This document shows positions 1 to 16,352 of a stretch of 16,352 nucleotides of DNA, piece after piece. The notes under the pieces were generated by a model, which had not been told where the DNA came from, did not search any database, and saw only the letters and a list, made by a program, of their open reading frames with translations. Numbering within the stretch: position 1 is the first letter of the stretch; each line of letters begins with the position of its first letter. Position numbers and translations under genes: made by a program. Origin of the DNA: a virus (taxonomy: Duplodnaviria > Heunggongvirae > Uroviricota > Caudoviricetes). The stretch lies in IMG/VR virus record IMGVR_UViG_2703718777_000029, positions 1-16,352 of that record. The stretch is one strand, 5' to 3'.

Positions 1-426
1 TTAAAACTCTGCTTTCATTTTATCCGGGAATTTTTTATTTGCAGCATAATAACTACCAAGTATATAAGCGTTCATTTGCTGCTCTACATCAACCCGACAT
101 GCAGCACTAGAACAAGCACCACTGATAAGCCCAAAAGAACTCCCTTTAGCAGAGAGATCAGCTTTAATTTCCTCTACAGTGTTTTTCCCCATAGCAACTA
201 CACACCCTGTAACAATATATCTAGCCTTCACATCATCCATGCTAAGGATAGTGGTTTTCGCAATTTTGCTGTATCCATCATTTTTATAAACATCCATGGC
301 AAACGCACGGCAATCTGTATAATACGGACTTGCTTTAACTTGCGAATACTCAGGTAATTTCATACCTGCACAACCAACTAAACAAAAACCTATCGCTGCT
401 ATTAATACCTTTTTCATTACACTCAT
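1..426 (-). CDS. Putative lipoprotein (late-region moron), 141 aa; start may be the second ATG at 417
   Basis: N-terminus MSVMKKVLIAAIGFCLVGCAG has a basic n-region, hydrophobic core and an LVGC lipobox. The gene is visibly AT-rich compared with flanking phage genes and sits just downstream of the Q-associated terminator. Stop TAA at 1-3. No family recognised. Confidence 0.6.
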   Translation of the reverse strand: MSVMKKVLIAAIGFCLVGCAGMKLPEYSQVKASPYYTDCRAFAMDVYKNDGYSKIAKTTILSMDDVKARYIVTGCVVAMGKNTVEEIKADLSAKGSSFGLISGACSSAACRVDVEQQMNAYILGSYYAANKKFPDKMKAEF

Positions 427-573
427 AACCTAGAAGCATCATTGAAACTAATTTATTAAATATTCATCGAGTTTCTGGAATACAGACGTTACCCATCTCT
501 CCAAAATCTAAAAGATAATAAGAAAAAATGTTTAACGTACCAATCCATTTCATAGTTTCATGAGACATCAGGC

Positions 574-600
574 ACAAAAAAACCCGCTCAGCGGCGGGTT
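574..600 (-). terminator. Intrinsic terminator downstream of Q (tR'-like)
   Basis: On the minus strand: stem CCCGC (plus 594-598 / 583-587) with a 6-nt loop, extended by A-T pairs, followed by a run of 7 U (plus A-run 576-582). Lies about 105 nt downstream of the Q stop. Confidence 0.75.
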
Positions 601-646
601 CTTAAATCTTATCAACGGTAGACATACAAAGCCCATCGTTGGGAAA

Positions 647-675
647 ATCTTATCCATATTTTTTGAAAAATGCAA
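647..675 (-). promoter_or_regulatory. Candidate late promoter (PR'-like) between Q and the terminator
   Basis: Minus strand TTGCAT (675..670), 17-nt spacer, TAAGAT (652..647). Both hexamers are weak matches and the position is inferred by analogy to lambda PR'/qut. Confidence 0.25.
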
Positions 676-706
676 GCATCATGTCGCCATCTTCGGCGAA
701 AATCAT

Positions 707-1459
707 TTATCTTGTCACTTTTCTCAATTGTGTCTCTGCATATGCTTCTTCCTGCCAGCACTTTGTAACCAGTTTATCAATGATATCTGCATATCCTTTG
801 TACCACTGATAATCCGTCAGGGCAGGTACCAGCTTCTGGACATGATGCCGCGCCAGTGTGGTTGGTAAACGGCTAAACCGGTTACCATTGCAACGCCCAC
901 AAATCTTATAAACAGGCGTACCATGAAGCCGGGTTCTTTTTTCATCCAGGACAATACCTTTACCCTTACACCCTCTGCACGCTGTGCTGACTTCTCCCTT
1001 ACCATGACAATGCTGACATAGTTCCTTCACCCACTCTTCCTTGATAACAGATTCCCCGCTTCTGGAGTGTTTCACCACCTCGCGCAATACATTATGAAAT
1101 CCAGTACCAGCACAATGCTCACAGCGAGCCTTACTTGCCGCAGACCTGGAATAATCAGCAAAGGCAAAATTCACAAGGTAAGGGATGATCTGTAACCGGG
1201 TTTCTTCACTCAATTTATTCAATGTCGGGTTATCCAGTGCCATCGCGTAATTGAGCAGACCTTCAATCGCAAACTGAGGATCCTGAACACCAACTTTTGC
1301 CAGGAATAAGGCAAAACCCAGTGGTGCTTTCGACTGCACCATCCCCTGCGCAGCAATTACATCCGTAATTGTTAAACCACCAGAGCCTGTCGCCGGTGCG
1401 TCATCACTCAGTTTTGGAGATTTTGGGGAGTAATATTTTGGTAAGGCTTCAAGGTTCAT
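707..1459 (-). CDS. Late-gene antitermination protein Q-like (QuuQ-like), 250 aa
   Basis: ATG at 1459 preceded by GGAGAA at 7-nt spacing. Cys-rich central region with four CxxCxGxG-type motifs (CEHCAGTG, CQHCHGKG, CRGCKGKG, CGRCNGNR). Position immediately upstream of a strong intrinsic terminator and downstream of a DUF968 gene matches the Qin prophage ydfU-quuQ arrangement as remembered. Confidence 0.65.
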   Translation of the reverse strand: MNLEALPKYYSPKSPKLSDDAPATGSGGLTITDVIAAQGMVQSKAPLGFALFLAKVGVQDPQFAIEGLLNYAMALDNPTLNKLSEETRLQIIPYLVNFAFADYSRSAASKARCEHCAGTGFHNVLREVVKHSRSGESVIKEEWVKELCQHCHGKGEVSTACRGCKGKGIVLDEKRTRLHGTPVYKICGRCNGNRFSRLPTTLARHHVQKLVPALTDYQWYKGYADIIDKLVTKCWQEEAYAETQLRKVTR

Positions 1460-1472
1460 GCTCGTTCTCCAC

Positions 1473-2468
1473 TTACGCCAGTACGCCTATTGCCAGCGCA
1501 CGATCGATAAAACGAAATATCAGCTCCAGCTGGGAGCCATACTTCTCTTCAAATGTCACGGTATCCGCATGCAGCTCGTCGTGATGCTTTCTGCACAAAG
1601 GCAACACAAAGAGATCATGCGCTTTTGTACCCATTCCACCCTGACCGTGGCCTATCAGGTGGTGGGGATCATCAGCGGGCTTTCCACAACATGCGCACGG
1701 CTGCGTCTTAACCCAGCGCGTGTACTTTTCATTAACCCAGCGGCGACGTTTGGGGCGTAACATAAAAGACTCCGGCGACTCCGGATCCACTTTCAGCGCC
1801 AGCACCTTTTTCGCTTTATCCTGGATGATGCTGGTGGCAGGAACCGAAGGCACAAGGTCACTTTCCCGGGTGACAGACGGCACAACAGGCTTCGGTAATC
1901 TCAGTGCCTTACGGGCTGCACTTTCCGGTAAGGCATCCGCCAGGTCATTACGAATCAGCCACCAGCACAGTTCCGGCATTGTCACAACGTGACTGTCATC
2001 AAAACCGAGATCCCGACGCACAACAGACAACACCCAGCGGGCACAGTTATCCGTTGCCATTGATTCCAGCCGTTCCGTGAACTGATCGCGCAGCTGGTTA
2101 TCGCAGTGCCAGCACAGACGGATTGCACCCGGAGCGTGTCGCATTGTGGTCATGTTCTCGCTGTGCCAGTCGGAATGAAGCCACTGGCAGCCTTTTTCAC
2201 GAAGTAACCAGCTTTCAAGACATTCCACGCCACCAGCACGACGGATCACTGCCTCATTGCGGAACACGGCCCGAACGGAAGGATCATCCGCCAGCGGTTG
2301 TGATGCCGCCGGAACGGCACCACTAGCGAAAGATGAATAACGTTCCGGCTCAGGCTCCAGCAGGACACGCCCCTGCATAAACAGGGGCATCAGCTCTGAA
2401 CCTGGCCTGAACAATACGATCCCCATACGCGGGGCAATTTCAGGGGTCAGTAGTGCTCTCACGGTCAC
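1473..2468 (-). CDS. DUF968 (YdfU-like) protein with C-terminal Cys/His-rich HNH-like region, 331 aa from a GTG start
   Basis: C-terminus CACCGKPADDPHHLIGHGQGGMGTKAHDLFVLPLCRKHHDELHAD. The frame opens with GTG at 2468, one nt after the KilA-N stop; the first ATG is at 2426 with no clear SD, so the start is uncertain. Confidence 0.6.
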   Translation of the reverse strand: MTVRALLTPEIAPRMGIVLFRPGSELMPLFMQGRVLLEPEPERYSSFASGAVPAASQPLADDPSVRAVFRNEAVIRRAGGVECLESWLLREKGCQWLHSDWHSENMTTMRHAPGAIRLCWHCDNQLRDQFTERLESMATDNCARWVLSVVRRDLGFDDSHVVTMPELCWWLIRNDLADALPESAARKALRLPKPVVPSVTRESDLVPSVPATSIIQDKAKKVLALKVDPESPESFMLRPKRRRWVNEKYTRWVKTQPCACCGKPADDPHHLIGHGQGGMGTKAHDLFVLPLCRKHHDELHADTVTFEEKYGSQLELIFRFIDRALAIGVLA

Positions 2469-2469
2469 C

Positions 2470-3285
2470 TCAATGAACGGTATCGAGCAGCTTTAACAGC
2501 TCAGGGAATCGGGATTCGAAGAAATGCGGCTGCGTCTCGCGCGGATTTGCGGGACTGGTGATGTTCTTGCCGAACATGCAGCCTTTCGCCGTCAGCGACC
2601 AGAATTTTTTGATGTTGTTAATCCCGGTACGGCTGTATCGTTCGCGCTGCTCGACGATCCCCAGCTTCACCATCTGGTGATATGCCTGATTAGCCGTCAG
2701 GCGGATACCATACTGCTTCAGCAGTGCACTCAGCGACAGCGTAGGGCGGCTTGAACCATCTGGCGCATCAGCAGGTGCATCAATGGCATAGATCGGCATA
2801 AGTTCAGGAAGACCAGCTACCTTTGATAATTTCTGGTATGCACCAAGTTTCGAGGAGTTTGACAGATTTAGAGTCTTTGCTGCTGATTCAAGCAGAATGA
2901 CCCCGGATTTAATTTTGTCGGATGTGGTTTCTTCTGGTGATGAATTATGAAGCGCATCAAAAGTACGTATCACTTTTAAGCTGAATGCCGGGCTGATCCA
3001 CATTGCATATGCATAGACCAGCTCTTTACAGACATACGTCCCACCATTGCGCCCCTGAATGGTGATGACAGGAATACTACGGGAATCTCCCGTAGTTTCT
3101 TCTTCCAGTAATTCCACAAGAGCCTTCGTTTCAGGACGACGCATAAACTCGTGAACTTCCAGCGAACGGGAGGAGCGATTCTCACCAGCGGCAAGAAGAG
3201 CAGCTTTCTGAAGGTCGTTAAGACAGTAGTTAGATTCAAAGTACTGGCGCACAGAAACGCCATCAATTACAAGCAACTGATTCAT
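2470..3285 (-). CDS. KilA-N domain protein (putative antirepressor-like), 271 aa
   Basis: MNQLLVIDGVSVRQYFESNYCLNDL...ITIQGRNGGTYVCKELVYAYAMWISPAFSLKVIRTFD is a KilA-N-type N-terminal domain. ATG at 3285 is preceded by GGAGAA; the track ORF extends to 3381 but that extension lacks an RBS. Confidence 0.7.
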   Translation of the reverse strand: MNQLLVIDGVSVRQYFESNYCLNDLQKAALLAAGENRSSRSLEVHEFMRRPETKALVELLEEETTGDSRSIPVITIQGRNGGTYVCKELVYAYAMWISPAFSLKVIRTFDALHNSSPEETTSDKIKSGVILLESAAKTLNLSNSSKLGAYQKLSKVAGLPELMPIYAIDAPADAPDGSSRPTLSLSALLKQYGIRLTANQAYHQMVKLGIVEQRERYSRTGINNIKKFWSLTAKGCMFGKNITSPANPRETQPHFFESRFPELLKLLDTVH

Positions 3286-3371
3286 TGGTTTCTCCACAAA
3301 TTTCGGGACTGCACTCCCTTTTCGTTGATGCAAGATGAACTTACTGCGATTTTTAATAGTTATCAAGGATA

Positions 3372-3391
3372 CACTGTTCATAAATACAGTA
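3372..3391. promoter_or_regulatory. Candidate LexA (SOS) box upstream of the KilA-N gene
   Basis: cACTGTtcataaatACAGta contains the palindromic CTGT-N8-ACAG core (3374-3389) with an AT-rich centre; about 16 of 20 positions match the E. coli LexA consensus TACTGTATATATATACAGTA. Located in the 150-bp gap between rusA and the KilA-N gene. Confidence 0.5.
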
Positions 3392-3436
3392 TCTTTAACG
3401 AGGTAATACCCAAATTTAGGGTGTTGCTCAATTCCG

Positions 3437-3832
3437 TTACCGAGTTGCTAATTTGCAACTCGCTTTTTCGTACTTACTGATAGTGATCTCGACCTTCCCT
3501 TCCGGGATAACCGGTCCCCACTCCACCAGCATTCTTTTCACCTGACTGTCGTCTTCCCACACACCCGCGTGGGTCAGGGCGTCAAACAGCGCCTTGTTAT
3601 AGTTGTCCAGATCGCGGATCCGGTTATCCGGAGGAAACAACACGATCTCCACTGATGCAGGTGCCGACGTTGGTTTTGGCAGACGACGTAACTGCTCAAC
3701 TATTGCTGCACACGCCGCGCTCTGAAATTTTCGCCCCGCCTCGCTTATCAGGCTCTTACCAGCAAATGCCACTTTGTTGGGGTGTCGCCAGTACATGTTC
3801 ACGCTGGGCGGAAAAGGCAGTATTAGCTTCAT
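3437..3832 (-). CDS. rusA: Holliday junction resolvase RusA, 131 aa
   Basis: MKLILPFPPSVNMYWRH... and RDLDNYNKALFDALTHAGVWEDDSQV match the RusA signature (compare E. coli RusA LPWPPSNNRYYRH / [26 protein letters not shown]). Start ATG overlaps the Dam stop (ATGA at 3829-3832). Confidence 0.9.
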   Translation of the reverse strand: MKLILPFPPSVNMYWRHPNKVAFAGKSLISEAGRKFQSAACAAIVEQLRRLPKPTSAPASVEIVLFPPDNRIRDLDNYNKALFDALTHAGVWEDDSQVKRMLVEWGPVIPEGKVEITISKYEKASCKLATR

Positions 3833-4482
3833 GCCACCATCTCCCTGACCAGTTTTTCCGCCTGCTGGCGAACCTGCGCCAGAAATGCCTCACCACATGC
3901 CTCAAGTTCATCGCGCCCGATGTAGCTGATTGCCGGTCCCTTCCAGGTCTTGTCGAAAACAGCAATAGCACCAGCGAAGAAAGCACCTGTTGGCACCTGC
4001 TTTTCGTCTTTCGGGATAAACCAGGCAGGCAGTTCAAAACCAATACGCCCGCGAATAAAAGCAATATGATCTGCATCTTCCGGCCACCACACTTCGCTGG
4101 TGGCAGCTTTGATCAGGAAAACATAGCGCCCGCCTTTATCACGCATGGCACTGGCATGCTTCATGATGTAACGCATGCCGGTGATGTATTGCCCCTCATG
4201 CTGACTGGCGCGGCTGTACGGGGGATTGCCAAAGGCAGCACCTTTAAGCTCCGCAAGACGTTCTGACCAGTCATGCGCCAGCGCGTTGTCTTCCGCCGTG
4301 TAATACGCGGCACATTTGGCGTTATCACCGTCAGTGAACAGATCCAGAACAAACGGACCAAACAAGGTGTTAATTCCCCAGAAAATGTTGTCCGGCGTGC
4401 GCCACTGATCGCCCACTTCCTTCAGTTCATGGGCTGGTTTGTTCCGCAGTTCTACCAGCGCCTGGCAATATTTATTACTCAT
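3829..4482 (-). CDS. Phage DNA N6-adenine methyltransferase (Dam family), 217 aa
   Basis: NPPY catalytic motif (FGNPPYS) typical of N6-adenine methyltransferases; overall resemblance to phage orphan Dam methylases. Start ATG overlaps the stop of the upstream small ORF. Confidence 0.8.
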   Translation of the reverse strand: MSNKYCQALVELRNKPAHELKEVGDQWRTPDNIFWGINTLFGPFVLDLFTDGDNAKCAAYYTAEDNALAHDWSERLAELKGAAFGNPPYSRASQHEGQYITGMRYIMKHASAMRDKGGRYVFLIKAATSEVWWPEDADHIAFIRGRIGFELPAWFIPKDEKQVPTGAFFAGAIAVFDKTWKGPAISYIGRDELEACGEAFLAQVRQQAEKLVREMVA

Positions 4483-4574
4483 TAAGCCCCCACGTAAAAA
4501 GCATCCGCAATGTCTCCGGAAGTACAGCCCGGATGGGCTTCAATGAATTTCTGAACGTCATTTAACAGACTCAT
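4482..4574 (-). CDS. Unannotated small ORF, 30 aa (MSLLNDVQKFIEAHPGCTSGDIADAFYVGA), between the replication and Dam genes
   Basis: Hand-translated from the sequence. ATG at 4574 lies 2 nt after the O-like stop, preceded by AGGGGG; its TAA overlaps the Dam ATG (TAATG at 4480-4484). Below the ORF-track length cutoff. Confidence 0.4.
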   Translation of the reverse strand: MSLLNDVQKFIEAHPGCTSGDIADAFYVGA

Positions 4575-4576
4575 GA

Positions 4577-5407
4577 TCACCCCCTGAATCCTGCCGGGAT
4601 CTGGCTGTAGTCCACGTTGTCGTAACTGGCTTTGAAGTACGGGTCCTCACGTCCGGCTACAGATACCGCAGGAACTTCCCAGGATTCTTCGAAATGACGA
4701 TCCGGACCAAAGAACGTGACAGCCTGTTTCACAAATTGTGTGCCGCTGTTACCCATCGCAGATACCCAGCCCGCGTAGCGTTTCACACCTTCCAGCATGG
4801 TTTCGGGTTTTACCCCCTCATTCAAACGGGCTTTCCAGGCTTTGAAGGCTGCAGATTTTGAATTGCCACCAGCACGTTTGGGGTATGCCAGCCATGCCTG
4901 CTCAAACTCCGGAGAGTATTCCGGTCGGTTTGAACGAACTCGCACAGACTCATCAGCAGATGCACCAACAGCTATTGGTTCATTGACTGGTTCTTTGACT
5001 GGTTCTTTGACTGGTTCAAAAGAGTGACTGGTTCTGGGTGAATCTCCTGCACTACCCCCTGGTGCAACTCCTGCACTACCTGGTGAATTTGCTGCACCAG
5101 ATAGTGAATTATTTGCACTACCCCCTAGTGAATCTCCTGCACCATCCAGATGAAGGAGATAGATATTACTTGAGTTACCTTTTTCACCTTTCCGGGTGAC
5201 TTTTTTTACCAGCCCGGACTCACAAAGGGCCGCAATATGATTCATCACAGAACGTTTGCTAATCTCGCACTGGTCAGCAATATGCTGGTAGCTGGGCCAG
5301 CACTCGCCCTGATCGCTGGCATTATCAGCCAGCTTAATCAGAACCAGTTTTCGCAATGGATTTCCCACTCGAATTTTCATCGCTTTAACCATCAGCTCCA
5401 TACTCAT
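4577..5407 (-). CDS. Replication initiator (O-like) with N-terminal winged-HTH domain and internal repeat linker, 276 aa
   Basis: N-terminal LRKLVLIKLADNASDQGECWPSYQHIADQCEISKRSVMNHIAALCESGLVKK resembles phage replication-initiator HTH domains. Central low-complexity G/S/A-rich linker and EPVKEPVKEPV are encoded by DNA repeats. ATG at 5407 has a strong GGAGGTG RBS and overlaps the upstream stop (ATGA); the track start at 5446 is a TTG. Confidence 0.65.
   Translation of the reverse strand: MSMELMVKAMKIRVGNPLRKLVLIKLADNASDQGECWPSYQHIADQCEISKRSVMNHIAALCESGLVKKVTRKGEKGNSSNIYLLHLDGAGDSLGGSANNSLSGAANSPGSAGVAPGGSAGDSPRTSHSFEPVKEPVKEPVNEPIAVGASADESVRVRSNRPEYSPEFEQAWLAYPKRAGGNSKSAAFKAWKARLNEGVKPETMLEGVKRYAGWVSAMGNSGTQFVKQAVTFFGPDRHFEESWEVPAVSVAGREDPYFKASYDNVDYSQIPAGFRG
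4983..5145. repeat. Iteron-like direct repeats inside the O-like gene (candidate origin of replication)
   Basis: Three tandem copies of TTTGACTGGTTC (4982-5017) plus a fourth TGACTGGTTC (5025-5034), then about five degenerate ~24-bp repeats of the type GAATCTCCTGCACTACCCCCTGGT (5039-5145), followed by an AT-rich stretch. Analogous to lambda ori iterons embedded in O. Confidence 0.5.
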
Positions 5408-5628
5408 GCAGCACCTCCGAGATGCTTCATGTTTTTTCCGGAGCAAAAGGCTATAAGCGGCATACTGATGCGGTAATTACGGCCCAGCGGTTCACAAATC
5501 ACCTTCTGACATTCACGGTCAACCAGGCTAACACGTAGAACATGCCCTGCAGGTGTGGTGTACCACTGACCGGGGCGAGGACAACGGAAAGTCTGATTGG
5601 TAAACCGTTTGAAAATATTCCGGATCAT
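5404..5628 (-). CDS. Hypothetical small protein, 74 aa
   Basis: ATG at 5628 preceded by AAGGGGG and overlapping the Rha stop (ATGA); its stop overlaps the O-like ATG (ATGA). No recognisable domain. Confidence 0.5.
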   Translation of the reverse strand: MIRNIFKRFTNQTFRCPRPGQWYTTPAGHVLRVSLVDRECQKVICEPLGRNYRISMPLIAFCSGKNMKHLGGAA

Positions 5629-6773
5629 TTACGCCCCCTTACCTCTGAAGAGTTCAGCGACGAATGAATAAGACGGGCAAGAAATGCCGCATCGTTAATT
5701 CGGTCATACAGACTTACAGCCAGCGGTGATTCAACTTTTGCCAACATAGGATAAAGCTGCTGCAGCCAGACCTGATGAATTGATGAAATGTAGGAATAGA
5801 GAACGTTGGCGTTATGTGCAACGTCGCTCGGTACAGAGGGCTTTGAAAGCTGTTTCTCCATCTGGTTAAAGGCATTGATGTATGCCTCTTTGAACTGGGC
5901 AGCACGTTTACCAGTGAAACCCATAGCAAGAAACGCAAAGCCGTCGCGGGTTATTTGATAGCAAGGTAGTTTGCGGCCTGTGCAATCGGTGTAATCACTC
6001 ACCGAAAAATTGCGGGCAGTGAATGATGCGGAACATTCAAGCGTGCGGATCTTTTTCAGTACATCGTCATGACGTTTGGAGAAGAAGTTGGCAACAGCCA
6101 GGGATGAAGTAACAGCCTGACCATCAACGATGGCAATTTCAGGTTGAGTGAGGGTTGGGATCGTAGCCATGATGGCAGCCTCCGTTGACTGTGGAAAACT
6201 TCCACCACCGGAGCTGCGAAACTCACTGGTGGCAGACTGAACAGGGTTCGCAGTACCGGCGTCAACGGAGACCGGCGAGCCTTTCGGCTCCCCTGCCCAG
6301 CCCACCATAATTCTGGCGTGCGTGAGCGCGGACGATAAAAAAGACGCTGGCGCGTCGTATATCGCCGTTGACAATTCCGGGCTGCGACCCCCGGCACCCG
6401 CTTTATAAGGTGCCTGAACAGTGTAACGTCCCGGAATTCCAGAATCAATATGCTGGTGGTCCTTCACACTCAACAAAATCACGCCTGAATTTCCACAAAG
6501 GACTAAAGCACTCATGTGGGTAGTCTTTGCGAAGATAGATAACGCGCTGTGTTTCTGGCTCCCAACGAATAACATGAACATAAAGTCCTCTTCCGTCACG
6601 AAACCAGCGGTTAAGTTCCTGCACAACTCGCCCCCCACAGTCAGGTAAAGTTCTCTGTGGTTACTTACAGCCAGGTGATTTGGTAATCTGCATTCATGCC
6701 GTAACAACAGGTGTTCAGAGACGCTGACCACCAGCTGTTGCGACAAACGGTTATTTGCCGTTAAACTGTTCAT
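5625..6773 (-). CDS. Rha-family phage regulatory protein; Rha domain begins at the internal ATG at 6170 (181 aa), while the open frame continues upstream to 6773 (382 aa)
   Basis: MATIPTLTQPEIAIVDGQAVTSSLAVANFFSKRHDDVLKKIRTLE... is a typical Rha N-terminus, and the ATG at 6170 has GGAGG 8 nt upstream. The frame stays open for 201 further codons upstream to an ATG at 6773 that overlaps the CII-like stop (ATGA). The 6171-6773 portion has no recognised domain. Confidence 0.65.
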   Translation of the reverse strand: MNSLTANNRLSQQLVVSVSEHLLLRHECRLPNHLAVSNHRELYLTVGGELCRNLTAGFVTEEDFMFMLFVGSQKHSALSIFAKTTHMSALVLCGNSGVILLSVKDHQHIDSGIPGRYTVQAPYKAGAGGRSPELSTAIYDAPASFLSSALTHARIMVGWAGEPKGSPVSVDAGTANPVQSATSEFRSSGGGSFPQSTEAAIMATIPTLTQPEIAIVDGQAVTSSLAVANFFSKRHDDVLKKIRTLECSASFTARNFSVSDYTDCTGRKLPCYQITRDGFAFLAMGFTGKRAAQFKEAYINAFNQMEKQLSKPSVPSDVAHNANVLYSYISSIHQVWLQQLYPMLAKVESPLAVSLYDRINDAAFLARLIHSSLNSSEVRGRK

Positions 6774-7354
6774 GCGTTAGTTTCTCCACAACCAGAAGCA
6801 ATCGACGCCACGACGCCCGGAGCTGCACACTCGCGGGCGTTACTCTTTTCCGGTGCACAAAAAACACGAAATAACAGTGTTAAATGCTCCTGCCACTTCG
6901 CCATTACTTGGTAGCTGTTCTCTTCGATTTGCTCACGCTCAGCCTGGTCAATAACTCCATCAGCAGTTGCCTTGCGTAAGTACTGGGAATGCTTGCCAAT
7001 CCATTCTATTGACTCCATCAGCCGCTGATTAATGTCACCATTGTCAATGTCATCAATGACCACCAGCGGCACAAACACCCCATAACTACGACGGGCTATT
7101 GCATCTGTTACATGCCTGGTACCACTGGCATCCTGTAAAACCATGGCCCACTCAAGTGGAAAAATTTGATCCCCACCGCTACGCAGTCTGTTATGCAATT
7201 GATCTTTTGCTGGGGTGATATCATCAGATTTATACAAACCAAGAATTTCTGCTGCTTCCTCATAGCCATGAGGTAAATCAGCAATCGTTCTTCGTATTGC
7301 TGCCACCAGCCATGCTGGTTGTTTATCAACTTTCCATTCAGGTTCTTTACCCAC
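6770..7354 (-). CDS. CII-like / YdaT-family early regulator, 194 aa from a GTG start
   Basis: Second gene of the rightward early operon, directly after the Cro-like gene. GTG at 7354 is preceded by GAGGAA at 8-nt spacing. Family assignment is from position and weak sequence impression only. Confidence 0.45.
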   Translation of the reverse strand: MGKEPEWKVDKQPAWLVAAIRRTIADLPHGYEEAAEILGLYKSDDITPAKDQLHNRLRSGGDQIFPLEWAMVLQDASGTRHVTDAIARRSYGVFVPLVVIDDIDNGDINQRLMESIEWIGKHSQYLRKATADGVIDQAEREQIEENSYQVMAKWQEHLTLLFRVFCAPEKSNARECAAPGVVASIASGCGETNA

Positions 7355-7381
7355 GGTTAATTCCTCATTTCTGTGGTGTTT

Positions 7382-7579
7382 TTATGCCGCAGCACTGTTA
7401 GTCTTTTGATATAAAGACACGTCAACTTTCAGTTTCCCGTTAGTAATTTTTTCTAACTGGTACGCTCGGCCTTCAGGAATAATCTCAGGCCACTCTGAAA
7501 CAGACGGATGCTTAATACCTAGGGCTTCGGCGGTTTTACAAACTCCGCCGAAATAATTAATCACGTCGGATTTCCGCAT
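7382..7579 (-). CDS. Cro-like (YdaS-type) HTH DNA-binding protein, 65 aa
   Basis: Small HTH protein (GGVCKTAEALGIKHPSVSEWPEIIPEGRAYQLEKITNGKL) divergent from the CI-like repressor; GGGAGA RBS 7 nt upstream of the ATG. Confidence 0.75.
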   Translation of the reverse strand: MRKSDVINYFGGVCKTAEALGIKHPSVSEWPEIIPEGRAYQLEKITNGKLKVDVSLYQKTNSAAA

Positions 7580-7610
7580 TTCTGTCTCCCGTTAAATTAC
7601 GTTAAGCAGA

Positions 7611-7676
7611 AATGTAGGATATCCAACATACCAATGTCAAGAATCCTACATAGTCATGTGGTAGGATTGCCTACAT
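7611..7676. promoter_or_regulatory. Right operator/promoter region: three operator sites and a PR-like promoter
   Basis: Site 1 ATGTAGGATATCCAACAT (7612-7629) is a near-palindrome. Site 2 (7634-7651) and site 3 (7659-7676) share the half-site ATCC(T/A)ACAT. On the minus strand, TTGACA (7640..7635), 18-nt spacer, TACATT (7616..7611) overlaps site 1 and would drive cro. Confidence 0.6.
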
Positions 7677-8328
7677 GATGAACATGAGTGATCGTATTCG
7701 CCAAAGGCGAAAAGAACTGAACCTGACACAACAAGCACTGGCTGATTTGACTGGTGTGAACCGTGTCACGGTTACTGGATGGGAAAAGGACGACTACCAA
7801 CCAAATGGAGCCAACCTTCAAGCCCTAGCCAACGCACTTAAATGCGATCCTCTGTGGCTTGTTAGCGGAAAAGGCTCGCCTGAACCAAAGATAAATCTAA
7901 AACCTGAAATATTCGCAGTTAAAAAAGTCCCCCTCATCTCGTGGGTTCAGGCGGGTTCATGGACAATGACGGAGCCTGGTGTCAGGAAAGAAGATGCTGA
8001 AGAGTGGGTTTATACTACCGCCCTTGTATCAGAAATGGCATTTGCACTACGGGTCCGTGGTGATTCAATGACCAATCCCCTCGGCTCACCATCGATACCA
8101 GAAGGTTCTATCGTTATCGTAGAGCCAGATATTATTGATACAGAGTGTATTAACGGAAAAATCGTTGTTGCCCATATCAATGGTGGGCAAGAAGCGACAC
8201 TCAAAAAATTTGTTGAGGACTGGCCGAACAGGTATCTCGTCCCACTAAATCCTAACTATAAAACTATTGAATGCGGTGAGAACTGCAGAATAGTTGGTCT
8301 TGTCAAACAAGTAATAATGGATTTTTGA
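7675..8328 (+). CDS. CI-like prophage repressor (XRE-family HTH plus S24 LexA-like autopeptidase domain), 217 aa
   Basis: N-terminal HTH (LNLTQQALADLTGVNRVTVTGWE); C-terminal S24 peptidase signature with GDSM serine (RVRGDSMTNP) and a downstream lysine (EATLKKF). No SD before the ATG cluster at 7675/7678/7684, so the mRNA may be leaderless as for lambda cI. Confidence 0.85.
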   Translation: MMNMSDRIRQRRKELNLTQQALADLTGVNRVTVTGWEKDDYQPNGANLQALANALKCDPLWLVSGKGSPEPKINLKPEIFAVKKVPLISWVQAGSWTMTEPGVRKEDAEEWVYTTALVSEMAFALRVRGDSMTNPLGSPSIPEGSIVIVEPDIIDTECINGKIVVAHINGGQEATLKKFVEDWPNRYLVPLNPNYKTIECGENCRIVGLVKQVIMDF

Positions 8329-8350
8329 CACATCTTCCTCACTATCGCAA

Positions 8351-8375
8351 AACCGGGGTATCCCCGGTTTTTTTA
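8351..8375 (+). terminator. Intrinsic terminator after the cI-like gene (bidirectional shape)
   Basis: AACCGGGG-tat-CCCCGGTT hairpin followed by TTTTTTT and preceded by an A-run. Confidence 0.7.
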
Positions 8376-8390
8376 TGAGCCTATCTTTTT

Positions 8391-8444
8391 ATGTAGGATA
8401 ACCAACATAAACTCTTGACACTCACATGTTGGATATCCTACATT
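8391..8444 (+). promoter_or_regulatory. Left operator/promoter region: two operator sites and a PL-like promoter
   Basis: ATGTAGGATAACCAACAT (8391-8408) and ATGTTGGATATCCTACAT (8426-8443); the latter is the exact reverse complement of right-side site 1. TTGACA (8415-8420), 18-nt spacer, TACATT (8439-8444) mirrors the PR-like promoter. Confidence 0.6.
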
Positions 8445-8602
8445 TGTTTTTAGAGTTGTGGTGAATGCGCAGGCTGATGCGCGAAAGACATTGCAGCTAT
8501 TACGGAAAAGAGCTGTTCGGCGGGGCAATTAAATGCCCGTGAGAGTCTGAAATAACCGCAAGCCGGAGATCAGCACCGATCACCACAACAGCCACTGCTT
8601 TG

Positions 8603-8650
8603 GCGGTACCAGTTTGTACACTTGCTTCCGGCTGGTACCGCTCTTTTTAC
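8603..8650 (+). terminator. Terminator-like hairpin in the early-left leader (possible attenuator or end of a short leader RNA)
   Basis: Perfect 10-bp inverted repeat GCGGTACCAG (8603-8612) / CTGGTACCGC (8632-8641) with a 19-nt loop, followed by TCTTTTTAC. The sequence CGCTCTTTTTA spanning the 3' arm resembles a boxA element. Confidence 0.4.
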
Positions 8651-8785
8651 AAAACAGAGAAGAGCATCACCGGACGACGGGCTCATAACCCAATCCACCC
8701 GGGCGGCTGCCACCGCAGGTGTTCTTCTCTGTTTTGTGGAGAAACCAACCGACCTTGCAGGGTCGATATGATGAGGAGCAGCAAA

Positions 8786-9148
8786 ATGGCTAGCGAACGC
8801 AGTACTGATGTGCAGGCATTTATCGGGGAGTTGGACGGCGGCGTATTTGAAACCAAAATCGGCGCTGTTCTCAGTGAAGTCGCTTCCGGTGTGATGAACA
8901 CGAAAACCAAAGGTAAGGTCTCGCTCAACCTGGAAATCGAACCGTTTGATGAGAACCGTGTGAAAATCAAACACAAACTCTCATATGTTCGCCCGACTAA
9001 CCGCGGGAAAATTTCCGAAGAAGACACCACCGAAACGCCGATGTATGTCAATCGCGGTGGTCGCCTGACTATTCTGCAGGAAGACCAGGGACAATTACTG
9101 ACTCTTGCCGGTGAACCTGACGGAAAACTACGCGCAGCAGGTCATTAA
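8786..9148 (+). CDS. YfdP-like early protein, 120 aa
   Basis: ATG at 8786 preceded by AGGAG at 7-nt spacing; the upstream in-frame extension to 8600 in the track has no RBS and overlaps the leader hairpin. Size and position match CPS-53 YfdP as remembered. Confidence 0.55.
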   Translation: MASERSTDVQAFIGELDGGVFETKIGAVLSEVASGVMNTKTKGKVSLNLEIEPFDENRVKIKHKLSYVRPTNRGKISEEDTTETPMYVNRGGRLTILQEDQGQLLTLAGEPDGKLRAAGH

Positions 9149-9213
9149 TATCGTTCTTAATTAACTGATTATTTATCTCATCACTGAATATCTTTATATA
9201 GTGAGGACTTATT

Positions 9214-10038
9214 ATGTCTCAGAACTTAGACGCAACCGCAATTAATCAAATCCATGCCCTTATTTCTGCTCAGGGTGTTAATGAAATTATCAGTAAGATT
9301 GGTGCCGATGCTGTGGCATTGCCTGAGAATTTCCGCATTCATGATCTGGAAAAATTTAATTTAAATCGCTTCCGTTTCCGTGGTGCGCTTTCCACTGCCA
9401 GCATCGATGACTTTACCCGTTATTCTAAAGATCTTGCAGATGAAGGCACCCGCTGCTTTATCGATGCCGATAATATGCGTGCCGTCAGTGTGCTTAACCT
9501 GGGTACTATTGATGAACCAGGTCACGCAGATAACACCGCCACTCTCAAGCTAAAAAAGACAGCACCGTTTTCTGCTCTGTTGTCTGTTAATGGCGAGCGT
9601 AACTCCCAGAAGTCACTGGCAGAATGGATTGAAGACTGGGCCGACTACCTTGTGGGCTTTGATGCTAATGGTGACGCTATTCAGGCAACAAAAGCGGCTG
9701 CGGCTGTCCGTAAAATCACGATTGAAGCAAACCAGACCGCTGATTTTGAAGATAATGACTTCAGCGGCAAACGCTCCCTGATGGAGTCTGTCGAAGCGAA
9801 GACCAAAGATATTATGCCAGTGGCATTTGAATTTAAATGCGTTCCGTTTGAAGGTCTGAAAGAACGTCCATTTAAATTACGCCTCAGCATTATCACTGGC
9901 GATCGTCCTGTACTGGTTCTGCGCATTATTCAGCTGGAAGCAGTGCAGGAAGAAATGGCTAACGAATTTCGTGATCTGCTTGTTGAGAAATTCAAAGACA
10001 GCAAAGTAGAAACCTTTATTGGTACTTTCACCGCCTGA
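9214..10038 (+). CDS. DUF2303 (YfdQ-like) protein, 274 aa
   Basis: Length and overall character match E. coli CPS-53 YfdQ as remembered; GTGAGGA RBS 6 nt upstream of the ATG. Confidence 0.6.
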
Positions 10039-10050
10039 TTTCATTACTGC

Positions 10051-10072
10051 AAATGCCCCTGCGGGGGCATTT
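10051..10072 (+). terminator. Hairpin between the yfdQ-like and yfdR-like genes (weak terminator or attenuator candidate)
   Basis: AAATGCCCC-tgcg-GGGGCATTT, a 9-bp stem with a 4-nt loop; only a short T tract follows. Confidence 0.3.
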
Positions 10073-10165
10073 ATGGAAACGTAATTAACTCAATAATCGC
10101 CGGATGGTGAGGGCTTCCTTTTACCAGAATTCAGCGCGGTGCAGCGCATATACGTGGAGAACAAA

Positions 10166-10702
10166 ATGTCATTTATTAAAACTTTTTCCGGTAAGCATTT
10201 TTATTATGACAGGATAAATAAAGACGACATCGATATTAACGATATCGCGGTTTCCCTTTCAAATATCTGTCGCTTTGCCGGTCATCTTTCGCACTTCTAC
10301 AGCGTCGCCCAACATGCGGTTCTTTGCAGCCAGCTGGTACCGCAGGAATTTGCTTTTGAAGCGTTAATGCATGATGCAACAGAAGCGTATTGCCAGGACA
10401 TCCCCGCTCCACTGAAACGCCTTCTTCCTGACTATAAACAGATGGAAGAAAAAATAGACGCCGTAATCCGTGAGAAATACGGGTTACCCCCGGTTATGAG
10501 TACGCCCGTGAAATATGCCGATCTCATCATGCTGGCAACCGAACGCCGCGATCTCGGGCTTGATGATGGCTCTTTCTGGCCTGTACTGGAAGGCATCCCG
10601 GCAACAGAGATGTTCAACGTGATTCCACTGGCACCGGGCCATGCCTACGGGATGTTTATGGAACGTTTTAACGAGTTATCGGAGTTACGCAAATGCGCAT
10701 GA
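10166..10702 (+). CDS. HD-domain phosphohydrolase (YfdR-like 5'-deoxynucleotidase), 178 aa
   Basis: HD-domain His and His-Asp motifs (SVAQHAVLCSQ...LMHDATEAY). ATG at 10166 preceded by GGAG; the track GTG at 10139 has no RBS. Length matches E. coli YfdR. Confidence 0.7.
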   Translation: MSFIKTFSGKHFYYDRINKDDIDINDIAVSLSNICRFAGHLSHFYSVAQHAVLCSQLVPQEFAFEALMHDATEAYCQDIPAPLKRLLPDYKQMEEKIDAVIREKYGLPPVMSTPVKYADLIMLATERRDLGLDDGSFWPVLEGIPATEMFNVIPLAPGHAYGMFMERFNELSELRKCA

Positions 10703-11043
10703 ATGTTTTCGAAATGGAAGGGTTTCTTCGCGGGAAATGTGTACCGCGAGATCTGAAAGTGAATGAAACAAATGCTGAGTATCTGGTGCGTAAATTCGAT
10801 GAAGTACGTGCTGAGGCTCGCAACGAGGGTATTAACTATACCGCAAGCCGCCTTGCTGCTGCGTTCAATCACGGATTTATCAATAAGTCTTTACGTGAAG
10901 TTTTCGACGTTACACGCATGATTCTGTCAGCGAAAGATGAGTTGGCTAATGAACCGCACCCGATTGATGGTCTGTCCGGTGAATATGCGGAGAAATCCCT
11001 TGAAGAATGGGCGGAACAGATTCGCAAAGGAGGCAACCAGTGA
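10693..11043 (+). CDS. Hypothetical early protein, 116 aa
   Basis: ATG at 10693 with GGAG 8 nt upstream; overlaps the yfdR-like stop by 10 nt. No recognised domain. Confidence 0.5.
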   Translation: MRMNVFEMEGFLRGKCVPRDLKVNETNAEYLVRKFDEVRAEARNEGINYTASRLAAAFNHGFINKSLREVFDVTRMILSAKDELANEPHPIDGLSGEYAEKSLEEWAEQIRKGGNQ

Positions 11044-11684
11044 ATAACCGCTTTTACATGATGTGCTTGCGTGAAACTGTGGGTAATAACGCTTCATTCC
11101 ATTGCCATAACGGCAATGGTTACAGTTCTAATATCGATCGCGCTCATGTTTACACGCTGGAAGAAGCCCAAAAAGCCTGGAATTGTGGTCGAGATATCGA
11201 TCAGCCTGTTTGCGCTGATAGCGTGGATGCAATGGCTGTGTGGCACGTTGATTGCCAGTACATCCCTACAGAAAACCTGATTGAGCCAGATTGCACTGCG
11301 TATGTGGCCTACAAAAAAGGTAGCTGGAACGGCAACGATGTTTACTGGCTTCAACACGGTGGATTGCCAACAGATGACTTCAGTAAAGCGACCATCTTTA
11401 GCGTCGCCAACAAAAACGAACCAGGAATAGTTTGGTTGCCATTTTCCATTGCTGATTCAGCAAAGCGCCGGACGTTCAATATCAATAACTTTAACCGCAG
11501 AACAATGGTTCAGGGCGCAGGTTTGGTCATGCCTGACTGGTTGAAAAAGCAGAACAGAAGAAAGAAGTCGCGAAGCGGGAAGGTGCGTTGGAATTGTCCG
11601 CATTGCGGAAAAATCACCTGGCAGTACAACCCATATGATTTTGAAGGCTGTAGTGATTACAACTGTGAAGGATGGCGAGAATGA
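11040..11684 (+). CDS. Hypothetical Cys-rich protein with C-terminal zinc-ribbon-like CPHCG...C..C motif, about 214 aa from GTG
   Basis: GTG at 11040 has a perfect AGGAGG SD 7-8 nt upstream and overlaps the upstream stop (GTGA); the alternative ATG is at 11058. Confidence 0.45.
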   Translation: MNNRFYMMCLRETVGNNASFHCHNGNGYSSNIDRAHVYTLEEAQKAWNCGRDIDQPVCADSVDAMAVWHVDCQYIPTENLIEPDCTAYVAYKKGSWNGNDVYWLQHGGLPTDDFSKATIFSVANKNEPGIVWLPFSIADSAKRRTFNINNFNRRTMVQGAGLVMPDWLKKQNRRKKSRSGKVRWNCPHCGKITWQYNPYDFEGCSDYNCEGWRE

Positions 11685-12277
11685 CAATTGACTATCAGGC
11701 ACTGCGTGAAAAGGCAGAGAAAGCAACTAAAGGAAGCTACATCGTAGGGCATACATCTGTTAACCAGCACGGCAATTTAACAGGAGTTTTTGTTTGCCAA
11801 AAATGGAAAGGAGAACTCGGTGGCGTGATTGCGGAATGTCATGTTAACTGCCTGGTTGAAACAGATGTTCAGGCTTATGCAAACGCTGAATTTATTGCAG
11901 CTTTTAATCCAAATGTTGCGCTGACACTACTGGATGAACGGGAAAGAAATCAGCAATACATCAAATCACGCGACCAGGAGAACGAGGAAATTGCGCTAAC
12001 GGTTGGGAAGCTGCGAGTTGAGCTTGAGGAGACAAAATCAAAACTCAACGAGCAGCGTGAGTATTACGAAGGTGTTATCTCCGATGGGAACAAGCGTATT
12101 GCTGAACTGGAAGCGCGGGAAGTTCAATTACCGACTCGCTACGACCTTCGATATGGACACCCGATAAATGCAGATGAGCGACATGTCATGATACCTAAAG
12201 AAAATGGCAGTTGGCTTTACCTGATTGACCTAGAACACGCATTACGCGTCGCTGGCATTCGCATCAAAGGAGAGTGA
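11681..12277 (+). CDS. Ead/Ea22-like protein, 198 aa
   Basis: N-terminus MTIDYQALREKAEKATKGSY is the characteristic Ea22-like start, followed by a coiled-coil-like middle. ATG overlaps the upstream stop (ATGA at 11681-11684); the track start at 11672 adds three codons. Confidence 0.65.
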   Translation: MTIDYQALREKAEKATKGSYIVGHTSVNQHGNLTGVFVCQKWKGELGGVIAECHVNCLVETDVQAYANAEFIAAFNPNVALTLLDERERNQQYIKSRDQENEEIALTVGKLRVELEETKSKLNEQREYYEGVISDGNKRIAELEAREVQLPTRYDLRYGHPINADERHVMIPKENGSWLYLIDLEHALRVAGIRIKGE

Positions 12278-12278
12278 G

Positions 12279-12983
12279 ATGACCACTTTTACCGACAAAG
12301 AACTGATTAAAGAAATCAAAGAGCGCATAGGCAGCTTGGACGTTCGAGACAATATTGAGCGCCGTGCTTATGAAATTGCACTGGCATCGCTGGAAGAAGA
12401 TCCGGTTGCTTATATTTTCAAACATCCGGCCGGGAAATTATTCTGGGCTTTAACGGATGAAAGCAATAAAGAGCAAGCGGACGTTATTCCTGTTTATGCT
12501 GCCGCGCCTGCATCGGTTGTGCCGGATAATACATCAAAGCCTCTTGCTTATGCTTACAAAGAGCTTACGCCTGAGATTATGCGCAACCATTTAGCTGTAT
12601 TCGAGCGATATGGAATAGCCCCAAACGATAGCACTACCACAATTCAGGCACTGCGAATCGCGCTGGATGGTATAGAGCGGAGCGCCGCCATGCTTCAGGG
12701 TGCCAAACCTGTAAGCCAAACTTACAAGTTGAACGAGCTATCGGGCAACTCTCCGGTGACTCCGGATGGTTGGATAAGCTGTAGTGAGCGAATGCCGAAA
12801 AAGAATCAGAACGTACTTATTTCGGTGAATTTCGATAGTGATCTGGTTGAGCCGCTAATATGCTCCGCACGCTATACCGGAAGCACCTTTCGGCGCGGAG
12901 ATGCAACGATTAAGCCGGGTAATGGTATTGAGCAAGCAACTCACTGGATGCCGCTACCAGAACCGCCGCAGGAGGTAAAGTAA
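12279..12983 (+). CDS. DUF551 domain protein, 234 aa
   Basis: C-terminal DGWISCSERMPKKNQNVLISV...EQATHWMPLPEPPQ is typical of DUF551. GGAG RBS; start lies 2 nt after the upstream stop. Confidence 0.65.
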   Translation: MTTFTDKELIKEIKERIGSLDVRDNIERRAYEIALASLEEDPVAYIFKHPAGKLFWALTDESNKEQADVIPVYAAAPASVVPDNTSKPLAYAYKELTPEIMRNHLAVFERYGIAPNDSTTTIQALRIALDGIERSAAMLQGAKPVSQTYKLNELSGNSPVTPDGWISCSERMPKKNQNVLISVNFDSDLVEPLICSARYTGSTFRRGDATIKPGNGIEQATHWMPLPEPPQEVK

Positions 12984-13177
12984 TGAACAACTTAATGACA
13001 ACTAAACAAGTCGCCAACTTCTGTGGAGTTTCAGTATCGACAGTTCTTCGCTGGAACAGCGTAAACAGGAGAACTGGCCAGAAATACAGGCCTGACTTCC
13101 CAGATCCTGATATTAAATCCTGCCCAAATAAATGGGCATCACGCAAGATATACAGGTTTGCGGGAGTTATTGAGTAA
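12983..13177 (+). CDS. Excisionase-like (AlpA/Xis family) HTH protein, 64 aa
   Basis: HTH TTKQVANFCGVSVSTVLRW followed by FPDP...W, resembling lambda Xis and AlpA motifs. GGAGGT RBS; ATG overlaps the upstream TAA (TAATG). Last gene of the early-left operon before the integration module. Confidence 0.55.
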   Translation: MNNLMTTKQVANFCGVSVSTVLRWNSVNRRTGQKYRPDFPDPDIKSCPNKWASRKIYRFAGVIE

Positions 13178-13341
13178 TACGTATTCGTTCAGATGTGAGT
13201 TAACACATCTATGGCACAGAGCTAAACCTAATAAGACTGTCTACTCTGTGCCTGAAGTAGATGTTGCAAATACCACCAGCGAAGCACCAAAATTAATGGT
13301 GCAGGATGATGCAGATAATTCTGATGAAAACACCCAGAATT

Positions 13342-13350
13342 TGTTACAAT
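13342..13350 (+). promoter_or_regulatory. Candidate extended -10 promoter for the AT-rich membrane-protein gene
   Basis: TGtTACAAT (TG, one base, then TACAAT) about 60 nt upstream of the ATG at 13410; no convincing -35 element. Confidence 0.35.
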
Positions 13351-13409
13351 AAGTACATAGTATTAAAGTTTTTTATGAATGTCTAAATGTATCTTATTCA
13401 GAGGTGATA

Positions 13410-14957
13410 ATGGGTGCCAATGGTTTACTAGCAGTCTTCGCCATACTTATTGCTTGGTATACTCTCTTAACGGATGAGAGACGTGTTGATTTAAGGTTAC
13501 GCATATCTAAATTTAATTTAGTATTCATTATCTTTTTTATATCAACAATATTAACAGTTATATATTCTAAGGTTTTGCTAAGTGTTTTCCCGATAAAACC
13601 GATCCCTTGGATACTCGGTTTTAACGAAGATACATTGGCTTTTACTTGTCTTTGTATCATAATTATATTTTTTGGAATTAAAGTACAGGGCAAAATACTA
13701 CCAAAATCAAACCTTACCTGTTGGATCAGTGTTTCAGAAACATATCTGCGCGCAAAAAAAATAGAACAACTAGGATATCTTTTTGATAAATATCACGAGC
13801 AGCTATTCAATATAATCAGCAATAAAAAATGGTATGTTCGCGTACATAATTACTTAGCCCCTTCATTATCTCCCATTGAAATGGATGAAGAGAAGGTAAA
13901 AAAATTACGATTCAAAAAAGTCAGGAGATTTCTGTCAAAGTTTTTCCCTTATGAAGACAAAAGACAAAATGATATTCAATTAAATATATCCAATCTTCTG
14001 AAATCAAAGGTTTTTTCACATTATCTAATTGATACTTACCCTCACGTAGCTATGAAGGCCACCTGCTTACAGCTTAGATATAATTGTGAGTATAATACAA
14101 ATTTCTTTACGTATTTAATATCTAACCCAAACAGCATTATGTATAGGGAGTTACGAGACAACCAAAATCGTTCATATACAGGGGAGTATGCACTCGACGA
14201 AAGTAATGCCTTGCTTAATTTTTATTTAAATGATATTCGCATGGCGATAGATTTAGAAATATGGAAACCTGTGGGTAATTATGTCATTAGCTACATAAAA
14301 AAACAAAAAGGGAGTTCTTGCTTTTACAATCATCCAGATAATTACTATTCAAGTAGTGATGAGCGTTGGGAATGCCCACTCTTCGTTGGATTGACGTTTT
14401 TCGATGTTATGGTATCTACAGCAATATTCAAACGCTCAAAAAACAATATGTGGCTCATGTATTATCGTTGTTTCCTAAAGGAAATACTTGAGAGCTATGA
14501 AAAATCTAGCAGCATAGATGTAAATAGAGAGTTCCCCATGCGATTTGATTATTTAATATATGAGCTAATCAGCCGTTGTAATATATGGGCAGGAGCAACA
14601 GAACACCTCAATTATGATAACTGGACAACAGAAGATAAAGAGCAATCTCCAGAGTTCTTTGCCTCTAAAACCTTGGGGGAAATGATGTATCTGATTATTA
14701 CTTCAGAAAAAATGCATAACAATCAAAAGACATATCTTTTAGAAATCATTATTAAAAGAATGGACTCTCTTGATAAAAAGAAGAAATCTGCTTACTCCAA
14801 GGAAATCTTCAACAATCTTATCCGAGCATTCTCCCCTGCTTCCATTGATATAAATGCAGTAAATAAATTACGGCAACTTTATACAGGTGTTGATCATGTT
14901 CTAAAAAACAAAAATTCAACTTTTGAAGTTGAACTATCAAAATATCCTGACCAATAA
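13410..14957 (+). CDS. Hypothetical membrane-anchored protein, 515 aa (three N-terminal TM helices plus ~420-aa soluble domain); candidate defence or superinfection-exclusion moron
   Basis: ATG at 13410 preceded by GAGGTG; the track start at 13404 is a GTG. Hydrophobic segments LLAVFAILIAWYTLL, LVFIIFFISTILTVIYSKVLLSVF and LAFTCLCIIIIFFGI. The gene and its flanks are much more AT-rich than the rest of the window. No known domain recognised. Confidence 0.7.
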   Translation: MGANGLLAVFAILIAWYTLLTDERRVDLRLRISKFNLVFIIFFISTILTVIYSKVLLSVFPIKPIPWILGFNEDTLAFTCLCIIIIFFGIKVQGKILPKSNLTCWISVSETYLRAKKIEQLGYLFDKYHEQLFNIISNKKWYVRVHNYLAPSLSPIEMDEEKVKKLRFKKVRRFLSKFFPYEDKRQNDIQLNISNLLKSKVFSHYLIDTYPHVAMKATCLQLRYNCEYNTNFFTYLISNPNSIMYRELRDNQNRSYTGEYALDESNALLNFYLNDIRMAIDLEIWKPVGNYVISYIKKQKGSSCFYNHPDNYYSSSDERWECPLFVGLTFFDVMVSTAIFKRSKNNMWLMYYRCFLKEILESYEKSSSIDVNREFPMRFDYLIYELISRCNIWAGATEHLNYDNWTTEDKEQSPEFFASKTLGEMMYLIITSEKMHNNQKTYLLEIIIKRMDSLDKKKKSAYSKEIFNNLIRAFSPASIDINAVNKLRQLYTGVDHVLKNKNSTFEVELSKYPDQ

Positions 14958-15044
14958 TGATATATTTATCCATCACCTGCTTATATTGCAGGTGGTATCC
15001 TGAACCCAGTTGATCTATCAGTCAAAAAGTTAATCGTATAGCGT

Positions 15045-15096
15045 TCAAATATAAGAATAATGGCAGCTCTCGCTTTACGCTCAAAGCAGGCTGCCA
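15045..15096 (-). terminator. Candidate terminator between the convergent membrane-protein and integrase genes
   Basis: Inverted repeat TGGCAGC (15061-15067) / GCTGCCA (15090-15096) with internal GCTTT/AAAGC pairing, followed on the minus strand by a U-rich tract. A second hairpin CACCTGC-ttatatt-GCAGGTG lies at 14974-14994. Confidence 0.35.
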
Positions 15097-15128
15097 AATT
15101 TGATTACATACTGGCTGGGCATACTGTA

Positions 15129-16352
15129 TCAATTGGAGCATGAGTTAGTACAAGTAACAATCGATTCAACTCTCTCCCACCATGCCTGGTAGGCTTTACG
15201 CTGTTCTTCTAGATAATCGCTCTTATCATAAACTTGCCATACCCCTGGCAGTTTATGACCTAGCATTATTTCTGCAATATGAGGCTCAGTAAGATCAGAA
15301 AAGTTTGTTCGTGCTGTTCGTCTCAAATCATGAAGAGACCAATGAGGGAATTGATACCCCAAACGCCGCCATGCGTACTGCATTAAATTGTAAGGCAGCG
15401 ACTGCAATGATGTCCGACCAACGGGTTCCCTGCTTCCTTCCTTAGTAAAAAGCATATCGGAACCATTGTTCATAGAGATAGCGTACTTTATAAGCTCTTC
15501 AACCGGTTCAATAATGGGTCGCTTTAGCGGTTCGCCTGTTATCTCCCCAGTCTTATGTCGTTCTGGTGGTACAGTCCATACTTTATTAATGAAATCAAAA
15601 TCGTCCACCCGGGCAGTAATTAGCTCTGAACTACGGCAACCAAAATGCAGCAATAGTTTAATGAAGGCCCGGTATTTAGGAACCATTCGAGAACCATCGA
15701 TCGCAGCATAAAGGATTTTAATTTCATCATGTGTCAGAAACCGTTTCTTCTGACCTTTACGGATATCCATATCTTTACCCGTGATATCCGACAGCGGGCG
15801 AGTTTCAATGAGCTTTCTCTTATACGCCCAGACATGGGCCTGCTTTGCGTTAATTAGCAATCGGTCTGCTATTGCTGGAGTCTTAGTGCTAAGAGGCTCC
15901 AGGACCTCTAACCAATCATGCAATGTAGCTACATCGTGAGGGATACTCCCGATTTTAGAGAACAGGTGCAGTTCAAATGAGCGGAGTATCTGCTCAGAAC
16001 CTTTTTTATTTTTTACACAATATGCTGCATACCAGGCACGGATCACAGACTCCACCGTCATGGCTTCAGTAGCTTTGCGTTTTTCTACCTGCTTGACCAA
16101 TCGTGGATTGCGGTTTGACTCGAGTTCACCACGAAGACGGATAACTTCTTCTCTGGCCTCTTTTAATCCAGTTGCCGGGTAAGTTCCGATATCAAGACGC
16201 TCACCTTTCCCTGCCCATTGATAACGATATTGGAATACTACGCGACCTTTCGGTGATACTCTGACAGACAGACCATCACGATCGGATTTAACCAAAACCT
16301 TATCACGTTCCTTTCCAACGACTGAACGCAACCACGCATCAGACAGCGCCAT
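15129..16352 (-). CDS. int: Tyrosine recombinase / phage integrase (P4-type), 407 aa
   Basis: N-terminus MALSDAWLRS...GLSVRVSPKGRVVFQYRYQ matches P4-like integrase arm-binding domains. C-terminal catalytic signature includes HDLRRT (HxxR), GHKL...VYDKSDY (His and Tyr nucleophile). The ATG sits at the last three bases of the window, so promoter and att lie outside. Confidence 0.9.
   Translation of the reverse strand: MALSDAWLRSVVGKERDKVLVKSDRDGLSVRVSPKGRVVFQYRYQWAGKGERLDIGTYPATGLKEAREEVIRLRGELESNRNPRLVKQVEKRKATEAMTVESVIRAWYAAYCVKNKKGSEQILRSFELHLFSKIGSIPHDVATLHDWLEVLEPLSTKTPAIADRLLINAKQAHVWAYKRKLIETRPLSDITGKDMDIRKGQKKRFLTHDEIKILYAAIDGSRMVPKYRAFIKLLLHFGCRSSELITARVDDFDFINKVWTVPPERHKTGEITGEPLKRPIIEPVEELIKYAISMNNGSDMLFTKEGSREPVGRTSLQSLPYNLMQYAWRRLGYQFPHWSLHDLRRTARTNFSDLTEPHIAEIMLGHKLPGVWQVYDKSDYLEEQRKAYQAWWERVESIVTCTNSCSN

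What the first reader, a model, noticed from the sequence alone, without database searches (positions are those of the whole stretch)
1..706. Low-GC lipoprotein gene at the Stx-equivalent position just behind the Q-dependent terminator
The region after Q has a textbook intrinsic terminator (574-600) and is followed by an AT-rich gene for a 141-aa lipoprotein (LVGC lipobox), not by lysis genes. In lambdoid phages this slot holds Q-antiterminated cargo such as stx or other morons. The lipoprotein could be a lysogenic-conversion or exclusion factor, comparable in role to Bor or Cor though not recognisably homologous.
Basis: partly seen in the sequence, partly recalled or inferred. Interest (0 to 1): 0.45.

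Follow-up and report, generated by a model that had tools for sequence, protein, structure and literature searches.

The report
Prophage lipoprotein cargo cassette behind Q
This is a real but ordinary kind of prophage "moron": a small AT-rich cassette encoding an uncharacterised outer-membrane lipoprotein, inserted just after the terminator that the phage Q protein overrides, and in some Shiga-toxin phages it lies 2 kb upstream of the toxin genes.

Summary
Window 1-426 (-) encodes a 141-aa protein with a signal peptide and an LVGC lipobox. It lies 281 nt downstream of a lambda-family Q gene (707-1459) and behind an intrinsic terminator (574-600).

New findings:
- **Late promoter.** Between Q and the terminator lies a lambda-PR'-like promoter with the same AACGATGGG element at the same spacing as in lambda.
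- **Cassette.** The gene is part of a 677-bp indel flanked by direct repeats of that terminator. GC is 30-38% inside against 46-56% outside. About 20% of E. coli genomes that carry this Q module have it.
- **Selection.** The gene is under purifying selection (dN/dS about 0.1).
- **Possible own promoter.** A candidate sigma-70 promoter is conserved in a Salmonella variant that sits behind an unrelated Q.
- **Other locations.** Homologues occur in phage early regions, in about 200 SSU5-like phage-plasmids and in Serratia chromosomes. Everywhere the gene is AT-rich relative to its surroundings.
- **Relation to stx.** In Stx2c and Stx2k phages it coexists with stx, about 2 kb upstream. It does not replace stx.

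No sequence, profile or fold match gives a function. Exclusion or another envelope role is inferred, not shown.

Verdict: a textbook moron from an uncharacterised lipoprotein family; modest interest.

The parts
1..426 (-). Lipoprotein gene: 141 aa from the ATG at 426, or 138 aa from the ATG at 417. The mature protein is about 122 aa, predicted all-helical, with four invariant Cys.
   Evidence: ORF. Homologues 55-98% identical, with the lipobox Cys and C39/C75/C105/C110 invariant. dN/dS 0.08-0.2. AF2 model with six helices, pLDDT 71.7, pTM 0.72. Belongs to phrog_4748, function unknown.
370..381 (-). Lipobox codons L16-V17-G18-C19. The +2 residue is Ala, so there is no Asp inner-membrane retention signal.
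   Evidence: Read directly from the sequence. Conserved in all homologues. The outer-membrane sorting rule is established knowledge.
427..573 (-). 5' part of the cassette: 147 nt at about 30-31% GC, present only where the lipoprotein gene is present. It holds the candidate promoter and the 5' UTR.
   Evidence: Homology with cassette-less prophages breaks right after the terminator's T run. GC.
515..543 (-). Candidate sigma-70 promoter of the cassette, TTGGTA-17-TATTAT, ending 88 nt before the ATG.
   Evidence: Promoter scan: (the count is not above chance for the region). An equivalent TTGGTA-18-TATCAT lies at -91 in the 75%-identical Salmonella cassette. Function is inferred, not shown.
574..600 (-). 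Intrinsic terminator, the tR' equivalent. It is also the upstream copy of the direct repeat that bounds the cassette.
   Evidence: Fold. Conservation and loop variation. A second copy lies about 75 nt beyond the window start in identical loci.
632..675 (-). Late promoter of the PR' type: -35 TTGCAT (670-675), 17 nt spacer, -10 TAAGAT (647-652), 6 nt, then AACGATGGG (632-640), identical to the element at the same spacing in lambda PR'.
   Evidence: Lambda sequence read: TTGACT-17-TAAATT-tgactc-AACGATGGG. Near-invariant in all related loci. That AACGAT is the sigma-70-dependent pause element of lambda PR' is established knowledge, cited from memory.
707..1459 (-). Q antiterminator of the lambda Q family (250 aa), with a 48-aa insertion of the DnaJ zinc-finger type.
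   Evidence: PF03589 at E 1.5e-51, plus a sub-threshold DnaJ_CXXCXGXG match. 34% identity to lambda Q.

Best explanation
Window 1-573, together with about 105 nt beyond the window start, is a 677-bp single-gene "moron" cassette. It sits in the leader of a lambdoid late operon, immediately after the Q-controlled terminator tR'.

**Layout.** The order is tR' copy 1, an AT-rich 5' region with a probable sigma-70 promoter, the lipoprotein gene, then tR' copy 2.

**Expression.**
- Inferred: in the lysogen the gene would be read from its own promoter, while PR' transcripts stop at 574-600.
- By analogy with lambda: after induction, Q loads onto RNA polymerase paused at the AACGAT element of PR'. The modified polymerase then reads through both terminators. 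The lipoprotein is therefore co-transcribed with whatever follows, which is stx2 in Stx2c and Stx2k phages, and then the lysis genes.

**Product.**
- Shown: the signal peptide and lipobox features are present in the sequence and conserved in all homologues.
- Inferred: the precursor is exported and lipidated at Cys19. With Ala at +2 it is sorted to the inner leaflet of the outer membrane. The mature protein is a compact helical domain of about 13 kDa, probably held by two disulfides.

**Function.**
- Inferred, about 0.3 on its own: it acts on a conserved envelope component from the periplasmic side. The most likely effect is to block entry of superinfecting phages, or otherwise to protect the lysogen's envelope. 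It is not part of the phage's own lysis or assembly.
For: **Cassette structure**
- Cassette-less prophage L004 aligns to mEp460 in two blocks that overlap by 37 nt, and the overlap is the terminator.
- The second terminator copy is seen in L001, L002, L003 and L069.
- The GC trough coincides with the cassette.
- 214 genomes carry the cassette, against 1080 with this Q/PR'/tR' module.
- The slot after tR' holds unrelated cargo, or nothing, in other prophages.

**Late-control module**
- Q belongs to PF03589.
- The promoter, spacing and AACGATGGG element match lambda.
- The terminator folds as a hairpin with a U run.

**A real, selected gene**
- dN/dS is 0.08-0.2.
- The lipobox and four Cys are invariant.

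**Independence from Q**
- A conserved candidate promoter is present.
- Homologues lie after an unrelated Q family in Salmonella and in an early region next to vapBC.
- They also occur in about 200 phage-plasmids, among replication genes.
- Serratia chromosomes carry copies between efflux and methylase genes.
- In every context the gene is 7-16 GC points below its upstream flank.

**Not a lysis or structural gene**
- Cassette-bearing phages have three different complete lysis modules.
Against: - No expression data exist. The candidate promoter scores 9 of 12, and such matches are not above chance in this AT-rich region (4 found, 3.6 expected).
- The structure model rests on only 8 sequences (pLDDT 71.7).
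- In E. coli and in the 75%-identical Salmonella lineage the gene is always right behind Q. That could mean late, Q-dependent expression is what matters.
- Chromosomal copies in Serratia fit a general envelope role at least as well as phage exclusion.
Confidence: 0.5

Rival explanations
1. It is strictly late, Q-dependent cargo that works during lytic growth. For example, it could mask a receptor on lysing cells and debris so that progeny are not wasted, as T5 Llp does, or it could tune envelope breakdown. It would have no meaningful expression in the lysogen.
For: - In about 45 E. coli-type loci the gene is always 283-284 nt behind Q.
- In all Salmonella 75%-type loci it is 222 nt behind an unrelated Q and directly before the holins.
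- It lies inside the PR'-to-lysis transcription unit.
Against: - Homologues sit in early or replication regions of other phages and phage-plasmids, and in Serratia chromosomes without any Q.
- The cassette has a downstream terminator and a conserved promoter-like site.
- It is absent from about 80% of E. coli genomes with the same Q module.
Confidence: 0.2
2. It is a host-fitness or virulence lipoprotein of the Bor/Iss type, giving for example serum resistance, adhesion or stress tolerance, with no role in phage-phage conflict.
For: - It is a prophage-borne outer-membrane lipoprotein with foreign base composition.
- It is common in pathogenic E. coli (O157:H7, O111:H8, Stx2c phages) and in Klebsiella and Cronobacter phage-plasmids.
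- Chromosomal copies are retained at a syntenic site in two Serratia species.
Against: - No similarity to Bor/Iss or any characterised family.
- The cassette also occurs in non-pathogenic and environmental isolates.
- No phenotype data are available.
Confidence: 0.2
3. It is a periplasmic immunity or inhibitor protein against an envelope-targeting enzyme, such as a type VI amidase or lipase effector, a lysozyme or a bacteriocin, carried as an orphan immunity gene.
For: - It is a small, disulfide-containing, helical protein facing the periplasm.
- It occurs as a stand-alone gene moving between unrelated mobile elements and chromosomes.
- Some known immunity proteins are small helical periplasmic proteins (from memory, not tested).
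Against: - No effector gene is adjacent in any context examined.
Confidence: 0.08
4. It is a chance ORF or a decaying remnant without function.
For: It is AT-rich, annotated only as hypothetical, and no family is known.
Against: - dN/dS is 0.08-0.2 with synonymous sites near saturation.
- The lipobox and four Cys are invariant down to 34% identity.
- It is found on well over 1000 contigs.
Confidence: 0.02

Closest known systems
Morons of lambdoid phages (Hendrix/Juhala concept: promoter, gene and terminator inserted between phage genes)
   Same: - A presence/absence indel between otherwise collinear phages.
- Deviant base composition.
- A downstream intrinsic terminator and a candidate upstream promoter.
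- Dispensable for the phage.
   Different: - Here the flanking terminators are near-identical direct repeats of the Q-controlled tR' itself.
- The cassette therefore sits inside the antiterminated leader.
- Promoter activity has not been shown.
stx2AB and other cargo between PR'/tR' and the lysis genes of Stx phages
   Same: Same transcription unit and orientation, downstream of Q, PR' and tR'. It would be co-transcribed on induction.
   Different: - It occupies a separate slot about 2 kb upstream of stx and coexists with it.
- It is also present in stx-negative prophages such as the one in this window.
- It is not a toxin.
Lambda Bor / Iss (prophage outer-membrane lipoprotein, serum resistance)
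   Same: A small prophage-encoded lipoprotein near the late/lysis region.
   Different: - No sequence or HMM similarity.
- Bor lies after Rz on the opposite strand. An iss gene is seen in that position in L007.
- The size differs, and this protein is predicted to be helical.
Cor (phi80/HK022/N15) and T5 Llp (receptor-blocking exclusion lipoproteins)
   Same: Phage-encoded outer-membrane lipoproteins that act from the periplasmic side. This is the functional logic proposed here.
   Different: - No homology was detected.
- Those proteins are about half the size.
- Cor is linked to tail and host-range genes, whereas this gene is linked to Q or to replication genes.
- No exclusion phenotype is known for this protein.
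Lambda Q / PR' / 6S RNA / tR' late control
   Same: - Q of the same family.
- Promoter with the identical AACGATGGG element at the same spacing.
- An intrinsic terminator downstream.
   Different: - The leader is only about 66 nt, against about 194 nt in lambda.
- Q carries a 48-aa zinc-finger insertion.
- The terminator is duplicated around the cargo.

Membership tests
Bacterial lipoprotein (Lgt/LspA/Lnt substrate) | N-terminal signal peptide with a basic n-region and a hydrophobic h-region | tested here: met
   M(SVM)KK-VLIAAIGFCLV, read from the sequence. Conserved in all homologues.
Bacterial lipoprotein (Lgt/LspA/Lnt substrate) | Lipobox [LVI][ASTVI][GAS]C at the end of the signal peptide | tested here: met
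   L-V-G-C at residues 16-19. The Cys is invariant in 8 of 8 aligned homologues and in the distant member P0015 (LSGC).
Bacterial lipoprotein (Lgt/LspA/Lnt substrate) | Actual lipid modification and signal peptidase II cleavage | not testable with these tools
   Needs globomycin or palmitate-labelling experiments.
Moron cassette | Extra DNA present or absent between genes that are adjacent in related phages | tested here: met
   L004 against L002: a 677-bp indel with a 37-nt overlap. 214 of 1080 genomes with the Q module carry it.
Moron cassette | Own promoter upstream | tested here: inconclusive
   TTGGTA-17-TATTAT at 515-543, with an equivalent site in the Salmonella variant. The scan count is not above chance, and there are no expression data.
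Moron cassette | Factor-independent terminator downstream | tested here: met
   AACCCGCCACTGAGCGGGTTTTTT lies about 75 nt after the stop codon in loci identical to the window (L003, L001, L002, L069). It lies just outside the window.
Moron cassette | Base composition unlike the surrounding phage genes | tested here: met
   30-38% GC inside against 46-56% in the flanks. The same contrast is seen in seven other contexts.
Lambda-type Q / PR' / tR' late control | Q protein of the lambda Q family | tested here: met
   PF03589 at E 1.5e-51. 34% identity to lambda Q.
Lambda-type Q / PR' / tR' late control | Promoter followed by a -10-like pause element in the initial transcribed region | tested here: met
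   TAAGAT-6 nt-AACGATGGG in the window against TAAATT-6 nt-AACGATGGG in lambda. Conserved in all loci.
Lambda-type Q / PR' / tR' late control | Intrinsic terminator downstream that Q-modified polymerase overrides | tested here: inconclusive
   The hairpin plus U run is present and conserved. Q-dependent readthrough cannot be tested here.
Bor/Iss lipoproteins | Match to the family profile | tested here: not met
   No Pfam-A family at E up to 0.1, or up to 5 for any of 8 members. No annotated PHROG.
Cor / Llp exclusion lipoproteins | Sequence or profile similarity; linkage to tail or host-range genes (Cor) | tested here: not met
   No Pfam or PHROG match with a named function. The gene is linked to Q or to replication genes, not to tail genes.
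Outer-membrane spanin (Rz1-type) | Small lipoprotein gene embedded in or adjacent to an Rz gene of the lysis cassette | tested here: not met
   The gene is more than 3 kb from the lysis genes. Separate Rz or lysis proteins are present.
Known anti-phage defence systems (PADLOC) | Match to any defence protein profile | tested here: not met
   0 families at E up to 1.

The most novel reading that the evidence does not exclude
The protein may be the first seen member of a new family of outer-membrane lipoproteins carried by temperate phages and phage-plasmids. Such a protein would block a conserved envelope step, giving a new superinfection-exclusion or envelope-immunity mechanism. It is spread across lambdoid prophages, about 200 SSU5-like phage-plasmids and Serratia chromosomes, and it is co-transcribed with Stx2c/Stx2k on induction. 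Separately, the duplicated tR' terminator may serve as a portable recombination site for swapping cargo into the Q-controlled leader.
Probability: 0.2. Interest if true: 0.55.

Novelty: new member of a known kind. Interest (0 to 1): 0.3.

Why it matters
- **Stx phages.** The cassette lies between the Q-controlled promoter and stx2 in Stx2c and Stx2k phages. Its product should therefore be made together with the toxin, and its two terminators lie in the path of toxin transcription. It is also a convenient marker for this class of Q module.
- **A testable family.** The family is widespread in enterobacterial prophages and in Klebsiella phage-plasmids, yet has no known function, fold relative or literature. 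A simple expression and phage-plating screen could assign one.
- **Mosaic evolution.** The clean terminator-flanked indel is a tidy example of how cargo enters the late leader of lambdoid phages.

None of this changes current understanding unless a new envelope mechanism emerges.

Tried and rejected
- **Sequence and profile searches of the protein.** Pfam, NCBIfam, PADLOC, PDB by sequence and by profile, and Pfam on all members gave nothing. PHROGs returned only phrog_4748, of unknown function.
- **Large protein searches.** The 5.8-billion and 1.84-billion protein libraries gave only 9 and 8 clusters, all enterobacterial.
- **Rfam.** Only sub-threshold Trp and Leu leader hits fell on the terminator hairpin, which is generic terminator similarity.
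- **Literature.** No paper mentions the protein accession. The searches on morons and Stx2c phages turned up nothing about this gene.
- **The sRNA-17 lead.**
  - sRNA-17 is an ArcA-regulated sRNA in an mEp460-like prophage, found after \"hypothetical\" genes were stripped from the annotation.
  - I suspected it was really lipoprotein mRNA.
  - Its primers map to window 8454-8647, next to the repressor gene, so it is unrelated.
  - The RS218 genome was not in the collection.
- **Salmonella cassette.** The Salmonella cassette region has no match in the phage collection.
- **A lysis role** was rejected because cassette-bearing phages have three different complete lysis modules and most phages with this Q lack the cassette.

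Full report
**1. The observation**

The window begins with the stop codon of a minus-strand ORF at 1-426. It encodes 141 aa starting MSVMKKVLIAAIGFCLVGCAGMK....
- It has a basic n-region, a hydrophobic core and an L-V-G-C lipobox, with Ala at +2.
- The second ATG, at 417 (MKK...), is the start shared with all homologues and the one annotated in phage mEp460. The real precursor may therefore be 138 aa. The mature protein is the same either way.

Upstream, 707-1459 (-) encodes a 250-aa Q antiterminator. It matches Pfam PF03589 at E 1.5e-51 and is 34% identical to lambda Q, with a 48-aa insertion of the DnaJ zinc-finger type.

Between the two genes, 574-600 forms a GC-cored hairpin followed on the minus strand by UUUUUUUGUG.
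- The simple terminator scan missed it because the stem can extend into the U run.
- The fold energy of the isolated segment is not remarkable, with z = -1.27. The case for the terminator rests on comparison, given in section 2.

The rest of the window is a lambdoid prophage running from an integrase to Q. It contains a repressor, CII-like, Rha/Ash, replication, Dam, RusA, KilA-N and DUF968 genes.

**2. The late-control module**

The stretch from the Q stop codon to the end of the terminator's T run is conserved in 1080 of 5426 complete E. coli genomes. In most of them the similarity ends within a few bases of window 571.

Inside that stretch is TTGCAT-17 nt-TAAGAT-6 nt-AACGATGGG, at window 675-632 on the minus strand.
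- Lambda PR', read from the lambda record, is TTGACT-17-TAAATT-6-AACGATGGG.
- In lambda, AACGAT is the -10-like element that causes the sigma-70-dependent pause at which Q engages. This is established knowledge cited from memory.
- The element is nearly invariant in every related locus.

The predicted leader is about 66 nt long.

Across loci the terminator stem is kept while the loop varies: CGCTGA, CACTGA, CCCTGA, CGATGC and TGATGT. One locus (L008) has a different hairpin with a UUCG loop at the same place.

I therefore accept "Q-dependent terminator" as the best reading. It is shown by anatomy and by homology to lambda. It has not been shown functionally.

**3. The lipoprotein gene is a discrete cassette**

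- Only 215 genomes carry the gene, all at 97% identity or more. 214 of them carry it joined to this Q end.
- A prophage without it (L004) aligns to mEp460 (L002) in two blocks that overlap by 37 nt, and the overlap is the terminator.
- In loci identical to the window, a second copy of the terminator (AACCCGCCACTGAGCGGGTTTTTT) lies about 75 nt beyond the stop codon, just outside the window.
- The unit is therefore 677 bp: the 5' region, the gene, a short 3' flank and a terminator. It is bounded by direct repeats of tR'.
- The GC trough matches the unit:

| Segment | GC |
|---|---|
| Q | 46.5% |
| Cassette 5' region | 30% |
| Lipoprotein gene | 37.8% (GC3 27.5%) |
| Cassette 3' flank | 37% |
| Downstream DNA | 49-56% |

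- In other prophages with the same Q module the slot is empty, or holds tRNAs or unrelated genes of unknown function (phrog_8867, phrog_11949, phrog_3501).

**4. It is a real gene**

Against homologues from Salmonella and elsewhere, dN/dS is 0.08-0.2 with synonymous sites near saturation. The lipobox Cys and four further Cys (C39, C75, C105, C110) are invariant, even in the most distant member found.

**5. Position relative to stx**

In the phage collection, 16 of the 20 records that hold the whole region are Stx2c or Stx2k phages.

In phiSTEC1575-Stx2k and in an Stx2c phage the order is Q, tR', lipoprotein, second terminator, tRNAs, stx2A and stx2B. The cassette lies about 2 kb upstream of stx.

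The prophage of this window has the same backbone without stx. The gene is therefore in the Q-controlled interval, but in its own slot. It is not a substitute for stx.

**6. Is it only Q-dependent?**

Probably not.
- A sigma-70-like site, TTGGTA-17-TATTAT at 543-515, lies 28 nt after the terminator.
- The 75%-identical Salmonella cassette sits 222 nt behind a Q of an unrelated family (PF06530/DUF1133) and directly before the holins. It has TTGGTA-18-TATCAT at the same distance from the start codon, and the same terminator sequence upstream.
- The scan count is not above chance in this AT-rich DNA, so promoter activity remains a hypothesis.
- Other homologues are not behind any Q:

| Context | Identity |
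|---|---|
| Salmonella prophage early region, next to vapBC | about 65% |
| About 200 non-mobilisable plasmids of 100-120 kb in Klebsiella, Cronobacter, Citrobacter and Buttiauxella. These are SSU5-like phage-plasmids, and there the gene lies among replication genes, followed by a second 99-aa lipoprotein | 55-64% |
| Serratia chromosomes, including a syntenic site between an EmrAB-like pump and a SpoU methylase in two species | 56-62% |

- In every context the gene is 7-16 GC points below its upstream flank.

This is the behaviour of a self-sufficient accessory gene.

**7. What the protein is**

Homology gives no answer.
- No Pfam, NCBIfam, PADLOC or PDB sequence or profile hit.
- PHROG 4748 has no known function.
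- Searches of 5.8 and 1.84 billion proteins return only a handful of enterobacterial clusters.
- All source names are "hypothetical protein" or an automatic "Lipoprotein".
- The AlphaFold model is a six-helix domain starting about 8 residues after the lipidated Cys. It has pLDDT 71.7 and pTM 0.72, from only 8 sequences.
- The mature protein is about 13.4 kDa with pI 8.6.

**8. Mechanism**

*Shown*
- The cassette anatomy.
- The lambda-like late module.
- The lipoprotein signal.
- Purifying selection.
- Portability between contexts.

*Inferred*
- Lipidation at Cys19 and sorting to the outer membrane, because there is no Asp at +2.
- Two disulfides.
- Expression from its own promoter in lysogens, plus Q-driven readthrough after induction.

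*Speculative*
- The role itself. I favour an envelope-level protective function of the exclusion type, at about 0.3 on its own. The reasons are that the protein is a phage-borne and phage-plasmid-borne lipoprotein facing the periplasm, it is dispensable, and it is unlinked to lysis or virion modules.
- Rivals are a strictly late function, a Bor/Iss-like fitness role, and an immunity or inhibitor role.
- A non-functional ORF is excluded by the substitution pattern.

**9. Novelty and interest**

The architecture is that of a textbook moron, and the locus is already annotated in hundreds of genomes as a hypothetical protein. The new points are modest:
- the exact terminator-flanked indel;
- the lambda-identical pause element;
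- the coexistence with stx2c and stx2k;
- the unexpectedly wide spread of the family, including Klebsiella phage-plasmids and Serratia chromosomes.

I rate it a new member of a known kind, with interest 0.3. It would rise to about 0.55 if the protein proved to define a new exclusion or envelope-immunity mechanism.

Noticed in passing
window 8454-8647: The region just beyond the cI-like repressor gene (7675-8328) matches the full-length primers of "sRNA-17". That is a 193-nt ArcA-regulated small RNA reported in an mEp460-like prophage of E. coli K1 RS218 (PMC7719688). The match is exact for one primer and has 1 mismatch for the other. The region contains the near-palindrome GGTACCAGCCGGAAGCAAGTGTACAAACTGGTACC (8605-8639).
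   Followed up: partly
window 13404-14957 (+): A 517-aa ORF with a hydrophobic N-terminus lies in the lowest-GC stretch of the window (30-34%), between the early-left genes and the integrase. It has no Pfam or PADLOC hit, only phrog_13820 of unknown function. It is a second candidate cargo or defence gene at the prophage end.
   Followed up: partly
window 707-1459 (-): Relative to lambda Q, this Q protein carries a 48-aa insertion with extra CxxC motifs, which gives a sub-threshold match to the DnaJ central zinc-finger domain.
   Followed up: no
L010 6446-6745; L065 4437-4736; L070 4431-4730: In SSU5-like phage-plasmids (Buttiauxella, Klebsiella and an IMG/VR contig) the homologue is followed about 10 nt later by a second Cys-containing lipoprotein of 99 aa (phrog_7666). 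[quoted passage not shown]
   Followed up: partly
L017 and L018 4004-4440; L016 about 4001-4417: Serratia chromosomes carry 56-62% identical copies in non-phage contexts. Two species have the gene at a syntenic site between an EmrAB-like efflux pair and a SpoU methyltransferase. These copies are still about 13 GC points below their flanks.
   Followed up: partly
L006 about 3620-3660 (E. coli EC28): In this variant of the Q module the terminator stem is followed by AAATTATTTTTT rather than an uninterrupted T run. tR' may therefore be weakened where a 176-aa gene (phrog_8867) occupies the slot.
   Followed up: no
L003 8866-8936 and 9032-9175: In the locus identical to the window, a 71-nt tRNA-Met and a pseudogene fragment follow the cassette at the point where Stx phages carry tRNAs and stx. 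This suggests an Stx-phage backbone that lacks or has lost stx.
   Followed up: no

Follow-up and report, generated by a model that had tools for sequence, protein, structure and literature searches.

Prophage genes controlled by LexA are already well known. In coliphage 186 (Tum) and prophages of the Fels-2 type, host LexA directly represses the promoter of a prophage antirepressor, which adds an SOS input. In the filamentous phage CTX-phi, the LexA site of PrstA reportedly lies upstream of the core promoter and its -35, and LexA is said to act there together with RstR. In the SOS locus of the Gifsy prophages, the LexA box is located downstream of the replication genes, at a distance of 1.3 kb, and terminator-like palindromes precede it; the box drives a dinI homologue and the antirepressor gene gftA and is needed for induction (PMC3121763). 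In the Bacillus phage GIL01, host LexA and gp7 repress the late promoter P3 while the truncated LexA homologue gp6 activates it (PMC6182141). LexA boxes are also present in endolysin promoters of ExPEC prophages, whose direct control by LexA has been shown by EMSA (PMC9621596). Here, we analysed a LexA box located in front of the KilA-N gene block of a lambdoid prophage. No description of this box, or of LexA control of a KilA-N gene, was found in the literature searched, including that on SfIV/SfV and on LexA ChIP in O157, and LexA goes unmentioned in the SfIV genome paper.

The window, by which we mean the whole stretch of 16,352 nucleotides that was analysed, is a portion of a lambdoid prophage, to which E. 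coli phage PhiR49_1 and Shigella phage SfIV come closest among the records (97.6%). The repressor gene cI lies on the + strand (7675-8328) and its product combines an HTH with a Pfam Peptidase_S24 domain (3.7e-25), with its QAG site, GDSM serine and LKK lysine all present, in agreement with the first-pass annotation of a CI-like repressor with an intact S24 autocleavage domain. The early-right operon is on the - strand and runs from a P22-type cro (7579-7382) through a cII-like gene, a Rha/Ash ORF and a replication gene to dam (4482-3829) and rusA (3832-3437; Pfam RusA), the last codons of which contain a terminator-like hairpin. They are followed on the same strand by the gene of a 271-aa KilA-N domain protein (2470-3285; Pfam KilA-N, 1.3e-15; PHROG 129), which would be the first gene of the predicted LexA-controlled unit, by that of a DUF968/HNH-like protein (1473-2468) and by the late antiterminator gene Q (707-1459; Pfam Antiterm), downstream of which a pR'-like promoter and a strong terminator are found. 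The gap between rusA and the KilA-N gene (3286-3436, 151 bp) had been described as the only sizeable one of this nin-like block; it is indeed the largest but not the only one, since a second gap of 94 bp is located at 4483-4576. The box-bearing intergenic region was present in 186 out of 5,426 complete E. coli genomes, at 204 places, including O104:H4, O111:H8 and O157:H7 strains, and also in Shigella phage SfIV.

The box occupies positions 3372 to 3391. Its sequence is cACTGTtcataaatACAGta when read on the + strand and TACTGTATTTATGAACAGTG on the - strand, which is that of the gene, and it forms a 20-bp imperfect palindrome in which CTGT and ACAG are both intact and six of the eight central bases are A or T, confirming the CTGT-N8-ACAG core with an AT-rich centre that had been noticed at first. 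The matrix scoring that had been suggested for this site was performed with a Lewis-type heterology index (HI), built from 27 E. coli LexA sites and giving approximate values. The leave-one-out HI of these reference sites ranged from 1.4 to 12.0, and the box, with an HI of 4.90, fell within this range and within that of recA, sulA and hokE, between hokE/sulA and recA. Among candidate boxes of E. coli K-12, the LexA-binding cluster has its HI peak at 7.34 and the remainder at 22.32 (PMC12527982). The second-ranked 20-mer in the window had an HI of 11.45, and when the window was shuffled 300 times with its dinucleotides preserved, no shuffle reached 4.90, the best one scoring 5.66. These shuffles argue against the box being a chance or relic palindrome devoid of any regulatory role. 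The first-pass annotation had itself cautioned that a core match has a non-trivial chance of occurring in 16 kb. This caution is fair for the bare CTGT-N8-ACAG core, because the window has two copies, at 3374 and 6655, where 0.23 would be expected by chance, but it does not hold for the full 20-mer. The second core match, at 6655, was rejected as a LexA site: it has a GC-rich centre and an HI above 14.4, and is not LexA-like. A search of the window for the idealised TACTGT(AT)4ACAGTA with up to 3 mismatches returned no match; it misses the box because this differs from the ideal at 4 positions, all of them weakly constrained.

On the - strand, a predicted -35 hexamer, TTGATA (3361-3366), begins 5 nt past the box and is separated by a 17-nt spacer from a predicted -10 hexamer, TAAGTT (3338-3343), which would set the transcription start near 3331. 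This candidate had been proposed just downstream of the box, and we found it there. A strict consensus promoter scan did not detect TTGATA-17-TAAGTT, which is too weak for such a scan and has a weak -10, and it was kept as a candidate only because its position is conserved in other genera. The box adjoins this conserved promoter-like element but sits at about -60 to -41, not over the core promoter, a placement that counts in favour of a palindrome without function. The KilA-N gene starts at the ATG at 3285, which is preceded by GUGGAGAA, and its Shine-Dalgarno region, GUGGAGA, is located at 3291-3297 on the - strand, GTGGAGA being invariant in all aligned loci. The box is 86 nt upstream of this ATG, very near the distance of about 90 bp first estimated. 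The mechanical start of the ORF is another ATG, at 3381 and inside the box; it was rejected as the KilA-N start. Homologues of 271 aa are 99% identical to the product. Gene callers often run the KilA-N ORF through the box, which seems to be the origin of many homologues of 296-303 aa in databases, and this extension conceals the regulatory region in annotated genomes.

Comparison with relatives outlined a cassette. In those of the Stx2a_1447 type, a GGCGG-GUGCAG-CCGCC hairpin closes the rusA frame, and KilA-N starts 22 nt further on. The window has an insert of about 140 bp between the rusA codons ...KYE and the GUGCAG hairpin, which contains two palindromes as well as the LexA box and the promoter. 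Relatives in which KilA-N begins 17-21 bp after rusA lack both the cassette and the box, which indicates that promoter and box were gained or lost as one unit. The 5'UTR hairpin that remains next to the gene, GGGA-GUGCAG-UCCC (3305-3318, - strand), has an invariant UGCAG loop and, among 18 diverse loci, showed compensatory changes at five out of five apical pairs. Overall, 86.7% of cells were paired versus 54% in shuffles and none of 500 shuffles was as high, although these pairing figures are somewhat inflated because the best stem was picked for each sequence. Since the UGCAG hairpin is found whether the promoter cassette is there or not, it is to be assigned to KilA-N expression and not to the box.

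The E. coli and Shigella copies differed from the window chiefly by an 11-bp insertion in the 5'UTR, and the 186 E. coli copies were at least 95% identical in all but one genome. Such near-identical copies are uninformative on selection or footprinting, and loci of other species were therefore fetched. The comparative set comprised 71 loci encoding KilA-N homologues, with one genome per species. The gene order RusA, gap or none, KilA-N, DUF968 and Q was kept across Enterobacterales with either Q type. Among the 28 loci of other genera that have an upstream gap of at least 60 bp, 14 carried a LexA-like 20-mer (HI of 12 or lower) at no more than 200 nt from the KilA-N start, against a background expectation of 1.3%; the binomial P of 1.7e-19 overstates the significance of this enrichment because the loci are not independent. 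LexA-like sites were absent from loci where KilA-N lies 16-42 bp after the upstream gene. Several loci also had strong LexA-like 20-mers about 2.5-3.9 kb downstream of KilA-N, which were set aside as probably coding because the one inspected (L008) was within the first codons of a methyltransferase gene.

When nine diverged intergenic regions were aligned, the invariant columns of the box were exactly the TG and CAG of CTG-N10-CAG; outside it, columns were invariant in the hairpin, the -10 region and the Shine-Dalgarno sequence. The layout of box, 4-5 nt, -35 TTGAnA, 17 nt and -10 TAAnnT recurs in Phytobacter, Atlantibacter, Raoultella, Enterobacter, Leclercia, Superficieibacter and Citrobacter, and loci of the first six of these genera carry TTGAAA, TTGCAG and TTGAAG as -35 counterparts at the same position. 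The exact place of the palindrome varies: the Escherichia/Enterobacter group has it at -60 to -41, whereas it covers the -35 and spacer in Pantoea/Rosenbergiella and the -10 and start in Rahnella, Serratia and Erwinia. The LexA-type palindrome is thus consistently coupled to the KilA-N promoter and never seen apart from a promoter-like element, in support of the box as well as of the promoter first proposed. The positional enrichment in other genera (P about 1e-19) and the invariance of the TG and CAG columns within an otherwise variable spacer add to the shuffling result and make a chance or relic palindrome a very remote explanation. In other genera, the promoter-distal half-site frequently has GTG or ATG in place of CTG, with HI values of 8-14; many of these boxes would therefore be weak for LexA, and those with GTG or ATG half-sites could be the sites of another protein. 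The strongest site among the homologous boxes is that of the window. The box is thus read as a real and probably functional site, at which LexA binding and SOS induction are predicted from sequence.

Our preferred explanation, which we regard as probable without being secure, is that the 20-mer is a working host-LexA operator acting on a weak sigma-70 promoter and inserted, as part of the cassette of about 140 bp, between rusA and KilA-N. In the lysogen, a LexA dimer bound immediately next to the -35, at positions -60 to -41 or so, would keep this weak promoter off. RNA polymerase would be impeded by LexA, probably at the alpha-CTD/UP region and at the contacts of sigma region 4, and an UP-like region, which a promoter with a poor -10 needs, may lie partly within the AT-rich box. 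Upon DNA damage, RecA* would promote LexA self-cleavage and the promoter would fire, producing an mRNA from near 3331 with the UGCAG-loop hairpin, a strong ribosome-binding site and KilA-N. This transcript would probably extend through DUF968 and the antiterminator Q, because the DUF968 gene begins 1 nt past the KilA-N stop, Q follows 13 nt past DUF968, and a convincing terminator is absent between the three genes. An internal promoter of the nin region would thus most likely provide SOS-inducible transcription of KilA-N independently of pR, with DUF968 and Q probably on the same SOS-inducible transcript, and the late-gene-activation block would gain an SOS input that requires neither cI cleavage nor pR or N. 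With the S24 motifs of cI intact and a high-quality LexA box, the prophage would have two RecA-dependent inputs, so that the two SOS inputs envisaged in the first-pass annotation are a fair description. A LexA box upstream of the -35 is unusual for LexA repression, and this speaks against the explanation that we prefer, as do the weak -10, the GTG or ATG half-sites of other genera and a truncated LexA homologue encoded by nearly all close relatives (see below). If the box works, a DNA-damage input would be wired directly to the genes just upstream of Q, probably including Q itself. In lambdoid phages, Q alone suffices to switch on the lysis genes; an SOS-driven, cI-independent path to Q would therefore alter models of induction thresholds and timing.

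The cassette also carries, on the + strand, a two-hairpin element (3402-3468) that ends in an intrinsic-terminator-like stem followed by U5. The folding energy of this segment is -27.7 kcal/mol on the + strand (z -5.5, 0/200 shuffles) and -20.7 kcal/mol on the - strand (z -3.0), where the fold is weaker because three + strand G.U pairs become A.C mismatches. The element is confined to the E. coli/Shigella cassette, and sequence variation among its copies is nil. It is possibly an antisense RNA of about 67 nt or a stop for antisense transcription. The box might accordingly control, alone or additionally, a + strand promoter for a structured RNA of about 67 nt (3402-3468) that is antisense to the rusA 3' end and finishes at the + strand terminator. 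A candidate promoter for such an RNA consists of a -35 GATACA (3368-3373), 16 nt and a -10 TATCTT (3390-3395), the spacer of which would be covered exactly by the box. Only the + strand has the terminator-like hairpin with U5, this strand folds better, and element and box are each present in the same numbers of E. coli genomes and places (186 and 204), all of which would suit a box that serves the antisense RNA. The + strand hexamers are, however, poor (3/6 and 4/6), the search of Rfam with 3250-3520 gave no match even at E<=10, and the invariant copies offer no covariation evidence. Moreover, the hairpins are missing from the box-bearing loci of other genera and therefore cannot account for the conserved box. 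An operator for an antisense RNA is in our opinion unlikely.

The KilA-N gene had been called antirepressor-like in the first-pass annotation, where its product was considered as a possible LexA-repressed antirepressor of the Tum/Gifsy type that would inactivate the prophage repressor and open a second induction route. It is true that a LexA box precedes the gene, that Gifsy prophages have LexA-controlled antirepressor loci at the equivalent map position and that related proteins are labelled as regulators in some database records; the PHROGs label of this protein is transcriptional regulator. Its match to Pfam KilA-N (PF04383) spans residues 10-114 and reaches 57.6 bits against a cut-off of 23.8, while the C-terminal half matched nothing in Pfam even at E<=10. 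NCBIfam assigned no function, and PADLOC returned only a KilA-N-level match to a candidate family. Structure models gave weak resemblances to DNA-binding folds of the winged-helix, MerR, Xis and Mbp1 types and to no other kind of fold; in these models both halves look like DNA-binding domains, and the protein is most likely a DNA-binding regulator. No similarity to the ANT/KilAC, Tum, GftA or P22 Ant families was detected, and it is the ANT/KilAC domain that is tied to antirepressor and SOS-inhibiting activity in such proteins (PMC9043618). The gene is a mosaic, with the last 100 residues of the product 96-99% identical to common E. coli alleles and a divergent N-terminal domain.

Further points weaken the label of antirepressor. 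The autocleavage motifs of cI are intact, unlike the situation of the uncleaved Gifsy repressors. The window contains elsewhere a separate antirepressor module, formed by the Rha/Ash ORF with C4 and isrK RNAs, which is the better antirepressor candidate. In addition, the order KilA-N, DUF968 and Q is kept without promoter or box in many prophages, relatives of this one, and the protein therefore looks like a regular component of the early-to-late programme and not like a dedicated induction trigger. The designation as antirepressor-like is consequently unsupported, and we judge an antirepressor function of the Tum/Gifsy type to be highly unlikely.

A further candidate user of the box was found in the relatives of this prophage. 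Between dam and rusA, nearly all the close ones encode a truncated LexA homologue (phLexA) of 108 aa that consists only of the LexA DNA-binding domain (Pfam LexA_DNA_bind, 2.9e-19), with 43% identity to LexA residues 1-86 and the recognition helix RSxNAAxEHL kept. SfIV, every inspected E. coli genome and all the best genome matches carry its gene two genes upstream of the box, and it was present in seven out of seven closest homologue contigs of other genera (Citrobacter, Kluyvera, Cedecea and other hosts). No description of an enterobacterial truncated LexA homologue was found in the literature on phage-encoded LexA homologues. This homologue of the relatives, the 5'UTR hairpin and the + strand terminator-like element had all been missed in the first reading. 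In the window, tblastn found no phLexA gene and the module junction is clean, an arrangement that was not found in any of the 5,426 complete E. coli genomes of the collection. Host LexA is therefore the sole LexA-type protein available there.

As phLexA has no catalytic domain, it should survive SOS, and the same box may be one of its binding sites, at which it would serve either in activation, from a site centred near -50.5, or in re-repression. The box could then be mainly the operator of phLexA, serving as an activator site or for re-repression after the loss of host LexA, and would be orphaned or used by host LexA only in the window. The retained LexA DNA-binding domain and recognition helix are consistent with this idea, as is the position of the gene two upstream of the box in nearly all close relatives, where the site may be used mainly by phLexA. 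The placement of the box would also suit an activator site of class I type, and in GIL01 a truncated homologue activates a late promoter that host LexA represses (PMC6182141). On the other hand, the box is perfect in the window, from which the gene is missing, and the two are unlinked in both directions among the loci: the box occurs without phLexA within 4 kb in L006, L010, L018-L021, L024 and L040, and phLexA without the box in L002, L011, L015 and L017. Recognition-helix residues 44-45 showed no clean pattern of covariation with the half-sites, the proximal CAG being invariant. We find it doubtful, although conceivable, that the box is mainly an operator of phLexA; binding by host LexA would in any case stay compatible with it, and the two readings are not exclusive. 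They could be combined, as a tentative proposal that we consider rather unlikely, into a single operator before KilA-N, DUF968 and Q that, throughout this widespread group of enterobacterial lambdoid prophages, would be common to host LexA and the uncleavable phLexA made from the early operon. Host LexA would repress the promoter in the lysogen and, after SOS, phLexA would boost or shut it, timing a route to Q that partly bypasses cI, pR and N, whereas in the window, without phLexA, Q would be directly SOS-inducible. The box also constitutes a testable target for truncated LexA homologues, which are common in Stx and Shigella phages.

Returning to host LexA as the probable regulator of the box, the locus shares features with each of the described systems. 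As in coliphage 186 Tum and Fels-2, the proposed control places host LexA directly on a prophage promoter; unlike in 186, the KilA-N protein has no sequence or domain similarity to Tum, and the prophage of the window needs no antirepressor to sense SOS. The operator of CTX-phi PrstA reportedly also lies upstream of the -35, but it is that of a filamentous phage and has RstR as a partner. A parallel in layout is found in Gifsy-1, -2 and -3 (gftA/gfoA; Lemire et al. 2011, PMC3121763), where a LexA box with its own promoter is likewise located in the nin-like region, after terminator-like palindromes, and yields an SOS-inducible unit within the early-right operon. The genes driven are a dinI homologue and a small antirepressor in Gifsy and KilA-N, DUF968 and Q in the window; the Gifsy repressors are uncleaved whereas the S24 motifs of cI are intact here, and the palindromes of the window would terminate transcription only on the opposite strand. 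The LexA boxes of the ExPEC endolysin promoters, where EMSA showed that LexA directly controls a late or lytic function of E. coli lambdoid prophages, resemble the one proposed here, with different target genes and genome position. Finally, the relatives of the window combine, like GIL01, a truncated LexA homologue with a LexA box, in their case before a gene block that would lead to late-gene activation, although the homologue is absent from the window and host, phage type and promoter layout differ. If the two-LexA circuit suggested for those relatives is true, it would constitute a Gram-negative counterpart of the GIL01 circuit.

The KilA-N gene (271 aa; window 2470-3285, minus strand) is mosaic. 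The E. coli alleles found most often match its last 100 residues at 96-99% identity, but over the whole protein they share just 67-69% identity with the window protein, which places a recombination joint inside the gene. On this comparison of sequences, the N-terminal domain travels together with the cassette bearing the LexA box. The box itself (3372-3391) contains an in-frame ATG (3379-3381) from which a mechanically called KilA-N ORF becomes 303 aa long. Many homologues are entered in the databases at 296-303 aa, and such records conceal the regulatory region in annotations.

Across Enterobacterales, the KilA-N start was preceded, 23-45 nt upstream, by a hairpin whose UGCAG loop is invariant and whose stem covaries strongly (window 3305-3318, minus strand; 3890-3905 in the relative locus L002; about 20 further loci). 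The hairpin was also found in loci without the promoter cassette, an additional GTGCA often lay 10-17 nt upstream, and the hairpin had no match in Rfam. On the plus strand, opposite to the operon, RNA folding revealed a U-tailed element of two hairpins at 3402-3468, whose plus-strand RNA folded much better (z -5.5) than the minus-strand RNA (z -3.0). This element could be a small antisense RNA against the 3′ end of rusA or an antisense terminator.

LexA-like 20-mers were also present elsewhere in the relatives. Using a heterology index (HI, low when LexA-like) with approximate values, near-perfect boxes were detected in L017 (TACTGTTTTTATATACAGTA, 371-390, HI 1.1) and L015 (CACTGTTTTTACATACAGTA, about 270-289, HI 4.0), in prophages lacking a box directly before KilA-N; both sites are about 3.6 kb upstream of that gene. 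The L017 box, the one of this pair that was inspected, falls in opposite-strand sequence that apparently codes for the linker of a cI-like repressor. Other good matches, TACTGTAAAAATAAACAGTG (L008 7165-7184) and its relatives in L024, L044 and L055, are located downstream of KilA-N, approximately 2.5-3.9 kb from its start. The locus inspected among these four was L008, where the 20-mer coincides with the opening codons of a gene for a DNA methyltransferase that follows Q. These downstream 20-mers are probably a coding coincidence, but they recur in several genera.

Relatives also encode, between dam and rusA, a 108-aa protein consisting of the LexA DNA-binding domain only (L003 4526-4852, L004 4544-4870 and L001 4441-4767, all minus strand; also in L077, L079, L081 and L083-L086). 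This protein retains LLAGE at the place where LexA has its cleavage site, VAAGE. In the window the gene is absent, with a clean junction at TCAT (3829-3832), and this dam-rusA arrangement without the LexA homologue was found in none of the complete E. coli genomes of the collection.

Directly downstream of the cII-like gene, the window carries a 382-aa ORF with Phage_ASH and Phage_pRha domains (6773-5625, minus strand), which encloses Rfam matches on the same strand to the C4 antisense RNA (6312-6225, 78.8 bits) and isrK (6413-6337, 56.9 bits). The first-pass annotation had described KilA-N as antirepressor-like; the Rha/Ash/C4/isrK module is the better antirepressor candidate. Judged by these matches, 6225-6413 is a predicted antirepressor module, its C4 and isrK RNAs inside the Rha/Ash ORF representing the same module type as P1 immI and Gifsy-1 isrK.

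Follow-up and report, generated by a model that had tools for sequence, protein, structure and literature searches.

A 30-codon open reading frame between the replication-initiator-like and dam genes of an Escherichia coli prophage is very probably an in-frame deletion allele of yfdN

The 30-codon open reading frame (ORF) that occupies positions 4482-4574 (minus strand) of the analysed window, i.e., of the whole 16,352-nt stretch of viral DNA (Caudoviricetes; IMG/VR record IMGVR_UViG_2703718777_000029), is very probably (at roughly 93% by our estimate) a truncated allele of the prophage gene yfdN. This gene remnant is best explained by one illegitimate-recombination event in which 396 nt were deleted. 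Such a deletion would have joined yfdN codons 1-28, in frame, to the final four codons plus the stop, and, with the start and stop regions intact, the remnant would keep the Shine-Dalgarno (SD) sequence of the parent, its upstream spacing, the TAATG overlap with the next gene and the SD of dam. As read from the sequence, the ORF owes its exact fit in the gap and its coupled boundaries to the 164-codon parent gene, because the deletion left both gene ends untouched. We found no evidence contradicting this origin.

A 501-nt query around the ORF matched thousands of E. coli prophage loci. In most records of a second megablast search, the homology, which runs from the replication gene through the start of the ORF, ends exactly at window position 4497, where full-length yfdN continues, and the homology to intact yfdN picks up again for the last 14-15 nt. 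Intact YfdN is a PerC family transcriptional regulator of 164 aa (counted from GTG) that reads V(I/S)MSLLNDVQKFIEAHPGCTSGDIADAF, followed by AGYSRQ...EEWYLSGN and by the terminal YVGA. The 5' remnant (4497-4580, minus strand; 84 nt) corresponds to yfdN codons 1-28 from the GTG, with three differences from the intact allele of STEC435 (L003), all of them synonymous. The 3' remnant (4482-4496, minus strand) consists of the last four yfdN codons (YVGA) and the TAA, and its last 14 nt, TACGTGGGGGCTTA, together with the dam ATG, are identical to intact yfdN in a base-by-base comparison with the same allele. At the deletion junction (4496/4497, minus strand), 396 nt (132 codons, YfdN aa 29-160) are absent in frame, with a microhomology of 1 nt (T). 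The ORF is identified as an allele of the yfdN locus by its homology at both gene ends and its position between the HTH/replication gene and dam, and as a pseudogene or remnant by the loss of the PerC domain and by the longer intact homologue that relatives have in this place.

One question is whether the tight fit of the ORF between its neighbors is in itself an indication of a gene. The initial annotation had taken the exact filling of the interval, with coupled boundaries on both sides, as an argument for a real micro-protein rather than a chance frame. The features that it described are all present in the sequence: the ORF extends from an ATG at 4574-4572 to a TAA at 4484-4482 (translation MSLLNDVQKFIEAHPGCTSGDIADAFYVGA); an AGGGGG Shine-Dalgarno-like sequence (4580-4585, minus strand) precedes the ATG by 5 nt; the TGA (4579-4577) of the upstream, O-like gene is separated from the ATG by 2 nt; and the last A of the ORF stop is the first base of the dam ATG (4482-4480). 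The minus strand, on which all genes of this region lie, reads here ...TTC AGGGGG TGA TC ATG AGT CTG ... GCT TTT TAC GTG GGG GCT TAATG AGT AAT AAA... The combination of TGA-N2-ATG upstream, TAATG downstream and a dam SD (GGGGG, 4491-4487) inside the upstream cistron would be that of a translationally coupled operon junction. However, these boundaries lose their value as evidence for a micro-protein, since intact 164-aa yfdN has identical ones, along with both SD sequences (AGGGGG has the same bases in the STEC435 allele) and the final four codons. The length of 30 codons is by itself unremarkable, because a mechanical ORF list contains 63 ORFs of at least 20 aa in the same 4 kb. What makes the ORF non-random, to judge by the alignments, is its homology to yfdN and not its tight fit. 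The earlier view therefore holds in that the frame is not a chance one, but not in that it is a purpose-built micro-protein gene, the ORF being in all probability an in-frame 396-nt deletion allele.

The start codon can also be considered in this light. An in-frame GTG at 4580, overlapping the upstream stop (GTGA), is an alternative start that yields 32 codons, and it is the start chosen by PGAP. In intact alleles, the dinucleotide that separates the TGA from the ATG varies freely, and the upstream GTG is replaced by GTA in 5 of 123 copies, whereas the ATG is invariant. The ATG is therefore probably the real start for both the short and the intact forms. On the plus strand, two ORFs overlap the interval, at 4439-4546 and at 4273-4485; with no support for either, we regard both as chance antisense frames.

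The domain content of the parent protein defines what the deletion removed. In intact YfdN, the PerC domain (PF06069; 37.9 bits, cut-off 22.6) covers aa 100-151, a stretch encoded entirely by the deleted 396 nt. A second region, aa ~6-68, weakly resembles MarR/winged-helix regulators (phrog_1687, E=6e-5; NCBIfam BilQ, below cut-off); the deletion cuts it at residue 28, so that about its first third is kept. A PDB sequence search with intact YfdN gave no match even at E<=10. The 32-aa remnant has no Pfam or NCBIfam match, the PerC family included, and its PHROG matches are confined to positions 15-40 of 172 in phrog_1324 ('transcriptional activator') and 1-26 of 109 in phrog_23071. On these profile searches, the remnant is an allele of the yfdN locus and not to be filed as a PerC-family protein. 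Having lost the PerC domain and two thirds of the winged-helix-like region at the N-terminus, the predicted 30-aa peptide cannot act as a PerC-type regulator.

The genes on both sides are those expected for this locus. The upstream, replication-initiator-like gene (HTH_36/DnaD_N-like; 4577-5446, minus strand) ends with the TGA at 4579-4577 and matches Pfam HTH_36 (E=7.9e-12) and DnaD_N (E=3.9e-5). Its mechanical ORF starts with TTG at 5446, whereas the PGAP homologues begin further in, and relatives are labeled 'helix-turn-helix domain-containing protein' or 'replication protein O'. The downstream gene is dam, encoding a phage N-6-adenine methyltransferase (3829-4482, minus strand; Pfam Dam, E=9.7e-46; TIGR01712, E=1.5e-76). 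In intact prophages, dam lies directly downstream of yfdN, and the order HTH/replication gene - yfdN - dam is found both in STEC435 and in CPS-53 of E. coli K-12 (L002), where dam is represented by the truncated yfdM. Within the replication-initiator-like protein, a tandem 12-nt repeat (4976-5017, minus strand) encodes EPVK/EPVN (GAACCAGTCAAA twice plus GAACCAGTCAAT), and its copy number varies among related prophages (EPVKEPVNEP or just EPVNEP). The last 20-40 codons of the replication gene (4580-4652, minus strand; ...REDPYFKASYDNVDYSQIPAGFRG) are common to otherwise unrelated types of replication protein that precede yfdN, and in many records, the megablast homology starts at window position 4652. 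This segment has the appearance of a lambdoid-phage module boundary, a recombination joint situated within a coding region.

The ORF had been described as unannotated, which the public databases contradict. In NZ_CP027591, RefSeq/PGAP annotates the equivalent of window positions 4580-4497 as a pseudogene ("hypothetical protein; incomplete; missing C-terminus"), and the same pseudogene annotation is found in NZ_AP042506, the genome closest to the whole window (99.8% identity). In GenBank, the exact 30- and 32-aa products are present as 'hypothetical protein' in E. coli and, by source names only, in Salmonella. The feature is already known as a RefSeq-flagged remnant of a known gene and represents no new kind of gene or mechanism. 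A literature search with the peptide sequence found no paper. Phage cdtI (L185, AB285204.1) also carries the deletion allele. In this phage, the start of the dam CDS (1554-2252) is annotated 45 nt upstream of the conserved ATG and overlaps the yfdN remnant, and the RefSeq copy calls the dam CDS 'phosphoadenosine phosphosulfate reductase'; both the start and the product name are probably annotation artefacts.

Another important point is how widespread the deletion allele is and how many times it has arisen. Of 5426 complete E. coli genomes, 116 contained matches, at 122 places in total, to a 60-nt query centered on the junction and used with an E-value limit that excludes half-matches; an equivalent 60-nt query for the intact left boundary matched at 2982 places in 2426 genomes of the same set. 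Thus, the deletion is present at about 4% of the yfdN loci and the intact form at about 96%; many of the carriers are STEC or bovine isolates. Counts at '>=80% coverage' were discarded as counts of the deletion allele, since a match to an intact locus may be joined from two pieces, and since one query lay mostly upstream of the junction. In IMG/VR, the exact 23-nt junction was found in 60 contigs and a version with a point change in one more (L184), giving 61; with a pattern that allowed length variation of +/-15 nt, all 57 matches had the same length (109-nt spacing). The identity of the junction and the lack of length variation indicate that one deletion event stands behind all copies. Among the GTDB species-representative genomes, the junction is absent, and the conserved 5' coding segment was found in two E. 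coli records only.

The deletion alleles fall into eight DNA haplotypes and are located behind at least three to four unrelated replication-protein bodies that share only their last 20-40 residues; in one deletion-allele record (H85), the preceding gene is annotated "phage replication protein O". Such unrelated bodies, along with variant codons shared with intact alleles, indicate that the deletion allele has moved among mosaic lambdoid prophages, putatively by homologous recombination in the conserved flanks. As for the window itself, it is identical to strain 2014C-3011 (NZ_CP027591.1) over 4300-4800; in a wider comparison, the two agree at about 98% over 1477-5568 and over 8581-10801, and the remainder of the window matches this strain little or not at all. 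There is a 24-nt length difference between the two sequences between 4800 and 5568, which may lie in the EPVK/EPVN repeat. The window is 99.8% identical end to end to OkiPb01680. Patchy similarity of this kind is typical of prophage mosaicism.

Is the short product itself maintained by selection? According to the initial annotation, conservation of the peptide in related prophages, including its dN/dS, would speak for a micro-protein, and stops or frameshifts in the interval would speak against it. We analyzed 62 copies of the deletion allele other than that of the window's own type genome. Neither stops nor frameshifts were found in them, and codons 1-26 show five synonymous and one non-synonymous (D/E) variant codons and a crude pN/pS of 0.05; for the same codons in 115 intact alleles, pN/pS is about 0.1. 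However, each of these variants is also present among the intact alleles, which leaves the deletion lineage with no private variant in codons 1-26. Because every variant is shared, the low pN/pS is, as far as such comparisons go, inherited polymorphism of the intact gene and is uninformative on selection on the short form. The lack of stops and frameshifts is likewise uninformative, because the deletion lineage has gained essentially no mutations of its own. The sole change that apparently post-dates the deletion is A30D (GCT>GAT), which is non-synonymous and present in two copies. In intact yfdN, protein conservation is highest over the first 26 codons, with a crude pN/pS of about 0.09 compared with 0.43 in the deleted part. 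The N-terminal conservation, the in-frame deletion and the lack of stops or frameshifts are compatible with a retained role; the same three observations are equally expected if the sequence is simply inherited, the allele is young and the deletion kept the frame by a one-in-three chance.

Against this background, the possibility can be weighed that the 30-aa peptide is a functional micro-protein, for example, a YfdN interaction segment acting on intact YfdN or on Pch-type regulators of other prophages. A good SD and start, uninterrupted frames in all 62 copies, the strong conservation of the N-terminal 26 codons in intact alleles and the persistence of the allele in 116 complete genomes, spread across backgrounds, are in line with it; nevertheless, we give it a very small chance, as the conservation of codons 1-26 consists of shared polymorphism, the only private change alters the protein, the fragment breaks off inside a winged-helix-like region of roughly 60 aa and has no PerC domain, and the literature search gave no mention of the peptide. 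Deletion and insertion are formally symmetrical, and for this reason alone it could be imagined that the short ORF is ancestral and that long yfdN arose by the insertion of a segment with the PerC domain; nothing specific favors this direction. The long form is 25 times commoner, and the junction falls within aa 6-68, which match a MarR-like profile as one unit; moreover, the short form always has the same length and lacks private variants in codons 1-26, and the PHROG families model the long form. An ancestral short form is thus practically out of the question, and the deletion origin is preferred over it.

The relation of the remnant to dam deserves separate consideration. The remnant is probably co-transcribed with the replication gene and dam in an early operon and would then probably be translated into the 30-aa peptide, which is most likely inert. 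The most plausible effect of this translation would be that ribosomes still reach the UAAUG, so that the ancestral coupling to dam would be preserved. Neither a promoter-like nor a terminator-like site was found on the minus strand between the replication gene and dam; the scan of 3700-5600 gave no promoter-like site and one terminator-like site, located on the opposite strand (5184-5199) and within chance expectation. Rfam gave no match at the ORF locus. One may go further and suppose that the remnant has been selected as a short spacer cistron, translation through which, and not the peptide, delivers ribosomes to dam and opens the dam ribosome binding site (RBS), in which case only an in-frame deletion could survive. 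The deletion did preserve the frame and the UAAUG overlap, the absence of an internal promoter-like site fits such a dependence, and in the deleted allele, folding of 83 nt (-23.4 kcal/mol) predicts a hairpin (4548-4530 with 4477-4494) that masks the SD and AUG of dam, while the same dam RBS region of the intact allele has a weak fold (-14.6 kcal/mol). The hairpin, however, falls short of significance (z = -1.6; an equally good fold in 14 of 200 shuffles), and the 161-nt context across the ORF folds no better than shuffles (z = +0.45). In addition, dam has its own GGGGG SD, and a single deletion event would be in frame by chance in one case out of three. We consider selection for such a spacer unlikely. 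A structured RNA element is not claimed, given the marginal 83-nt fold and a 161-nt fold that is no better than shuffles. More generally, there appears to be quite a small chance that the remnant is non-neutral, either because its translation would be needed for dam expression or because the conserved N-terminal 26 residues would modulate intact YfdN/Pch-type regulators of co-resident STEC prophages; in the former version, the deletion would, according to the predicted folding, have moved a segment complementary to the dam RBS to within 45 nt of it.

Several other features were observed elsewhere in the window. Two Rfam matches above the gathering score, C4 antisense RNA (RF01695, 78.8 bits; 6225-6312, minus strand) and the Hfq-binding RNA isrK (RF01394, 56.9 bits; 6337-6413, minus strand), lie in the 5' part of a mechanical 382-aa ORF (5625-6773) that contains the domains Phage_ASH (aa 117-212) and Phage_pRha (aa 222-307). 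The location of a C4 RNA upstream of an antirepressor-like gene resembles the layout of P1/P7-type immunity regions, and in the closest genome, PGAP labels the Rha gene a pseudogene missing its N-terminus. A 517-aa ORF (13404-14957, plus strand) adjoins the tyrosine integrase gene (15129-16352, minus strand); it has no Pfam match at E<=0.01, is annotated in the closest genome only as a hypothetical protein (WP_047661322.1) and could be a cargo or moron gene at the prophage end.

The closest known relative of the remnant is yfdN itself, as present in CPS-53 of E. coli K-12 and in lambdoid orthologues, with which it shares the locus, the SD, the start, the first 28 codons (with the synonymous differences from the STEC435 allele), the YVGA, the stop and the TAATG. 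Unlike yfdN, it is devoid of codons 29-160, including the whole PerC domain, and is thus a derivative allele and not a working member of the family. YfdN has been described as the K-12 homologue of PerC, and its gene was deleted to give a clean background for testing the Pch proteins of EHEC (PMC5931665). The pch genes are prophage-borne regulators of ler and the LEE, and pchE is a regulator of csgD/curli (PMC6265319). PerC of EPEC and PchA-E of the EHEC prophages are comparable to the parent gene yfdN, the Pch genes being prophage-borne like it; the remnant, in contrast, carries no PerC-homologous sequence, and no regulation of ler or csgD can be inferred for it. Decay of yfdN also takes other forms: the gene is interrupted by an IS in phage Stx2a_WGPS2, and premature stops are present in 3 of ~114 IMG/VR copies (products of 77, 111 and 113 residues). 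In K-12, the neighbors of yfdN are pseudogenes, the HTH gene being truncated N-terminally and yfdM C-terminally. Compared with the other decayed yfdN copies, the remnant described here is in frame and has kept both translational boundaries, and it therefore reads as a tidy mini-gene.

This case calls for caution in the interpretation of short ORFs: one that fills the space between two genes to the base and has coupled boundaries on both sides looks designed, and an in-frame internal deletion of an ordinary gene gives the same picture. The remnant itself, in our reading, represents a defined and moderately common loss allele of a PerC-family prophage regulator and could be of interest for studies of the Pch/PerC network.

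What the first reader, a model, noticed from the sequence alone, without database searches (positions are those of the whole stretch)
4983..5215. Iteron arrays inside the O-like gene mark a probable replication origin, with no helicase-loader gene nearby
Tandem 12-bp repeats (TTTGACTGGTTC, three full copies plus one partial) and about five degenerate ~24-bp repeats are embedded in the linker-coding part of the initiator gene and are followed by an AT-rich stretch. This is the same logic as lambda ori within O. Unlike lambda, no P/DnaC-like or helicase gene follows; the next genes are the micro-ORF, Dam and RusA. The initiator may therefore recruit host DnaB/DnaC through its own C-terminal domain.
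Basis: partly seen in the sequence, partly recalled or inferred. Interest (0 to 1): 0.45.

Follow-up and report, generated by a model that had tools for sequence, protein, structure and literature searches.

The report
Phage replication origin inside initiator gene
The repeats are real and mark the likely replication origin of an SfV-type E. coli prophage whose single replication gene has no helicase or loader partner, a known but mechanistically unexplained kind of phage replication module.

Summary
On the minus strand, the linker-coding part of the initiator gene (4577-5407) carries five 15-bp sites, GTGCA-N5-TKCAC, spaced 24/21/21/24 bp (5038-5142). Four copies of GAACCAGTCA follow at 4984-5034. 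Neither motif occurs anywhere else in the window.

Eighty-one related genes from Enterobacteria, Pseudomonas, Shewanella, Aeromonas and Vibrio phages show selection on the DNA itself:
- The sites keep their dyad symmetry through compensatory arm changes.
- Spacing stays at 21-24 bp.
- Arm type tracks the recognition helix of the N-terminal winged-helix domain.
- The adjoining ~35-bp element has frozen synonymous codons and encodes the same word in two reading frames.

Across the family, the consistent low-GC element is the 12-bp repeat block itself.

No helicase or loader gene is present in the window or in the complete genome of the functional phage SfV. Relatives with the same C-terminal domain carry DnaC-like and DnaB-like genes, so use of the host DnaB/DnaC is plausible but unproven.

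The protein is not a lambda O family member; it is HTH_36/DnaD-like. "Solo-O" lambdoid modules are already noted in the literature as not understood.

Verdict: new member of a known kind, moderate interest.

The parts
4577..5407 (-). Replication initiator gene (276 aa from ATG 5407; the TTG at 5446 listed by the ORF finder is not the start used by homologues)
   Evidence: phrog_270 'replication initiation protein' E 4.7e-88. Pfam HTH_36 E 1.8e-11, DnaD_N 24.3 bits (cut-off 27), no Phage_rep_O. 97% identical to SfV orf39 and mEp460 gp43. 100% identical DNA in E. coli O157:H7 NE122.
5144..5407 (-). N-terminal winged-helix origin-binding domain (about residues 1-88); recognition helix around EISKRSVMNH
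   Evidence: HTH_36 residues 17-67. Residues 1-48 are nearly invariant in 79 homologues, while the helix and wing vary with iteron type.
5128..5142 (.). Iteron 1 (GTGCAGGAGATTCAC on the minus strand)
5104..5118 (.). Iteron 2 (GTGCAAATAATTCAC)
5083..5097 (.). Iteron 3 (GTGCAGCAAATTCAC)
5062..5076 (.). Iteron 4 (GTGCAGGAGTTGCAC, perfect 5-bp dyad)
5038..5052 (.). Iteron 5 (GTGCAGGAGATTCAC), 2 bp from the conserved element
   Evidence: The last spacing is 24 bp in virtually all multi-iteron arrays of the 81 genes.
4972..5037 (.). Family-invariant DNA element, minus strand CC-AGAACCAGTCAC-TCTTTT-(GAACCAGTCAAA)x3-GAACCAATAG. Candidate unwinding / helicase-entry element.
   Evidence: Codon entropy is 0.25 bits here against 1.45 bits in the N-domain. 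Arg is AGA in 75/75 genes; the same word is read as RTSH and as EPVK. This is the lowest relative GC across the family. The window has one more 12-bp unit than SfV, mEp460 and sal3.
5150..5215 (.).
   Evidence: Minimum 40-bp GC is 32.5%, the 10.6th percentile of the window. The family-wide dip here is only -5 to -7%.
4652..4936 (-). C-terminal helical domain (residues 158-252), candidate helicase/loader-recruiting module
   Evidence: 4449 cluster representatives at E<=0.001. No Pfam model. Fused to HTH_36, DUF1376, Phage_rep_O and other N-domains. AF2 pLDDT 85.8. Weak DnaD-like fold matches.
4482..4574 (-). Micro-ORF (30 aa): in-frame deletion remnant of the PerC-family gene (SfV orf40, 162 aa), made of its first 26 aa plus its last 4 aa (YVGA)
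5404..5628 (-). 74-aa ORF (phrog_1153, SfV orf38 homologue), translationally coupled to the initiator by an ATGA overlap; function unknown
   Evidence: It is also present upstream of phiP27 L17, which has DnaC and DnaB, so it is not specific to solo modules.
3829..4482 (-). Phage Dam methyltransferase (next gene downstream)
   Evidence: Pfam Dam E 9.7e-46
3437..3832 (-). RusA Holliday junction resolvase
   Evidence: Pfam RusA E 1.1e-14

Best explanation
This is the replication origin of an SfV/mEp460-type temperate phage, here a prophage of E. coli O157:H7. It is embedded in the linker-coding part of the phage's only replication gene.

Proposed mechanism:
1. Dimers of the N-terminal winged-helix domain bind five dyad-symmetric iterons (GTGCA-N5-TKCAC) spaced two helical turns apart and form an O-some-like complex. 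This is inferred, with strong comparative support.
2. The complex acts on the directly abutting, family-invariant, relatively GC-poor element that carries the GAACCAGTCA direct repeats. This element is the likely site of strand opening and helicase entry. The role is inferred; only the DNA-level constraint is shown.
3. The phage encodes no helicase or loader, so the helicase must come from the host. The most likely route is that the conserved C-terminal helical domain recruits host DnaB, with or without DnaC. This is inferred from relatives in which the same domain sits next to phage-encoded DnaC-like and DnaB-like genes.
For: The repeats are real and confined to the array.

Evidence from 81 related genes:
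- Of 334 iterons, 290 have at least 4 of 5 complementary arm pairs, against 2.2% of background 15-mers.
- Spacings are only 21-24 bp. Copy number is usually 4-5. The last iteron is always 2 bp from the conserved element.
- Dyad covariation: 87.1% of cells paired against 69.3% in shuffles (0/500); 75 double changes against 26; slid controls reach at most 0.08 against 0.447.
- The encoded peptide differs by lineage (GAGDSLGG, GGESPAP, PSANVAP, SDKMSP) while the DNA dyad is kept.
- Arm type tracks the recognition helix and wing: KRSVMNH/NSSN with GTGCA, RSTVKxH/NQSN with GGGCR, DRSTVRKH with a third type.
- Synonymous sites are frozen in CCCAGAACCAGTCACTCTTTTGAACCAGTCAAnGAACC (codon entropy 0.25 against 1.45 bits; AGA 75/75 against 4/78 for a conserved Arg in the N-domain), and GAACCAGTCA is read in two frames.
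- This element is the family-wide GC minimum.

No helicase or loader is found in the window or in the complete genome of the functional phage SfV.

The same C-domain is followed by DnaC+DnaB genes in 10 of 17 loci, including phiP27 (75% identical C-domain). The C-domain is a widespread module on diverse origin-binding N-domains with weak DnaD / replisome-organizer fold similarity.
Against: - There is no experimental evidence for binding, unwinding or autonomous replication.
- The conserved element is only moderately AT-rich in this window (37.5-42% GC against a 46% mean), far from lambda's AT-rich tract.
- The arm-helix correlation is partly phylogenetic, because the types form clades.
- This particular prophage has lost most of the PerC-family gene and lacks SfV orf42, so it may itself be defective.
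- Natural variants with only 1-2 iterons exist.
Confidence: 0.65

Rival explanations
1. The origin assignment is right, but the helicase is not recruited directly by the initiator. The initiator only opens or remodels DNA, and host DnaB is loaded through the PriA-PriB-DnaT restart primosome or through recombination- or R-loop-dependent initiation.
For: Some database records label this C-domain 'primosomal protein I' (phrog_9327). The module is followed by RusA and other recombination functions. A 2025 study links solo-O lambdoid phages such as LLS to RecBCD/Chi-aided, recombination-dependent growth and says their replication is not understood (PMC12315714).
Confidence: 0.15
2. The dyad repeats are initiator binding sites used mainly for regulation (autoregulation, roadblock to pR transcription, handcuffing), and the true start of replication lies elsewhere in the phage.
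For: Plasmid iterons have both roles (established knowledge). The AT-richness next to the array is weak. There is no DnaA box near the array.
Against: The array sits where lambdoid origins sit. It is rigidly coupled (2 bp, last spacing 24) to a DNA element under strong nucleotide-level selection that has no protein-level explanation. No other repeat array is found in the window.
Confidence: 0.1
3. The repeats are merely a slippage-prone, low-complexity protein linker with no function at the DNA level.
For: Copy number varies from 1 to about 9 units among E. coli variants, and the 12-bp unit varies by whole units. The region encodes a Gly/Ser/Ala/Pro-rich linker.
Against: Dyad symmetry with compensatory changes, fixed 21-24 bp phasing, invariant synonymous sites, the same DNA word in two reading frames, and divergent peptides over a conserved DNA architecture.
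Confidence: 0.03
4. This prophage copy is replication-defective, or depends on a helicase or loader supplied by another prophage in the same O157:H7 genome.
For: The PerC-family gene is reduced to 30 aa and SfV orf42 is missing. O157:H7 genomes carry many lambdoid prophages.
Against: Plaque-forming phages (SfV, mEp460, cdtI, the PhiR series) carry the same module without a loader. The initiator ORF and the array are intact and nearly identical to theirs.
Confidence: 0.07

Closest known systems
Phage lambda ori-lambda within gene O (and the P22 gene 18 and phage L origins)
   Same: An array of 4-6 dyad-symmetric initiator binding sites about two helical turns apart. It lies inside the initiator ORF, in the segment between the DNA-binding N-domain and the partner-binding C-domain, in the pR operon, with a lower-GC element on the promoter-distal side (PMC7466680, PMC8022706).
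   Different: The initiator is not a Phage_rep_O member; it is HTH_36/DnaD_N-like. There is no P or gp12 partner. The element next to the iterons is a sequence-invariant direct-repeat block of about 40% GC rather than a strongly AT-rich tract. Here the N-domain is the conserved part and the C-domain is swapped according to partner.
'Solo O' lambdoid replication modules (phage LLS and 34 of 314 Enterobacteriales lambdoid phages; Genome Res 2025, PMC12315714)
   Same: A single O-type gene with no helicase or loader in the module. That paper states the type is unstudied and 'not yet understood'.
   Different: The O protein of LLS shares only a 30%-identical N-domain and has different 15-bp repeats and a different C-domain. 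The paper does not describe iterons or DNA-level constraint.
phiP27 L17-L18-L19 module (initiator + DnaC-like + DnaB-like)
   Same: The same two-domain initiator (C-domain 75% identical), an orf38-like gene upstream, and GAACCGTCAAA-type repeats in the linker.
   Different: phiP27 and 10 other loci encode their own loader and helicase; the window and the SfV group do not.
DnaD / phage 'replisome organizer' proteins of Firmicutes (e.g. SPP1 G38P, DnaD)
   Different: All matches are weak or below threshold. There is no Pfam DnaB_2/DnaD hit on the C-domain.
Iteron plasmids (RK2 oriV, F, R6K)
   Same: Rep-bound iterons next to an unwinding element made of short direct repeats (the 13-mers). Rep proteins there recruit host DnaB, with or without DnaC (PMC4980987, PMC5043065; established knowledge).
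   Different: There are no DnaA boxes near the array. The origin lies inside the initiator ORF. The element is far less AT-rich.

Membership tests
Lambda-type phage origin (ori inside the initiator gene) | Array of at least 3-4 initiator-site repeats with internal dyad symmetry, phased about two helical turns apart | tested here: met
   Five sites of GTGCA-N5-TKCAC at 24/21/21/24 bp. The dyad is supported by covariation across 104 distinct iterons.
Lambda-type phage origin (ori inside the initiator gene) | Array located inside the initiator ORF between the DNA-binding and partner-binding domains | tested here: met
   Codons about 89-123 of a 276-aa protein, between HTH_36 (residues 17-67) and the C-domain (158-252).
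Lambda-type phage origin (ori inside the initiator gene) | Strongly AT-rich unwinding tract adjacent to the iterons | tested here: inconclusive
The downstream element is the family-wide GC minimum (-13 to -17% relative to the gene) but is 37.5-42% GC here.
Lambda-type phage origin (ori inside the initiator gene) | Initiator binds the repeats; the fragment replicates autonomously with the initiator in trans | not testable with these tools
   Only indirect support: co-variation of the recognition helix with arm type.
Lambda O protein family (Pfam Phage_rep_O, PF04492) | Sequence match to the O N-terminal domain model | tested here: not met
   No PF04492 hit; HTH_36 and sub-threshold DnaD_N instead. 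PF04492 occurs on other proteins that carry the same C-domain (5 of 111).
Lambda O-P type module | Adjacent helicase loader (P, DnaC-like) or helicase gene | tested here: not met
   None in the window or in the whole SfV genome.
Solo-initiator lambdoid replication module (PMC12315714) | Only an O-type gene; no helicase or loader encoded by the phage | tested here: met
   literature statement.
DnaD / replisome-organizer family | DnaD-type N-terminal winged helix | tested here: inconclusive
   DnaD_N 24.3 bits against a cut-off of 27.
DnaD / replisome-organizer family | DnaD-like C-terminal helical domain (DnaB_2 / DDBH2) | tested here: inconclusive
DnaT (primosomal protein I), as some records annotate the homologue | Sequence or fold similarity to E. 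coli DnaT | tested here: not met
Iteron-plasmid origin | DnaA boxes flanking the iterons and unwinding element | tested here: not met
   No TTWTNCACA within 4300-5800; three in the window against 1.95 expected.

The most novel reading that the evidence does not exclude
The invariant ~35-bp element (CCCAGAACCAGTCACTCTTTTGAACCAGTCAAnGAACC) would be a universal, sequence-specific helicase-entry / unwinding 'landing pad'. It is shared by a whole family of phage origins across Gammaproteobacteria, whatever the iteron specificity and whatever the partner (lambda-P-like, DnaC+DnaB, primase-helicase, unknown 268-aa protein, or none). It would be read as single-stranded or duplex DNA by the equally invariant first 48 residues of the initiator. 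It would also serve as the recombination joint that lets C-terminal partner-binding domains be exchanged. In solo phages such as this one, it would allow direct capture of host DnaB-DnaC without any phage loader.
Probability: 0.25. Interest if true: 0.65.

Novelty: new member of a known kind. Interest (0 to 1): 0.42.

Why it matters
About 900 of 5,426 complete E. coli genomes carry this initiator gene nearly full length, and about half carry at least a fragment. Carriers include Stx2- and Cdt-converting and serotype-converting phages, so the way this module replicates bears on toxin-phage amplification.

Solo-O lambdoid phages are explicitly described as not understood (PMC12315714). This locus offers a compact, testable origin of about 170 bp plus one gene, together with a natural comparison set: the same initiator with DnaC/DnaB, with P, or with nothing. 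That set could show how a phage initiator captures the host helicase without a loader.

The frozen synonymous sites also give a clean design for separating the cis (DNA) function from the trans (protein) function.

Tried and rejected
- A sequence search of the full protein and of a C-domain profile against PDB sequences gave nothing meaningful.
- The first AF2 run, on a shallow close-relative alignment, gave an unusable model (pLDDT 52.7). It was replaced by a run on 41 diverse C-domains (pLDDT 85.8).
- The afdb50 library was unavailable.
- Pfam and NCBIfam have no model for the C-domain.
- I recalled a term 'initiator-solo' from Weigel & Seitz 2006. It finds nothing in the library, and neither that review nor the SfV genome paper is held. 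I therefore could not check whether the SfV iterons were already listed there.
- DnaA boxes and GATC clustering at the origin: none.
- Promoter and terminator scan of 4300-5800: nothing above chance.
- I considered the 74-aa upstream ORF as a cryptic loader and rejected it as specific to solo modules, because phiP27 has it together with DnaC and DnaB.
- An overlapping ORF as the cause of the synonymous constraint was rejected. The constrained block is only about 40 bp, and an overlapping ORF cannot explain the dyads.
- The DnaT label in some records is not supported.

Full report
**What is there**

The window is the early region of a lambdoid prophage, and the relevant genes are on the minus strand:
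- cI-like repressor, 7675-8328 (+)
- cro, 7382-7579
- YmfL/CII-like gene, 6770-7354
- Ash+Rha regulator, 5625-6773
- 74-aa ORF, 5404-5628
- initiator, 4577-5407
- 30-aa micro-ORF, 4482-4574
- Dam, 3829-4482
- RusA, 3437-3832
- KilA-N gene, DUF968/HNH gene and Q further downstream

The initiator DNA is 100% identical to E. coli O157:H7 strain NE122. It is about 97% identical at the protein level to SfV orf39 and mEp460 gp43.

**The observation**

TRF and the repeat finder recover both arrays at the stated positions. On the coding strand, the '24-bp repeats' resolve into five 15-bp sites, GTGCA-N5-TKCAC, at 5142-5128, 5118-5104, 5097-5083, 5076-5062 and 5052-5038. The spacings are 24, 21, 21 and 24 bp. 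The motif occurs nowhere else in 16 kb (0.07 expected, 0/200 shuffles).

The '12-bp repeats' are four exact copies of GAACCAGTCA (0.03 expected) plus a degenerate fifth.

The 'AT-rich stretch' at 5150-5215 is the lowest-GC part of the gene (32.5% over 40 bp) but only the 10.6th percentile of the window. It encodes the wing of the DNA-binding domain and lies on the promoter-proximal side of the array.

**Is the DNA itself constrained?**

I fetched 80 related loci from one genome per species, plus phage loci. They span Enterobacteriaceae, Pseudomonas, Shewanella, Aeromonas, Marinomonas and Vibrio phages. All have the same layout: a near-invariant N-terminal domain, then 3-7 units of 7-8 aa whose peptide sequence differs by lineage, then a conserved PRTSHSFEPVNEP segment. 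Four results bear on constraint.

1. Dyad symmetry and phasing.
   - In every lineage the DNA units are arm5-N5-arm5 dyads.
   - Of 334 units, 290 have at least 4 of 5 complementary arm pairs, against 2.2% of other 15-mers in the same genes.
   - Spacings are confined to 21-24 bp.
   - The last unit always ends 2 bp before AGAACC.
2. Arm covariation.
   - The arms change in a compensatory way: GTGCA..TGCAC, GTGAA..TTCAC, GGGCA..TGCCC, GTGAC..GTCAC, TGCCG..CGGCA.
   - On 104 distinct units, 87.1% of cells pair against 69.3% in shuffles (0/500).
   - There are 75 double changes against 26, and slid controls collapse.
3. Protein-DNA co-variation.
   - Arm type tracks the recognition helix and wing of the N-domain.
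   - EIS[KR]RSV[MI]NH / NSSN goes with GTGCA. EIxRSTVKxH / NQSN goes with GGGCR. EIDRSTVRKH / NSTN goes with a third type.
   - Both main types occur in both Enterobacteria and Pseudomonas.
4. Frozen synonymous sites.
   - In the same 79 genes, conserved residues of the N-domain use synonymous codons freely (mean codon entropy 1.45 bits).
   - The PRTSHSFEPVNEP block is frozen at 0.25 bits. Arg is AGA in 75/75 genes, against 4/78 for a conserved Arg in the N-domain. Ser is AGT in 73/73 and TCT in 72/72.
   - GAACCAGTCA is encoded once as (A)GA-ACC-AGT-CA(C), giving RTSH, and again as GAA-CCA-GTC-A(AA), giving EPVK. These are two different reading frames.

The DNA is under direct selection.

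**Where is the unwinding element?**

I aligned all genes on the AGAACC anchor. The only strong, consistent GC dip (-13 to -17% relative to each gene) covers the first ~50 bp after the anchor, which is the 12-bp-repeat element.

The upstream flank of the array varies in length and sequence between lineages, whereas the downstream junction is fixed. I therefore favour 4972-5037 as the functional partner of the iterons. This would be analogous to lambda's promoter-distal AT-rich region, or to the 13-mer repeats of plasmid and oriC unwinding elements. In this window the element is only about 40% GC, so this step is an inference.

**The missing loader**

No DnaC-like, DnaB-like, lambda-P-like or primase-helicase gene is detectable in the window. 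None is detectable in the complete 37-kb genome of the plaque-forming phage SfV, either by annotation or by tblastn with partner proteins taken from related loci. mEp460, cdtI, sal3 and others have the same gene order.

Across the family, the N-domain-plus-iteron unit is combined with different C-domains and matching neighbours:

| Downstream partner | Loci |
|---|---|
| DnaC-like + DnaB-like (any C-domain) | 26 |
| Unknown 268-aa protein (Pseudomonas) | 20 |
| Lambda-P-like | 14 |
| DnaC-like only | 9 |
| Unknown 174-aa protein (Aeromonas) | 5 |
| DnaB-like only | 1 |
| Primase-helicase | 1 |
| None | 11 |

The window's C-domain type occurs in 17 loci. Ten are followed by DnaC+DnaB genes, including phiP27 (C-domain 75% identical). 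One has DnaC only, and six have nothing.

This is the best available argument that the domain works with DnaC/DnaB-family proteins, and hence with the host's own proteins in solo phages.

**The C-terminal domain**
- It has 4449 cluster representatives at 50% identity.
- It has no Pfam or NCBIfam model.
- It is fused to HTH_36, DUF1376, Phage_rep_O and other winged-helix N-domains.
- It matches phage DnaD and replisome-organizer models in BFVD.
- I treat this similarity as a hint, not as family membership.

**Other details**
- The micro-ORF is the first 26 and last 4 codons of the PerC-family gene that follows the initiator in SfV and mEp460, so it is an in-frame 396-bp deletion. SfV orf42 is also absent.
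- The window has one more 12-bp unit than SfV, mEp460 and sal3.
- E. coli variants carry from 1 to about 9 iteron units.
- There are no DnaA boxes or GATC sites in the array.

**Comparison with what is known**

Iterons inside O-type genes are textbook for lambda, P22 and phage L (PMC7466680, PMC8022706). [quoted passage not shown] Its example phage, LLS, has an O protein of a different subfamily.

The finding is therefore a well-supported new member of a known kind. What I could not find described elsewhere are the family-wide nucleotide-level invariance of the junction element, the iteron-helix co-variation, and the partner-swapping pattern. I could not access Weigel & Seitz 2006 or the SfV genome paper to check for prior mention.

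**Verdict**

| Claim | Confidence |
|---|---|
| The array is an initiator-binding origin | about 0.85 |
| The 12-bp-repeat element is the opening / helicase-entry site | about 0.5 |
| The C-domain recruits host DnaB/DnaC | about 0.5 |
| Composite statement | 0.65 |

Interest is 0.42.

Noticed in passing
window 4482-4574 (-): The 30-aa micro-ORF is an in-frame internal deletion of the 162-aa PerC-family gene (SfV orf40 / yfdN-like): its first 26 aa joined to its last 4 aa (YVGA). Its stop overlaps the Dam start (TAATG).
   Followed up: yes
window 3829-3835 junction (Dam/RusA): The LexA-like 108-aa gene found between Dam and RusA in SfV and mEp460 (orf42) is absent here; Dam runs directly into RusA.
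   Followed up: partly
window 13336-14957 (+): A very AT-rich block (40-bp windows down to 10-20% GC) holds a 517-aa ORF (13404-14957) next to the integrase (15129-16352, -). It has no Pfam or PADLOC hit, only phrog_13820 of unknown function. It looks like a foreign cargo (moron) gene.
   Followed up: partly
L018-L037, L041, L047, L060 (Pseudomonas loci), about 6890-7700: In 20 Pseudomonas loci the initiator is followed by a conserved ~265-aa protein with no Pfam hit, in the position where P or DnaC sits elsewhere. This is a candidate new helicase-loader family. Aeromonas loci have a different unknown ~174-aa protein there.
   Followed up: partly
L005 3282-3330 (phiP27 L17): phiP27's initiator has a 15-bp repeat, TGAACCGTCAAAATC, that contains nearly the same word (GAACCGTCAAA) as the window's 12-bp repeat, but with a different period.
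   Followed up: no
window 5404-5628 (-): A conserved 74-aa ORF (phrog_1153, SfV orf38) is translationally coupled to the initiator by an ATGA overlap. Its function is unknown. It is also present upstream of phiP27 L17.
   Followed up: partly
E. coli K-12-type genomes (e.g. NZ_CP043197.1): K-12-lineage genomes keep only the last ~76 bp of this initiator gene next to yfdN (PerC family). This is a remnant in the CPS-53/KpLE1 cryptic prophage. About half of all complete E. coli genomes have some fragment of the gene.
   Followed up: no
One such site was found where 1.7 are expected by chance, so it is probably meaningless.
   Followed up: no

Follow-up and report, generated by a model that had tools for sequence, protein, structure and literature searches.

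The 603-nt stretch that stays open in front of the Rha gene (6171..6773) is real and conserved, and we regard it as most probably (roughly 70%) a regulatory leader of the P4 eta/kil type, kept translatable in the Rha frame. The window, i.e. the whole 16,352-nt stretch of DNA analysed (IMG/VR record IMGVR_UViG_2703718777_000029), carries on its minus strand, where all features mapped below are located, a long 'Ash-Rha' ORF of 382 codons with an ATG start, in frame with Rha (5625..6773). Across relatives it is the openness of this frame alone that is conserved, and not its amino acids: selection keeps the frame free of stop codons, leaving the amino-acid sequence unconserved.

The long ORF follows a gene of 194 aa taken, like the ORF itself, from the ORF list (6770..7354). 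The product of this gene matches phrog_101 (CII-like; 6.8e-61), falls narrowly below the cut-off for Pfam Phage_CP76 (25.7 bits against 26) and is named 'YmfL family putative regulatory protein' in RefSeq. Since the ATG of the long ORF occupies 6773-6771 and the TGA of the YmfL/CII-like gene 6772-6770, the two form an ATGA overlap at 6770-6773, which confirms the coupling to the CII-like gene put forward in a preliminary description of this DNA. Among the related loci, the first ATG of the long frame is found in such ATGA or TGATG overlaps after a YmfL-like gene, a DUF4222 gene, a 63-aa ORF, a helicase gene, an Ash-Rha copy and ORF88 of P4, and in the Stx1a phage L004 it is located 2 nt past the stop of an HTH gene, so that this start overlaps or abuts the preceding stop in seven different upstream contexts. 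Codons 1-50 (6625..6773), between the YmfL-like stop and the start of the DUF4222 gene described below, matched no family in the Pfam, PHROG and Rfam searches; they are kept in YmfL-type relatives and replaced in L004.

At the downstream end, the nested Rha gene (5625..6170; 181 aa), the counterpart of P4 kil, has its own Shine-Dalgarno sequence and ATG, the latter (6170-6168) lying 8 nt downstream of GGAGG (6183-6179). Residues 222-307 of the long ORF correspond to Pfam Phage_pRha (PF09669; 105.8 bits against 29.9, 1.8e-30). What stands of the earlier idea of separately translated products is the start at 6170, which is genuine and conserved and has its homologue in the start of P4 kil. The Rha stop is overlapped in turn (ATGA) by the ATG of a 74-aa gene (5404..5628; ORF list, phrog_1153), and this gene therefore continues the chain of translational coupling towards the replication gene at 4577..5446.

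Two RNA genes are embedded in the extension. The first encodes an isrK / P4 seqA-like sRNA (6337..6413; Rfam RF01394, 56.9 bits against a 50-bit cut-off), with an a1 element TCGCAG (6382-6387), a b1 element GTCAACGG (6365-6372) and an intrinsic terminator located by a terminator scan (hairpin at 6343-6356 followed by T6). The second encodes a C4 / P4 CI-type antisense RNA (6225..6312; Rfam RF01695, 78.8 bits against a 45-bit cut-off, over the full model 1-87), with a loop b' CTCCGTTGAC (6261-6270), a single strand a' CTGCGAA (6247-6253) and, in the Rha frame, a conserved ATG of the orf45 type (6306-6308). Downstream of it lies a C4 target (6179..6220), the counterpart of a2/b2 in P1 and of seqC in P4, in which an a2 element TTCGCAG (6214-6220) is followed by a b2 element GTCAACGGAG (6180-6189) that overlaps the Rha Shine-Dalgarno sequence GGAGG (6179-6183). 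No RNA family besides C4 and isrK was detected with Rfam in 6100-6900 at E<=1; the isrK region of the window scored below the threshold of RF03163, which several relatives reached. Of 20 loci from other species, 16 carry the pair of isrK and C4 ahead of Rha at fixed distances, and P4 has the pair as well.

A putative sigma-70-type promoter for the isrK-like RNA (6420..6448; TTGATT, 17 nt, TACACT), the counterpart of P4 PLE, has its -10 hexamer ending 6 nt upstream of the isrK 5' end (6413), and its -35 overlaps the stop codon of the DUF4222 gene. The consensus promoter scan made no call at its 9-of-12 threshold because these hexamers match at 8 of 12 positions, and the support for the promoter therefore comes from conservation: the same hexamers at the same spacing recur in most of 19 diverse loci, P4 among them, suggesting that TTGATT-17-TACACT functions as a promoter.

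Since RNA duplex energies compared with those of shuffles were uninformative for full-length partners, pairing was assessed by covariation. In 28 sequences the stems of C4 itself (helices 1-3) are 99.8-100% paired, 13 pairs having changed on both sides. Covariation likewise demonstrates that a' and b' of C4 pair with a1 and b1 in isrK and with a2 and b2 upstream of Rha: across the same 28 sequences a1-a' and b1-b' are both 100% paired (with 5/6 and 7/8 pairs changed on both sides, respectively), b'-b2 is 92% paired (7/8) and a'-a2 85% (6/7). The covariation score was reached by none of 500 shuffles, and slid controls pair at 35-46% and 34-51%.

Upstream of the RNA genes, and wholly within the long ORF, we identified a DUF4222 gene in a different frame (6445..6624; 59 aa, GTG start, G-rich Shine-Dalgarno sequence). 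Its product matches Pfam DUF4222 (PF13973; 51.1 bits against a cut-off of 27, 9.4e-14) and, over its full length, phrog_1343 (1.9e-36). When compared with L004, 30 of the 43 differences occur at third codon positions, 25 being synonymous and 9 non-synonymous; the DUF4222 frame is under purifying selection, with third-position changes in excess. Read in the long frame, the same overlap shows 1 synonymous and 32 non-synonymous differences, and the third frame gives the same result. The preliminary description took homologues with another coding arrangement in this interval as evidence against the extension, and such an arrangement is indeed annotated in part, in that RefSeq and the record of phage 1720a-02 carry DUF4222 there, in the different frame.

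That the extension matches nothing recognisable, as previously claimed, does not hold. Besides the Rfam matches to isrK and C4, residues 117-212 belong to Pfam Phage_ASH (PF10554; 62.7 bits against a cut-off of 26, 5e-17), several PHROGs also match the extension, and BLASTP aligns the long ORF with the P4 eta frame (2e-15 over residues 111-276, nested start included). According to PMC8951638, Stx phages commonly encode 'Rha/Ash domain proteins', the Ash domain of which has no assigned function. The protein of the window is of the same kind, but its Ash 'domain' coincides exactly with the two Rfam RNA genes and their target. The Pfam match is the translation of the isrK and C4 RNA genes, and the conservation of the region is explained by RNA pairing. 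The Pfam Ash model also matches the P4 ORF over the CI RNA, and not P4 epsilon; the latter was rejected as the source of the 'Ash' name or function because it matches a different Pfam family.

It could still be that the 382-aa ORF specifies a genuine two-part protein, the N-terminal 201 residues of which, the Ash 'domain' included, function at the protein level (e.g. in regulation or oligomerisation of the Rha anti-repressor), the RNA genes being merely embedded in its coding sequence. We consider this unlikely. Although residues 61-212 are covered by Pfam and PHROG families, variation in the Ash region follows RNA base-pairing, through compensatory changes, and not amino-acid similarity, and over residues 51-109, which overlap the DUF4222 gene, the amino acids evolve like those of a non-coding frame. 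The extension is joined to unrelated C-terminal products as well (in an abundant 'ash family protein' of 278 aa it is followed by a product of 77 aa other than Rha), and the nested-start junction is likewise found ahead of other products (e.g. the 77-aa tail of P0090), even though the full-length Ash-Rha product is annotated in many database entries. Translation as such is consistent with a two-part protein, in view of the open frame, of its coupling to the preceding gene and of P4 Eta, which PMC10111431 describes as a real translated product, but the orf45 of Gifsy-1 is conserved in its nucleotides and variable in its amino acids (Hershko-Shalev et al. 2016, PMC4825925), and some cassettes lack the long frame. 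Nor does Ash behave as an independently folded, amino-acid-conserved domain: in addition to variation tracking RNA pairing, AlphaFold2 gave pLDDT values of 24-31 for residues 1-210 and of 55-83 for the Rha part, which is weak evidence given the shallow alignment (10 close sequences). The novel N-terminal domain envisaged in the preliminary description is not supported, and we rejected it on the Pfam, PHROG and Rfam results together with the codon analysis; residues 117-212 belong to a known family that is the translated image of two sRNA genes.

Low AlphaFold confidence and an unconserved amino-acid sequence would also be expected if the long frame were never translated and expression were confined to DUF4222, both RNAs and Rha started at 6170, the openness of the frame being a by-product of G+C-rich RNA genes and of the overlapping coding frame and the long CDS an annotation artefact. 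RefSeq does hold a further annotation of identical DNA, in which DUF4222 is followed by a shorter Rha, and the cassettes of APSE-8 and Aeromonas function without the long frame. Against this stands the openness itself, which, as the preliminary description had suspected, goes beyond chance. Within 6171..6773 the long frame contains no stop and the other five frames 6-11, and only 0.045% of 20,000 dinucleotide-preserving shuffles of this interval leave it stop-free; the open frame is therefore real, and a chance origin is ruled out. A gene on the opposite strand was likewise rejected, as the plus-strand frames contain 6-11 stops and no ORF longer than 51 aa.

The depletion of stops is moreover specific to the long frame. 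In the 260 nt upstream of the Rha ATG, 34 unique sequences hold stops at 7 distinct positions in frame 0 (4 when the frameshifted L090 is left out), as against 33 and 22 in frames 1 and 2, respectively, a depletion with a binomial P of 1e-6 to 6e-5, the counts not being fully independent because the sequences are related. The G+C-rich composition of the RNA genes was rejected as the cause, since these sequences hold 22-33 distinct stop positions when read in the two remaining frames. Likewise, 46 of 50 unique upstream segments have no frame-0 stop, as against 4-7 and 9-12 in the other two frames (stops per sequence: 0, as compared with 5 and 11), and the indels in the alignment are all multiples of three. 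The frame is open in approximately 95 of 98 related loci, broken copies being rare (L090, L098 and L155). Across DUF4222, the long frame survives in only about 4% of synonymous recodings of that gene; the drift test for a frame kept open over this overlap gave a modest result, with per-lineage probabilities of 0.16, 0.42 and 0.54. Together with an ATG that, in seven unrelated contexts, overlaps or adjoins the stop of the preceding gene, and with the homologous P4 eta frame being reported as translated (PMC10111431), these observations make an untranslated frame quite improbable. Not every isrK-C4 cassette has the long frame: in those of Aeromonas, Erwinia, Phlomobacter and APSE-8 it is short or missing, and in two loci (L018 and L020) it is open through C4 only, which indicates that the RNA system is able to work without it.

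A recent accident, by which a frameshift or lost stop would have fused a separate upstream ORF to Rha in this prophage, is suggested by nothing but the appearance of the ORF itself and is refuted by the comparative data, the same architecture being shared by mEp460, ST64B, SfV-like and Stx phages, by loci of Citrobacter, Serratia, Edwardsiella, Pantoea, Izhakiella and Symbiopectobacterium and by P4, with only 3 of 98 copies broken; the preliminary suggestion of a recent fusion or frameshift can accordingly be abandoned, as the open frame and its coupled start recur across genera.

A regulatory leader, our preferred reading, has its closest parallel in P4. According to Forti et al. 1999, as summarised in PMC10111431, the CI RNA of P4 is contained within eta, which is coupled to the alpA homologue preceding it; translating eta prevents termination, and kil is a truncated nested product. 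In P4, as in the window, RNAs matching the isrK and C4 models occur in the same order and orientation within one long ORF, which spans seqA, the CI RNA and seqC in frame with a nested downstream start and is covered by Pfam Ash over the RNA region; its ATG overlaps the stop of an upstream regulator gene, and a promoter occupies the equivalent position ahead of the first RNA. The context of the nested start is identical (GGAGGCTGCCATCATG / EAAIMAT), and the P4 sequence can be aligned through isrK, C4 and GGAGGCTGCCATCATG. The two systems also differ. P4 is a satellite, whereas the window represents the early operon of a lambdoid (Stx/O111-type) prophage; the nested product is the short Kil polypeptide in the former and a 181-aa Rha protein in the latter, and the upstream partner is AlpA-like and YmfL/CII-like, respectively. 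Of the two long ORFs, that of the window alone spans an entire DUF4222 gene read in a different frame, and P4 has about 100 additional nt between seqA and CI. Finally, the P4 mechanism has been tested by experiment, whereas we infer that of the window.

In the Gifsy-1 locus of Salmonella (Hershko-Shalev et al. 2016, PMC4825925), an ORF whose start occupies the equivalent position of the C4 region is translated, and the anti-repressor encoded downstream depends on it for expression. There, too, the isrK sRNA, which has a leaky terminator, precedes a conserved structured region (STnc1160, the C4 region) and pairs with sequence downstream of it, an anti-repressor-type gene comes next, and the translated small ORF begins about 107 nt past the isrK 5' end, at the position of the ATG at 6306-6308 in the window. 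However, orf45 and anrP of Gifsy-1 are separate cistrons coupled by an AUGA overlap, whereas a small ORF ending in AUGA at the downstream gene is absent from the window, where the ATG at 6306-6308 is in the Rha frame and runs into Rha with no stop between. The frame of the window also differs in extending 155 codons further upstream of this ATG, to the preceding gene, which is the YmfL/CII-like gene and not antQ as in Gifsy-1.

The immI region of P1 and P7 consists of the c4 antisense RNA, icd and ant (Rfam RF01695, RF03163). In common with the window, two single-stranded elements of the antisense RNA are complementary to a1 and b1 upstream and to a2 and b2 downstream in the transcript it belongs to, b2 lies over the ribosome-binding site of a gene that precedes, or is identical with, the anti-repressor gene, and loop sequences differ among elements as specificity determinants. 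The regulated gene is icd/ant in P1/P7, as opposed to Rha in the window. The underlying mechanism has already been published for P4 eta/kil, P1 c4 and Gifsy-1 isrK and is not new.

By analogy with P4 (CI RNA, seqA/seqC, eta, kil), P1 (c4-icd-ant) and Gifsy-1 (isrK-orf45-anrP), the element of the window may be expected to be translated from 6773, to have an active internal promoter, to undergo RNA processing and to show anti-termination. In the lysogen, this promoter would yield isrK and read-through transcripts, from the latter of which the C4 RNA would be cut. This RNA would cover the Rha ribosome-binding site and favour premature termination, as a consequence of which Rha and the downstream replication genes would be kept off, and the a/b sequences would determine immunity specificity. 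Once the early promoter is on (cro, then the ymfL-like gene), ribosomes that finish the YmfL-like gene would re-initiate at the ATG at 6773 and continue translating across DUF4222, isrK together with its terminator, C4 and the target. Their transit would block the RNA foldings and pairings, allowing the early transcript to evade both the RNA immunity and the terminator; suppression of the intrinsic terminator by a closely following ribosome is plausible. The Ash-Rha fusion would be produced in the process, possibly with Rha from the nested start.

More tentatively, and at slightly less than even odds, we propose that in E. coli lambdoid prophages, including many Stx phages, the 'Ash' half may be a ribosome track selected for openness only, with coupled translation making early transcripts immune to the prophage's own RNA immunity. 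If so, ribosomes would cross a complete out-of-frame DUF4222 gene together with the internal promoter, the terminator of the sRNA and the gene of the antisense RNA; Rha and the replication genes would be under the control of this switch, and so would prophage induction. The translate-through logic of P4 immunity would be extended to lambdoid and Shiga-toxin prophages, in which it would control an anti-repressor-type regulator and replication genes, and consequently induction and toxin release. Variants of the a/b loops among the relatives predict heteroimmunity classes that can be tested. CI and seqA homologues within Bro-network genes of PICIs had already been noted in a 2023 paper.

These results also clear up an annotation problem affecting thousands of genomes; related sequence is present in 2136 of 5426 complete E. 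coli genomes. Genes called 'Ash domain', 'ash family protein', 'peptidase' or 'antirepressor' in front of Rha-type genes mask two regulatory RNA genes and a target site and, in the window, the DUF4222 gene as well. The two RefSeq annotations of the identical DNA are incompatible with each other, and neither includes an RNA feature.

On the minus strand, a 382-codon ORF with an ATG start (5625..6773) shows a Pfam Rha match from residue 222, and the 194-aa gene upstream ends in a TGA (6772-6770) that overlaps this ATG (6773-6771), as the preliminary description had stated. That gene is YmfL/CII-like (phrog_101, 6.8e-61; 'YmfL family' in RefSeq), its score against Pfam Phage_CP76 falling slightly below the cut-off. 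The internal start proposed for Rha, at 6170, likewise held up, with GGAGG located 8 nt upstream. The 603 nt preceding it (6171..6773; hereafter the extension) contain no stop codon in the long frame and 6-11 in each of the remaining five frames, and just 0.045% of 20,000 dinucleotide shuffles of this interval left the long frame stop-free, so that its openness is indeed not due to chance. Downstream, the start of a 74-aa gene (phrog_1153; 5404-5628, minus strand) is coupled to the Rha stop as ATGA.

The extension had been reported to match nothing recognised. An HMM search corrected this: Pfam 'Phage_ASH' matches residues 117-212, encoded by exactly the nucleotides of two RNA genes found with Rfam on the same strand, an isrK sRNA (6337-6413, 56.9 bits) and a C4 antisense RNA (6225-6312, 78.8 bits), together with the stretch to the Rha start. 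Between isrK and an upstream DUF4222 gene lies a candidate minus-strand promoter, TTGATT-17 nt-TACACT (6448-6420), which has 8/12 consensus matches and was not called by a consensus scan; in most of 19 diverse loci, including phage P4, these hexamers stand equally far from the 5' end of isrK. The isrK terminator hairpin and its T-run were called by a terminator scan.

For the pairing analysis, 28 non-identical cassettes, P4 among them, were aligned. The C4 stems are 99.8-100% paired, 13 pairs having changed on both sides. The loop of C4 hairpin 2 (specificity element b'; CTCCGTTGAC in the window) pairs with b2, a target upstream of Rha (GTCAACGGAG, 6180-6189), in 92% of cells, and 7 of these 8 pairs have changed on both sides; the single-stranded element a' (CTGCGAA) pairs with a2 (TTCGCAG, 6214-6220) in 85% of cells, and both elements also pair with the sites a1 and b1 inside isrK (100% of cells). 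The observed covariation score was reached in none of 500 shuffles, and pairing fell to 35-46% (a'/b' with a2/b2) or 34-51% (a'/b' with a1/b1) when the partners were slid. The b2 target overlaps the Rha Shine-Dalgarno sequence GGAGG. The succession a1b1, a'b', a2b2 is the scheme of P1 c4, and seqA, CI, seqC that of P4; the pairing of isrK, C4 and the Rha leader in the window is this same scheme. Rfam holds both C4 and a 'c4-a1b1' family, the latter matched in several relatives. Closely 3' of C4, an invariant GGTGGTG (6196-6202) repeats the 5' strand of the C4 closing stem (TGGTGGG) and could alternatively pair with its 3' strand (CCACCA), which suggests a putative alternative-structure switch at 6196-6312, akin to structures A and B of the Gifsy-1 locus.

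The DUF4222 gene (59 aa; 6445..6624, minus strand; Pfam 9.4e-14) lies within the extension in a frame different from that of the long ORF, and phrog_1343 covers its product over the full length (1.9e-36). Relative to the copy in an Stx1a phage, 30 of the 43 nucleotide differences occupy third positions of the DUF4222 codons, the changes being synonymous in 25 cases and non-synonymous in 9, whereas the long frame over the same nucleotides shows 1 and 32, respectively, and the third frame behaves alike. As judged from these substitutions, the frame under amino-acid selection in the overlap is therefore that of DUF4222. The DUF4222 protein also matches phrog_1153 weakly (E 0.008), the family of the 74-aa gene, so that the cassette may be flanked by two small, distantly related proteins. 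Inverted repeats occur in the first 150 nt of the long ORF (6625-6770): TAACGG..CCGTT, CAACAG..CTGTTG and CCACAG..CTGTGG, the last adjoining the G-rich Shine-Dalgarno sequence of DUF4222. In ST64B, the position of CAACAG..CTGTTG holds another inverted repeat, CCGG..CCGG. No Rfam match was found for this stretch, which may be a candidate RNA structure or protein-binding site.

A novel N-terminal protein domain fused to Rha, as first envisaged, is an unlikely explanation of the extension, and several observations speak against it. The amino acids of the long frame are unconserved where testable (the DUF4222 overlap), and in one AlphaFold2 run, based on a shallow alignment, pLDDT was 24-31 over residues 1-210 and 55-83 over the Rha part. 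The same 201-residue extension (83% identical) is present in a 278-aa 'ash family protein' encoded on 392 contigs (e.g. L165, 858-1694), in which the common EAAIMAT junction is followed by an unrelated 77-aa product in place of Rha; phage Ayreon labels this protein 'immunity region'. Furthermore, the annotation of APSE-8 keeps the two RNAs separate from the Bro-N gene.

That the long frame is instead untranslated and accidental appears quite improbable, and a recent fusion is scarcely conceivable. Loci were gathered by the Rha protein alone, so that the sample is unbiased by upstream content. As to whether a stop codon normally separates two genes here, an in-frame extension of ~200 codons precedes Rha in ~95 of 98 close relatives. 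Of 18 loci from other species, 12 have extensions of 60-408 codons, and the control frames of these loci span at most 66 codons. Among 34 unique sequences, the 260 nt leading up to the Rha start codon display 7 distinct stop positions in the Rha frame, against 33 and 22 in the other two frames of the strand; the 7 drop to 4 with one frameshifted copy excluded (binomial P 6e-5 to 1e-6). When the 360 nt upstream are considered, the Rha frame is free of stops in 46 of 50 unique sequences and each of the other two frames in 4-7 and 9-12, respectively. Only ~4% of synonymous DUF4222 recodings keep the long frame open, and indels among eight aligned phage copies are all multiples of three; weaker support comes from a drift simulation (0.16-0.54 per lineage).

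The long frame opens with an ATG that overlaps the stop of the preceding gene or lies next to it, regardless of what this gene is. It can be YmfL-like, P4 ORF88, DUF4222 (in three loci of Edwardsiella and Izhakiella), a helicase, a 63-aa ORF, a further copy of Ash-Rha or, in the Stx1a phage, an HTH gene, the stop of which precedes the ATG by 2 nt. In one locus (L012), the ATG at the head of C4 is out of frame and the long frame is open nonetheless. The long frame is absent from the more distant cassettes of Aeromonas, Erwinia, Phlomobacter and APSE-8, and is thus a trait of the eta-like subfamily rather than of C4 systems generally. In Izhakiella australiensis (L016, 1289-3043) it reaches 584 codons and contains no stop even across an insertion of two opposite-strand genes (1513-1947, 1865-2146) that separates DUF4222 from isrK, a striking case of maintenance over foreign DNA. 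In Symbiopectobacterium purcellii (L019, 831-3040), the whole cassette is tandemly duplicated, with two isrK-C4 pairs, and the second long-ORF ATG overlaps the first long-ORF stop. The frame is broken in 3 of the 98 close relatives (L090, L098 and L155), by one frameshift and twice by stops; these copies may be decaying or contain sequencing errors.

The closest parallel is provided by P4 (NC_001609), where the isrK and C4 models match 8615-8692 and 8420-8507, under a long frame (8168..8812) containing eta, the ATG of which (8767) overlaps the ORF88/alpA stop as the long-ORF ATG overlaps its upstream stop in the window. The P4 frame and the window ORF align by BLASTP (2e-15) across the shared 'EAAIMAT', the Rha start in the window; its correspondence to the kil start in P4 is inferred from the nested-gene description and the remaining frame length. 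As Forti et al. 1999 is summarised in PMC10111431, CI is encoded inside eta, transcripts from an internal constitutive promoter are terminated by CI-seqA interactions and processed to yield CI, a shortened Eta constitutes Kil, and eta translation prevents termination. The C4 and isrK models also detect CI and seqA relatives within Bro-network genes of PICIs (PMC10111431). Pfam Ash (PF10554) matches the old P4 'cI 137-aa' ORF overlying the CI RNA (in the region 7888-8584 of NC_001609) and not epsilon, which matches PF25738; the use of PF10554 as an epsilon marker in P4-like satellites (PMC8628076) therefore probably tracked the adjoining eta/CI region. P1 c4 and Gifsy-1 isrK are further comparable systems. 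In Gifsy-1, a translated orf45, conserved in nucleotides and not in amino acids, lies downstream of isrK and precedes the anti-repressor gene anrP, the expression of which requires orf45 translation (PMC4825925); the distance from the 5' end of isrK to the orf45 start is ~107 nt, the counterpart of this start in the window being the ATG at 6306-6308.

The window arrangement is thus an instance, in a lambdoid E. coli prophage, of the published P4 eta/kil and CI RNA arrangement. In the lysogen, the internal promoter would yield isrK and some read-through RNA processed to C4, which would mask the Rha ribosome-binding site and promote termination, with specificity presumably set by the covarying loops. 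Once the early promoter is derepressed, ribosomes leaving the YmfL-like gene could re-initiate at 6773 and keep translating across DUF4222, the isrK terminator, C4 and its target; because their transit would block these structures, transcription and translation could proceed as far as Rha, the 74-aa gene coupled to it and the replication gene. What counts would be the openness of the frame, and the amino acids encoded by the extension would matter little.

The open frame is accordingly genuine and of biological significance. Its analysis accounts for the Pfam 'Ash domain' of Rha/Ash proteins, for which PMC8951638 gives no known function, reveals the complete overlap of the long ORF with DUF4222, and exposes inconsistent RefSeq annotation. 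Two RefSeq entries (L163 and L164) with DNA 99.9-100% identical to window 5600-6800, both encoding the same YmfL-like protein, carry incompatible annotations, neither of which has ncRNA features for isrK or C4: one has DUF4222 and a 296-aa Rha from an internal start, the other a single 382-aa Rha without DUF4222. Related sequence is present in 2136 of 5426 complete E. coli genomes.

Follow-up and report, generated by a model that had tools for sequence, protein, structure and literature searches.

What kind of regulatory switch lies at positions 7611 to 8444 of the E. coli lambdoid prophage DNA analysed here (16,352 nt in full, hereinafter the window), and which characterised phage system does it follow? 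A sequence-only reading had described the region as a lambda-style OR1-3/OL switch. With a probability of roughly 0.8, the region is the immunity (lysis/lysogeny) switch of the prophage, built on the plan of P22 immC. What the sequence shows is the sites and their occurrence beyond chance, the hexamers of both promoters, the families of the proteins and a layout that diverged relatives keep as a whole. The part of the earlier reading that saw an immunity switch was upheld by the gene products, the phylogenetic footprint and the conserved recognition helix, but the closer model is P22 immC and not lambda, because the operators are 18 bp long, their centre spacings are 22/25/35 bp as against 23/25/35 bp in P22, and the half-site doubles as a -10 element. 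Among 5426 complete E. coli genomes, 140 carried the immunity module, O157:H7 and O103 strains included, and it was found at 99.3% identity in phage Lys8385Vzw, which is deposited as a complete phage genome. Literature searches by sequence and by phage name found no paper describing the operators of this switch, and neither the half-site of the operator nor the RNA modules led to anything relevant. For mEp390 and Lys8385Vzw, genome descriptions were the only literature obtained, and operator work was not found.

The cI-like repressor gene (7675 to 8328, + strand; WP_000981537.1) encodes a protein of 217 amino acids, with an HTH_3 domain at its N-terminus (Pfam, 1.1e-15) and an S24 autopeptidase domain at its C-terminus (Peptidase_S24, 3.7e-25). 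Searched against the PDB, the protein matched lambda cI (7e-25) and the N-terminal domain of P22 c2 (4e-14). Its N-terminal domain belongs to the HTH_3 type of P22 and 434 and not to the lambda type, and its C-terminal domain is homologous to that of lambda cI (E = 1e-22), including the Ala-Gly and Ser/Lys residues; Ala93-Gly94 (cleavage site) and Ser131 and Lys177 (dyad) were invariant. The recognition helix, GVNRVTVTGWE, was the same in every intact relative and corresponds to GVSNVAISQWE in P22. The cI proteins of Stx phages VT2-Sakai, 2851 and 1717 were approximately 35% identical to the repressor (tblastn). Divergent to cI lies a cro-like gene (7382 to 7579, - strand), the first gene of the PR operon, which encodes 65 amino acids assigned to Pfam P22_Cro (E = 7.6e-22) and to the Cro/CI family of regulators in RefSeq. 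A GGAGA Shine-Dalgarno (SD) sequence was located 5-6 nt upstream of its ATG.

When the window was searched with the pattern ATGTWGGATATCCWACAT, allowing up to three mismatches, only 7612-7629 (0 mismatches), 8391-8408 (1) and 8426-8443 (0) matched; 0.01 matches were expected, and three were reached in none of 200 shuffles. The exact 9-mers ATGTAGGAT and ATGTTGGAT occurred six times in the 16 kb window, all inside the two operator regions. In a scan of 16335 positions with a scoring matrix built from the three strong sites alone, OR2 and OR3 being left out of training, OR3 ranked fourth and OR2 sixth. On the right side, OR1 (7612-7629; ATGTAGGATATCCAACAT) covers the PR spacer and -10 and has no mismatch to the consensus. 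OR3 (7659-7676; TGGTAGGATTGCCTACAT) matches at 14 of 18 positions and extends into the cI ATG by two bases. The weak OR2 (7634-7651; ATGTCAAGAATCCTACAT) matches at 13 of 18, with its right half-site alone intact and its left half, which holds the PR -35, agreeing with the half-site at 4 of 9 positions. All three sites between cro and cI fell within ranks 1-6. The earlier description of three sites between cro and cI and two after the terminator thus stands insofar as five sites are non-random, although OR1 is the only full match on the right side. On the left side, OL2 (8391-8408; ATGTAGGATAACCAACAT) has one mismatch and lies upstream of the PL -35, and OL1 (8426-8443; ATGTTGGATATCCTACAT), without mismatch, covers the PL spacer and -10. 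Sequence comparison confirmed the earlier statement that OL1 is the exact reverse complement of OR1. The operator centres are spaced 22 and 25 bp apart on the right side and 35 bp apart on the left, and OR1 and OL1 are separated by 814 bp. Neither a match within three mismatches nor a matrix hit for an OL3 was detected upstream of OL2, and the place of such a site (8349-8390) is occupied by the cI terminator and its T run. The missing OL3 is not disqualifying for a P22-type switch, since 933W is also without an OL3 site (PMC3317979).

A promoter scan identified PR and PL, each with 10 of 12 matches, pointing outwards from the ends of the region. PR (7611-7640, - strand) consists of a -35 TTGACA (7640-7635), an 18-nt spacer and a -10 TACATT (7616-7611), with a start predicted near 7604. 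PL (8415-8444, + strand) has the same -35 (8415-8420), spacer length and -10 (8439-8444), with a start predicted at 8451-8453. The mirror-image TTGACA-18-TACATT design with an operator over spacer and -10, which had been read from the sequence before, was therefore found on both strands, at 7640 to 7611 and at 8415 to 8444. The two promoter-operator units form a 40-nt inverted repeat (7603-7642 and 8413-8452) that is 83% complementary. The 18-nt spacer and the TACATT -10 are suboptimal for sigma-70. The intrinsic terminator of cI (8349-8376, + strand) is a 10-nt perfect inverted repeat, AAAACCGGGG-TAT-CCCCGGTTTT, followed by a T run. Its hairpin showed compensatory changes at three pairs across the five loci described below, and the T run was invariant.

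Conservation was analysed in five loci, namely the window and those of mEp390, Enterobacter soli, Pantoea brenneri and Erwinia tracheiphila (the labels of the relatives include L006, L007 and L008), for which no experimental work was found in the literature. The repressors of mEp390, E. soli and P. brenneri were 61, 84 and 76% identical in amino acid sequence to that of the window, and cI of E. tracheiphila was frameshifted. Invariant columns of the alignment coincided with the operators and promoter hexamers, whereas the flanks diverged. The best operator matches were found at constant offsets from the cI ATG, -63/-64 for OR1 and -16 for OR3, and the OL1/OL2 pair was exactly 35 bp apart in all five loci. 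The OR1 18-mer was identical in L006, L007 and L008, and that of OR3 was identical in L006, L007 and mEp390 and one base off in L008. The PR hexamers and their spacing were kept in L006, L007 and L008, and in mEp390 PR reads TTGACC-18-TACTAT. TTGACA and TACATT of PL were invariant in all five loci. In mEp390, the half-sites tolerate A at position 6 (ATGTAAGAT) and the OR1-OR2 spacing is 23 bp, compared with 22 bp in the window. The leaders downstream of PL differ from that of the window in mEp390 and in the Enterobacter, Pantoea and Erwinia loci.

The footprint of OR2 was less uniform: its 18-mer scored in the window and L006 only (-41/-42), it was absent from the top eight matrix hits in L007 and L008, and its right half was degraded in Pantoea and Erwinia (ATCTTACCT and TTCTTACCT). 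The conserved bases could stem from the -35 elements of PR and PRM alone, and an invariant TCAAG block does coincide with the PR -35. We therefore weighed an arrangement of two plus two operators, in which OR2 would be no functional operator, its bases being kept as the PR -35 (TTGACA) and a PRM -35-like element, PR would be repressed through OR1 alone, and OR3 would act on PRM only. The poor left half of OR2 agrees with such an arrangement, but the right half is a perfect ATCCTACAT in the window (7643-7651) and in L006 and one position off in mEp390 (TTCCTACAT). Further, TC-TAC-T in this half was invariant in the five loci, although the PR -35 does not reach T-C-x-T-A-C. In P22, a bona fide OR2 occupies the equivalent position, 23 bp from OR1, and weak middle operators that are filled cooperatively are the rule in lambda and P22. 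On this evidence the two-plus-two arrangement is unlikely, and OR2 is retained as a candidate weak third operator on the right side.

The start of cI had been said to lack an SD sequence, which is contradicted by AGGA at 7663-7666, 8 nt upstream of the cI ATG (7675). The proposal of a leaderless PRM-type transcript remains plausible on a different basis, because OR3 carries the invariant extended -10 TGgTAGGAT (7659-7667, + strand). We propose that this element would set the start at about A7673-A7675; the maintenance transcript would thus probably begin at, or 1-2 nt before, the AUG. We infer PRM itself from position alone, and its -35, AAGAAT (7639-7644) in the centre of OR2, is poor. OR2 would be centred near -32 of PRM, whereas lambda OR2 is centred near -42, and with this geometry activation by the repressor from OR2 cannot be assumed.

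Alternatively, maintenance transcription of cI may begin further upstream, with AGGA serving as an ordinary SD sequence and OR3 being conserved as the holder of SD and start codon rather than of a leaderless start. AGGA stands 8 nt from the ATG and permits ordinary SD-led translation from longer cI transcripts, the consensus promoter scan returned no + strand promoter upstream of cI, and an invariant TGGTAGGATTGCCTACATGA is compatible with the role of -10, SD or operator alike. Yet TGgTAGGAT fits the extended -10 motif (TGn plus TAnnAT) exactly, and the A of the ATG supplies a purine 7-8 nt downstream of it. In P22, the PRM -10 is annotated at the homologous position and the transcript begins 4 nt ahead of the ATG; moreover, between OR1 and OR3 there is no other conserved -10-like hexamer. 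An upstream start as the sole origin of the maintenance transcript appears improbable; the two modes are compatible, since cI may be translated leaderless from the PRM transcript and with an SD from that of an establishment promoter, as happens in lambda. A CII/C1-type establishment promoter was looked for and rejected: TTGCN6TTGC occurred at chance level (20 matches, 23 expected), and none lay on the cI-sense strand within the cro/CII-like region.

That the palindromes serve another factor (e.g., Rha/Ash or CII-like) or are relics of recombination between immunity modules is highly improbable: the right boundary of the module does fall at 8455, immediately past PL, with homology to mEp460 and Stx phages from there on, but the sites track the repressor gene in the same layout beside every cI relative while the leaders differ, are accompanied by the invariant HTH recognition helix, overlap the start codon of cI as well as the -10 or -35 of PR and PL, and share length and dyad form with the P22 c2 operator, ATTTAAGATATCTTAAAT, from which they would differ at two positions per half-site.

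As sites of the CI-like repressor, they resemble those of P22 in many respects. Both systems have 18-bp dyad operators, a P22 c2-like N-terminal domain and a cro of the P22_Cro family, with operator centres 23/25 (OR) and 35 bp (OL1-OL2) apart in P22 and an OR1-OL1 distance of 819 bp. In both, OL1 overlaps the PL -10 by 5 bp and the half-site also provides a -10 element on either strand. The PRM elements annotated in P22, a -10 TAAGAT in OR3 and a -35 AGGAAT in OR2, correspond in place to TAGGAT and AAGAAT here, and OR3 abuts the ATG in P22, while in the window its end overlaps the ATG at 7675. Several features differ. P22 has an OL3, whose place is taken by the cI terminator in the window. 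The P22 PR is TTGACT-16-GATAAT, and OR1 there covers the start site and the edge of the -10, unlike PR of the window, which is a mirror copy of PL with OR1 over spacer and -10. A TGn precedes the PRM -10 of the window, and P22 has none at this place. The P22 operator has the consensus ATTTAAGnnnnCTTAAAT and the half-site ATTTAAGAT, which is changed at two positions in the half-site of the window; the core of the recognition helix is NRVTVTG here and SNVAISQ in P22; and the repressor is only 45% identical to P22 c2 in amino acid sequence. Neither the operator consensus nor the c2 helix that define P22 immunity was thus found, and the immunity specificity would almost certainly differ from that of P22. 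Judged by these sequences, the module is filed as a relative of P22 and not as imm-P22, because half-site, helix and overall identity all differ.

Lambda shares with the window the divergent PR/PRM, with three operators that are putative here, PL operators that lie downstream of cI and are co-directional with it, and, probably, the leaderless maintenance transcript. Its operators are 17 bp long and unrelated in sequence, it has three OL sites, and OL and OR are approximately 2.4 kb apart, compared with 0.8 kb here. 933W, as described in the literature, has three right and two left operators, as proposed here, and its repressor is reported to bind non-cooperatively (PMC3317979).

The following scheme is what we infer from this arrangement; it takes in repressor binding and its cooperativity, the start site of PRM, autoregulation and what Cro would do. 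A dimer of the CI-like repressor would bind the 18-bp operators, with the consensus ATGT(A/T)GGAT-ATCC(A/T)ACAT. OR1, over the PR spacer and -10, and the weak OR2, at the PR -35, would together shut off cro and the early-right genes. OL1, over the PL spacer and -10, would silence the early-left transcript with the help of OL2, 35 bp upstream. OR3 covers the extended -10 and the cI start, and a high level of repressor would for that reason silence the maintenance transcript of cI. RecA-stimulated self-cleavage at Ala93-Gly94 would lift repression, after which Cro may bind the same sites.

Beyond the switch itself, the first element that PL would transcribe is a homologue of sRNA-17 (8454-8647, + strand) of approximately 193 nt, which runs from CGTTGTGGTGAATGCGC to GGTACCGCTCTTTT and ends in a hairpin (8603-8641) followed by UCUUUU. 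This stretch matches the northern probe of sRNA-17 and the two 'full length' primers at its ends (Table S2, PMC7719688). sRNA-17 was described from a mEp460-type prophage of E. coli K1 RS218 (PMC7719688), and mEp460 is 98.5% identical over 8454-8647. The PL start is predicted 2-4 nt upstream of a 136-nt RNA within this stretch (8455-8590), modelled with the topology of a tRNA cloverleaf. The model comprises a covarying 7-bp acceptor-like stem (NNNGGUG/CACCNNN), a D-like hairpin, a T-like hairpin of 5 bp directly adjoining the 3' strand of the acceptor-like stem, complementary loops (GCUGA/UCAGC), and a hypervariable insert of ~30-170 nt in place of the tRNA anticodon arm. The constant frame recurred with hardly a changed letter in at least 130 viral contigs, including the unrelated groups of P1-like, T1-like, Ackermannviridae and lambdoid phages. 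tRNA genes are frequent neighbours of the element, and in one case it encloses such a gene. The element gave no Rfam hit at the gathering score or at E <= 5-10, and ARAGORN found no tRNA within the window.

Several known elements were considered for the PL leader and were rejected or found unsupported. An HK022 put-type antiterminator is not supported: putL, of ~70 nt, follows PL directly and has two stem-loops (PMC9378689), a size and layout unlike those here, and HK022 was absent among the 40 matches listed, a spread sample of 153 records, in a blastn search. AgvB/AsxR-type anti-sRNAs, which are 51-60 nt long and located downstream of PR' (PMC4104026), fit neither in location nor in length. 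A known ribozyme or riboswitch had no Rfam match, and HDV-like and hammerhead topologies misfit the strand order when compared by hand. A match to rydB was limited to an 18-nt hairpin and was not significant (E = 2-6). The 'boxA-like' GTGCTCTTTCC upstream of the element in other phages reads, in L013, as the 3' acceptor strand of a tRNA-like match, itself weak (tRNA-Sec model, E = 0.56), and the ARAGORN 'tmRNA' call in L013 looks spurious. Tentatively, the element may represent an undescribed class of phage RNA that docks on a conserved host component and that, in this prophage, came directly under the control of CI when modules were exchanged at the PL start, a possibility to which we give slightly less than even weight.

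The switch is an ordinary addition to its family, with its own operator sequence on the classic P22 layout, and the general understanding of such switches is unchanged by this member. It provides a further putative three-plus-two operator layout beside 933W and adds a readable, apparently uncharacterised immunity specificity to the P22/lambda family. Operator and recognition helix, as a pair related to that of P22, offer a naturally swapped specificity with which DNA reading by P22-type repressors can be studied. In addition, the module indicates which STEC prophages would be co-immune.

In the window, the 18-mer ATGTWGGATATCCWACAT was found with three or fewer mismatches only at 7612-7629, 8391-8408, and 8426-8443 (0.01 occurrences expected by chance), and every exact copy of ATGTAGGAT or ATGTTGGAT (six in total) was located within the two control regions. 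As described by the sequence-only reading, the sites at 7612-7629 and 8426-8443 were exact reverse complements, and mirror-image TTGACA-18-TACATT promoters were present on the - strand (7640..7611) and the + strand (8415..8444); the two promoter/operator units formed a 40-nt inverted repeat. The proposed three-plus-two arrangement of operators was sustained for these three strong sites, but the remaining two were degenerate: OR3 (7659-7676) matched at 14 of 18 positions, and OR2 (7634-7651) at 13 of 18, with its right half alone intact. When scored with a matrix trained on the three strong sites only, OR3 and OR2 ranked 4th and 6th of 16,335 positions, respectively, and both fell within the 47 bp separating OR1 from the cI ATG. 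The cI start had also been described as lacking a Shine-Dalgarno sequence, which was incorrect, since AGGA (7663-7666), part of an OR3 half-site, is present 8 nt upstream of the ATG.

The 1.5 kb around the switch was 100% identical to the yjjG-adjacent prophage of E. coli O157:H7 strain NE122 and 99.3% identical to temperate phage Lys8385Vzw, and 140 of 5,426 complete E. coli genomes carried at least 80% of this region. The - strand encoded an Ash/Rha-family gene (5625-6773), a YmfL/CII-like gene (6770-7354), and cro (7382-7579; 65 aa, P22_Cro family), and the + strand encoded the repressor (7675-8328; 217 aa), yfdP (8786-9148), and yfdQ (9214-10038; DUF2303), which is followed in the RefSeq annotation of the identical prophage by yfdR and, further right, an integrase. 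In addition, Rfam matches to C4 antisense RNA (6225-6312, - strand, 78.8 bits) and isrK (6337-6413, - strand, 56.9 bits) were detected. Both lie where the Pfam "Ash" domain maps in a 382-aa ORF, which carries a Rha-family regulator annotation. These matches suggest an antirepressor control module of the P1 immI/Gifsy-1 isrK type in the PR operon, and the ORF may have been called too long at its 5' end.

For comparison, the P22 operators were re-derived from the P22 genome, consistent with the operator ranges given in the P22 GenBank entry. In P22, centre spacings were 23 and 25 bp within OR, and the OL1 and OL2 centres were 35 bp apart, versus 22, 25, and 35 bp in the window, and OR1 and OL1 were 819 and 814 bp apart, respectively. 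The window operator, ATGTAGGATATCCTACAT, shared its length and dyad form with the P22 consensus, ATTTAAGATATCTTAAAT, and would differ from it at two positions in each half-site. In both phages, the PRM -10 was the inner half-site part inside OR3 (TAAGAT in P22, TAGGAT in the window), and the PL -10 was the outer half-site part on the opposite strand (TAAAT+T and TACAT+T, respectively). The PRM -35 annotated in P22, AGGAAT, lies at the OR2 centre, where the window had AAGAAT. Unlike P22, the window lacked OL3, because the terminator takes up its place, and PR was a mirror copy of PL, so that OR1 lay over the spacer and -10 and not over the start site. A further difference from P22 was found at the left end of OR3, where TGGT replaces the operator-consensus ATGT and thereby provides the invariant TGn of an extended -10 motif (TGgTAGGAT). 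A three-plus-two precedent has been published for 933W (PMC3317979). Its specificity is new, but the switch fits the P22/lambda class in a straightforward way; literature searches by sequence and by phage name turned up no account of these operators.

The repressor gene region was compared with four diverged relatives, namely phage mEp390 and prophages in Enterobacter soli, Pantoea brenneri, and Erwinia tracheiphila. The repressor shared 84% (Enterobacter soli), 76% (Pantoea brenneri), and 61% (mEp390) amino acid identity, and the Erwinia copy was frameshifted. In all four, the best matrix matches placed OR1 at position -63/-64 and OR3 at position -16 relative to the cI ATG, and an OL1/OL2 pair with exactly 35 bp spacing lay behind a terminator; for OR2, scoring 18-mers were confined to the window and the Enterobacter soli locus (-41/-42). 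The alignment columns without change were those of the operators, TTGACA, TACATT, and the ATG, whereas the cro leader, inter-operator spacers, and post-PL leader had diverged, and compensatory changes preserved the cI terminator. The Erwinia locus (1501-2150) contained three in-frame stops in the cI homologue, with OR1, OR3, OL1, OL2, and both promoters still recognisable, and looks like a decaying prophage retaining its operators. In mEp390, the annotated cro-like start (1132-1141; ATG at 1134, 76 aa) lay upstream of the PR transcript start predicted from the -10 TACTAT (1141-1136); read from an internal ATG, the protein is 65 aa long, like the window Cro, and the annotated start is probably wrong.

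The repressor contained HTH_3 and Peptidase_S24 domains, with an intact Ala-Gly cleavage site and Ser/Lys dyad. Its N-terminal 65 residues matched the P22 c2 DNA-binding domain (E = 4e-14), and its C-terminal 130 residues the lambda cI C-terminal domain (E = 1e-22). The recognition helix, GVNRVTVTGWE (GVSNVAISQWE in P22), was unchanged across the intact relatives, while the remaining protein drifted to 61% identity. An invariant helix together with conserved sites is the pattern expected if this helix reads these operators.

From this anatomy and its conservation, which were observed directly, we infer all steps of binding and transcription. Repressor dimers on OR1 would block the PR -10 and -35, probably helped by the weak OR2, and OL1 together with OL2 would block PL. 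OR3 occupancy would cover the extended -10 and the PRM start, giving negative autoregulation. The OR2 centre lay near -32 of PRM. Since the PRM -10 ends at 7667, a start at A7673-A7675 is favoured, so the maintenance mRNA would be leaderless or nearly so; the annotated P22 RM transcript starts 4 nt before the c2 ATG. AGGA would act only in longer transcripts, e.g., establishment transcripts, a dual arrangement resembling lambda.

Homology to mEp460 and Stx phages started exactly at 8455, a few nt past the predicted PL start. The + strand at 8454-8647 matched sRNA-17 at the two full-length primers and at the northern probe (PMC7719688), and this homologue begins 2-4 nt downstream of the predicted PL start. 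sRNA-17 is a 193-nt RNA of an mEp460-type prophage in E. coli K1 RS218, mapped by RACE and northern blotting (PMC7719688).

The first 136 nt of the homologue (8455-8590, + strand) belong to a far wider RNA family. At least 120 IMG/VR contigs carried the exact 24-mer GGTGAATGCGCAGGCTGATGCGCG, and at least 130 viral contigs carried the motif, with blastn matches in P1-like, T1-like, Ackermannviridae, and other Enterobacterales phages; the motif also occurs in lambdoid phages. Members shared a constant 5' module, a hypervariable insert of ~30-170 nt, and a constant 3' module, (A/U)GCCGGAGAUCAGCACCGG. Among 70 distinct frames, the 7-bp closing stem (NNNGGUG/CACCNNN) showed strong covariation, with both sides changed in 6 to 20 sequences at four pairs, and the constant 3' hairpin (GCCGG-AGAUCAGCA-CCGGC) covaried at two pairs. 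Constant hairpin 1 (GCGCA-GGCUGA-UGCGC) had no freedom to vary, since the search pattern included it; its loop and the 3' hairpin loop are complementary along 5 bp, including one compensatory U-A. In total, 94% of cells were paired, versus 27-50% when partners were slid. The strand order matched a tRNA cloverleaf in which the insert takes the place of the anticodon arm. In 17 of 125 neighbourhoods, tRNA genes lay ~1.5-1.9 kb away or nearer, almost invariably on the same strand; at one locus with the motif (L056), a tRNA-Pro was inside the insert. No matching family was found in Rfam 15. The RydB hairpin of E. coli K-12 (rydB locus L148, 1214-1281, - strand), GCCGGAGAUAAGCGCCGG, equalled the 3' constant hairpin at 16 of 18 positions, and rydB 5' CUUAUC is complementary to its loop; this statistically weak match (E = 2-6) may be coincidental.

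The sRNA-17 homologue ended in a hairpin (8603-8641) followed by UCUUUU, ahead of yfdP. In RS218, yfdP rose ~95-fold (2^6.6) on sRNA-17 deletion (PMC7719688), and given this ending, the rise may reflect simple terminator loss. Past the terminator, a long, near-perfect leader hairpin (8646-8741, + strand; 25-nt arms, 84% complementary) was identified, along with a boxA-like CGCTCTTTTTACAA (8639-8652), and the whole 340-nt leader folded much better than its shuffled versions did (z = -5.7). Together, these features suggest regulated read-through into yfdP, and the sRNA-17 homologue would here be under CI control.

What the first reader, a model, noticed from the sequence alone, without database searches (positions are those of the whole stretch)
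8446..8785. Highly structured ~340-nt leader between the PL-like promoter and the first early-left gene
No ORF with an RBS occupies this leader. It contains a small hairpin GGGCA-attaaa-TGCCC (8523-8538), a perfect 10-bp GC-rich hairpin followed by a U tract (8603-8650) whose 3' side reads CGCTCTTTTTA (boxA-like), and a perfect 15-bp long-range inverted repeat ACAAAACAGAGAAGA (8649-8663) / TCTTCTCTGTTTTGT (8723-8737) enclosing a GC-rich 59-nt segment just upstream of the yfdP-like RBS. There is no N-like gene in the window. This looks like a cis-acting RNA control element (attenuator, or a protein-independent antitermination RNA in the manner of HK022 put) or a discrete small RNA ending at the hairpin.
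Basis: seen in the sequence. Interest (0 to 1): 0.55.

Follow-up and report, generated by a model that had tools for sequence, protein, structure and literature searches.

The report
DicF-type structured leader of PL operon
The 340-base untranslated stretch is a real, conserved structured RNA: a relative of the prophage small RNA DicF that ends at a terminator hairpin, followed by a long helix of the kind RNase III cuts, and that helix is capped by an undescribed, almost invariant hairpin resembling a tRNA anticodon arm.

Summary
The leader folds far better than shuffles (z -5.2), and the helices covary across phages of about 15 enterobacterial genera.

It is not a put-like or nut-like antiterminator. 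It is a mosaic of RNA modules homologous to the dicF region of the PL-like dicBF operon of E. coli K-12 prophage Qin.
- **5' domain, about 8451-8591.** It starts at the predicted PL transcription start and is closed by a 10-bp long-range helix.
- **Terminator hairpin, 8602-8648.** It is the positional and sequence counterpart of DicF, but it lacks the canonical DicF seed and fails the Rfam DicF model.
- **Long helix, 8649-8668 / 8718-8737.** It sits where K-12 has helices cut by RNase III on both sides of dicF.

The helix is capped by a three-way junction. Its core, ACGGGCUCAUAACCCAAUC, is almost invariant and shares 13 nt with the initiator-tRNA anticodon arm. It has no Rfam family. Diverged copies occur in the phage P1 ban operon and, with a CCA 3' end, in Klebsiella phage tRNA arrays.

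The likely mechanism is a leaky terminator that yields an RNA of about 200 nt, plus RNase III processing of read-through transcripts. The function of the cap is unknown.

The parts
8349..8377 (+). Intrinsic terminator of the cI-like repressor gene (AAAACCGGGG-UAU-CCCCGGUUUU plus U run). It marks the upstream limit of the PL region.
   Evidence: Perfect 10-bp inverted repeat 8349-8358 / 8362-8371. The repressor CDS 7675-8328 carries HTH_3 and Peptidase_S24 domains.
8391..8444 (+). PL-like promoter: -35 TTGACA at 8415-8420 and -10 TACATT at 8439-8444. It is flanked by an 18-bp operator palindrome. The start is inferred at about 8450-8452.
   Evidence: Promoter scan gives 10 of 12 matches. Palindrome at 8391-8408 / 8426-8443. 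Homology to phages of other immunity types begins exactly at 8452 (query position 123).
8455..8589 (+). 5' domain of the leader RNA. A 10-bp long-range helix, GUUGUGGUGA (8455-8464) with UCACCACAAC (8580-8589), encloses hairpins at 8467-8482, 8493-8516 and 8522-8538.
   Evidence: Minimum-free-energy folds. The same closing helix is predicted in the ST64B, Kp4866-6 and Eeyore leaders. The 5' end aligns with the K-12 sequence that follows dicF (E 0.011).
8590..8601 (+). Single-stranded stretch in the position of the DicF 5' seed. It reads AGCCACUGCUUU, not the canonical UUUCUGGUGACG.
   Evidence: Alignments. Relatives carry other variable sequences here, such as UGCUGUGUGUAGUCUU and UUGCUGUCUUUG.
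8602..8648 (+). DicF-homologous terminator stem-loop (13 bp, with a perfect 10-bp core) plus the U tract UCUUUUU. It is the probable 3' end of an RNA of about 200 nt.
   Evidence: It matches K-12 dicF at 36 of 51 positions (E 0.004). At least 8 different covarying stem sequences are found in homologues, each followed by a U run. The phiNP allele gives a weak Rfam DicF hit of 20.5 bits.
8649..8737 (+). Three-way-junction element.
- P1 long helix: 8649-8668 with 8718-8737 (the fold extends it to 8644-8648 with 8738-8742).
- P2: 8670-8676 with 8696-8702, then GGG/CCC at 8679-8681 / 8689-8691, with the loop CUCAUAA at 8682-8688.
- P3: 8703-8706 with 8713-8716.
- Predicted RNase III cuts: about 8660-8664 and 8722-8726.
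   Evidence: Covariation counts. Covariance model R1 scores 110.9 bits on the + strand and 42.7 bits on the antisense strand. z -6.9. The RNase III prediction is an inference from the positions of the K-12 cuts.
8738..8788 (+). Conserved GGAGAA; a small hairpin at 8750-8765 with a U.G-closed UGCA loop; Shine-Dalgarno GAGGAG at 8773-8778; yfdP ATG at 8786-8788.
   Evidence: Sequence. Alignments. RefSeq yfdP annotation.

Best explanation
The leader is the non-coding 'DicF-type' module set that many enterobacterial temperate phages carry at the head of the repressor-controlled early-left operon. I propose the following sequence of events.

1. When the repressor is removed, transcription starts at about 8451.
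2. The nascent RNA folds into a closed 5' domain.
3. Most polymerases stop at the intrinsic terminator (8602-8648). This gives a stable structured RNA of about 200 nt. It is the counterpart of the 190-nt DicF precursor, and its exposed pre-hairpin stretch is allele-specific.
4. Polymerases that read through synthesise the 20-25-bp helix P1.
5. RNase III cuts P1, as it does the helices on both sides of dicF in K-12.

The cut would have three consequences:
- It gives the small RNA an alternative 3' end.
- It gives the yfdP mRNA a new 5' end about 60 nt before its AUG.
- It frees the cap of about 60 nt as a separate RNA.

The net effect would be that termination plus processing set how much early-left message is made, and uncouple its stability from that of the small RNA.

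**Shown here:**
- the structures and their covariation
- the homology and the positional equivalence to dicF
- the orientation on the + strand

**Inferred:**
- the transcription start
- termination efficiency
- RNase III cleavage in this phage
- any trans-acting role
For: **Homology to the dicF region**
- The hairpin aligns with the dicF 3' half, and the leader's 5' end aligns with the K-12 sequence after dicF.
- In Stx2c phage LC727876, the 75 nt that precede dicF in K-12 (H147) abut the segment equal to window 8581-8800 (H19).
- Phage P1 carries an annotated 'dicF-like region' behind its C1-controlled Pban promoter.

**Terminator**
- It is conserved as a structure, with at least 8 stem variants, each followed by a U run.

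**P1 helix**
- 20 pairs, 95% of cells paired, 6 pairs with compensatory changes.
- G.U pairs and the difference between 111 and 43 bits fix the + strand.

**RNase III precedent in K-12**
- The 190-nt DicF 5' end requires RNase III. It maps to about L129 2746, inside the 3' strand of a helix of about 22 bp.
- The 72-nt DicF 3' end comes from RNase III cleavage of read-through RNA. It maps about 14 nt past the U run, inside a 21-bp helix that starts right after dicF and ends at the dicB ribosome-binding site. This is the same position as P1 here.

**Context**
- The arrangement repressor, then a 600-1000-nt non-coding leader, then yfdP-yfdQ-yfdR recurs in Salmonella ST64B, Citrobacter phiNP and the Escherichia phages LLS and Eeyore. 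The unannotated Klebsiella phage Kp4866-6 shows the same leader and yfdP start in sequence.
- No N-like protein is encoded.
Against: - There is no transcript or cleavage data for this phage or for any yfdP-type leader.
- The Rfam DicF model does not match the window, even at E <= 10 in a 600-nt search.
- The canonical DicF seed is absent. A crude duplex test shows no better-than-random pairing with the ftsZ ribosome-binding region. A DicF-like trans function therefore cannot be assumed.
- The hairpin loop is long (15-19 nt) and the U tract is interrupted, so termination efficiency is uncertain.
- A plain RNase III site would not need an almost invariant 19-nt cap. The explanation is therefore incomplete.
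- The K-12 helices are not matched by model R1. The equivalence rests on position, helix geometry and short sequence similarity.
Confidence: 0.6

Rival explanations
1. The functional unit is the cap itself. It would be a tRNA-like RNA of about 60-70 nt presenting a CAU 'anticodon' loop. RNase III would excise it from early-left leaders, and tRNA-type processing would excise it from late tRNA arrays. It would act in trans, for example as a decoy for an anticodon-directed nuclease or tRNA-binding enzyme, or as a regulator of initiation. This is compatible with the best explanation and adds a function to it.
For: - The core ACGGG-N-UCAU-NN-CCCAAUC is almost invariant from Escherichia to Erwinia, Mixta, phage P1 and Klebsiella phages, while P1 and P3 vary freely.
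- 13 nt are identical to the initiator-tRNA anticodon arm.
- The invariant loop positions are exactly U33 and C34-A35-U36.
- Class B copies sit 6 nt after a tRNA. They have a 6-bp GGCCUG/CAGGCC stem and an A/G-CCA 3' end.
- The K-12 RNase III cuts leave about 6-8 bp on the cap side. The excised class A RNA would therefore have the class B architecture (inference).
- Sister modules in phiNP and Kp4866-6 are capped by T-arm-like hairpins.
Against: - ARAGORN does not accept it as a tRNA in bacterial mode or in mitochondrial mode at default stringency. The Rfam tRNA model gives no match at E <= 10 for the class B copy, and none was listed for the window.
- Position 37 is U in some variants (CUCAUUA, CUCAUUC), which is unlike real tRNAs.
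- Only 3 bp of the anticodon stem are kept.
- No partner protein co-occurs.
- Nothing shows that the cap accumulates.
Confidence: 0.2
2. A protein-independent processive antiterminator RNA in the manner of HK022 put. The structured leader RNA would bind the elongating polymerase and let it read through the hairpin terminator and downstream terminators.
For: - The phage lacks an N-like gene.
- A terminator sits in the leader.
- The first 140 nt of the transcript are highly structured.
Against: - There is no similarity to putL or putR anywhere in the leader.
- Rfam has no put model, so only a sequence comparison was possible.
- There is only one copy of the conserved core in the window, and none in the PR operon.
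- The 5' domain is mosaic and is replaced by unrelated sequence in relatives, whereas an antiterminator should be the conserved part.
- The most conserved element lies after the terminator, not before it.
- In L089 the promoter is followed directly by the three-way junction, with no terminator.
Confidence: 0.07
3. A regulated attenuator. An alternative fold, driven by a ligand, a protein or translation of a leader peptide, would decide whether the terminator hairpin forms.
For: - A terminator lies ahead of the first gene.
- Short ORFs exist, for example 8465-8542.
- A 7-nt complementarity between AGCCGGA (about 8561-8567) and the terminator loop and 3' arm was seen by inspection.
Against: - The terminator stems covary among homologues, with no matching covariation upstream.
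- The upstream region is mosaic.
- The short ORFs lack a Shine-Dalgarno sequence, and the peptide read from the shared AUG in the K-12 counterpart is unrelated (read by inspection from the sequences).
- No riboswitch family matches.
Confidence: 0.08
4. The stretch is coding. YfdP would start upstream, at TTG 8600, or small proteins would be encoded, as some phage records annotate.
For: - The yfdP frame is open from 8600. It stays open for more than 80 codons in E. coli-type leaders and in ST64B.
- Several phage records annotate 'hypothetical proteins' here.
Against: - The frame is closed 5-50 codons upstream of the ATG in 6 of 23 homologues.
- The alignment lengths differ by 1-4, 23, 24 and 27 nt.
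- The substitutions are compensatory in helices.
- K-12 yfdP homology starts at 8767.
- A good Shine-Dalgarno sequence lies 7 nt before ATG 8786.
- RefSeq annotates ATG 8786.
Confidence: 0.03

Closest known systems
dicF region of the dicBF operon, cryptic lambdoid prophage Qin of E. coli K-12 (DicF sRNA, Rfam RF00039)
   Same: - A PL-like promoter under a cI/C2-type repressor.
- A long non-coding stretch.
- A terminator stem-loop with the 5' arm UUUGGCGGUAYCAG plus a U run (36 of 51 identical).
- An RNA unit of about 190-200 nt.
- Long helices directly flanking the small RNA, which RNase III cuts in K-12.
- A shared GUGGUGAAUGCGG motif.
   Different: - The canonical DicF seed is absent.
- The Rfam model is not matched (window: no hit; K-12 control: 76.7 bits).
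- The unit is transcribed directly from PL rather than cut out of a ydfABC transcript.
- The downstream gene is yfdP, not dicB.
- The helix after the terminator carries the invariant three-way-junction cap, which K-12 lacks.
HK022 putL/putR antiterminator RNAs
   Same: - An N-less lambdoid phage.
- A structured RNA at the start of the early-left transcript.
   Different: - No sequence similarity.
- put is a two-stem RNA of about 70 nt, present after both PL and PR. Here there is a single, different architecture, and the conserved part lies downstream of the terminator.
Lambda N-leader RNase III site and T7 intercistronic RNase III sites (from established knowledge, not tested here)
   Same: A long hairpin between the promoter-proximal RNA and the first early gene, whose cleavage alters the 5' end of the message.
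   Different: No nutL, boxA, boxB or N. The cap has a conserved sequence.
Prophage anti-sRNAs AgvB and AsxR (Tree et al. 2014)
   Same: Family logic: a conserved 3' terminator with a variable 5' region. The GcvB-target heptamer CACAACA is present at 8584-8590.
   Different: - They lie at the PR' moron site, not at PL.
- The sequence is unrelated.
- There is no Rfam AgvB hit.
- A duplex test with GcvB was no better than shuffles.
tRNA and tRNA-like RNAs processed from phage operons (initiator tRNA anticodon arm; P1/P7 C4 RNA cut by RNase P, from established knowledge)
   Same: - A 7-nt loop CUCAUAA on three G-C pairs, identical over 13 nt to tRNA-fMet.
- Class B copies have an acceptor-like stem plus NCCA and sit in tRNA arrays.
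   Different: - No cloverleaf. tRNA detectors reject it.
- The window copy has a 20-25-bp helix instead of an acceptor stem, and no CCA.

Membership tests
DicF sRNA (Rfam RF00039) | Scores at or above the family gathering threshold (48 bits) with the Rfam covariance model | tested here: not met
   No DicF match in the window at the gathering threshold or at E <= 10. The phiNP allele scores 20.5 bits. The K-12 control scores 76.7 bits. The P1 'dicF-like region' and the Shigella 75/02 allele are also missed.
DicF sRNA (Rfam RF00039) | Lies in the repressor-controlled PL-type operon of a lambdoid prophage | tested here: met
   The promoter and operators lie directly after the cI-like gene. Compare dicA-dicBp-dicF.
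DicF sRNA (Rfam RF00039) | Rho-independent terminator stem-loop homologous to that of DicF | tested here: met
   36 of 51 identical, E 0.004 in a 1.3-kb search. Positional equivalence through the mosaic phage LC727876. The stem covaries.
DicF sRNA (Rfam RF00039) | DicF seed sequences that pair with ftsZ, xylR and pykA | tested here: not met
   UUUCUGGUGACG is replaced by AGCCACUGCUUU. In the duplex test with the ftsZ ribosome-binding region, 251 of 300 shuffles did as well as the window allele, against 24 of 300 for K-12 DicF. This is a crude test.
DicF sRNA (Rfam RF00039) | [quoted passage not shown] | not testable with these tools
   Only the substrate geometry could be shown: a 20-25-bp helix at the equivalent position.
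HK022 put antiterminator RNA | Sequence or structure similarity to putL or putR | tested here: not met
   blastn-short of both put regions against the window gives nothing in 8446-8785. No Rfam put model exists.
HK022 put antiterminator RNA | Copies downstream of both early promoters | tested here: not met
   Model R1 and the core pattern each find a single locus in the 16-kb window, which also covers the PR operon.
HK022 put antiterminator RNA | Suppresses termination through the beta' zinc-binding domain | not testable with these tools
   This needs in vitro transcription or rpoC mutants.
Lambda-type nut site (boxA + boxB + N) | Conserved boxA and an N-like arginine-rich protein | tested here: not met
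   CGCUCUUUUUA occurs only in the window-type allele. There is no N-like gene in the annotation or in Pfam.
tRNA | Cloverleaf recognised by tRNA detectors | tested here: not met
   ARAGORN in bacterial and mitochondrial modes finds nothing except spurious opposite-strand calls at a relaxed threshold. The Rfam tRNA model gives no match at E <= 10 for class B and none for the window.
tRNA | 7-nt anticodon loop with U33 and a purine at position 37; acceptor stem plus NCCA | tested here: inconclusive
   The window loop CUCAUAA fits. Variants with CUCAUUA or CUCAUUC have U37. The acceptor-like stem and NCCA are present only in class B.
AgvB/AsxR anti-sRNAs | Conserved 3' domain of about 42 nt, at the PR' moron site | tested here: not met
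   The location differs. The published sequences are unrelated. There is no Rfam hit.

The most novel reading that the evidence does not exclude
The almost invariant cap would be a previously undescribed tRNA(CAU)-anticodon-arm mimic used by temperate enterobacterial phages. RNase III would excise it as a three-way-junction RNA of about 60-70 nt from early-left leaders (this window, ST64B, phiNP, the P1 ban operon). tRNA-type processing would excise it from late tRNA arrays in Klebsiella phages, where it carries an NCCA end. It would act in trans on a host factor that reads the CAU anticodon loop: an anticodon nuclease or toxin, MetRS or TilS, or the initiating 30S subunit.
Probability: 0.15. 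Interest if true: 0.8.

Novelty: new variant of a known kind. Interest (0 to 1): 0.5.

Why it matters
Parts of this leader match 2995 of 5426 complete E. coli genomes, mostly the 3' portion that holds the hairpin and the three-way junction. The junction also occurs in prophages of about 15 other enterobacterial genera. It is unannotated or annotated as 'hypothetical protein'.

Recognising it as a DicF-type module has three uses:
- It explains how N-less yfdP-type phages head their early-left operon.
- It extends the DicF family to alleles with different seeds, which the Rfam model misses.
- It gives a testable prediction for RNase III processing.

K-12 lacks the three-way junction at megablast sensitivity, which may be why it escaped K-12-based RNA mapping. 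Its invariant initiator-tRNA-like loop, and its reappearance with a CCA end inside phage tRNA arrays, point to a sequence-specific function that is not yet known.

Tried and rejected
- **AgvB-like GcvB sponge.** This idea came from CACAACA at 8584-8590 next to a terminator. AgvB lies at PR' and its sequence is unrelated. There is no Rfam hit. A duplex test against GcvB was no better than shuffles: 218 of 500 did as well.
- **put.** No similarity.
- **Real tRNA.** Rejected by ARAGORN, by the Rfam tRNA model and by the mitochondrial mode of ARAGORN.
- **Hammerhead ribozyme.** CUGAUGA occurs in class B only. It is not conserved in class A, and there is no Rfam hit.
- **ftsZ antisense function.** Not supported for this allele.
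- **Cap loop pairing in cis with the downstream start codon region.** Only the trivial AUG is shared across the different downstream genes (inspection).
- **Alternative pairing of the terminator 3' arm with 8660-8676** (I4; 71% complementary). It is not conserved in alleles that read CCGCCCUUUUU.
- **CM-based alignment A3.** It mixed sense and antisense hits and was not used for counts.
- **Papers not held.** Faubladier and Bouché 1994, the P1 genome paper and King 2011 could not be read. What they say about dicF-like sequences or put-like RNAs could not be checked.
- **Hfq-CRAC sRNA list for O157 Sakai.** I did not map the leader onto it, because I had no coordinates for the element in that genome.
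Full report
**1. Setting**

The window is a lambdoid prophage, 100% identical over the query to E. coli O157:H7 strain NE122 and to an Stx2c-converting phage. Gene order around the finding is as follows.
- On the minus strand: cro-like, YmfL and Rha/Ash genes.
- On the plus strand: a cI-like repressor at 7675-8328 (HTH_3 plus Peptidase_S24), the leader, then yfdP (ATG 8786), yfdQ (DUF2303), yfdR and Ea22-like genes.

No N-like protein is annotated or found by Pfam.

**2.

- **Promoter.** TTGACA, 18 nt, TACATT at 8415-8444, 10 of 12 matches. A twin on the PR side lies at 7640-7611. An 18-bp operator palindrome flanks the promoter.
- **Small hairpin.** 8523-8538.
- **10-bp GC hairpin.** 8603-8612 / 8632-8641, followed by UCUUUUU.
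- **15-bp inverted repeat.** 8649-8663 / 8723-8737. All three are present as described.
- **Stability.** The leader folds at -135.5 kcal/mol, z -5.2. The element 8640-8748 alone folds at -49.2 kcal/mol, z -6.9.
- **Rfam.** No family matches inside the leader, even at E <= 10.

**3. The leader is mosaic**

BLAST against phages and 5426 E. coli genomes shows four segments.
- 8330-8451 is immunity-specific.
- Homology to mEp460-type phages starts at 8452, which is the predicted transcription start.
- A third boundary lies at 8581-8601.
- Most matches among the 2995 genomes cover only 8581/8601-8800.

K-12 shares only 8767 onward, which is the start of yfdP.

**4. Relatives and covariation**

The annotated phages Salmonella ST64B, Citrobacter phiNP, and Escherichia LLS and Eeyore all have a repressor, a 600-1000-nt non-coding leader, and then yfdP-yfdQ-yfdR. 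The unannotated Klebsiella phage Kp4866-6 shows the same leader and yfdP start in sequence. Their alignment shows a common 3' architecture:
- a CA-rich stretch
- a variable single-stranded stretch
- a GC hairpin plus a U run
- a long helix enclosing a conserved core and a variable hairpin
- GGAGAA
- a small hairpin
- the Shine-Dalgarno sequence and the ATG

A pattern scan found more than 120 viral contigs. A genome scan found 38 contigs. About 28 of them carry the full flanking structure, and almost all of those are Enterobacterales. The non-enteric matches lack the flanks and look like chance matches.

I counted pairs on 35 distinct sequences (alignment A2), using a structure I specified.
- 92.6% of cells pair, against 40-53% in slid registers.
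- Ten pairs show compensatory changes, in 57 cells.
- The covariation score is 0.175 against 0.093 for shuffles, and 0 of 500 shuffles reach it.
- P1 has six covarying pairs.
- P2 covaries at 29-57 and 31-55. Class B copies add a perfect 7-bp version, CCUGAUG/CAUCAGG.

The covariance model R1 scores 110.9 bits on the + strand and 42.7 bits on the antisense strand. This fits transcription from PL.

The terminator hairpin is likewise conserved as a structure. It has at least eight different stem sequences, each followed by a U run.

**5. What it is: a DicF-type region**

- The phiNP allele gives a weak Rfam DicF hit of 20.5 bits.
- The window hairpin aligns with the 3' half of K-12 dicF: 36 of 51 identical, including UUUGGCGGUAYCAGUUU.
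- The first 35 nt of the leader align with the sequence that follows dicF in K-12.
- In Stx2c phage LC727876, the 75 nt that precede dicF in K-12 (H147) directly abut the segment equal to window 8581-8800 (H19). The hairpin therefore occupies the dicF position.
- Other alleles with other pre-hairpin sequences and stems exist, for example in Shigella phage 75/02 Stx.
- Phage P1 carries an annotated 'dicF-like region' behind Pban.
- None of these alleles is caught by the Rfam DicF model, which scores K-12 dicF at 76.7 bits.

The window allele lacks the DicF seed, and a crude duplex test shows no pairing with ftsZ beyond chance. It is therefore a DicF relative by descent and position. It is not a demonstrable DicF by sequence model or by target.

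**6. The long helix and RNase III**

Published work on K-12 reports the following.
- A 190-nt DicF precursor has a 5' end that needs RNase III, and a 53-nt form has a 5' end that needs RNase E (Ragunathan et al.).
- Termination gives the 53-nt 3' end, and RNase III cleavage of read-through RNA gives a 72-nt form (Balasubramanian et al., citing Faubladier 1990).

I mapped these ends onto the K-12 sequence.
- The 190-nt 5' end falls at about L129 2746. This is inside the 3' strand of a helix of about 22 bp (fold).
- The 72-nt 3' end falls at about L129 2954, about 14 nt past the U run. This is inside a 21-bp helix that begins right after dicF, encloses a multi-hairpin domain, and ends at the dicB ribosome-binding site (-68.1 kcal/mol, z -4.4).

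P1 of the window has the same position and geometry. It starts at the U run, runs 20-25 bp, and ends about 50 nt before the yfdP AUG. Transferring the K-12 geometry predicts cuts near 8660-8664 and 8722-8726. This is an inference.

The leaders of the relatives contain further helices of the same type, CACAAC...GUUGUG, with other caps. The window transcript starts exactly at the 3' tail of such a module (GUUGUGGUGAAUGCG). That tail instead pairs with UCACCACAAC at 8580-8589 and closes the 5' domain. The same closure is predicted in ST64B, Kp4866-6 and Eeyore.

**7. The unexplained part: the cap**

- The core ACGGGCUCAUAACCCAAUC (8677-8695) occurs once in the window. It is almost invariant in all class A copies, while P1 and P3 vary.
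- The loop variants are CUCAUAA, CUCAUUA, CUCAUUC, UUCAUAU and GUCAUAU. Only UCAU is invariant.
- Thirteen nucleotides are identical to the anticodon arm of initiator tRNA (metY).
- R1 finds two diverged copies in the phage P1 ban operon. They lie on the strand opposite the annotated plp and upl genes. The same operon holds the dicF-like region and three tRNAs.
- Klebsiella phages carry a 71-nt 'class B' version, 6 nt after tRNA-Arg and downstream of Q. It has a GGCCUG/CAGGCC stem and an A/G-CCA 3' end.
- tRNA detectors reject all versions.

A bare RNase III site would not need such a conserved cap, so the cap has a sequence-specific role that I cannot assign. The K-12 cuts leave about 6-8 bp on the cap side. 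The excised class A RNA would therefore resemble class B. This is the basis of the 'novel case'.

**8. Rivals**

- **put-like antitermination.** There is no similarity and only a single copy. The conserved part lies after the terminator, and the 5' domain is the mosaic, replaceable part.
- **nut.** The boxA resemblance is allele-specific, and there is no N gene.
- **Regulated attenuator.** There is no covarying antiterminator and no conserved leader peptide.
- **Coding.** The frame upstream of yfdP is open in E. coli-type leaders but closed in six divergent homologues. The alignment lengths differ by numbers that are not multiples of three. The substitutions are compensatory.

**9. Verdict**

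The put and boxA ideas are not supported.

The leader is a new variant of a known kind, the DicF/dicBF-type early-left leader with RNase III-type helices. It carries an undescribed, widely distributed tRNA-anticodon-arm-like cap. All mechanistic steps beyond structure, homology and position are inferences that need transcript mapping.

Noticed in passing
window 6225-6312 (-) and 6337-6413 (-): Rfam C4 antisense RNA (78.8 bits) and isrK (56.9 bits) lie inside the ORF 5625-6773 (-), which RefSeq annotates as a 382-aa Rha-family protein. The Pfam domains (Ash, pRha) start only at residue 117. The annotated start is probably too far upstream. The PR operon appears to carry a P1/P7-type c4-antirepressor immunity module.
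   Followed up: partly
window 7640-7611 (-): A PR-like promoter has the same hexamers and spacing (TTGACA, 18 nt, TACATT) as the PL-like promoter at 8415-8444.
   Followed up: no
L168 (phage P1, AF234173) 3435-3537 and 3709-3800, + strand: Two diverged copies of the three-way-junction element (33.9 and 42.3 bits; core ACGGGKUCAUAUCCCAAUC) lie in the C1-controlled ban operon. They are on the strand opposite the annotated plp and upl CDSs. The operon also holds an annotated 'dicF-like region' and tRNA-Asn, tRNA-Thr and tRNA-Ile2. The reality of plp and upl may deserve a second look.
   Followed up: partly
L003 (Klebsiella phage GZ7) 1509-1579; also L021, L023, L045, L049, L054, L058, L067, L084, L106, L157: 'Class B' copies of the core form a 71-nt unit placed like a gene in a tRNA array downstream of Q. 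There is a 6-nt spacer after tRNA-Arg, a GGCCUG/CAGGCC stem, a perfect 7-bp P2, and an A/G-CCA 3' end. tRNA detectors do not recognise them.
   Followed up: partly
L006 (phiNP) about 1190-1316; L005 (Kp4866-6) about 1160-1300: An upstream long-helix module of the same leader family is capped by two T-arm-like hairpins (GUCUGGUUCGAUUCCAGAC and GUCCGUUCGAUUCGGAC). tRNA-part mimicry may be a general theme of these caps.
   Followed up: no
window 8600-8785: The reading frame of yfdP stays open for 62 codons upstream of ATG 8786, from TTG 8600. It stays open for more than 80 codons in many E. coli-type leaders and in ST64B, although the region is clearly a structured RNA. This explains spurious 'hypothetical protein' calls in several phage records.
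   Followed up: yes
window 8750-8765; P3 hairpins of relatives (e.g. L105, L134, L153): The small hairpin before the Shine-Dalgarno sequence, and many P3 hairpins, share a U.G-closed UGCA or GGCA tetraloop (for example GGCGGUUGCAGCCGCC). The self-complementary UGCA could allow loop-loop contacts.
   Followed up: no
L142 ('Chryseobacterium sp. 18061') and L149 ('Geobacteraceae MAG'): These contigs carry leader sequences essentially identical to enterobacterial prophages. They are probably contamination or mis-binning in the public assemblies.
   Followed up: no
L170 (Shigella phage 75/02 Stx) 2540-2600: Another DicF-like allele lies upstream of kil (pre-hairpin AUCAAUAUCCUCUUUGGCGG, stem GGCGGACAUC/GAUGUCCGCC). 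The Rfam DicF model misses it. The DicF family is broader than its current model.
   Followed up: partly

Follow-up and report, generated by a model that had tools for sequence, protein, structure and literature searches.

The yfdP-yfdQ-yfdR cassette of a lambdoid phage and the predicted sRNA unit in its early-left leader

Positions 8786–11684 of the phage DNA analyzed here (16,352 nt in all, referred to below as the window) contain the yfdP-yfdQ-yfdR early-left cassette of lambdoid phages and prophages, followed by two interchangeable accessory ORFs (Table 1). The cassette is already known, as is evident from its near-identity with a K-12 locus, its abundance in E. coli, published work on the K-12 proteins, and a 2025 paper on the triad, and its genes are ordinary. 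New here is the finding that yfdP-yfdQ forms an invariant core, to which the 116-aa and 214-aa ORFs add variable cargo. Also new is the unusually elaborate leader, which, as predicted from its sequence, opens with a self-terminated sRNA unit of the STnc100/PasD type and continues with a 25-bp hairpin that covaries.

Gene content, conservation, and variable cargo

All five ORFs in this region were borne out, and the RefSeq annotation of an identical prophage has the same ORF boundaries, including the GTG start of the 214-aa ORF. When the window proteins were compared with those of the K-12 prophage CPS-53, full-length identity was 99% for YfdP, 99% for YfdQ, and 98% for YfdR. Of the 5426 complete E. 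coli genomes searched, 3335 (more than half) carry cassette DNA, and O157:H7 prophages matched it at 100%; many Stx-converting phages have the cassette as well. The three genes occurred in the order P-Q-R on one strand in all 65 viral contigs and in 56 of the 71 species loci. The original prediction had named the first genes read from a PL-like promoter as yfdP, yfdQ (DUF2303), and a yfdR-like gene, in the slot where lambda carries its recombination genes; these identifications, the promoter, and the position are all correct. It had also treated the five ORFs as one module, which did not hold, because only yfdP, yfdQ, and yfdR travel together.

Table 1. Features of the early-left region (positions in the window)
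Feature	Position	Strand	Description
OL-type operators	8391–8408, 8426–8443	.	two 18-bp near-palindromes
PL-type sigma-70 promoter	8415–8444	+	TTGACA-18-TACATT; 10/12 matches
STnc100/PasD-type sRNA body (predicted)	8455–8589	+	consensus structure, own covariance model
sRNA-unit intrinsic terminator (predicted)	8602–8649	+	13-bp stem 8602–8642 then CUCUUUUU; −21.2 kcal/mol, z −4.4
Long leader hairpin	8644–8742	+	25-bp stem, branched tip; −49.2 kcal/mol, z −5.9
Small GC hairpin	8750–8765	+	GC hairpin at the same position in most genera
yfdP Shine-Dalgarno sequence	8773–8778	+	GAGGAG
yfdP	8786–9148	+	120 aa; PHROG 204; 99% identity to K-12 YfdP
yfdQ	9214–10038	+	274 aa; DUF2303
yfdQ-yfdR hairpin	10051–10072	+	AAAUGCCCC-UGCG-GGGGCAUUU, weak U-tract
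yfdR	10166–10702	+	178 aa; HD-domain protein
116-aa mosaic ORF	10693–11043	+	YfdS-like N-terminus, remainder PHROG 614; variable cargo
214-aa ORF	11040–11684	+	GTG start; PHROG 2457; variable cargo
Ead/Ea22-like ORF	11672–12277	+	distal early-left operon; Pfam/PHROG
DUF551 protein	12279–12983	+	distal early-left operon; Pfam/PHROG
Excisionase	12983–13177	+	distal early-left operon; Pfam/PHROG

The 116-aa ORF has only residues 1–42 in common with YfdS; among the 65 E. coli viral contigs, it was full-length in 6, and its N-terminus alone was found in 48. The GTG start of the 214-aa ORF has AAAGGAGG just upstream, and the encoded protein has a conserved N-terminal domain, which a basic linker joins to a predicted zinc ribbon, CPxCG-x14-C-x4-C, at the C-terminus. 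In 26 sequences with 50–79% identity, C186, C189, and C204 were invariant and C209 was retained in at least 90%, indicating that the protein ends in a conserved, predicted C4 zinc ribbon. The expected Cys-rich zinc-ribbon protein starting at a GTG was therefore right in its ribbon and its start, but the conserved cysteines are the C-terminal four only. The predicted model of the 214-aa protein had no fold neighbor among the solved structures in the libraries searched. In the adjoining gap between xis and int, the low-GC cargo differs between strains.

Promoter, operators, and leader RNA

All five ORFs are read from the PL-type promoter, which sits between two operator copies. A third 18-bp copy lies at 7612–7629, beside the cro promoter, and a mirror-image twin of the PL-type promoter at 7640–7611 drives cro. 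When both strands were searched with up to three mismatches, six operator matches were observed against 0.01 expected. The cI terminator (8349–8375, a hairpin and then U7) directly precedes the PL-type promoter. This operator layout suggests that a cI-type repressor would keep the promoter shut in the lysogen.

The leader is 335 nt long, and its hairpins, which had been proposed from the sequence, are real (z −5.7 for the fold of 8450–8800). In the predicted sRNA body, a 9-bp stem (GUUGUGGUG/CACCACAAC) closes a structure made up of a 5′ hairpin at 8467–8482, a middle part that varies, and a 3′ hairpin directly against that stem; the G-U changes in the consensus structure are compatible with the + strand only. 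The Rfam STnc100 model (RF02076) gave no match in the window at 8300–8900 at E-values up to 10, and homologous leader sites in other phages scored 42.4, 35.1, and 34.4 bits, below the gathering score of 47. Our own covariance model, built from the window variant, scored 109 bits on the window copy and also matched Rfam STnc100 sites from end to end, with E-values of 1e−5 to 1e−4. Further copies were sought with the covariance model, a loose regex scan being too noisy. In P1-like phages, the STnc100/PasD-class unit occurs as three tandem copies beside tRNA genes. The layout of the sRNA body is itself tRNA-like, which is a resemblance only; ARAGORN found no tRNA or tmRNA in the window.

In related copies, the terminator that follows the sRNA body falls inside the Rfam STnc100 model match, and in the window it probably acts as an attenuator ahead of yfdP. 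The long leader hairpin overlaps it: the 5′ arm takes in the U-run of the terminator, and the 3′ arm takes in the box UGUGGAGAAAC (8734–8745). A leader helix of at least 15 bp was found in 46 of 67 distinct leaders, against a median of 11 and a maximum of 16 in shuffled controls, and the hairpin was kept with at least 10 unrelated stem sequences. The proposed hairpin between yfdQ and yfdR is also real (−16.5 kcal/mol, z −4.2), its stem showing compensatory changes across 44 distinct intergenic regions, including those of other genera; either partial termination or transcript stabilization is a possible role for it. Internal attenuation is thus supported beyond the strength with which it had been suggested, by the leader terminator together with the covarying leader and yfdQ-yfdR hairpins.

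Other identities for the leader RNA were rejected. An AgvB-type anti-sRNA was prompted by a CACAACA motif in the leader, but AgvB is a 51–60-nt RNA downstream of PR′. For a put-type antiterminator RNA, sequence comparison revealed no motif in common with the HK022 PL/PR region. Pairing of the variable middle of the sRNA with its own downstream leader was also discarded, because cognate duplex energies were no better than non-cognate ones. The predicted arrangement suggests that an abundant prophage sRNA class (STnc100/PasD) can also serve as the first, attenuated stretch of an early operon, by which sRNA production would be linked to prophage induction.

Candidate functions of YfdP, YfdQ, and YfdR

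Host takeover at replication initiation is the best-supported protein function, as judged from overexpression and in vitro work on the K-12 proteins. Our leading explanation, which we hold with moderate confidence, is that an early-left yfdPQR cassette with an sRNA-attenuated leader serves this takeover. On induction, transcription would start at about 8451 and would first yield a structured RNA of the STnc100/PasD type, about 200 nt in length, which ends at the terminator of the sRNA unit. Only read-through polymerases would pass the conserved 25-bp hairpin, likely an RNase III or translation-control site, and then express yfdP, yfdQ, and yfdR. YfdR would then bind DnaA domain I at Phe46, in competition with DiaA and DnaB, and may, with YfdQ and a third small protein as partners, lower initiation at oriC. 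Published work describes this interaction for K-12 YfdR, a protein 98% identical to that of the window and annotated as a 5′-deoxynucleotidase: it was reported to bind DnaA, namely domain I via Phe46, and to compete with DiaA and DnaB (PMC4776307). Multicopy yfdQ and yfdR with either yfdS or yfdT inhibited oriC initiation in K-12, and yfdP was dispensable for this (PMC4776307), although yfdP-yfdQ is the most conserved unit. The genes were overexpressed from a cryptic prophage, and the authors did not exclude an artifact; deletion of yfdQRST had no phenotype, the replication effect being seen only with multicopy plasmids, and no tight binding of YfdQRST to oriC was seen in vitro (PMC4776307). 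The earlier suggestion of host replication control thus has direct published support for proteins 98–99% identical to those of the window, from overexpression for which an artifact was allowed.

The window differs from K-12 in the third partner, since YfdT is absent (the 214-aa ORF is unrelated to it) and YfdS is reduced to 42 residues. YfdS has been reported to carry DUF551 (PMC4776307), and the DUF551 protein encoded downstream is therefore a possible functional substitute for it. An effect on DnaA and oriC during phage growth, with the different third partners of the window, is accordingly a conjecture by analogy with K-12; if the DnaA block does operate as the phage grows, host initiation would be shut off by a second route, alongside lambda P.

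The HD domain of YfdR raises another explanation, that the cassette chiefly reshapes the nucleotide pool, with YfdR as a 5′-deoxynucleotidase diverting dNMPs during phage growth. The yfdR ORF opens at GTG 10139, and the annotated ATG start has a Shine-Dalgarno sequence. The protein matched PHROG 318, “deoxyribonucleoside 5′ monophosphate phosphatase” (E-value 3e−110), a name that RefSeq also gives it. The HD-type H...HD...D metal-binding motif, read from the translation, is present (H40, H69-D70, E73, and D78), its residues fall inside the region aligned to the YfbR-like Pfam profile, and the HD, E, and D residues have what we take to be the spacing in YfbR. The match to that profile (PF12917) had an E-value of 1.5e−5, but its score of 25.2 was below the cut-off of 25.9, and the NCBIfam equivalog NF003009 scored 20.5 against a cut-off of 122. 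The nearest solved relative is Atu1052 (2gz4, E-value 3e−14), and YfbR itself gave an E-value of 0.88. Furthermore, the nucleotide affinity of YfdR was reported to be far below that of YfbR, and its function was called elusive (PMC4776307). Destroying dNMPs is also counter-intuitive for a replicating phage and leaves YfdP and YfdQ unexplained. We consider this explanation improbable; of the nucleotide-pool manipulation originally proposed, the catalytic residues are present, and the low affinity leaves the proposal weak.

As a pair, YfdP and YfdQ are older and stand on their own. YfdQ scored 309.7 bits against Pfam DUF2303 (gathering score 26.6), and yfdP adjoins yfdQ in 67 of the 71 species loci, even in Hahella, where identity falls to 41%. 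In 15 of the 71 loci, the pair occurs without yfdR. It is also found without yfdR in Xanthomonas/Xylella phages at 39–40% identity, with genes for Erf, a YqaJ exonuclease, and SSB directly downstream; Xylella phage Usme is an example, with yfdP and yfdQ adjacent, yfdR absent, and the Erf/YqaJ/SSB module present. Because the pair occurs without yfdR in these loci, DnaA inhibition cannot be its primary role.

One alternative, somewhat unlikely in our judgment, gives YfdP and YfdQ a role of their own: joined in a higher-order assembly, they would act early in infection on the DNA of phage or host, for instance by coating or organizing DNA or the intermediates of replication and recombination. YfdR would then be an enterobacterial add-on, and the DnaA effect would be secondary. 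The adjacency of the pair over this range, and its position upstream of Erf, YqaJ, and SSB, are consistent with this, as is PDB entry 9o7m (“YfdQ Protein”), which YfdQ matched with an E-value of 1e−44 and which holds 36 YfdQ chains in a single entry. None of its chains is YfdP, YfdR, or DnaA, and the source of this YfdQ is probably a Xanthomonas/Xylella phage. Published notes also describe K-12 yfdQ mutants as sensitive to MMS and H2O2. Against such an assembly, no nucleic-acid-binding or enzymatic family was found for the pair with Pfam, NCBIfam, or PHROG function labels, or for YfdQ with the fold search, and YfdQRST showed no tight binding to oriC in vitro. The predicted YfdQ model had no informative fold neighbor among the solved structures in the libraries searched (the Foldseek PDB library lacked 9o7m).

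The lambda Rec slot also suggests that the triad is an unrecognized homologous-recombination module standing in for Exo/Bet/Gam in a Rec-less phage. No Rec module was found in the early-left operon within the 16-kb window with Pfam and PHROG, and the window is Chi-rich, like Rec-less lambdoid phages, with 11 Chi sites in 16 kb, 8 of them in one orientation. However, the cassette proteins had no match to SSAP, exonuclease, anti-RecBCD, or SSB families in Pfam, PHROG, or NCBIfam, and the fold search with YfdQ found no similarity to Rad52-, RecT-, or Erf-type proteins. The triad is common in early-left operons, but ArgO145 carries it alongside a complete Rec module, some Rec-less phages do without it, and a recombination role was judged unlikely (PMC12315714, 2025). 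In Usme, the P-Q pair coexists with Erf, YqaJ, and SSB. Co-occurrence with full Rec modules largely refutes this reading, and we regard it as highly improbable.

The genes might instead be counter-defence factors, shielding the phage from host immunity on entry or induction, since they are the first off PL, in an accessory region full of mosaic ORFs, and the nearby xis-int gap has strain-specific low-GC cargo. The eight operon proteins had no match in PADLOC-DB at E-values up to 0.01, no named anti-defence family was matched, the triad, far from diversifying, is highly conserved, and there are no experimental pointers. Anti-defence, which the original prediction had also listed, thus found no support, and we think it very unlikely.

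Host takeover at initiation remains our preferred explanation of the cassette. More tentatively, and with rather less confidence, the protein and RNA observations can be read jointly: YfdP and YfdQ would constitute an early phage system of two proteins, with an undescribed function and gated by an undescribed composite RNA leader. The pair, kept from Enterobacterales to Xanthomonas phages and with a fold unseen in the solved structures searched, would form a large homo-oligomeric assembly with a role in phage DNA metabolism or host takeover, and the STnc100/PasD-class sRNA unit, followed by the covarying 25-bp hairpin, would gate its expression.

Comparison with known systems

The K-12 prophage CPS-53/KplE1 yfdPQRST (Noguchi and Katayama 2016, PMC4776307) has the same gene order, spacing, and yfdQ-yfdR hairpin as the window, but the repressor, PL, and the entire leader are gone from it, and the match upstream of yfdP is limited to the final 34 nt. 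It has YfdS and YfdT where the window has, respectively, the chimera with 42 YfdS residues and the zinc-ribbon protein. The Rec-less, Chi-rich lambdoid phages LLS, ST64B, and phiNP (PMC12315714) carry the triad directly downstream of the repressor and PL, as in the window, and likewise have abundant Chi and an early-left operon without a Rec module (for the window, within its 16 kb). The proteins are about 76–90% identical among those phages, whose immunity region and distal cargo differ from those of the window.

The lambda N leader contains nutL and an RNase III-processed structure upstream of N. Like the window leader, it is a long structured leader that runs from PL to the first early-left gene and includes a duplex of RNase III length; however, the window has no N-like ORF and no recognizable boxA/boxB, and its leader, unlike that of lambda, starts with a terminated sRNA unit. 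No sequence similarity to HK022 put was found in the window leader.

STnc100 (RF02076)/PasD shares with the window leader the closing stem GUGGUGAAU...CACCAC (bioRxiv 10.64898/2026.05.13.724894). In both, this stem is accompanied by a 5′ hairpin and by a 3′ hairpin adjoining it, with an intrinsic terminator next. Our own covariance model ties the window variant to Rfam-matched sites; the Rfam model misses the window copy and gives the related leader copies 35–42 bits, under its gathering score. The published STnc100/PasD copies lie near Q, lysis, or stx genes, whereas the copy predicted in the window lies in the PL leader.

The yfdP-yfdQ core and its companions

The window lies in a lambdoid E. 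coli prophage, with the lambda leftward direction on the + strand. Several isolates of bovine or human origin, O157:H7 and others, have prophages 100% identical to the segment 8330-11700. Parts of this segment were present in 3335 of the 5426 complete E. coli genomes and in 180 phage records, which include many Stx-converting phages. The original prediction had described five early-left ORFs at 8786-11684, from yfdP to a Cys-rich protein (214 aa) with a GTG start, and it was real and correctly read, coordinates included: the RefSeq boundaries in an identical prophage, including the GTG start, agree. The cassette is already known, having been named, annotated, and partly studied. YfdP, YfdQ, and YfdR are 99%, 99%, and 98% identical, respectively, to the proteins of CPS-53, a cryptic prophage of E. 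coli K-12.

To see what travels together, we compared 65 E. coli viral contigs, each extending 2.6 kb or more downstream of yfdQ, and 71 loci from a collection with one genome per species. All 65 contigs contained yfdP, yfdQ, and yfdR, which were found at 67, 68, and 56 of the species loci, respectively. At the species loci, yfdP lay directly upstream of yfdQ, even in Hahella (41% identity), and the pair recurred in Xanthomonas and Xylella phages at 39-40% identity. The conserved core is therefore yfdP-yfdQ, often accompanied in enterobacteria by yfdR. The full 116-aa ORF (10693-11043) occurred in 6/65 contigs and 1/71 loci, and the 214-aa ORF (11040-11684) in 2/65 and 0/71, so that the proposal of a single five-gene module was not supported; these two ORFs are interchangeable cargo. 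The 116-aa ORF is a chimera, with residues 1-42 from YfdS and the remainder in a different PHROG, and direct comparison of the 214-aa ORF with YfdT showed no relationship.

YfdQ is covered over its full length by DUF2303, and a homologue has been solved (PDB 9o7m, "YfdQ Protein"; match E 1e-44), an entry absent from the fold libraries used for our structure search. Its 36 chains all have one sequence, which shares 98.8% identity with a Xanthomonas phage MET23-P3 protein; YfdP, YfdR, and DnaA are not among them, and a literature search for the entry found no paper. YfdR matches PHROG 318 ("dNMP phosphatase") and scores narrowly under the Pfam YfbR-like cut-off and far under the NCBIfam equivalog cut-off; its closest solved relative, Atu1052, is uncharacterised. 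Homologues of YfdP (8786-9148) carry PF27127 in the protein database's precomputed annotation, and YfdP had no match in our local Pfam copy; the family therefore seems to be recently new to Pfam.

Predicted RNA architecture of the leader

The RNA at 8450-8800 folds far better than its shuffles (z -5.7), bearing out the hairpins predicted in the leader. This leader has three predicted parts, a putative sRNA unit, an intrinsic terminator, and a long hairpin, an architecture that has not been described before.

Coordinates of regulatory and predicted RNA features (window positions, except the JL22 rows)
Feature	Position	Strand	Remarks
C4 antisense RNA (Rfam)	6225-6312	-	78.8 bits, above gathering score
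isrK (Rfam)	6337-6413	-	56.9 bits, above gathering score
cro	7579-7382	-	
LexA/S24-type repressor	7675-8328		
Repressor terminator	8349-8375		
Promoter	8415-8444		TTGACA-18-TACATT, flanked by two 18-bp operators
Leader			335 nt, between promoter and predicted ORFs
sRNA unit	8455-8589	+	135 nt; 9-bp closing stem, 5' hairpin, variable middle, 3' hairpin abutting closing stem
Intrinsic terminator	8602-8649		13-bp hairpin, then CUCUUUUU
Long leader hairpin	8644-8742		25-bp stem, -49 kcal/mol, z -5.9
JL22 (L154) unit copies	2501-2635, 2930-3031, 3191-3314		antisense to annotated "plp" and gp76; middles differ

The ends of the sRNA unit are kept, with differing middles, in the PL leaders of yfdPQ prophages from several genera and in Escherichia phage ZCEC13 (genus Jedunavirus), and G-U substitutions in the closing stem are compatible with the + strand only. 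The P1-like phage JL22 has three copies in tandem, immediately following tRNA-Asn and tRNA-Thr, and its small ORFs "plp" and gp76 may be artefacts of this RNA gene array. In a Proteus terrae copy (L135, 6337-6442), the closing stem and 3' hairpin are retained, and the 5' hairpin and middle are swapped for a tRNA-like D-/T-loop sequence (AGCUCAACGGUAGAGC ... GGGUUCGAAUCCC).

The Rfam STnc100 model did not match the window copy. It matched an alternative variant at the same leader position in other phages (42.4 bits, terminator included), ST64B (35.1 bits), and JL22 copy 3 (34.4 bits), all under the gathering score of 47 bits; a covariance model built from the window's variant recovered these sites end to end. 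STnc100 has been related to PasD sRNAs in a 2026 preprint (bioRxiv 10.64898/2026.05.13.724894), where these sRNAs lie near Q and the lysis genes, whereas the unit in the window lies in the PL leader.

In 46 of 67 distinct leaders, a helix of 15 bp or longer with near-perfect pairing ended 30-57 nt upstream of the yfdP start (median 11 bp and maximum 16 bp in shuffled controls). At least 10 unrelated stem sequences occur among Yersinia, Proteus, Xenorhabdus, Serratia, Morganella, and others, which indicates strong compensatory covariation of the hairpin. About 55 of 66 leaders have, in the 3' arm of this hairpin, a box (U)GUGGAG(A/U)AA with constant spacing to the start codon. In the window, (U)GUGGAG(A/U)A occurs at 8734-8745, the 3' end of the long hairpin about 50 nt upstream of yfdP, and at 10152-10159, in the yfdR Shine-Dalgarno region, as in many genera; it is also present in comparison sequences L110, L114, L122, L136, and others, and three times with 13-nt spacing in Proteus leaders. 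The predicted yfdQ-yfdR hairpin (10051-10072) is likewise preserved through compensatory changes. From this arrangement, the sRNA would be terminated within the leader, expression of the cassette would need read-through past the terminator, and the leader may contain an RNase III or translational control site.

Function of the cassette and neighbouring features

Noguchi and Katayama (PMC4776307) reported that multicopy yfdQ and yfdR with yfdS or yfdT, without a need for yfdP, suppressed over-initiation mutants and inhibited initiation in wild-type cells. These results with the K-12 genes mean that the predicted control of host replication was already supported in the literature; gene deletion gave no phenotype, and according to the authors an artefact of overexpression could not be excluded. 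A role in nucleotide pools, also predicted, is weakly suggested by the H...HD...E...D residues present in YfdR, but its nucleotide affinity is much lower than that of YfbR (PMC4776307). For the proposed anti-defence role we obtained no support, and a PADLOC search gave no matches. A 2025 paper surveying lambdoid recombination modules (PMC12315714) found the yfdP-yfdQ-yfdR triad to be common in early-left operons, neither confined to Rec-less phages nor universal among them, and considered a recombination role unlikely. This agrees with the early operon of Xylella phage Usme, in which yfdP-yfdQ, without yfdR, lies directly upstream of genes for an Erf annealing protein, a YqaJ exonuclease, and SSB. 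The interest of the cassette lies in the biochemistry of YfdP and YfdQ, the large solved YfdQ assembly, and the leader RNA architecture.

Elsewhere in the window, a 382-aa ORF (5625-6773) annotated as a Rha family protein contains both C4 and isrK, inside its Pfam Phage_ASH match (residues 117-212). This leaves two alternatives: RNAs nested in a translated gene, or an ORF whose upstream portion is not translated. Between excisionase and integrase lies a 517-aa ORF (13404-14957, + strand; 30-34% GC), whose sole match was PHROG 13820, with none in Pfam or PADLOC searches. In an otherwise identical prophage of strain NE122, a dGTPase-family gene fills the same gap, which points to a hot spot for cargo or defence genes. 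Chi (GCTGGTGG) occurs at 11 sites in 16 kb (1830-13280), against 0.45 expected from shuffles; eight of the 11 are on the - strand, lambda rightward here, and the interval from 7311 to 13272 is Chi-free. No Rec-module gene was found in the early-left operon; this and the abundance of Chi are consistent with the "LLS type" of lambdoid phage, which is rich in Chi and Rec-less (PMC12315714).

Follow-up and report, generated by a model that had tools for sequence, protein, structure and literature searches.

A mobile AT-rich cassette between xis and int of a lambdoid prophage encodes a candidate anti-phage membrane protein of an undescribed family

A lambdoid prophage of Escherichia coli, of the Shiga-toxin type and inserted beside yjjG, carries an AT-rich block with a single open reading frame (ORF) of 515 residues between its excisionase gene and its convergent integrase gene. 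Where did this block come from, and what might its product do? We addressed these questions in a window of 16,352 nucleotides, the whole stretch of viral DNA analyzed (IMG/VR virus record IMGVR_UViG_2703718777_000029), for which an initial annotation had proposed a horizontally acquired moron encoding a membrane-anchored abortive-infection or superinfection-exclusion protein.

The cassette, its limits and its expression signals

We compared the base composition of the block with that of its surroundings. G+C was 0.328 for the gene and 0.337 for 13178-15128, compared with 0.475 for the remaining window, and it stayed at 0.315-0.343 in 400-nt windows from 13201 to 15000; GC3 of the coding sequence was 0.31. 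The AT richness that had been noticed by eye is therefore confirmed, with the guess of about 0.50 outside the block being slightly high. Homologues in other genera were also below host G+C (Enterobacter, 0.33 versus 0.50; Pseudomonas, 0.39 versus 0.54). Horizontal acquisition, which had been proposed from composition, was borne out by cross-genome comparison: the same segment of ∼1.8 kb, ∼80% identical at the nucleotide level, was found in Morganella (over 13275-15088), Yersinia (13215-15105) and Pectobacterium (13247-15087), and the DNA around it was unrelated between the E. coli copy and these three. In sister E. coli prophages, homology ended at 13225-13271 and restarted at 15078-15147, with complete divergence between. 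We conclude that the block is a cassette of one gene that is exchanged horizontally. The limits first drawn for it, 13178-15128, enclose a real block, but its edges were narrowed by the sister-prophage breakpoints (Table 1). Cargo exchange probably relies on homologous recombination within the flanks, which are conserved and contain hairpins.

Both flanking genes were identified as had been suggested, with a phrog_1553 match on the 5′ side and a Pfam tyrosine integrase on the 3′ side. The xis product also gave a weak HTH_17 match; xis is the final gene of the early-left operon, forms the conserved left flank of the slot and was left unannotated in the RefSeq record examined. The integrase gene forms the conserved right flank, and the prophage end abuts yjjG. 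Integrases of this type (≥95% identity) were present in 698 of 5,426 complete E. coli genomes (∼13%). The prophage family carrying the slot includes Stx1a and Stx2c converting phages, and many Shiga-toxin-producing strains are among the carriers of the 515-residue gene.

Table 1. Features of the xis-int region, in window coordinates
Feature	Coordinates	Strand	Basis or detail
Mobile AT-rich cassette (promoter region, leader, CDS, terminator, ∼90-nt tail)	about 13265-15088	+	Cross-genome comparison
Excisionase gene xis, 64 aa	12983-13177	+	phrog_1553 'excisionase', E 1.6e-35, full length
Left flanking hairpin, GGCACAGAG ... CTCTGTGCC	13213-13252	+	9-bp perfect arms; -17.9 kcal/mol, z -3.3
Candidate extended -10, TGTTACAAT	13342-13350	+	-10 hexamer 13345-13350; expected transcription start near 13357
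Shine-Dalgarno region AGAGGTG, five nt 5′ of ATG	13400-13406	+	Read from sequence
CDS of the 515-aa protein	13410-14957	+	ORF list, translation, RefSeq annotation
N-terminal membrane domain, aa 1-95, three predicted TM helices	13410-13694	+	Hydropathy, AlphaFold, conservation
Predicted cytoplasmic all-alpha domain, aa 99-515, helical-repeat-like	13704-14954	+	Conserved blocks given in the text
A6 homopolymer inside CDS, codons 433-435	14707-14712	+	+1 frameshift site in other carriers
Terminator-like hairpin 15 nt past stop codon	14972-14996	+	9-bp stem, 7-nt loop, without U-tract
Hairpin after integrase stop, then T-rich run	15061-15096	-	-21.5 kcal/mol, z -2.1
Tyrosine integrase gene, 407 aa, convergent	15129-16352	-	Pfam Arm-DNA-bind_3, Phage_int_M, Phage_integrase

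The cassette also contains candidate signals for its own expression. The extended -10 element that had been proposed is the sole TGNTAYAAT in the window; the bare motif is uninformative, since 1.4 such sites are expected by chance, and a promoter scan detected neither a canonical -35/-10 pair nor a good -35 at this place. Support for TGTTACAAT as a promoter element comes from its invariance in the E. coli, Morganella, Yersinia and Pectobacterium cassettes, in all of which it lies 67-68 nt from the ATG. The Shine-Dalgarno site that had been judged good is present: GAGG at 13401-13404 is located five nt upstream of the ATG at 13410, and CAGAGGT is invariant in the four-genus alignment. A small ORF at 13158-13352, which overlaps the conserved leader, was judged to be noncoding; its stop codon is not kept in Yersinia, and PHROG and Pfam searches with it gave no match.

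As described initially, the block is bracketed by hairpins, and a further one follows the gene. The left hairpin, probably a terminator or insulator after xis, sits where homology to the sister prophages ends, and it recurs both in sister prophages with other cargo and in the cassette copy from Yersinia. The minus-strand hairpin at the other end is probably the int terminator, and it constitutes the right-hand flank of the slot as well as its recombination zone. For the hairpin after the gene (-16.8 kcal/mol, z -3.5), none of 200 shuffles was equally stable, and a compensatory change was detected in its stem, which reads CACCTGC/GCAGGTG in E. coli and CACCAGC/GCTGGTG in Morganella. A simple terminator consensus scan called none of the three hairpins; more generally, promoter and terminator consensus scans gave counts at chance level and called no feature discussed here.

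The slot in sister prophages and the neighborhoods of homologues

We compared the slot across 20 sister elements with the same flanks, of which 7 were selected by xis similarity, 10 were taken evenly down the integrase match list and 3 were phage records. In all 20, the slot held a single small cargo module (one gene, or in one case two), and at least 10 cargo types were present between the conserved xis/hairpin and int flanks. Three are validated defence types, namely, Dsr1 (by RefSeq annotation, with a further 1,275-residue ORF of the same size in another element), AbiU/AIPR (PADLOC, E 2.6e-111) and a dGTPase-like protein (PDB 9vwa, E 2e-113, and also RefSeq annotation). At least six more are uncharacterized: CHAT, TPR and DUF6602 proteins were found, as were cargo proteins of 413, 271, 239 and 160+150 residues without assigned function, and about half of the alternative cargo types are without known function. 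The position between xis and int, which had been called typical of defence genes, is thus a real hotspot, and the slot behaves as an anti-phage defence hotspot. Because sister prophages carry known anti-phage genes in the same slot, the 515-residue protein is a good defence candidate. In the literature, which was incompletely covered, we found nothing specific on a lambdoid xis-int defence hotspot.

In lambdoid phages, a moron is a unit of promoter, gene and terminator (the Hendrix/Juhala concept), and by the classic definition its flanking genes are adjacent in related phages. Our cassette resembles morons in its odd base composition and its flanks of backbone genes, and it carries a promoter-like element and a terminator-like hairpin as candidate signals of its own. 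The flanking genes, however, were not adjacent in the 20 relatives; since the slot was never empty there, we regard it as a cassette-replacement site and not as a site of simple insertion.

We also inspected the neighborhoods of distant homologues (20 to 80% identity) in other genera. At least 9 of the 15 non-E. coli neighborhoods, as a raw count, had defence genes, known or candidate, no more than 10 kb away; a genome scan with a closer alignment gave 8 loci, too few for a statistical neighborhood test. The Spongiibacter homologue is located directly after hsdR, those of Vibrio crassostreae and V. parahaemolyticus adjoin a type I restriction-modification (R-M) system and an integrase fragment, and hsdR is near those of V. 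intestinalis and Arsukibacterium. In V. ouci, the homologue lies ∼460 nt from Hachiman HamA/HamB; in Yersinia, it is beside PDC-S71 and an HNH protein; and in Enterobacter, it is carried by a P4-like satellite, adjoining a type VI retron RT and PDC-S35/TIR. A TIR-like gene was also seen near the Morganella homologue. Homologues thus do recur in defence islands, although guilt by association can mislead as evidence for defence. Upstream neighbors of the homologues differed in every context. Many homologues are followed by a gene of 190 to 225 residues, and a two-gene system was therefore considered but rejected; the downstream proteins of five homologues were mutually unrelated, which points to a single-gene system without a conserved partner.

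The 515-residue protein and its family

The length of 515 residues is counted from the ATG at 13410, and the same ORF read from a GTG spans 13404-14957. In RefSeq, the coding sequence of strain 146N4 (99.9% identity over 12900-15300) is annotated as hypothetical protein WP_032355589.1. The identical protein sequence was found on 330 contigs, and every naming source calls it 'hypothetical protein'. An exhaustive search returned 867 clusters (50% identity) of full-length relatives, none of them named, and the family occurs mainly in Gammaproteobacteria. A word-indexed homology search with a diverse alignment gave 38 close clusters, tblastn detected members at ∼20% identity in three Klebsiella phage-plasmid-sized records, and a Halanaerobacter genome matched weakly over residues 196-446 only (29% identity). 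Identity across the 867 clusters ranged from 20% to 83% at full length with a fixed architecture, which argues for purifying selection on the protein.

Profile searches matched a single library family, phrog_13820 (PHROGs v4, function unannotated; E 9.4e-40, 137.8 bits), which is distant and aligns residues 4-459 with positions 10-445 of a 505-position profile, without the C-terminal 55 residues. The window protein matched 0 families at E≤10 in Pfam-A and NCBIfam, and likewise 0 in PADLOC-DB v2.0.0 (5,027 HMMs, including the PDC candidate families). When 33 diverse members were searched, none matched Pfam at E≤0.01, and PADLOC gave four single-member, chance-level matches only (best E 0.0033). 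As no PADLOC model matches, PDC families included, earlier systematic screens missed this family. Neither the sequence nor the family profile matched any PDB entry, and no specific fold match to a solved structure was found. The literature, again with incomplete coverage, contained no mention of WP_032355589 or phrog_13820, and neither that accession nor the sequence strings were found in the DefensePredictor supplements (PMC13092281). The initial suggestions that the family is undescribed and that the protein has no recognizable catalytic motif are in agreement with these searches. An O-antigen modification enzyme or a transporter was also considered and rejected; no similarity to such families was found, and a mere three transmembrane (TM) helices with a predicted cytoplasmic domain do not fit either.

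Three N-terminal hydrophobic segments detected by Kyte-Doolittle analysis agreed with AlphaFold helices 3-19, 34-59 and 73-93, and three TM segments were found in 51 of 61 family members, in line with the membrane anchor proposed at the outset. Positive-inside statistics (K+R per loop of 4.0 and 4.3 for the predicted inside versus 0.25 and 1.7 for the predicted outside) indicate an N-out/C-in topology with the helical domain in the cytoplasm. The predicted cytoplasmic position of the soluble domain disfavors surface or receptor masking. TM2 and TM3 are joined by a short periplasmic loop that is conserved as P-x-P-W-x-x-G-F, with W67 and G70 invariant. Conserved residues lie within the membrane domain as well as in this loop, which suggests that the domain is more than an anchor.

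The AlphaFold model of the protein is confident (pLDDT 87) and all-alpha, and a fold search with it returned generic helical repeats only, the top matches being noncatalytic. Conserved blocks of the cytoplasmic domain are LYRELRDNQNxSYTGEYxLDESN, (H/N)MWLMY, REFPxRFDYLIY and VDHVLK..STFE. Polar residues kept family-wide are E247, E374, D495, N307 and S242; across relatives 20 to 44% identical, E247 is invariant and E374, D495 and N307 are present in at least 90% of members. The most conserved block, residues 236-266, is a loop-rich polar segment. H346, near-invariant in the family, is replaced by N in the window protein and several close relatives. The conserved polar residues could mark an unrecognized catalytic site, in which case the soluble domain would be an enzyme and not a sensor.

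The gene is damaged in some carriers. In the Stx1a-phage record Stx1_JNE122398, nucleotide alignment revealed an A7 tract in place of A6, which ends the protein at about residue 436. In each of the 12 Stx1a-phage records, the match is split in two and covers 1,546 nt rather than 1,545, as the same frameshift would produce. Because the copies there are frameshifted, the gene is dispensable in Stx1a phages. Truncated copies were also found among other members of the protein's cluster, and an IS5-like element interrupts the region in one strain.

Possible functions and comparison with known systems

On balance, we lean slightly toward an anti-phage protein that acts as a single-gene system, belongs to an undescribed family and probably joins a cytoplasmic helical sensor to a membrane effector; it would be carried as a moron cassette in a defence hotspot, and the proposed role in defence draws on position and architecture. 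The cassette would be a self-contained moron, in which a single gene with a ribosome-binding site is driven from an extended -10 promoter of the sigma-70 type and followed by a terminator hairpin. Its product would defend the lysogen against other phages, the three TM helices holding a solenoid-like, all-helical domain of ∼420 residues at the cytoplasmic face of the inner membrane. There, the helical domain may sense a component of the phage, or a change that infection causes at the membrane, whereupon the conserved membrane domain would act as the effector and disturb membrane integrity or energization, leading to abortive infection. We infer expression in the lysogen, anti-phage activity and this division of labor between sensor and effector. 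Weighing against this reading are the many cargo types of the slot without known function, the chance-level promoter motif, the missing U-tract of the hairpin after the gene, the lack of any PADLOC match, the conserved polar residues, the N at position 346 and the frameshifted Stx1a copies. A bolder proposal, which we hold tentatively and at somewhat below an even chance, is that the family is a new, widespread group of single-protein immune systems (a sensor with a three-helix effector, without enzyme or partner), that the slot is an undescribed hotspot and that the other uncharacterized cargo genes are candidate systems.

Temperate phages classically carry membrane exclusion genes close to int, and here, too, the gene for an inner-membrane protein lies next to int in a prophage, apparently with its own promoter. 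Superinfection exclusion at the inner membrane, with genome entry blocked without cell killing as by P22 SieA, Sie2009, HK97 gp15 and T4 Imm, therefore deserves consideration, and the TM2-TM3 periplasmic loop with W67 and G70 could touch the ejection complex. We nevertheless consider exclusion unlikely. To our knowledge, the known exclusion proteins are small and phage-lineage-specific, whereas the 515-residue protein carries a 420-residue cytoplasmic domain, and no similarity to those four was found in PHROGs, PADLOC or fold searches. In addition, chromosomal R-M/Hachiman islands and P4-like satellites often carry members of the family, which fits a general defence module better; the 867 clusters, with many members in chromosomal R-M islands, favor general defence over phage-specific exclusion.

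The frameshift in Stx1a phages, the truncations and the IS5-like interruption would also suit a gene with no role in defence, be it lysogenic-conversion, fitness, virulence, anti-defence, selfish or decaying cargo in a slot that merely tolerates insertions, as would the many Shiga-toxin-producing strains among the carriers and the roughly half of slot cargo types without known function. Such cargo is, in our estimate, quite unlikely, given the purifying selection apparent at full length across the clusters, neighbors outside E. coli that are repeatedly R-M, Hachiman, retron or TIR genes and not virulence loci, and a large domain predicted to lie in the cytoplasm, which speaks against a surface or secreted virulence role. 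We think it improbable that the protein is an effector enzyme of an unrecognized all-alpha type, in defence or another role, with E247, E374, D495 and N307 forming an active site for a membrane-proximal substrate. The retention of these residues in distant relatives and the loop-rich, polar character of block 236-266 are what such an enzyme would have, but Pfam, NCBIfam, PDB-sequence and fold searches detected no enzyme fold or motif, the top folds are noncatalytic helical repeats, and the near-invariant histidine is lost here and in several close relatives. Suggested substrates for such an enzyme are a lipid, a nucleotide or a cell-wall precursor.

If the protein does protect against phages, several hundred clusters of relatives, unnamed in every source examined, would gain a function. 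With its three validated defence types and at least six uncharacterized ones, the compact hotspot offers a ready discovery shortlist; if the hotspot reading is true, the 413-, 271-, 239- and 160+150-residue cargo and the CHAT, TPR and DUF6602 proteins would be further candidate systems. For Shiga-toxin-producing E. coli, prophage defence genes influence which other phages can infect the lysogen, therapeutic phages and further Stx phages among them.

The slot resembles the defence hotspots of P2 and P4 (PMC9122126) in that a fixed site between conserved phage genes holds a different small system in each element. It differs from them in belonging to lambdoid, yjjG-integrating phages, including Stx1a and Stx2c phages, and in lying between xis and int; the homologue in the P4-like satellite follows the alpha primase gene and lies outside the published psu-int hotspot. 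With SieA of P22, Sie2009, HK97 gp15 and T4 Imm, the 515-residue protein shares the character of a prophage-encoded membrane protein whose expression would be independent of lytic genes. The lactococcal Sie2009 gene is also int-proximal. Unlike these exclusion proteins, ours is much larger, has a big predicted cytoplasmic domain and belongs to a family widespread outside prophages.

The predicted cytoplasmic domain is comparable to helical-repeat sensors, such as the alpha-solenoid of DSR2 and the TPR/HEAT-like arms of Avs/STAND proteins, with which it shares an all-alpha, repeat-like fold and a defence context; the C-terminal alpha-solenoid of DSR2 is described as a phage-protein sensor (PMC11850899). 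In known systems, transmembrane modules are regarded as suicide effectors whose activation makes the membrane collapse (Rousset et al. 2022, PMC9122126). The N-terminal domain has in common with lambda RexB, with the TM effectors of CBASS, Pycsar and retrons and with the Rst 'hydrolase + TM' system a short multihelix membrane module and a defence context, while a PADLOC search gave no sequence similarity of the protein to known TM suicide effectors. Those effectors are usually separate, or fused to nucleotide-sensing or enzymatic domains, and are activated by a partner. In the 515-residue protein, by contrast, the membrane module is fused to a helical-repeat-like domain without a partner gene, and if the protein protects against phages, this would be a new sensor-plus-membrane-effector architecture in bacterial immunity.

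Boundaries and anatomy of the cassette

The window covers the early (left) arm of an E. coli lambdoid prophage, with Stx2c- and Stx1a-converting phages as its nearest phage records. Its gene order runs Q antiterminator, replication and regulatory genes, cro, LexA-like repressor, yfdPQR, ea22, DUF551, xis, the 515-aa gene and a convergent integrase, and in complete genomes yjjG directly adjoins the integrase. The excisionase-like and integrase neighbors named in the initial annotation were both recovered, as were the bracketing hairpins, three in all (see table). In RefSeq record NZ_CP076237.1, xis is unannotated and the region from DUF551 to the 515-aa gene is empty. A composition profile gave a G+C content of 0.315-0.343 for every 400-nt interval from 13201 to 15000 and 0.42-0.57 across most of the remaining window; the gene itself has 0.328 versus 0.475 for the rest of the window, in line with the 30% and 50% originally estimated by eye.

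Features of the cassette and its flanking genes
Feature	Positions	Strand	Remark
Excisionase gene xis	12983-13177		full-length match to phrog_1553, E 1.6e-35
Hairpin	13213-13252		more stable than shuffled sequence
Conserved upstream stretch	13275-13341		reads ACCAGCGAAG.AC.AAAA.TAATGGTGCAGGATG.TGCAGATAATTCTGAT
Candidate extended -10 element	13342-13350		TGTTACAAT
515-aa ORF	13410-14957	+	ATG start; GAGG five nt upstream
Codon of residue 346	14445-14447		N; HMWLMY block
A6 tract	14707-14712		codons 433-435
Hairpin	14972-14996		more stable than shuffled sequence
Hairpin	15061-15096		more stable than shuffled sequence
Tyrosine integrase	15129-16352	minus

In sister prophages with the same xis and int, nucleotide homology to the window ended at 13225-13271 and restarted at 15078-15147. 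Independent matching segments were found in Morganella morganii (∼80% identical to 13275-15088), Pectobacterium aroidearum (13247-15087) and Yersinia aldovae (13215-15105), in each case within DNA unrelated to the E. coli prophage. From these breakpoints and segments, the moving unit is estimated at ∼1.8 kb, comprising ∼145 nt of upstream region, the coding sequence and ∼130 nt downstream. In one human E. coli isolate (NZ_CP144930.1), an IS5-like ISKpn26 element splits the equivalent of 12900-15300, which is matched in two pieces over 3.6 kb.

In a four-genus alignment, neither the extended -10 element nor the Shine-Dalgarno region varies, and both lie at a constant distance from the ATG. The good Shine-Dalgarno sequence noted initially was thereby upheld; the candidate promoter element proposed with it is present and conserved, but its bare motif is no more frequent than expected by chance. 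The stem that follows the stop codon is likewise retained, with a compensatory change in Morganella (CACCTGC/GCAGGTG to CACCAGC/GCTGGTG). The cassette thus has the predicted anatomy of a moron, with a putative promoter, a gene, a putative terminator and foreign composition. This arrangement would fit a gene for expression from a repressed prophage, with the hairpin after xis insulating it from the early-left operon. The ∼65 nt preceding the -10 element are highly conserved across the four genera, at a level comparable to the 80-82% identity of the whole cassette. This stretch might hold a regulatory site, or it could be what is left of the 3′ end of a gene that was once its neighbor; an ORF (13158-13352) runs through it, and its stop codon is not conserved in Yersinia.

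The xis-int slot and the genomic neighborhoods of homologues

The integrase type (at least 95% identity) was present in 698 of 5426 complete E. coli genomes, and the 515-aa gene (at least 80% of 12900-15300) in 35. An integrase of at least 99% identity occurred in exactly 35 genomes, the remaining 664 integrases lying at 95-99%, and these equal counts suggest that the 515-aa cargo and its int allele travel as one haplotype. The slot between xis and int was then read in another 20 elements: seven had been selected for their xis similarity, ten were picked at even steps of the integrase match list and three came from phage records. It was occupied in all 20, each time by one small module, with at least 10 cargo types. 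These included Dsr1, under which a 1275-aa ORF of matching size in Stx2c_JNE082796 is also counted; an AIPR protein (PADLOC AbiU match, E 2.6e-111); a dGTPase-family protein in Stx2c_EH0474 (PDB 9vwa, E 2e-113) and O157:H7 FRIK944; CHAT-domain (710 aa), TPR (646 aa) and DUF6602 (451 aa) proteins; and unknowns of 413 aa (phrog_30399), 271 aa, 239 aa (phrog_8440) and 160 plus 150 aa. Dsr1, AbiU and dGTPases are established anti-phage systems, and the other cargo genes are further candidate defence genes; the three unknowns searched against PADLOC (413, 271 and 239 aa) gave no match. Both cargo junction zones fall on conserved hairpins, presumed to be the xis-operon and int terminators, and we infer that cargo is most simply exchanged when related prophages recombine homologously within these flanks. 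No description of a xis-int hotspot in yjjG-integrating prophages was found in the literature searched, which covered recent E. coli prophage-defence work incompletely, and the hotspot appears to be undescribed so far.

Homologues 20-80% identical to the window protein lay repeatedly amid defence genes when individual loci were read; type I restriction-modification (R-M), Hachiman and retron neighbors answered the initial suggestion to look for homologues in known defence islands. A separate genome scan yielded just eight loci, too few for enrichment statistics. In Spongiibacter, the homologue starts 10 nt after hsdR, and the type I R-M island there also encodes an SLFN/AlbA-type ATPase. A type I R-M operon and an integrase fragment precede the homologue in Vibrio crassostreae and V. 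parahaemolyticus, where DUF3644/EC042_2821 proteins lie farther on; hsdR is also nearby in V. intestinalis and Arsukibacterium. Hachiman HamA/HamB (E 3.7e-101 and 3.4e-236) end ∼460 nt upstream in V. ouci. The homologue adjoins PDC-S71 (E 5e-206) and an HNH protein in Yersinia aldovae, and a TIR-like gene and integrase fragments in Morganella; two HNH proteins precede it in Pseudomonas. The Enterobacter homologue sits behind the alpha primase gene of a P4-like satellite, where it adjoins a PDC-S35/TIR protein and a type VI retron RT (E 6.8e-82). The G+C content of the homologue is below that of its surroundings in most of these genomes. Since the immediate downstream genes in five loci were mutually unrelated, the protein is predicted to work without a conserved partner.

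The E. cloacae P4-like satellite sits at ssrA/smpB, and its psu-int hotspot, a published site, is filled by a HEPN_LA2681 protein. Its opposite end, after the alpha primase gene, carries the homologue, a 224-aa unknown, the retron RT and the PDC-S35/TIR protein, so that P4-like elements may have a second site for cargo.

A membrane protein family

Searches of Pfam, NCBIfam and PADLOC (v2.0.0, dated 2023) with the window protein gave zero matches even at E≤10, and neither the protein nor a family profile matched any PDB sequence. The sole library match was phrog_13820 (E 9.4e-40), whose annotation gives no function. The original impressions of an undescribed family and of no recognizable catalytic motif therefore agree with these searches, which recognized no enzyme. 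A word-indexed search returned 39 clusters, every one "hypothetical," from Enterobacterales, Pseudomonas, Vibrio, Shewanella, Spongiibacter and one Sphingomonas member. An exhaustive profile search returned 867 clusters at 50% identity (434 with E≤1e-30); among the best 150, nearly all were 500-620 aa and matched end to end. Because no Pfam match was found in 33 diverse members and no named member among ten clusters looked up, we regard the family as large, fixed in architecture and uncharacterized in every library searched.

Distant relatives (∼20% identity, 87-89% coverage) occur on 110-120-kb Klebsiella phage records CP058330.1, CP101896.1 and CP101890.1, which are probably phage-plasmids and probably the source of phrog_13820. 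A 421-aa ORF in Halanaerobacter jeridensis (Halanaerobiales, 27% G+C; 7893-9158) matches residues 196-446 at 29% identity; this could be a short-form relative, perhaps without the membrane domain, in which case the family reaches beyond Proteobacteria. Some cluster members are shortened (460, 332 and 301 aa, among others). The 12 Stx2c phages carry the gene intact. From the alignment, the A6 tract is A7 in Stx1a-converting phage Stx1_JNE122398 (LC727891.1), and this +1 frameshift cuts the protein short after approximately residue 436; all 12 Stx1a-phage records matched the protein as two fragments spanning 1,546 nt, as the same frameshift would produce. This could reflect simple decay or slippage-prone on/off switching.

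Hydropathy and an AlphaFold model built on 29 homologues (mean pLDDT 87, pTM 0.81) both place three N-terminal transmembrane helices, as first proposed, at residues 3-19, 34-59 and 73-93, ahead of an all-helical domain, and three such hydrophobic segments were present in 51 of 61 family members. Across these 61, Lys+Arg counts were higher in the TM1-TM2 loop (4.0) and just past TM3 (4.3) than in the N-tail (0.25) and the TM2-TM3 loop (1.7), so that the positive-inside rule predicts an outside N terminus and a cytoplasmic large domain. Closer homologues all share R25, L30, Y52, W67 and G70, and the family-wide consensus still shows the W-x-x-G motif of the short periplasmic loop; the membrane domain is more than an anchor. 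Conserved blocks of the soluble domain are LYRELRDNQNxSYTGEYxLDESN, (H/N)MWLMY, REFPxRFDYLIY and VDHVLK..STFE. In relatives only 20-44% identical to the window protein, S242, E247, F331 and M334 are still invariant and N307, H346, E374 and D495 nearly so. The family histidine at 346 is N in the E. coli protein and is also substituted in several Vibrio and Shewanella members, which argues against a catalytic role for it.

Proposed function and relation to known systems

Taken together, sequence comparisons point to a horizontally mobile, autonomous single-gene cassette that occupies a defence hotspot and is associated with defence islands. The cassette encodes an inner-membrane protein whose cytoplasmic domain resembles helical repeats and in which no enzyme was recognizable. 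We lean modestly toward the product being an anti-phage defence factor, and because we infer function from position only, it is a candidate and not yet a discovery. Expressed in the lysogen, the helical domain would recognize, on the inner membrane face, either a product of the phage or a change brought about by infection, and the conserved three-helix module would then execute the response, most likely a loss of membrane integrity or energization leading to abortive infection. This scheme draws on known systems: transmembrane modules are thought to serve as suicide effectors (PMC9122126), and alpha-solenoid domains, e.g., that of DSR2, bind phage proteins (PMC11850899).

Among the defence readings, such a membrane-effector abortive mechanism is a tentative choice, by analogy with those systems. 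A block of injection is unlikely. An unrecognized enzymatic activity would be centered on E247/E374/D495, which are among the conserved residues; given that no enzymatic or nucleotide-binding domain was recognized, we hold it to be very improbable. A non-defence role, set against the repeated defence-gene neighborhoods, seems distinctly improbable.

What appears to be new is the family and its architecture of three transmembrane helices and a cytoplasmic helical-repeat-like domain, which match nothing in the defence libraries searched. The protein is a concrete candidate, and testing it would cost little. Single-gene defence morons that occupy prophage hotspots are, as a kind, already well known. 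Defence hotspots of P2/P4 were described by Rousset et al. 2022 (PMC9122126); with Dsr1, AbiU and dGTPases among its cargo, the xis-int slot shares their properties but belongs to a different phage family.
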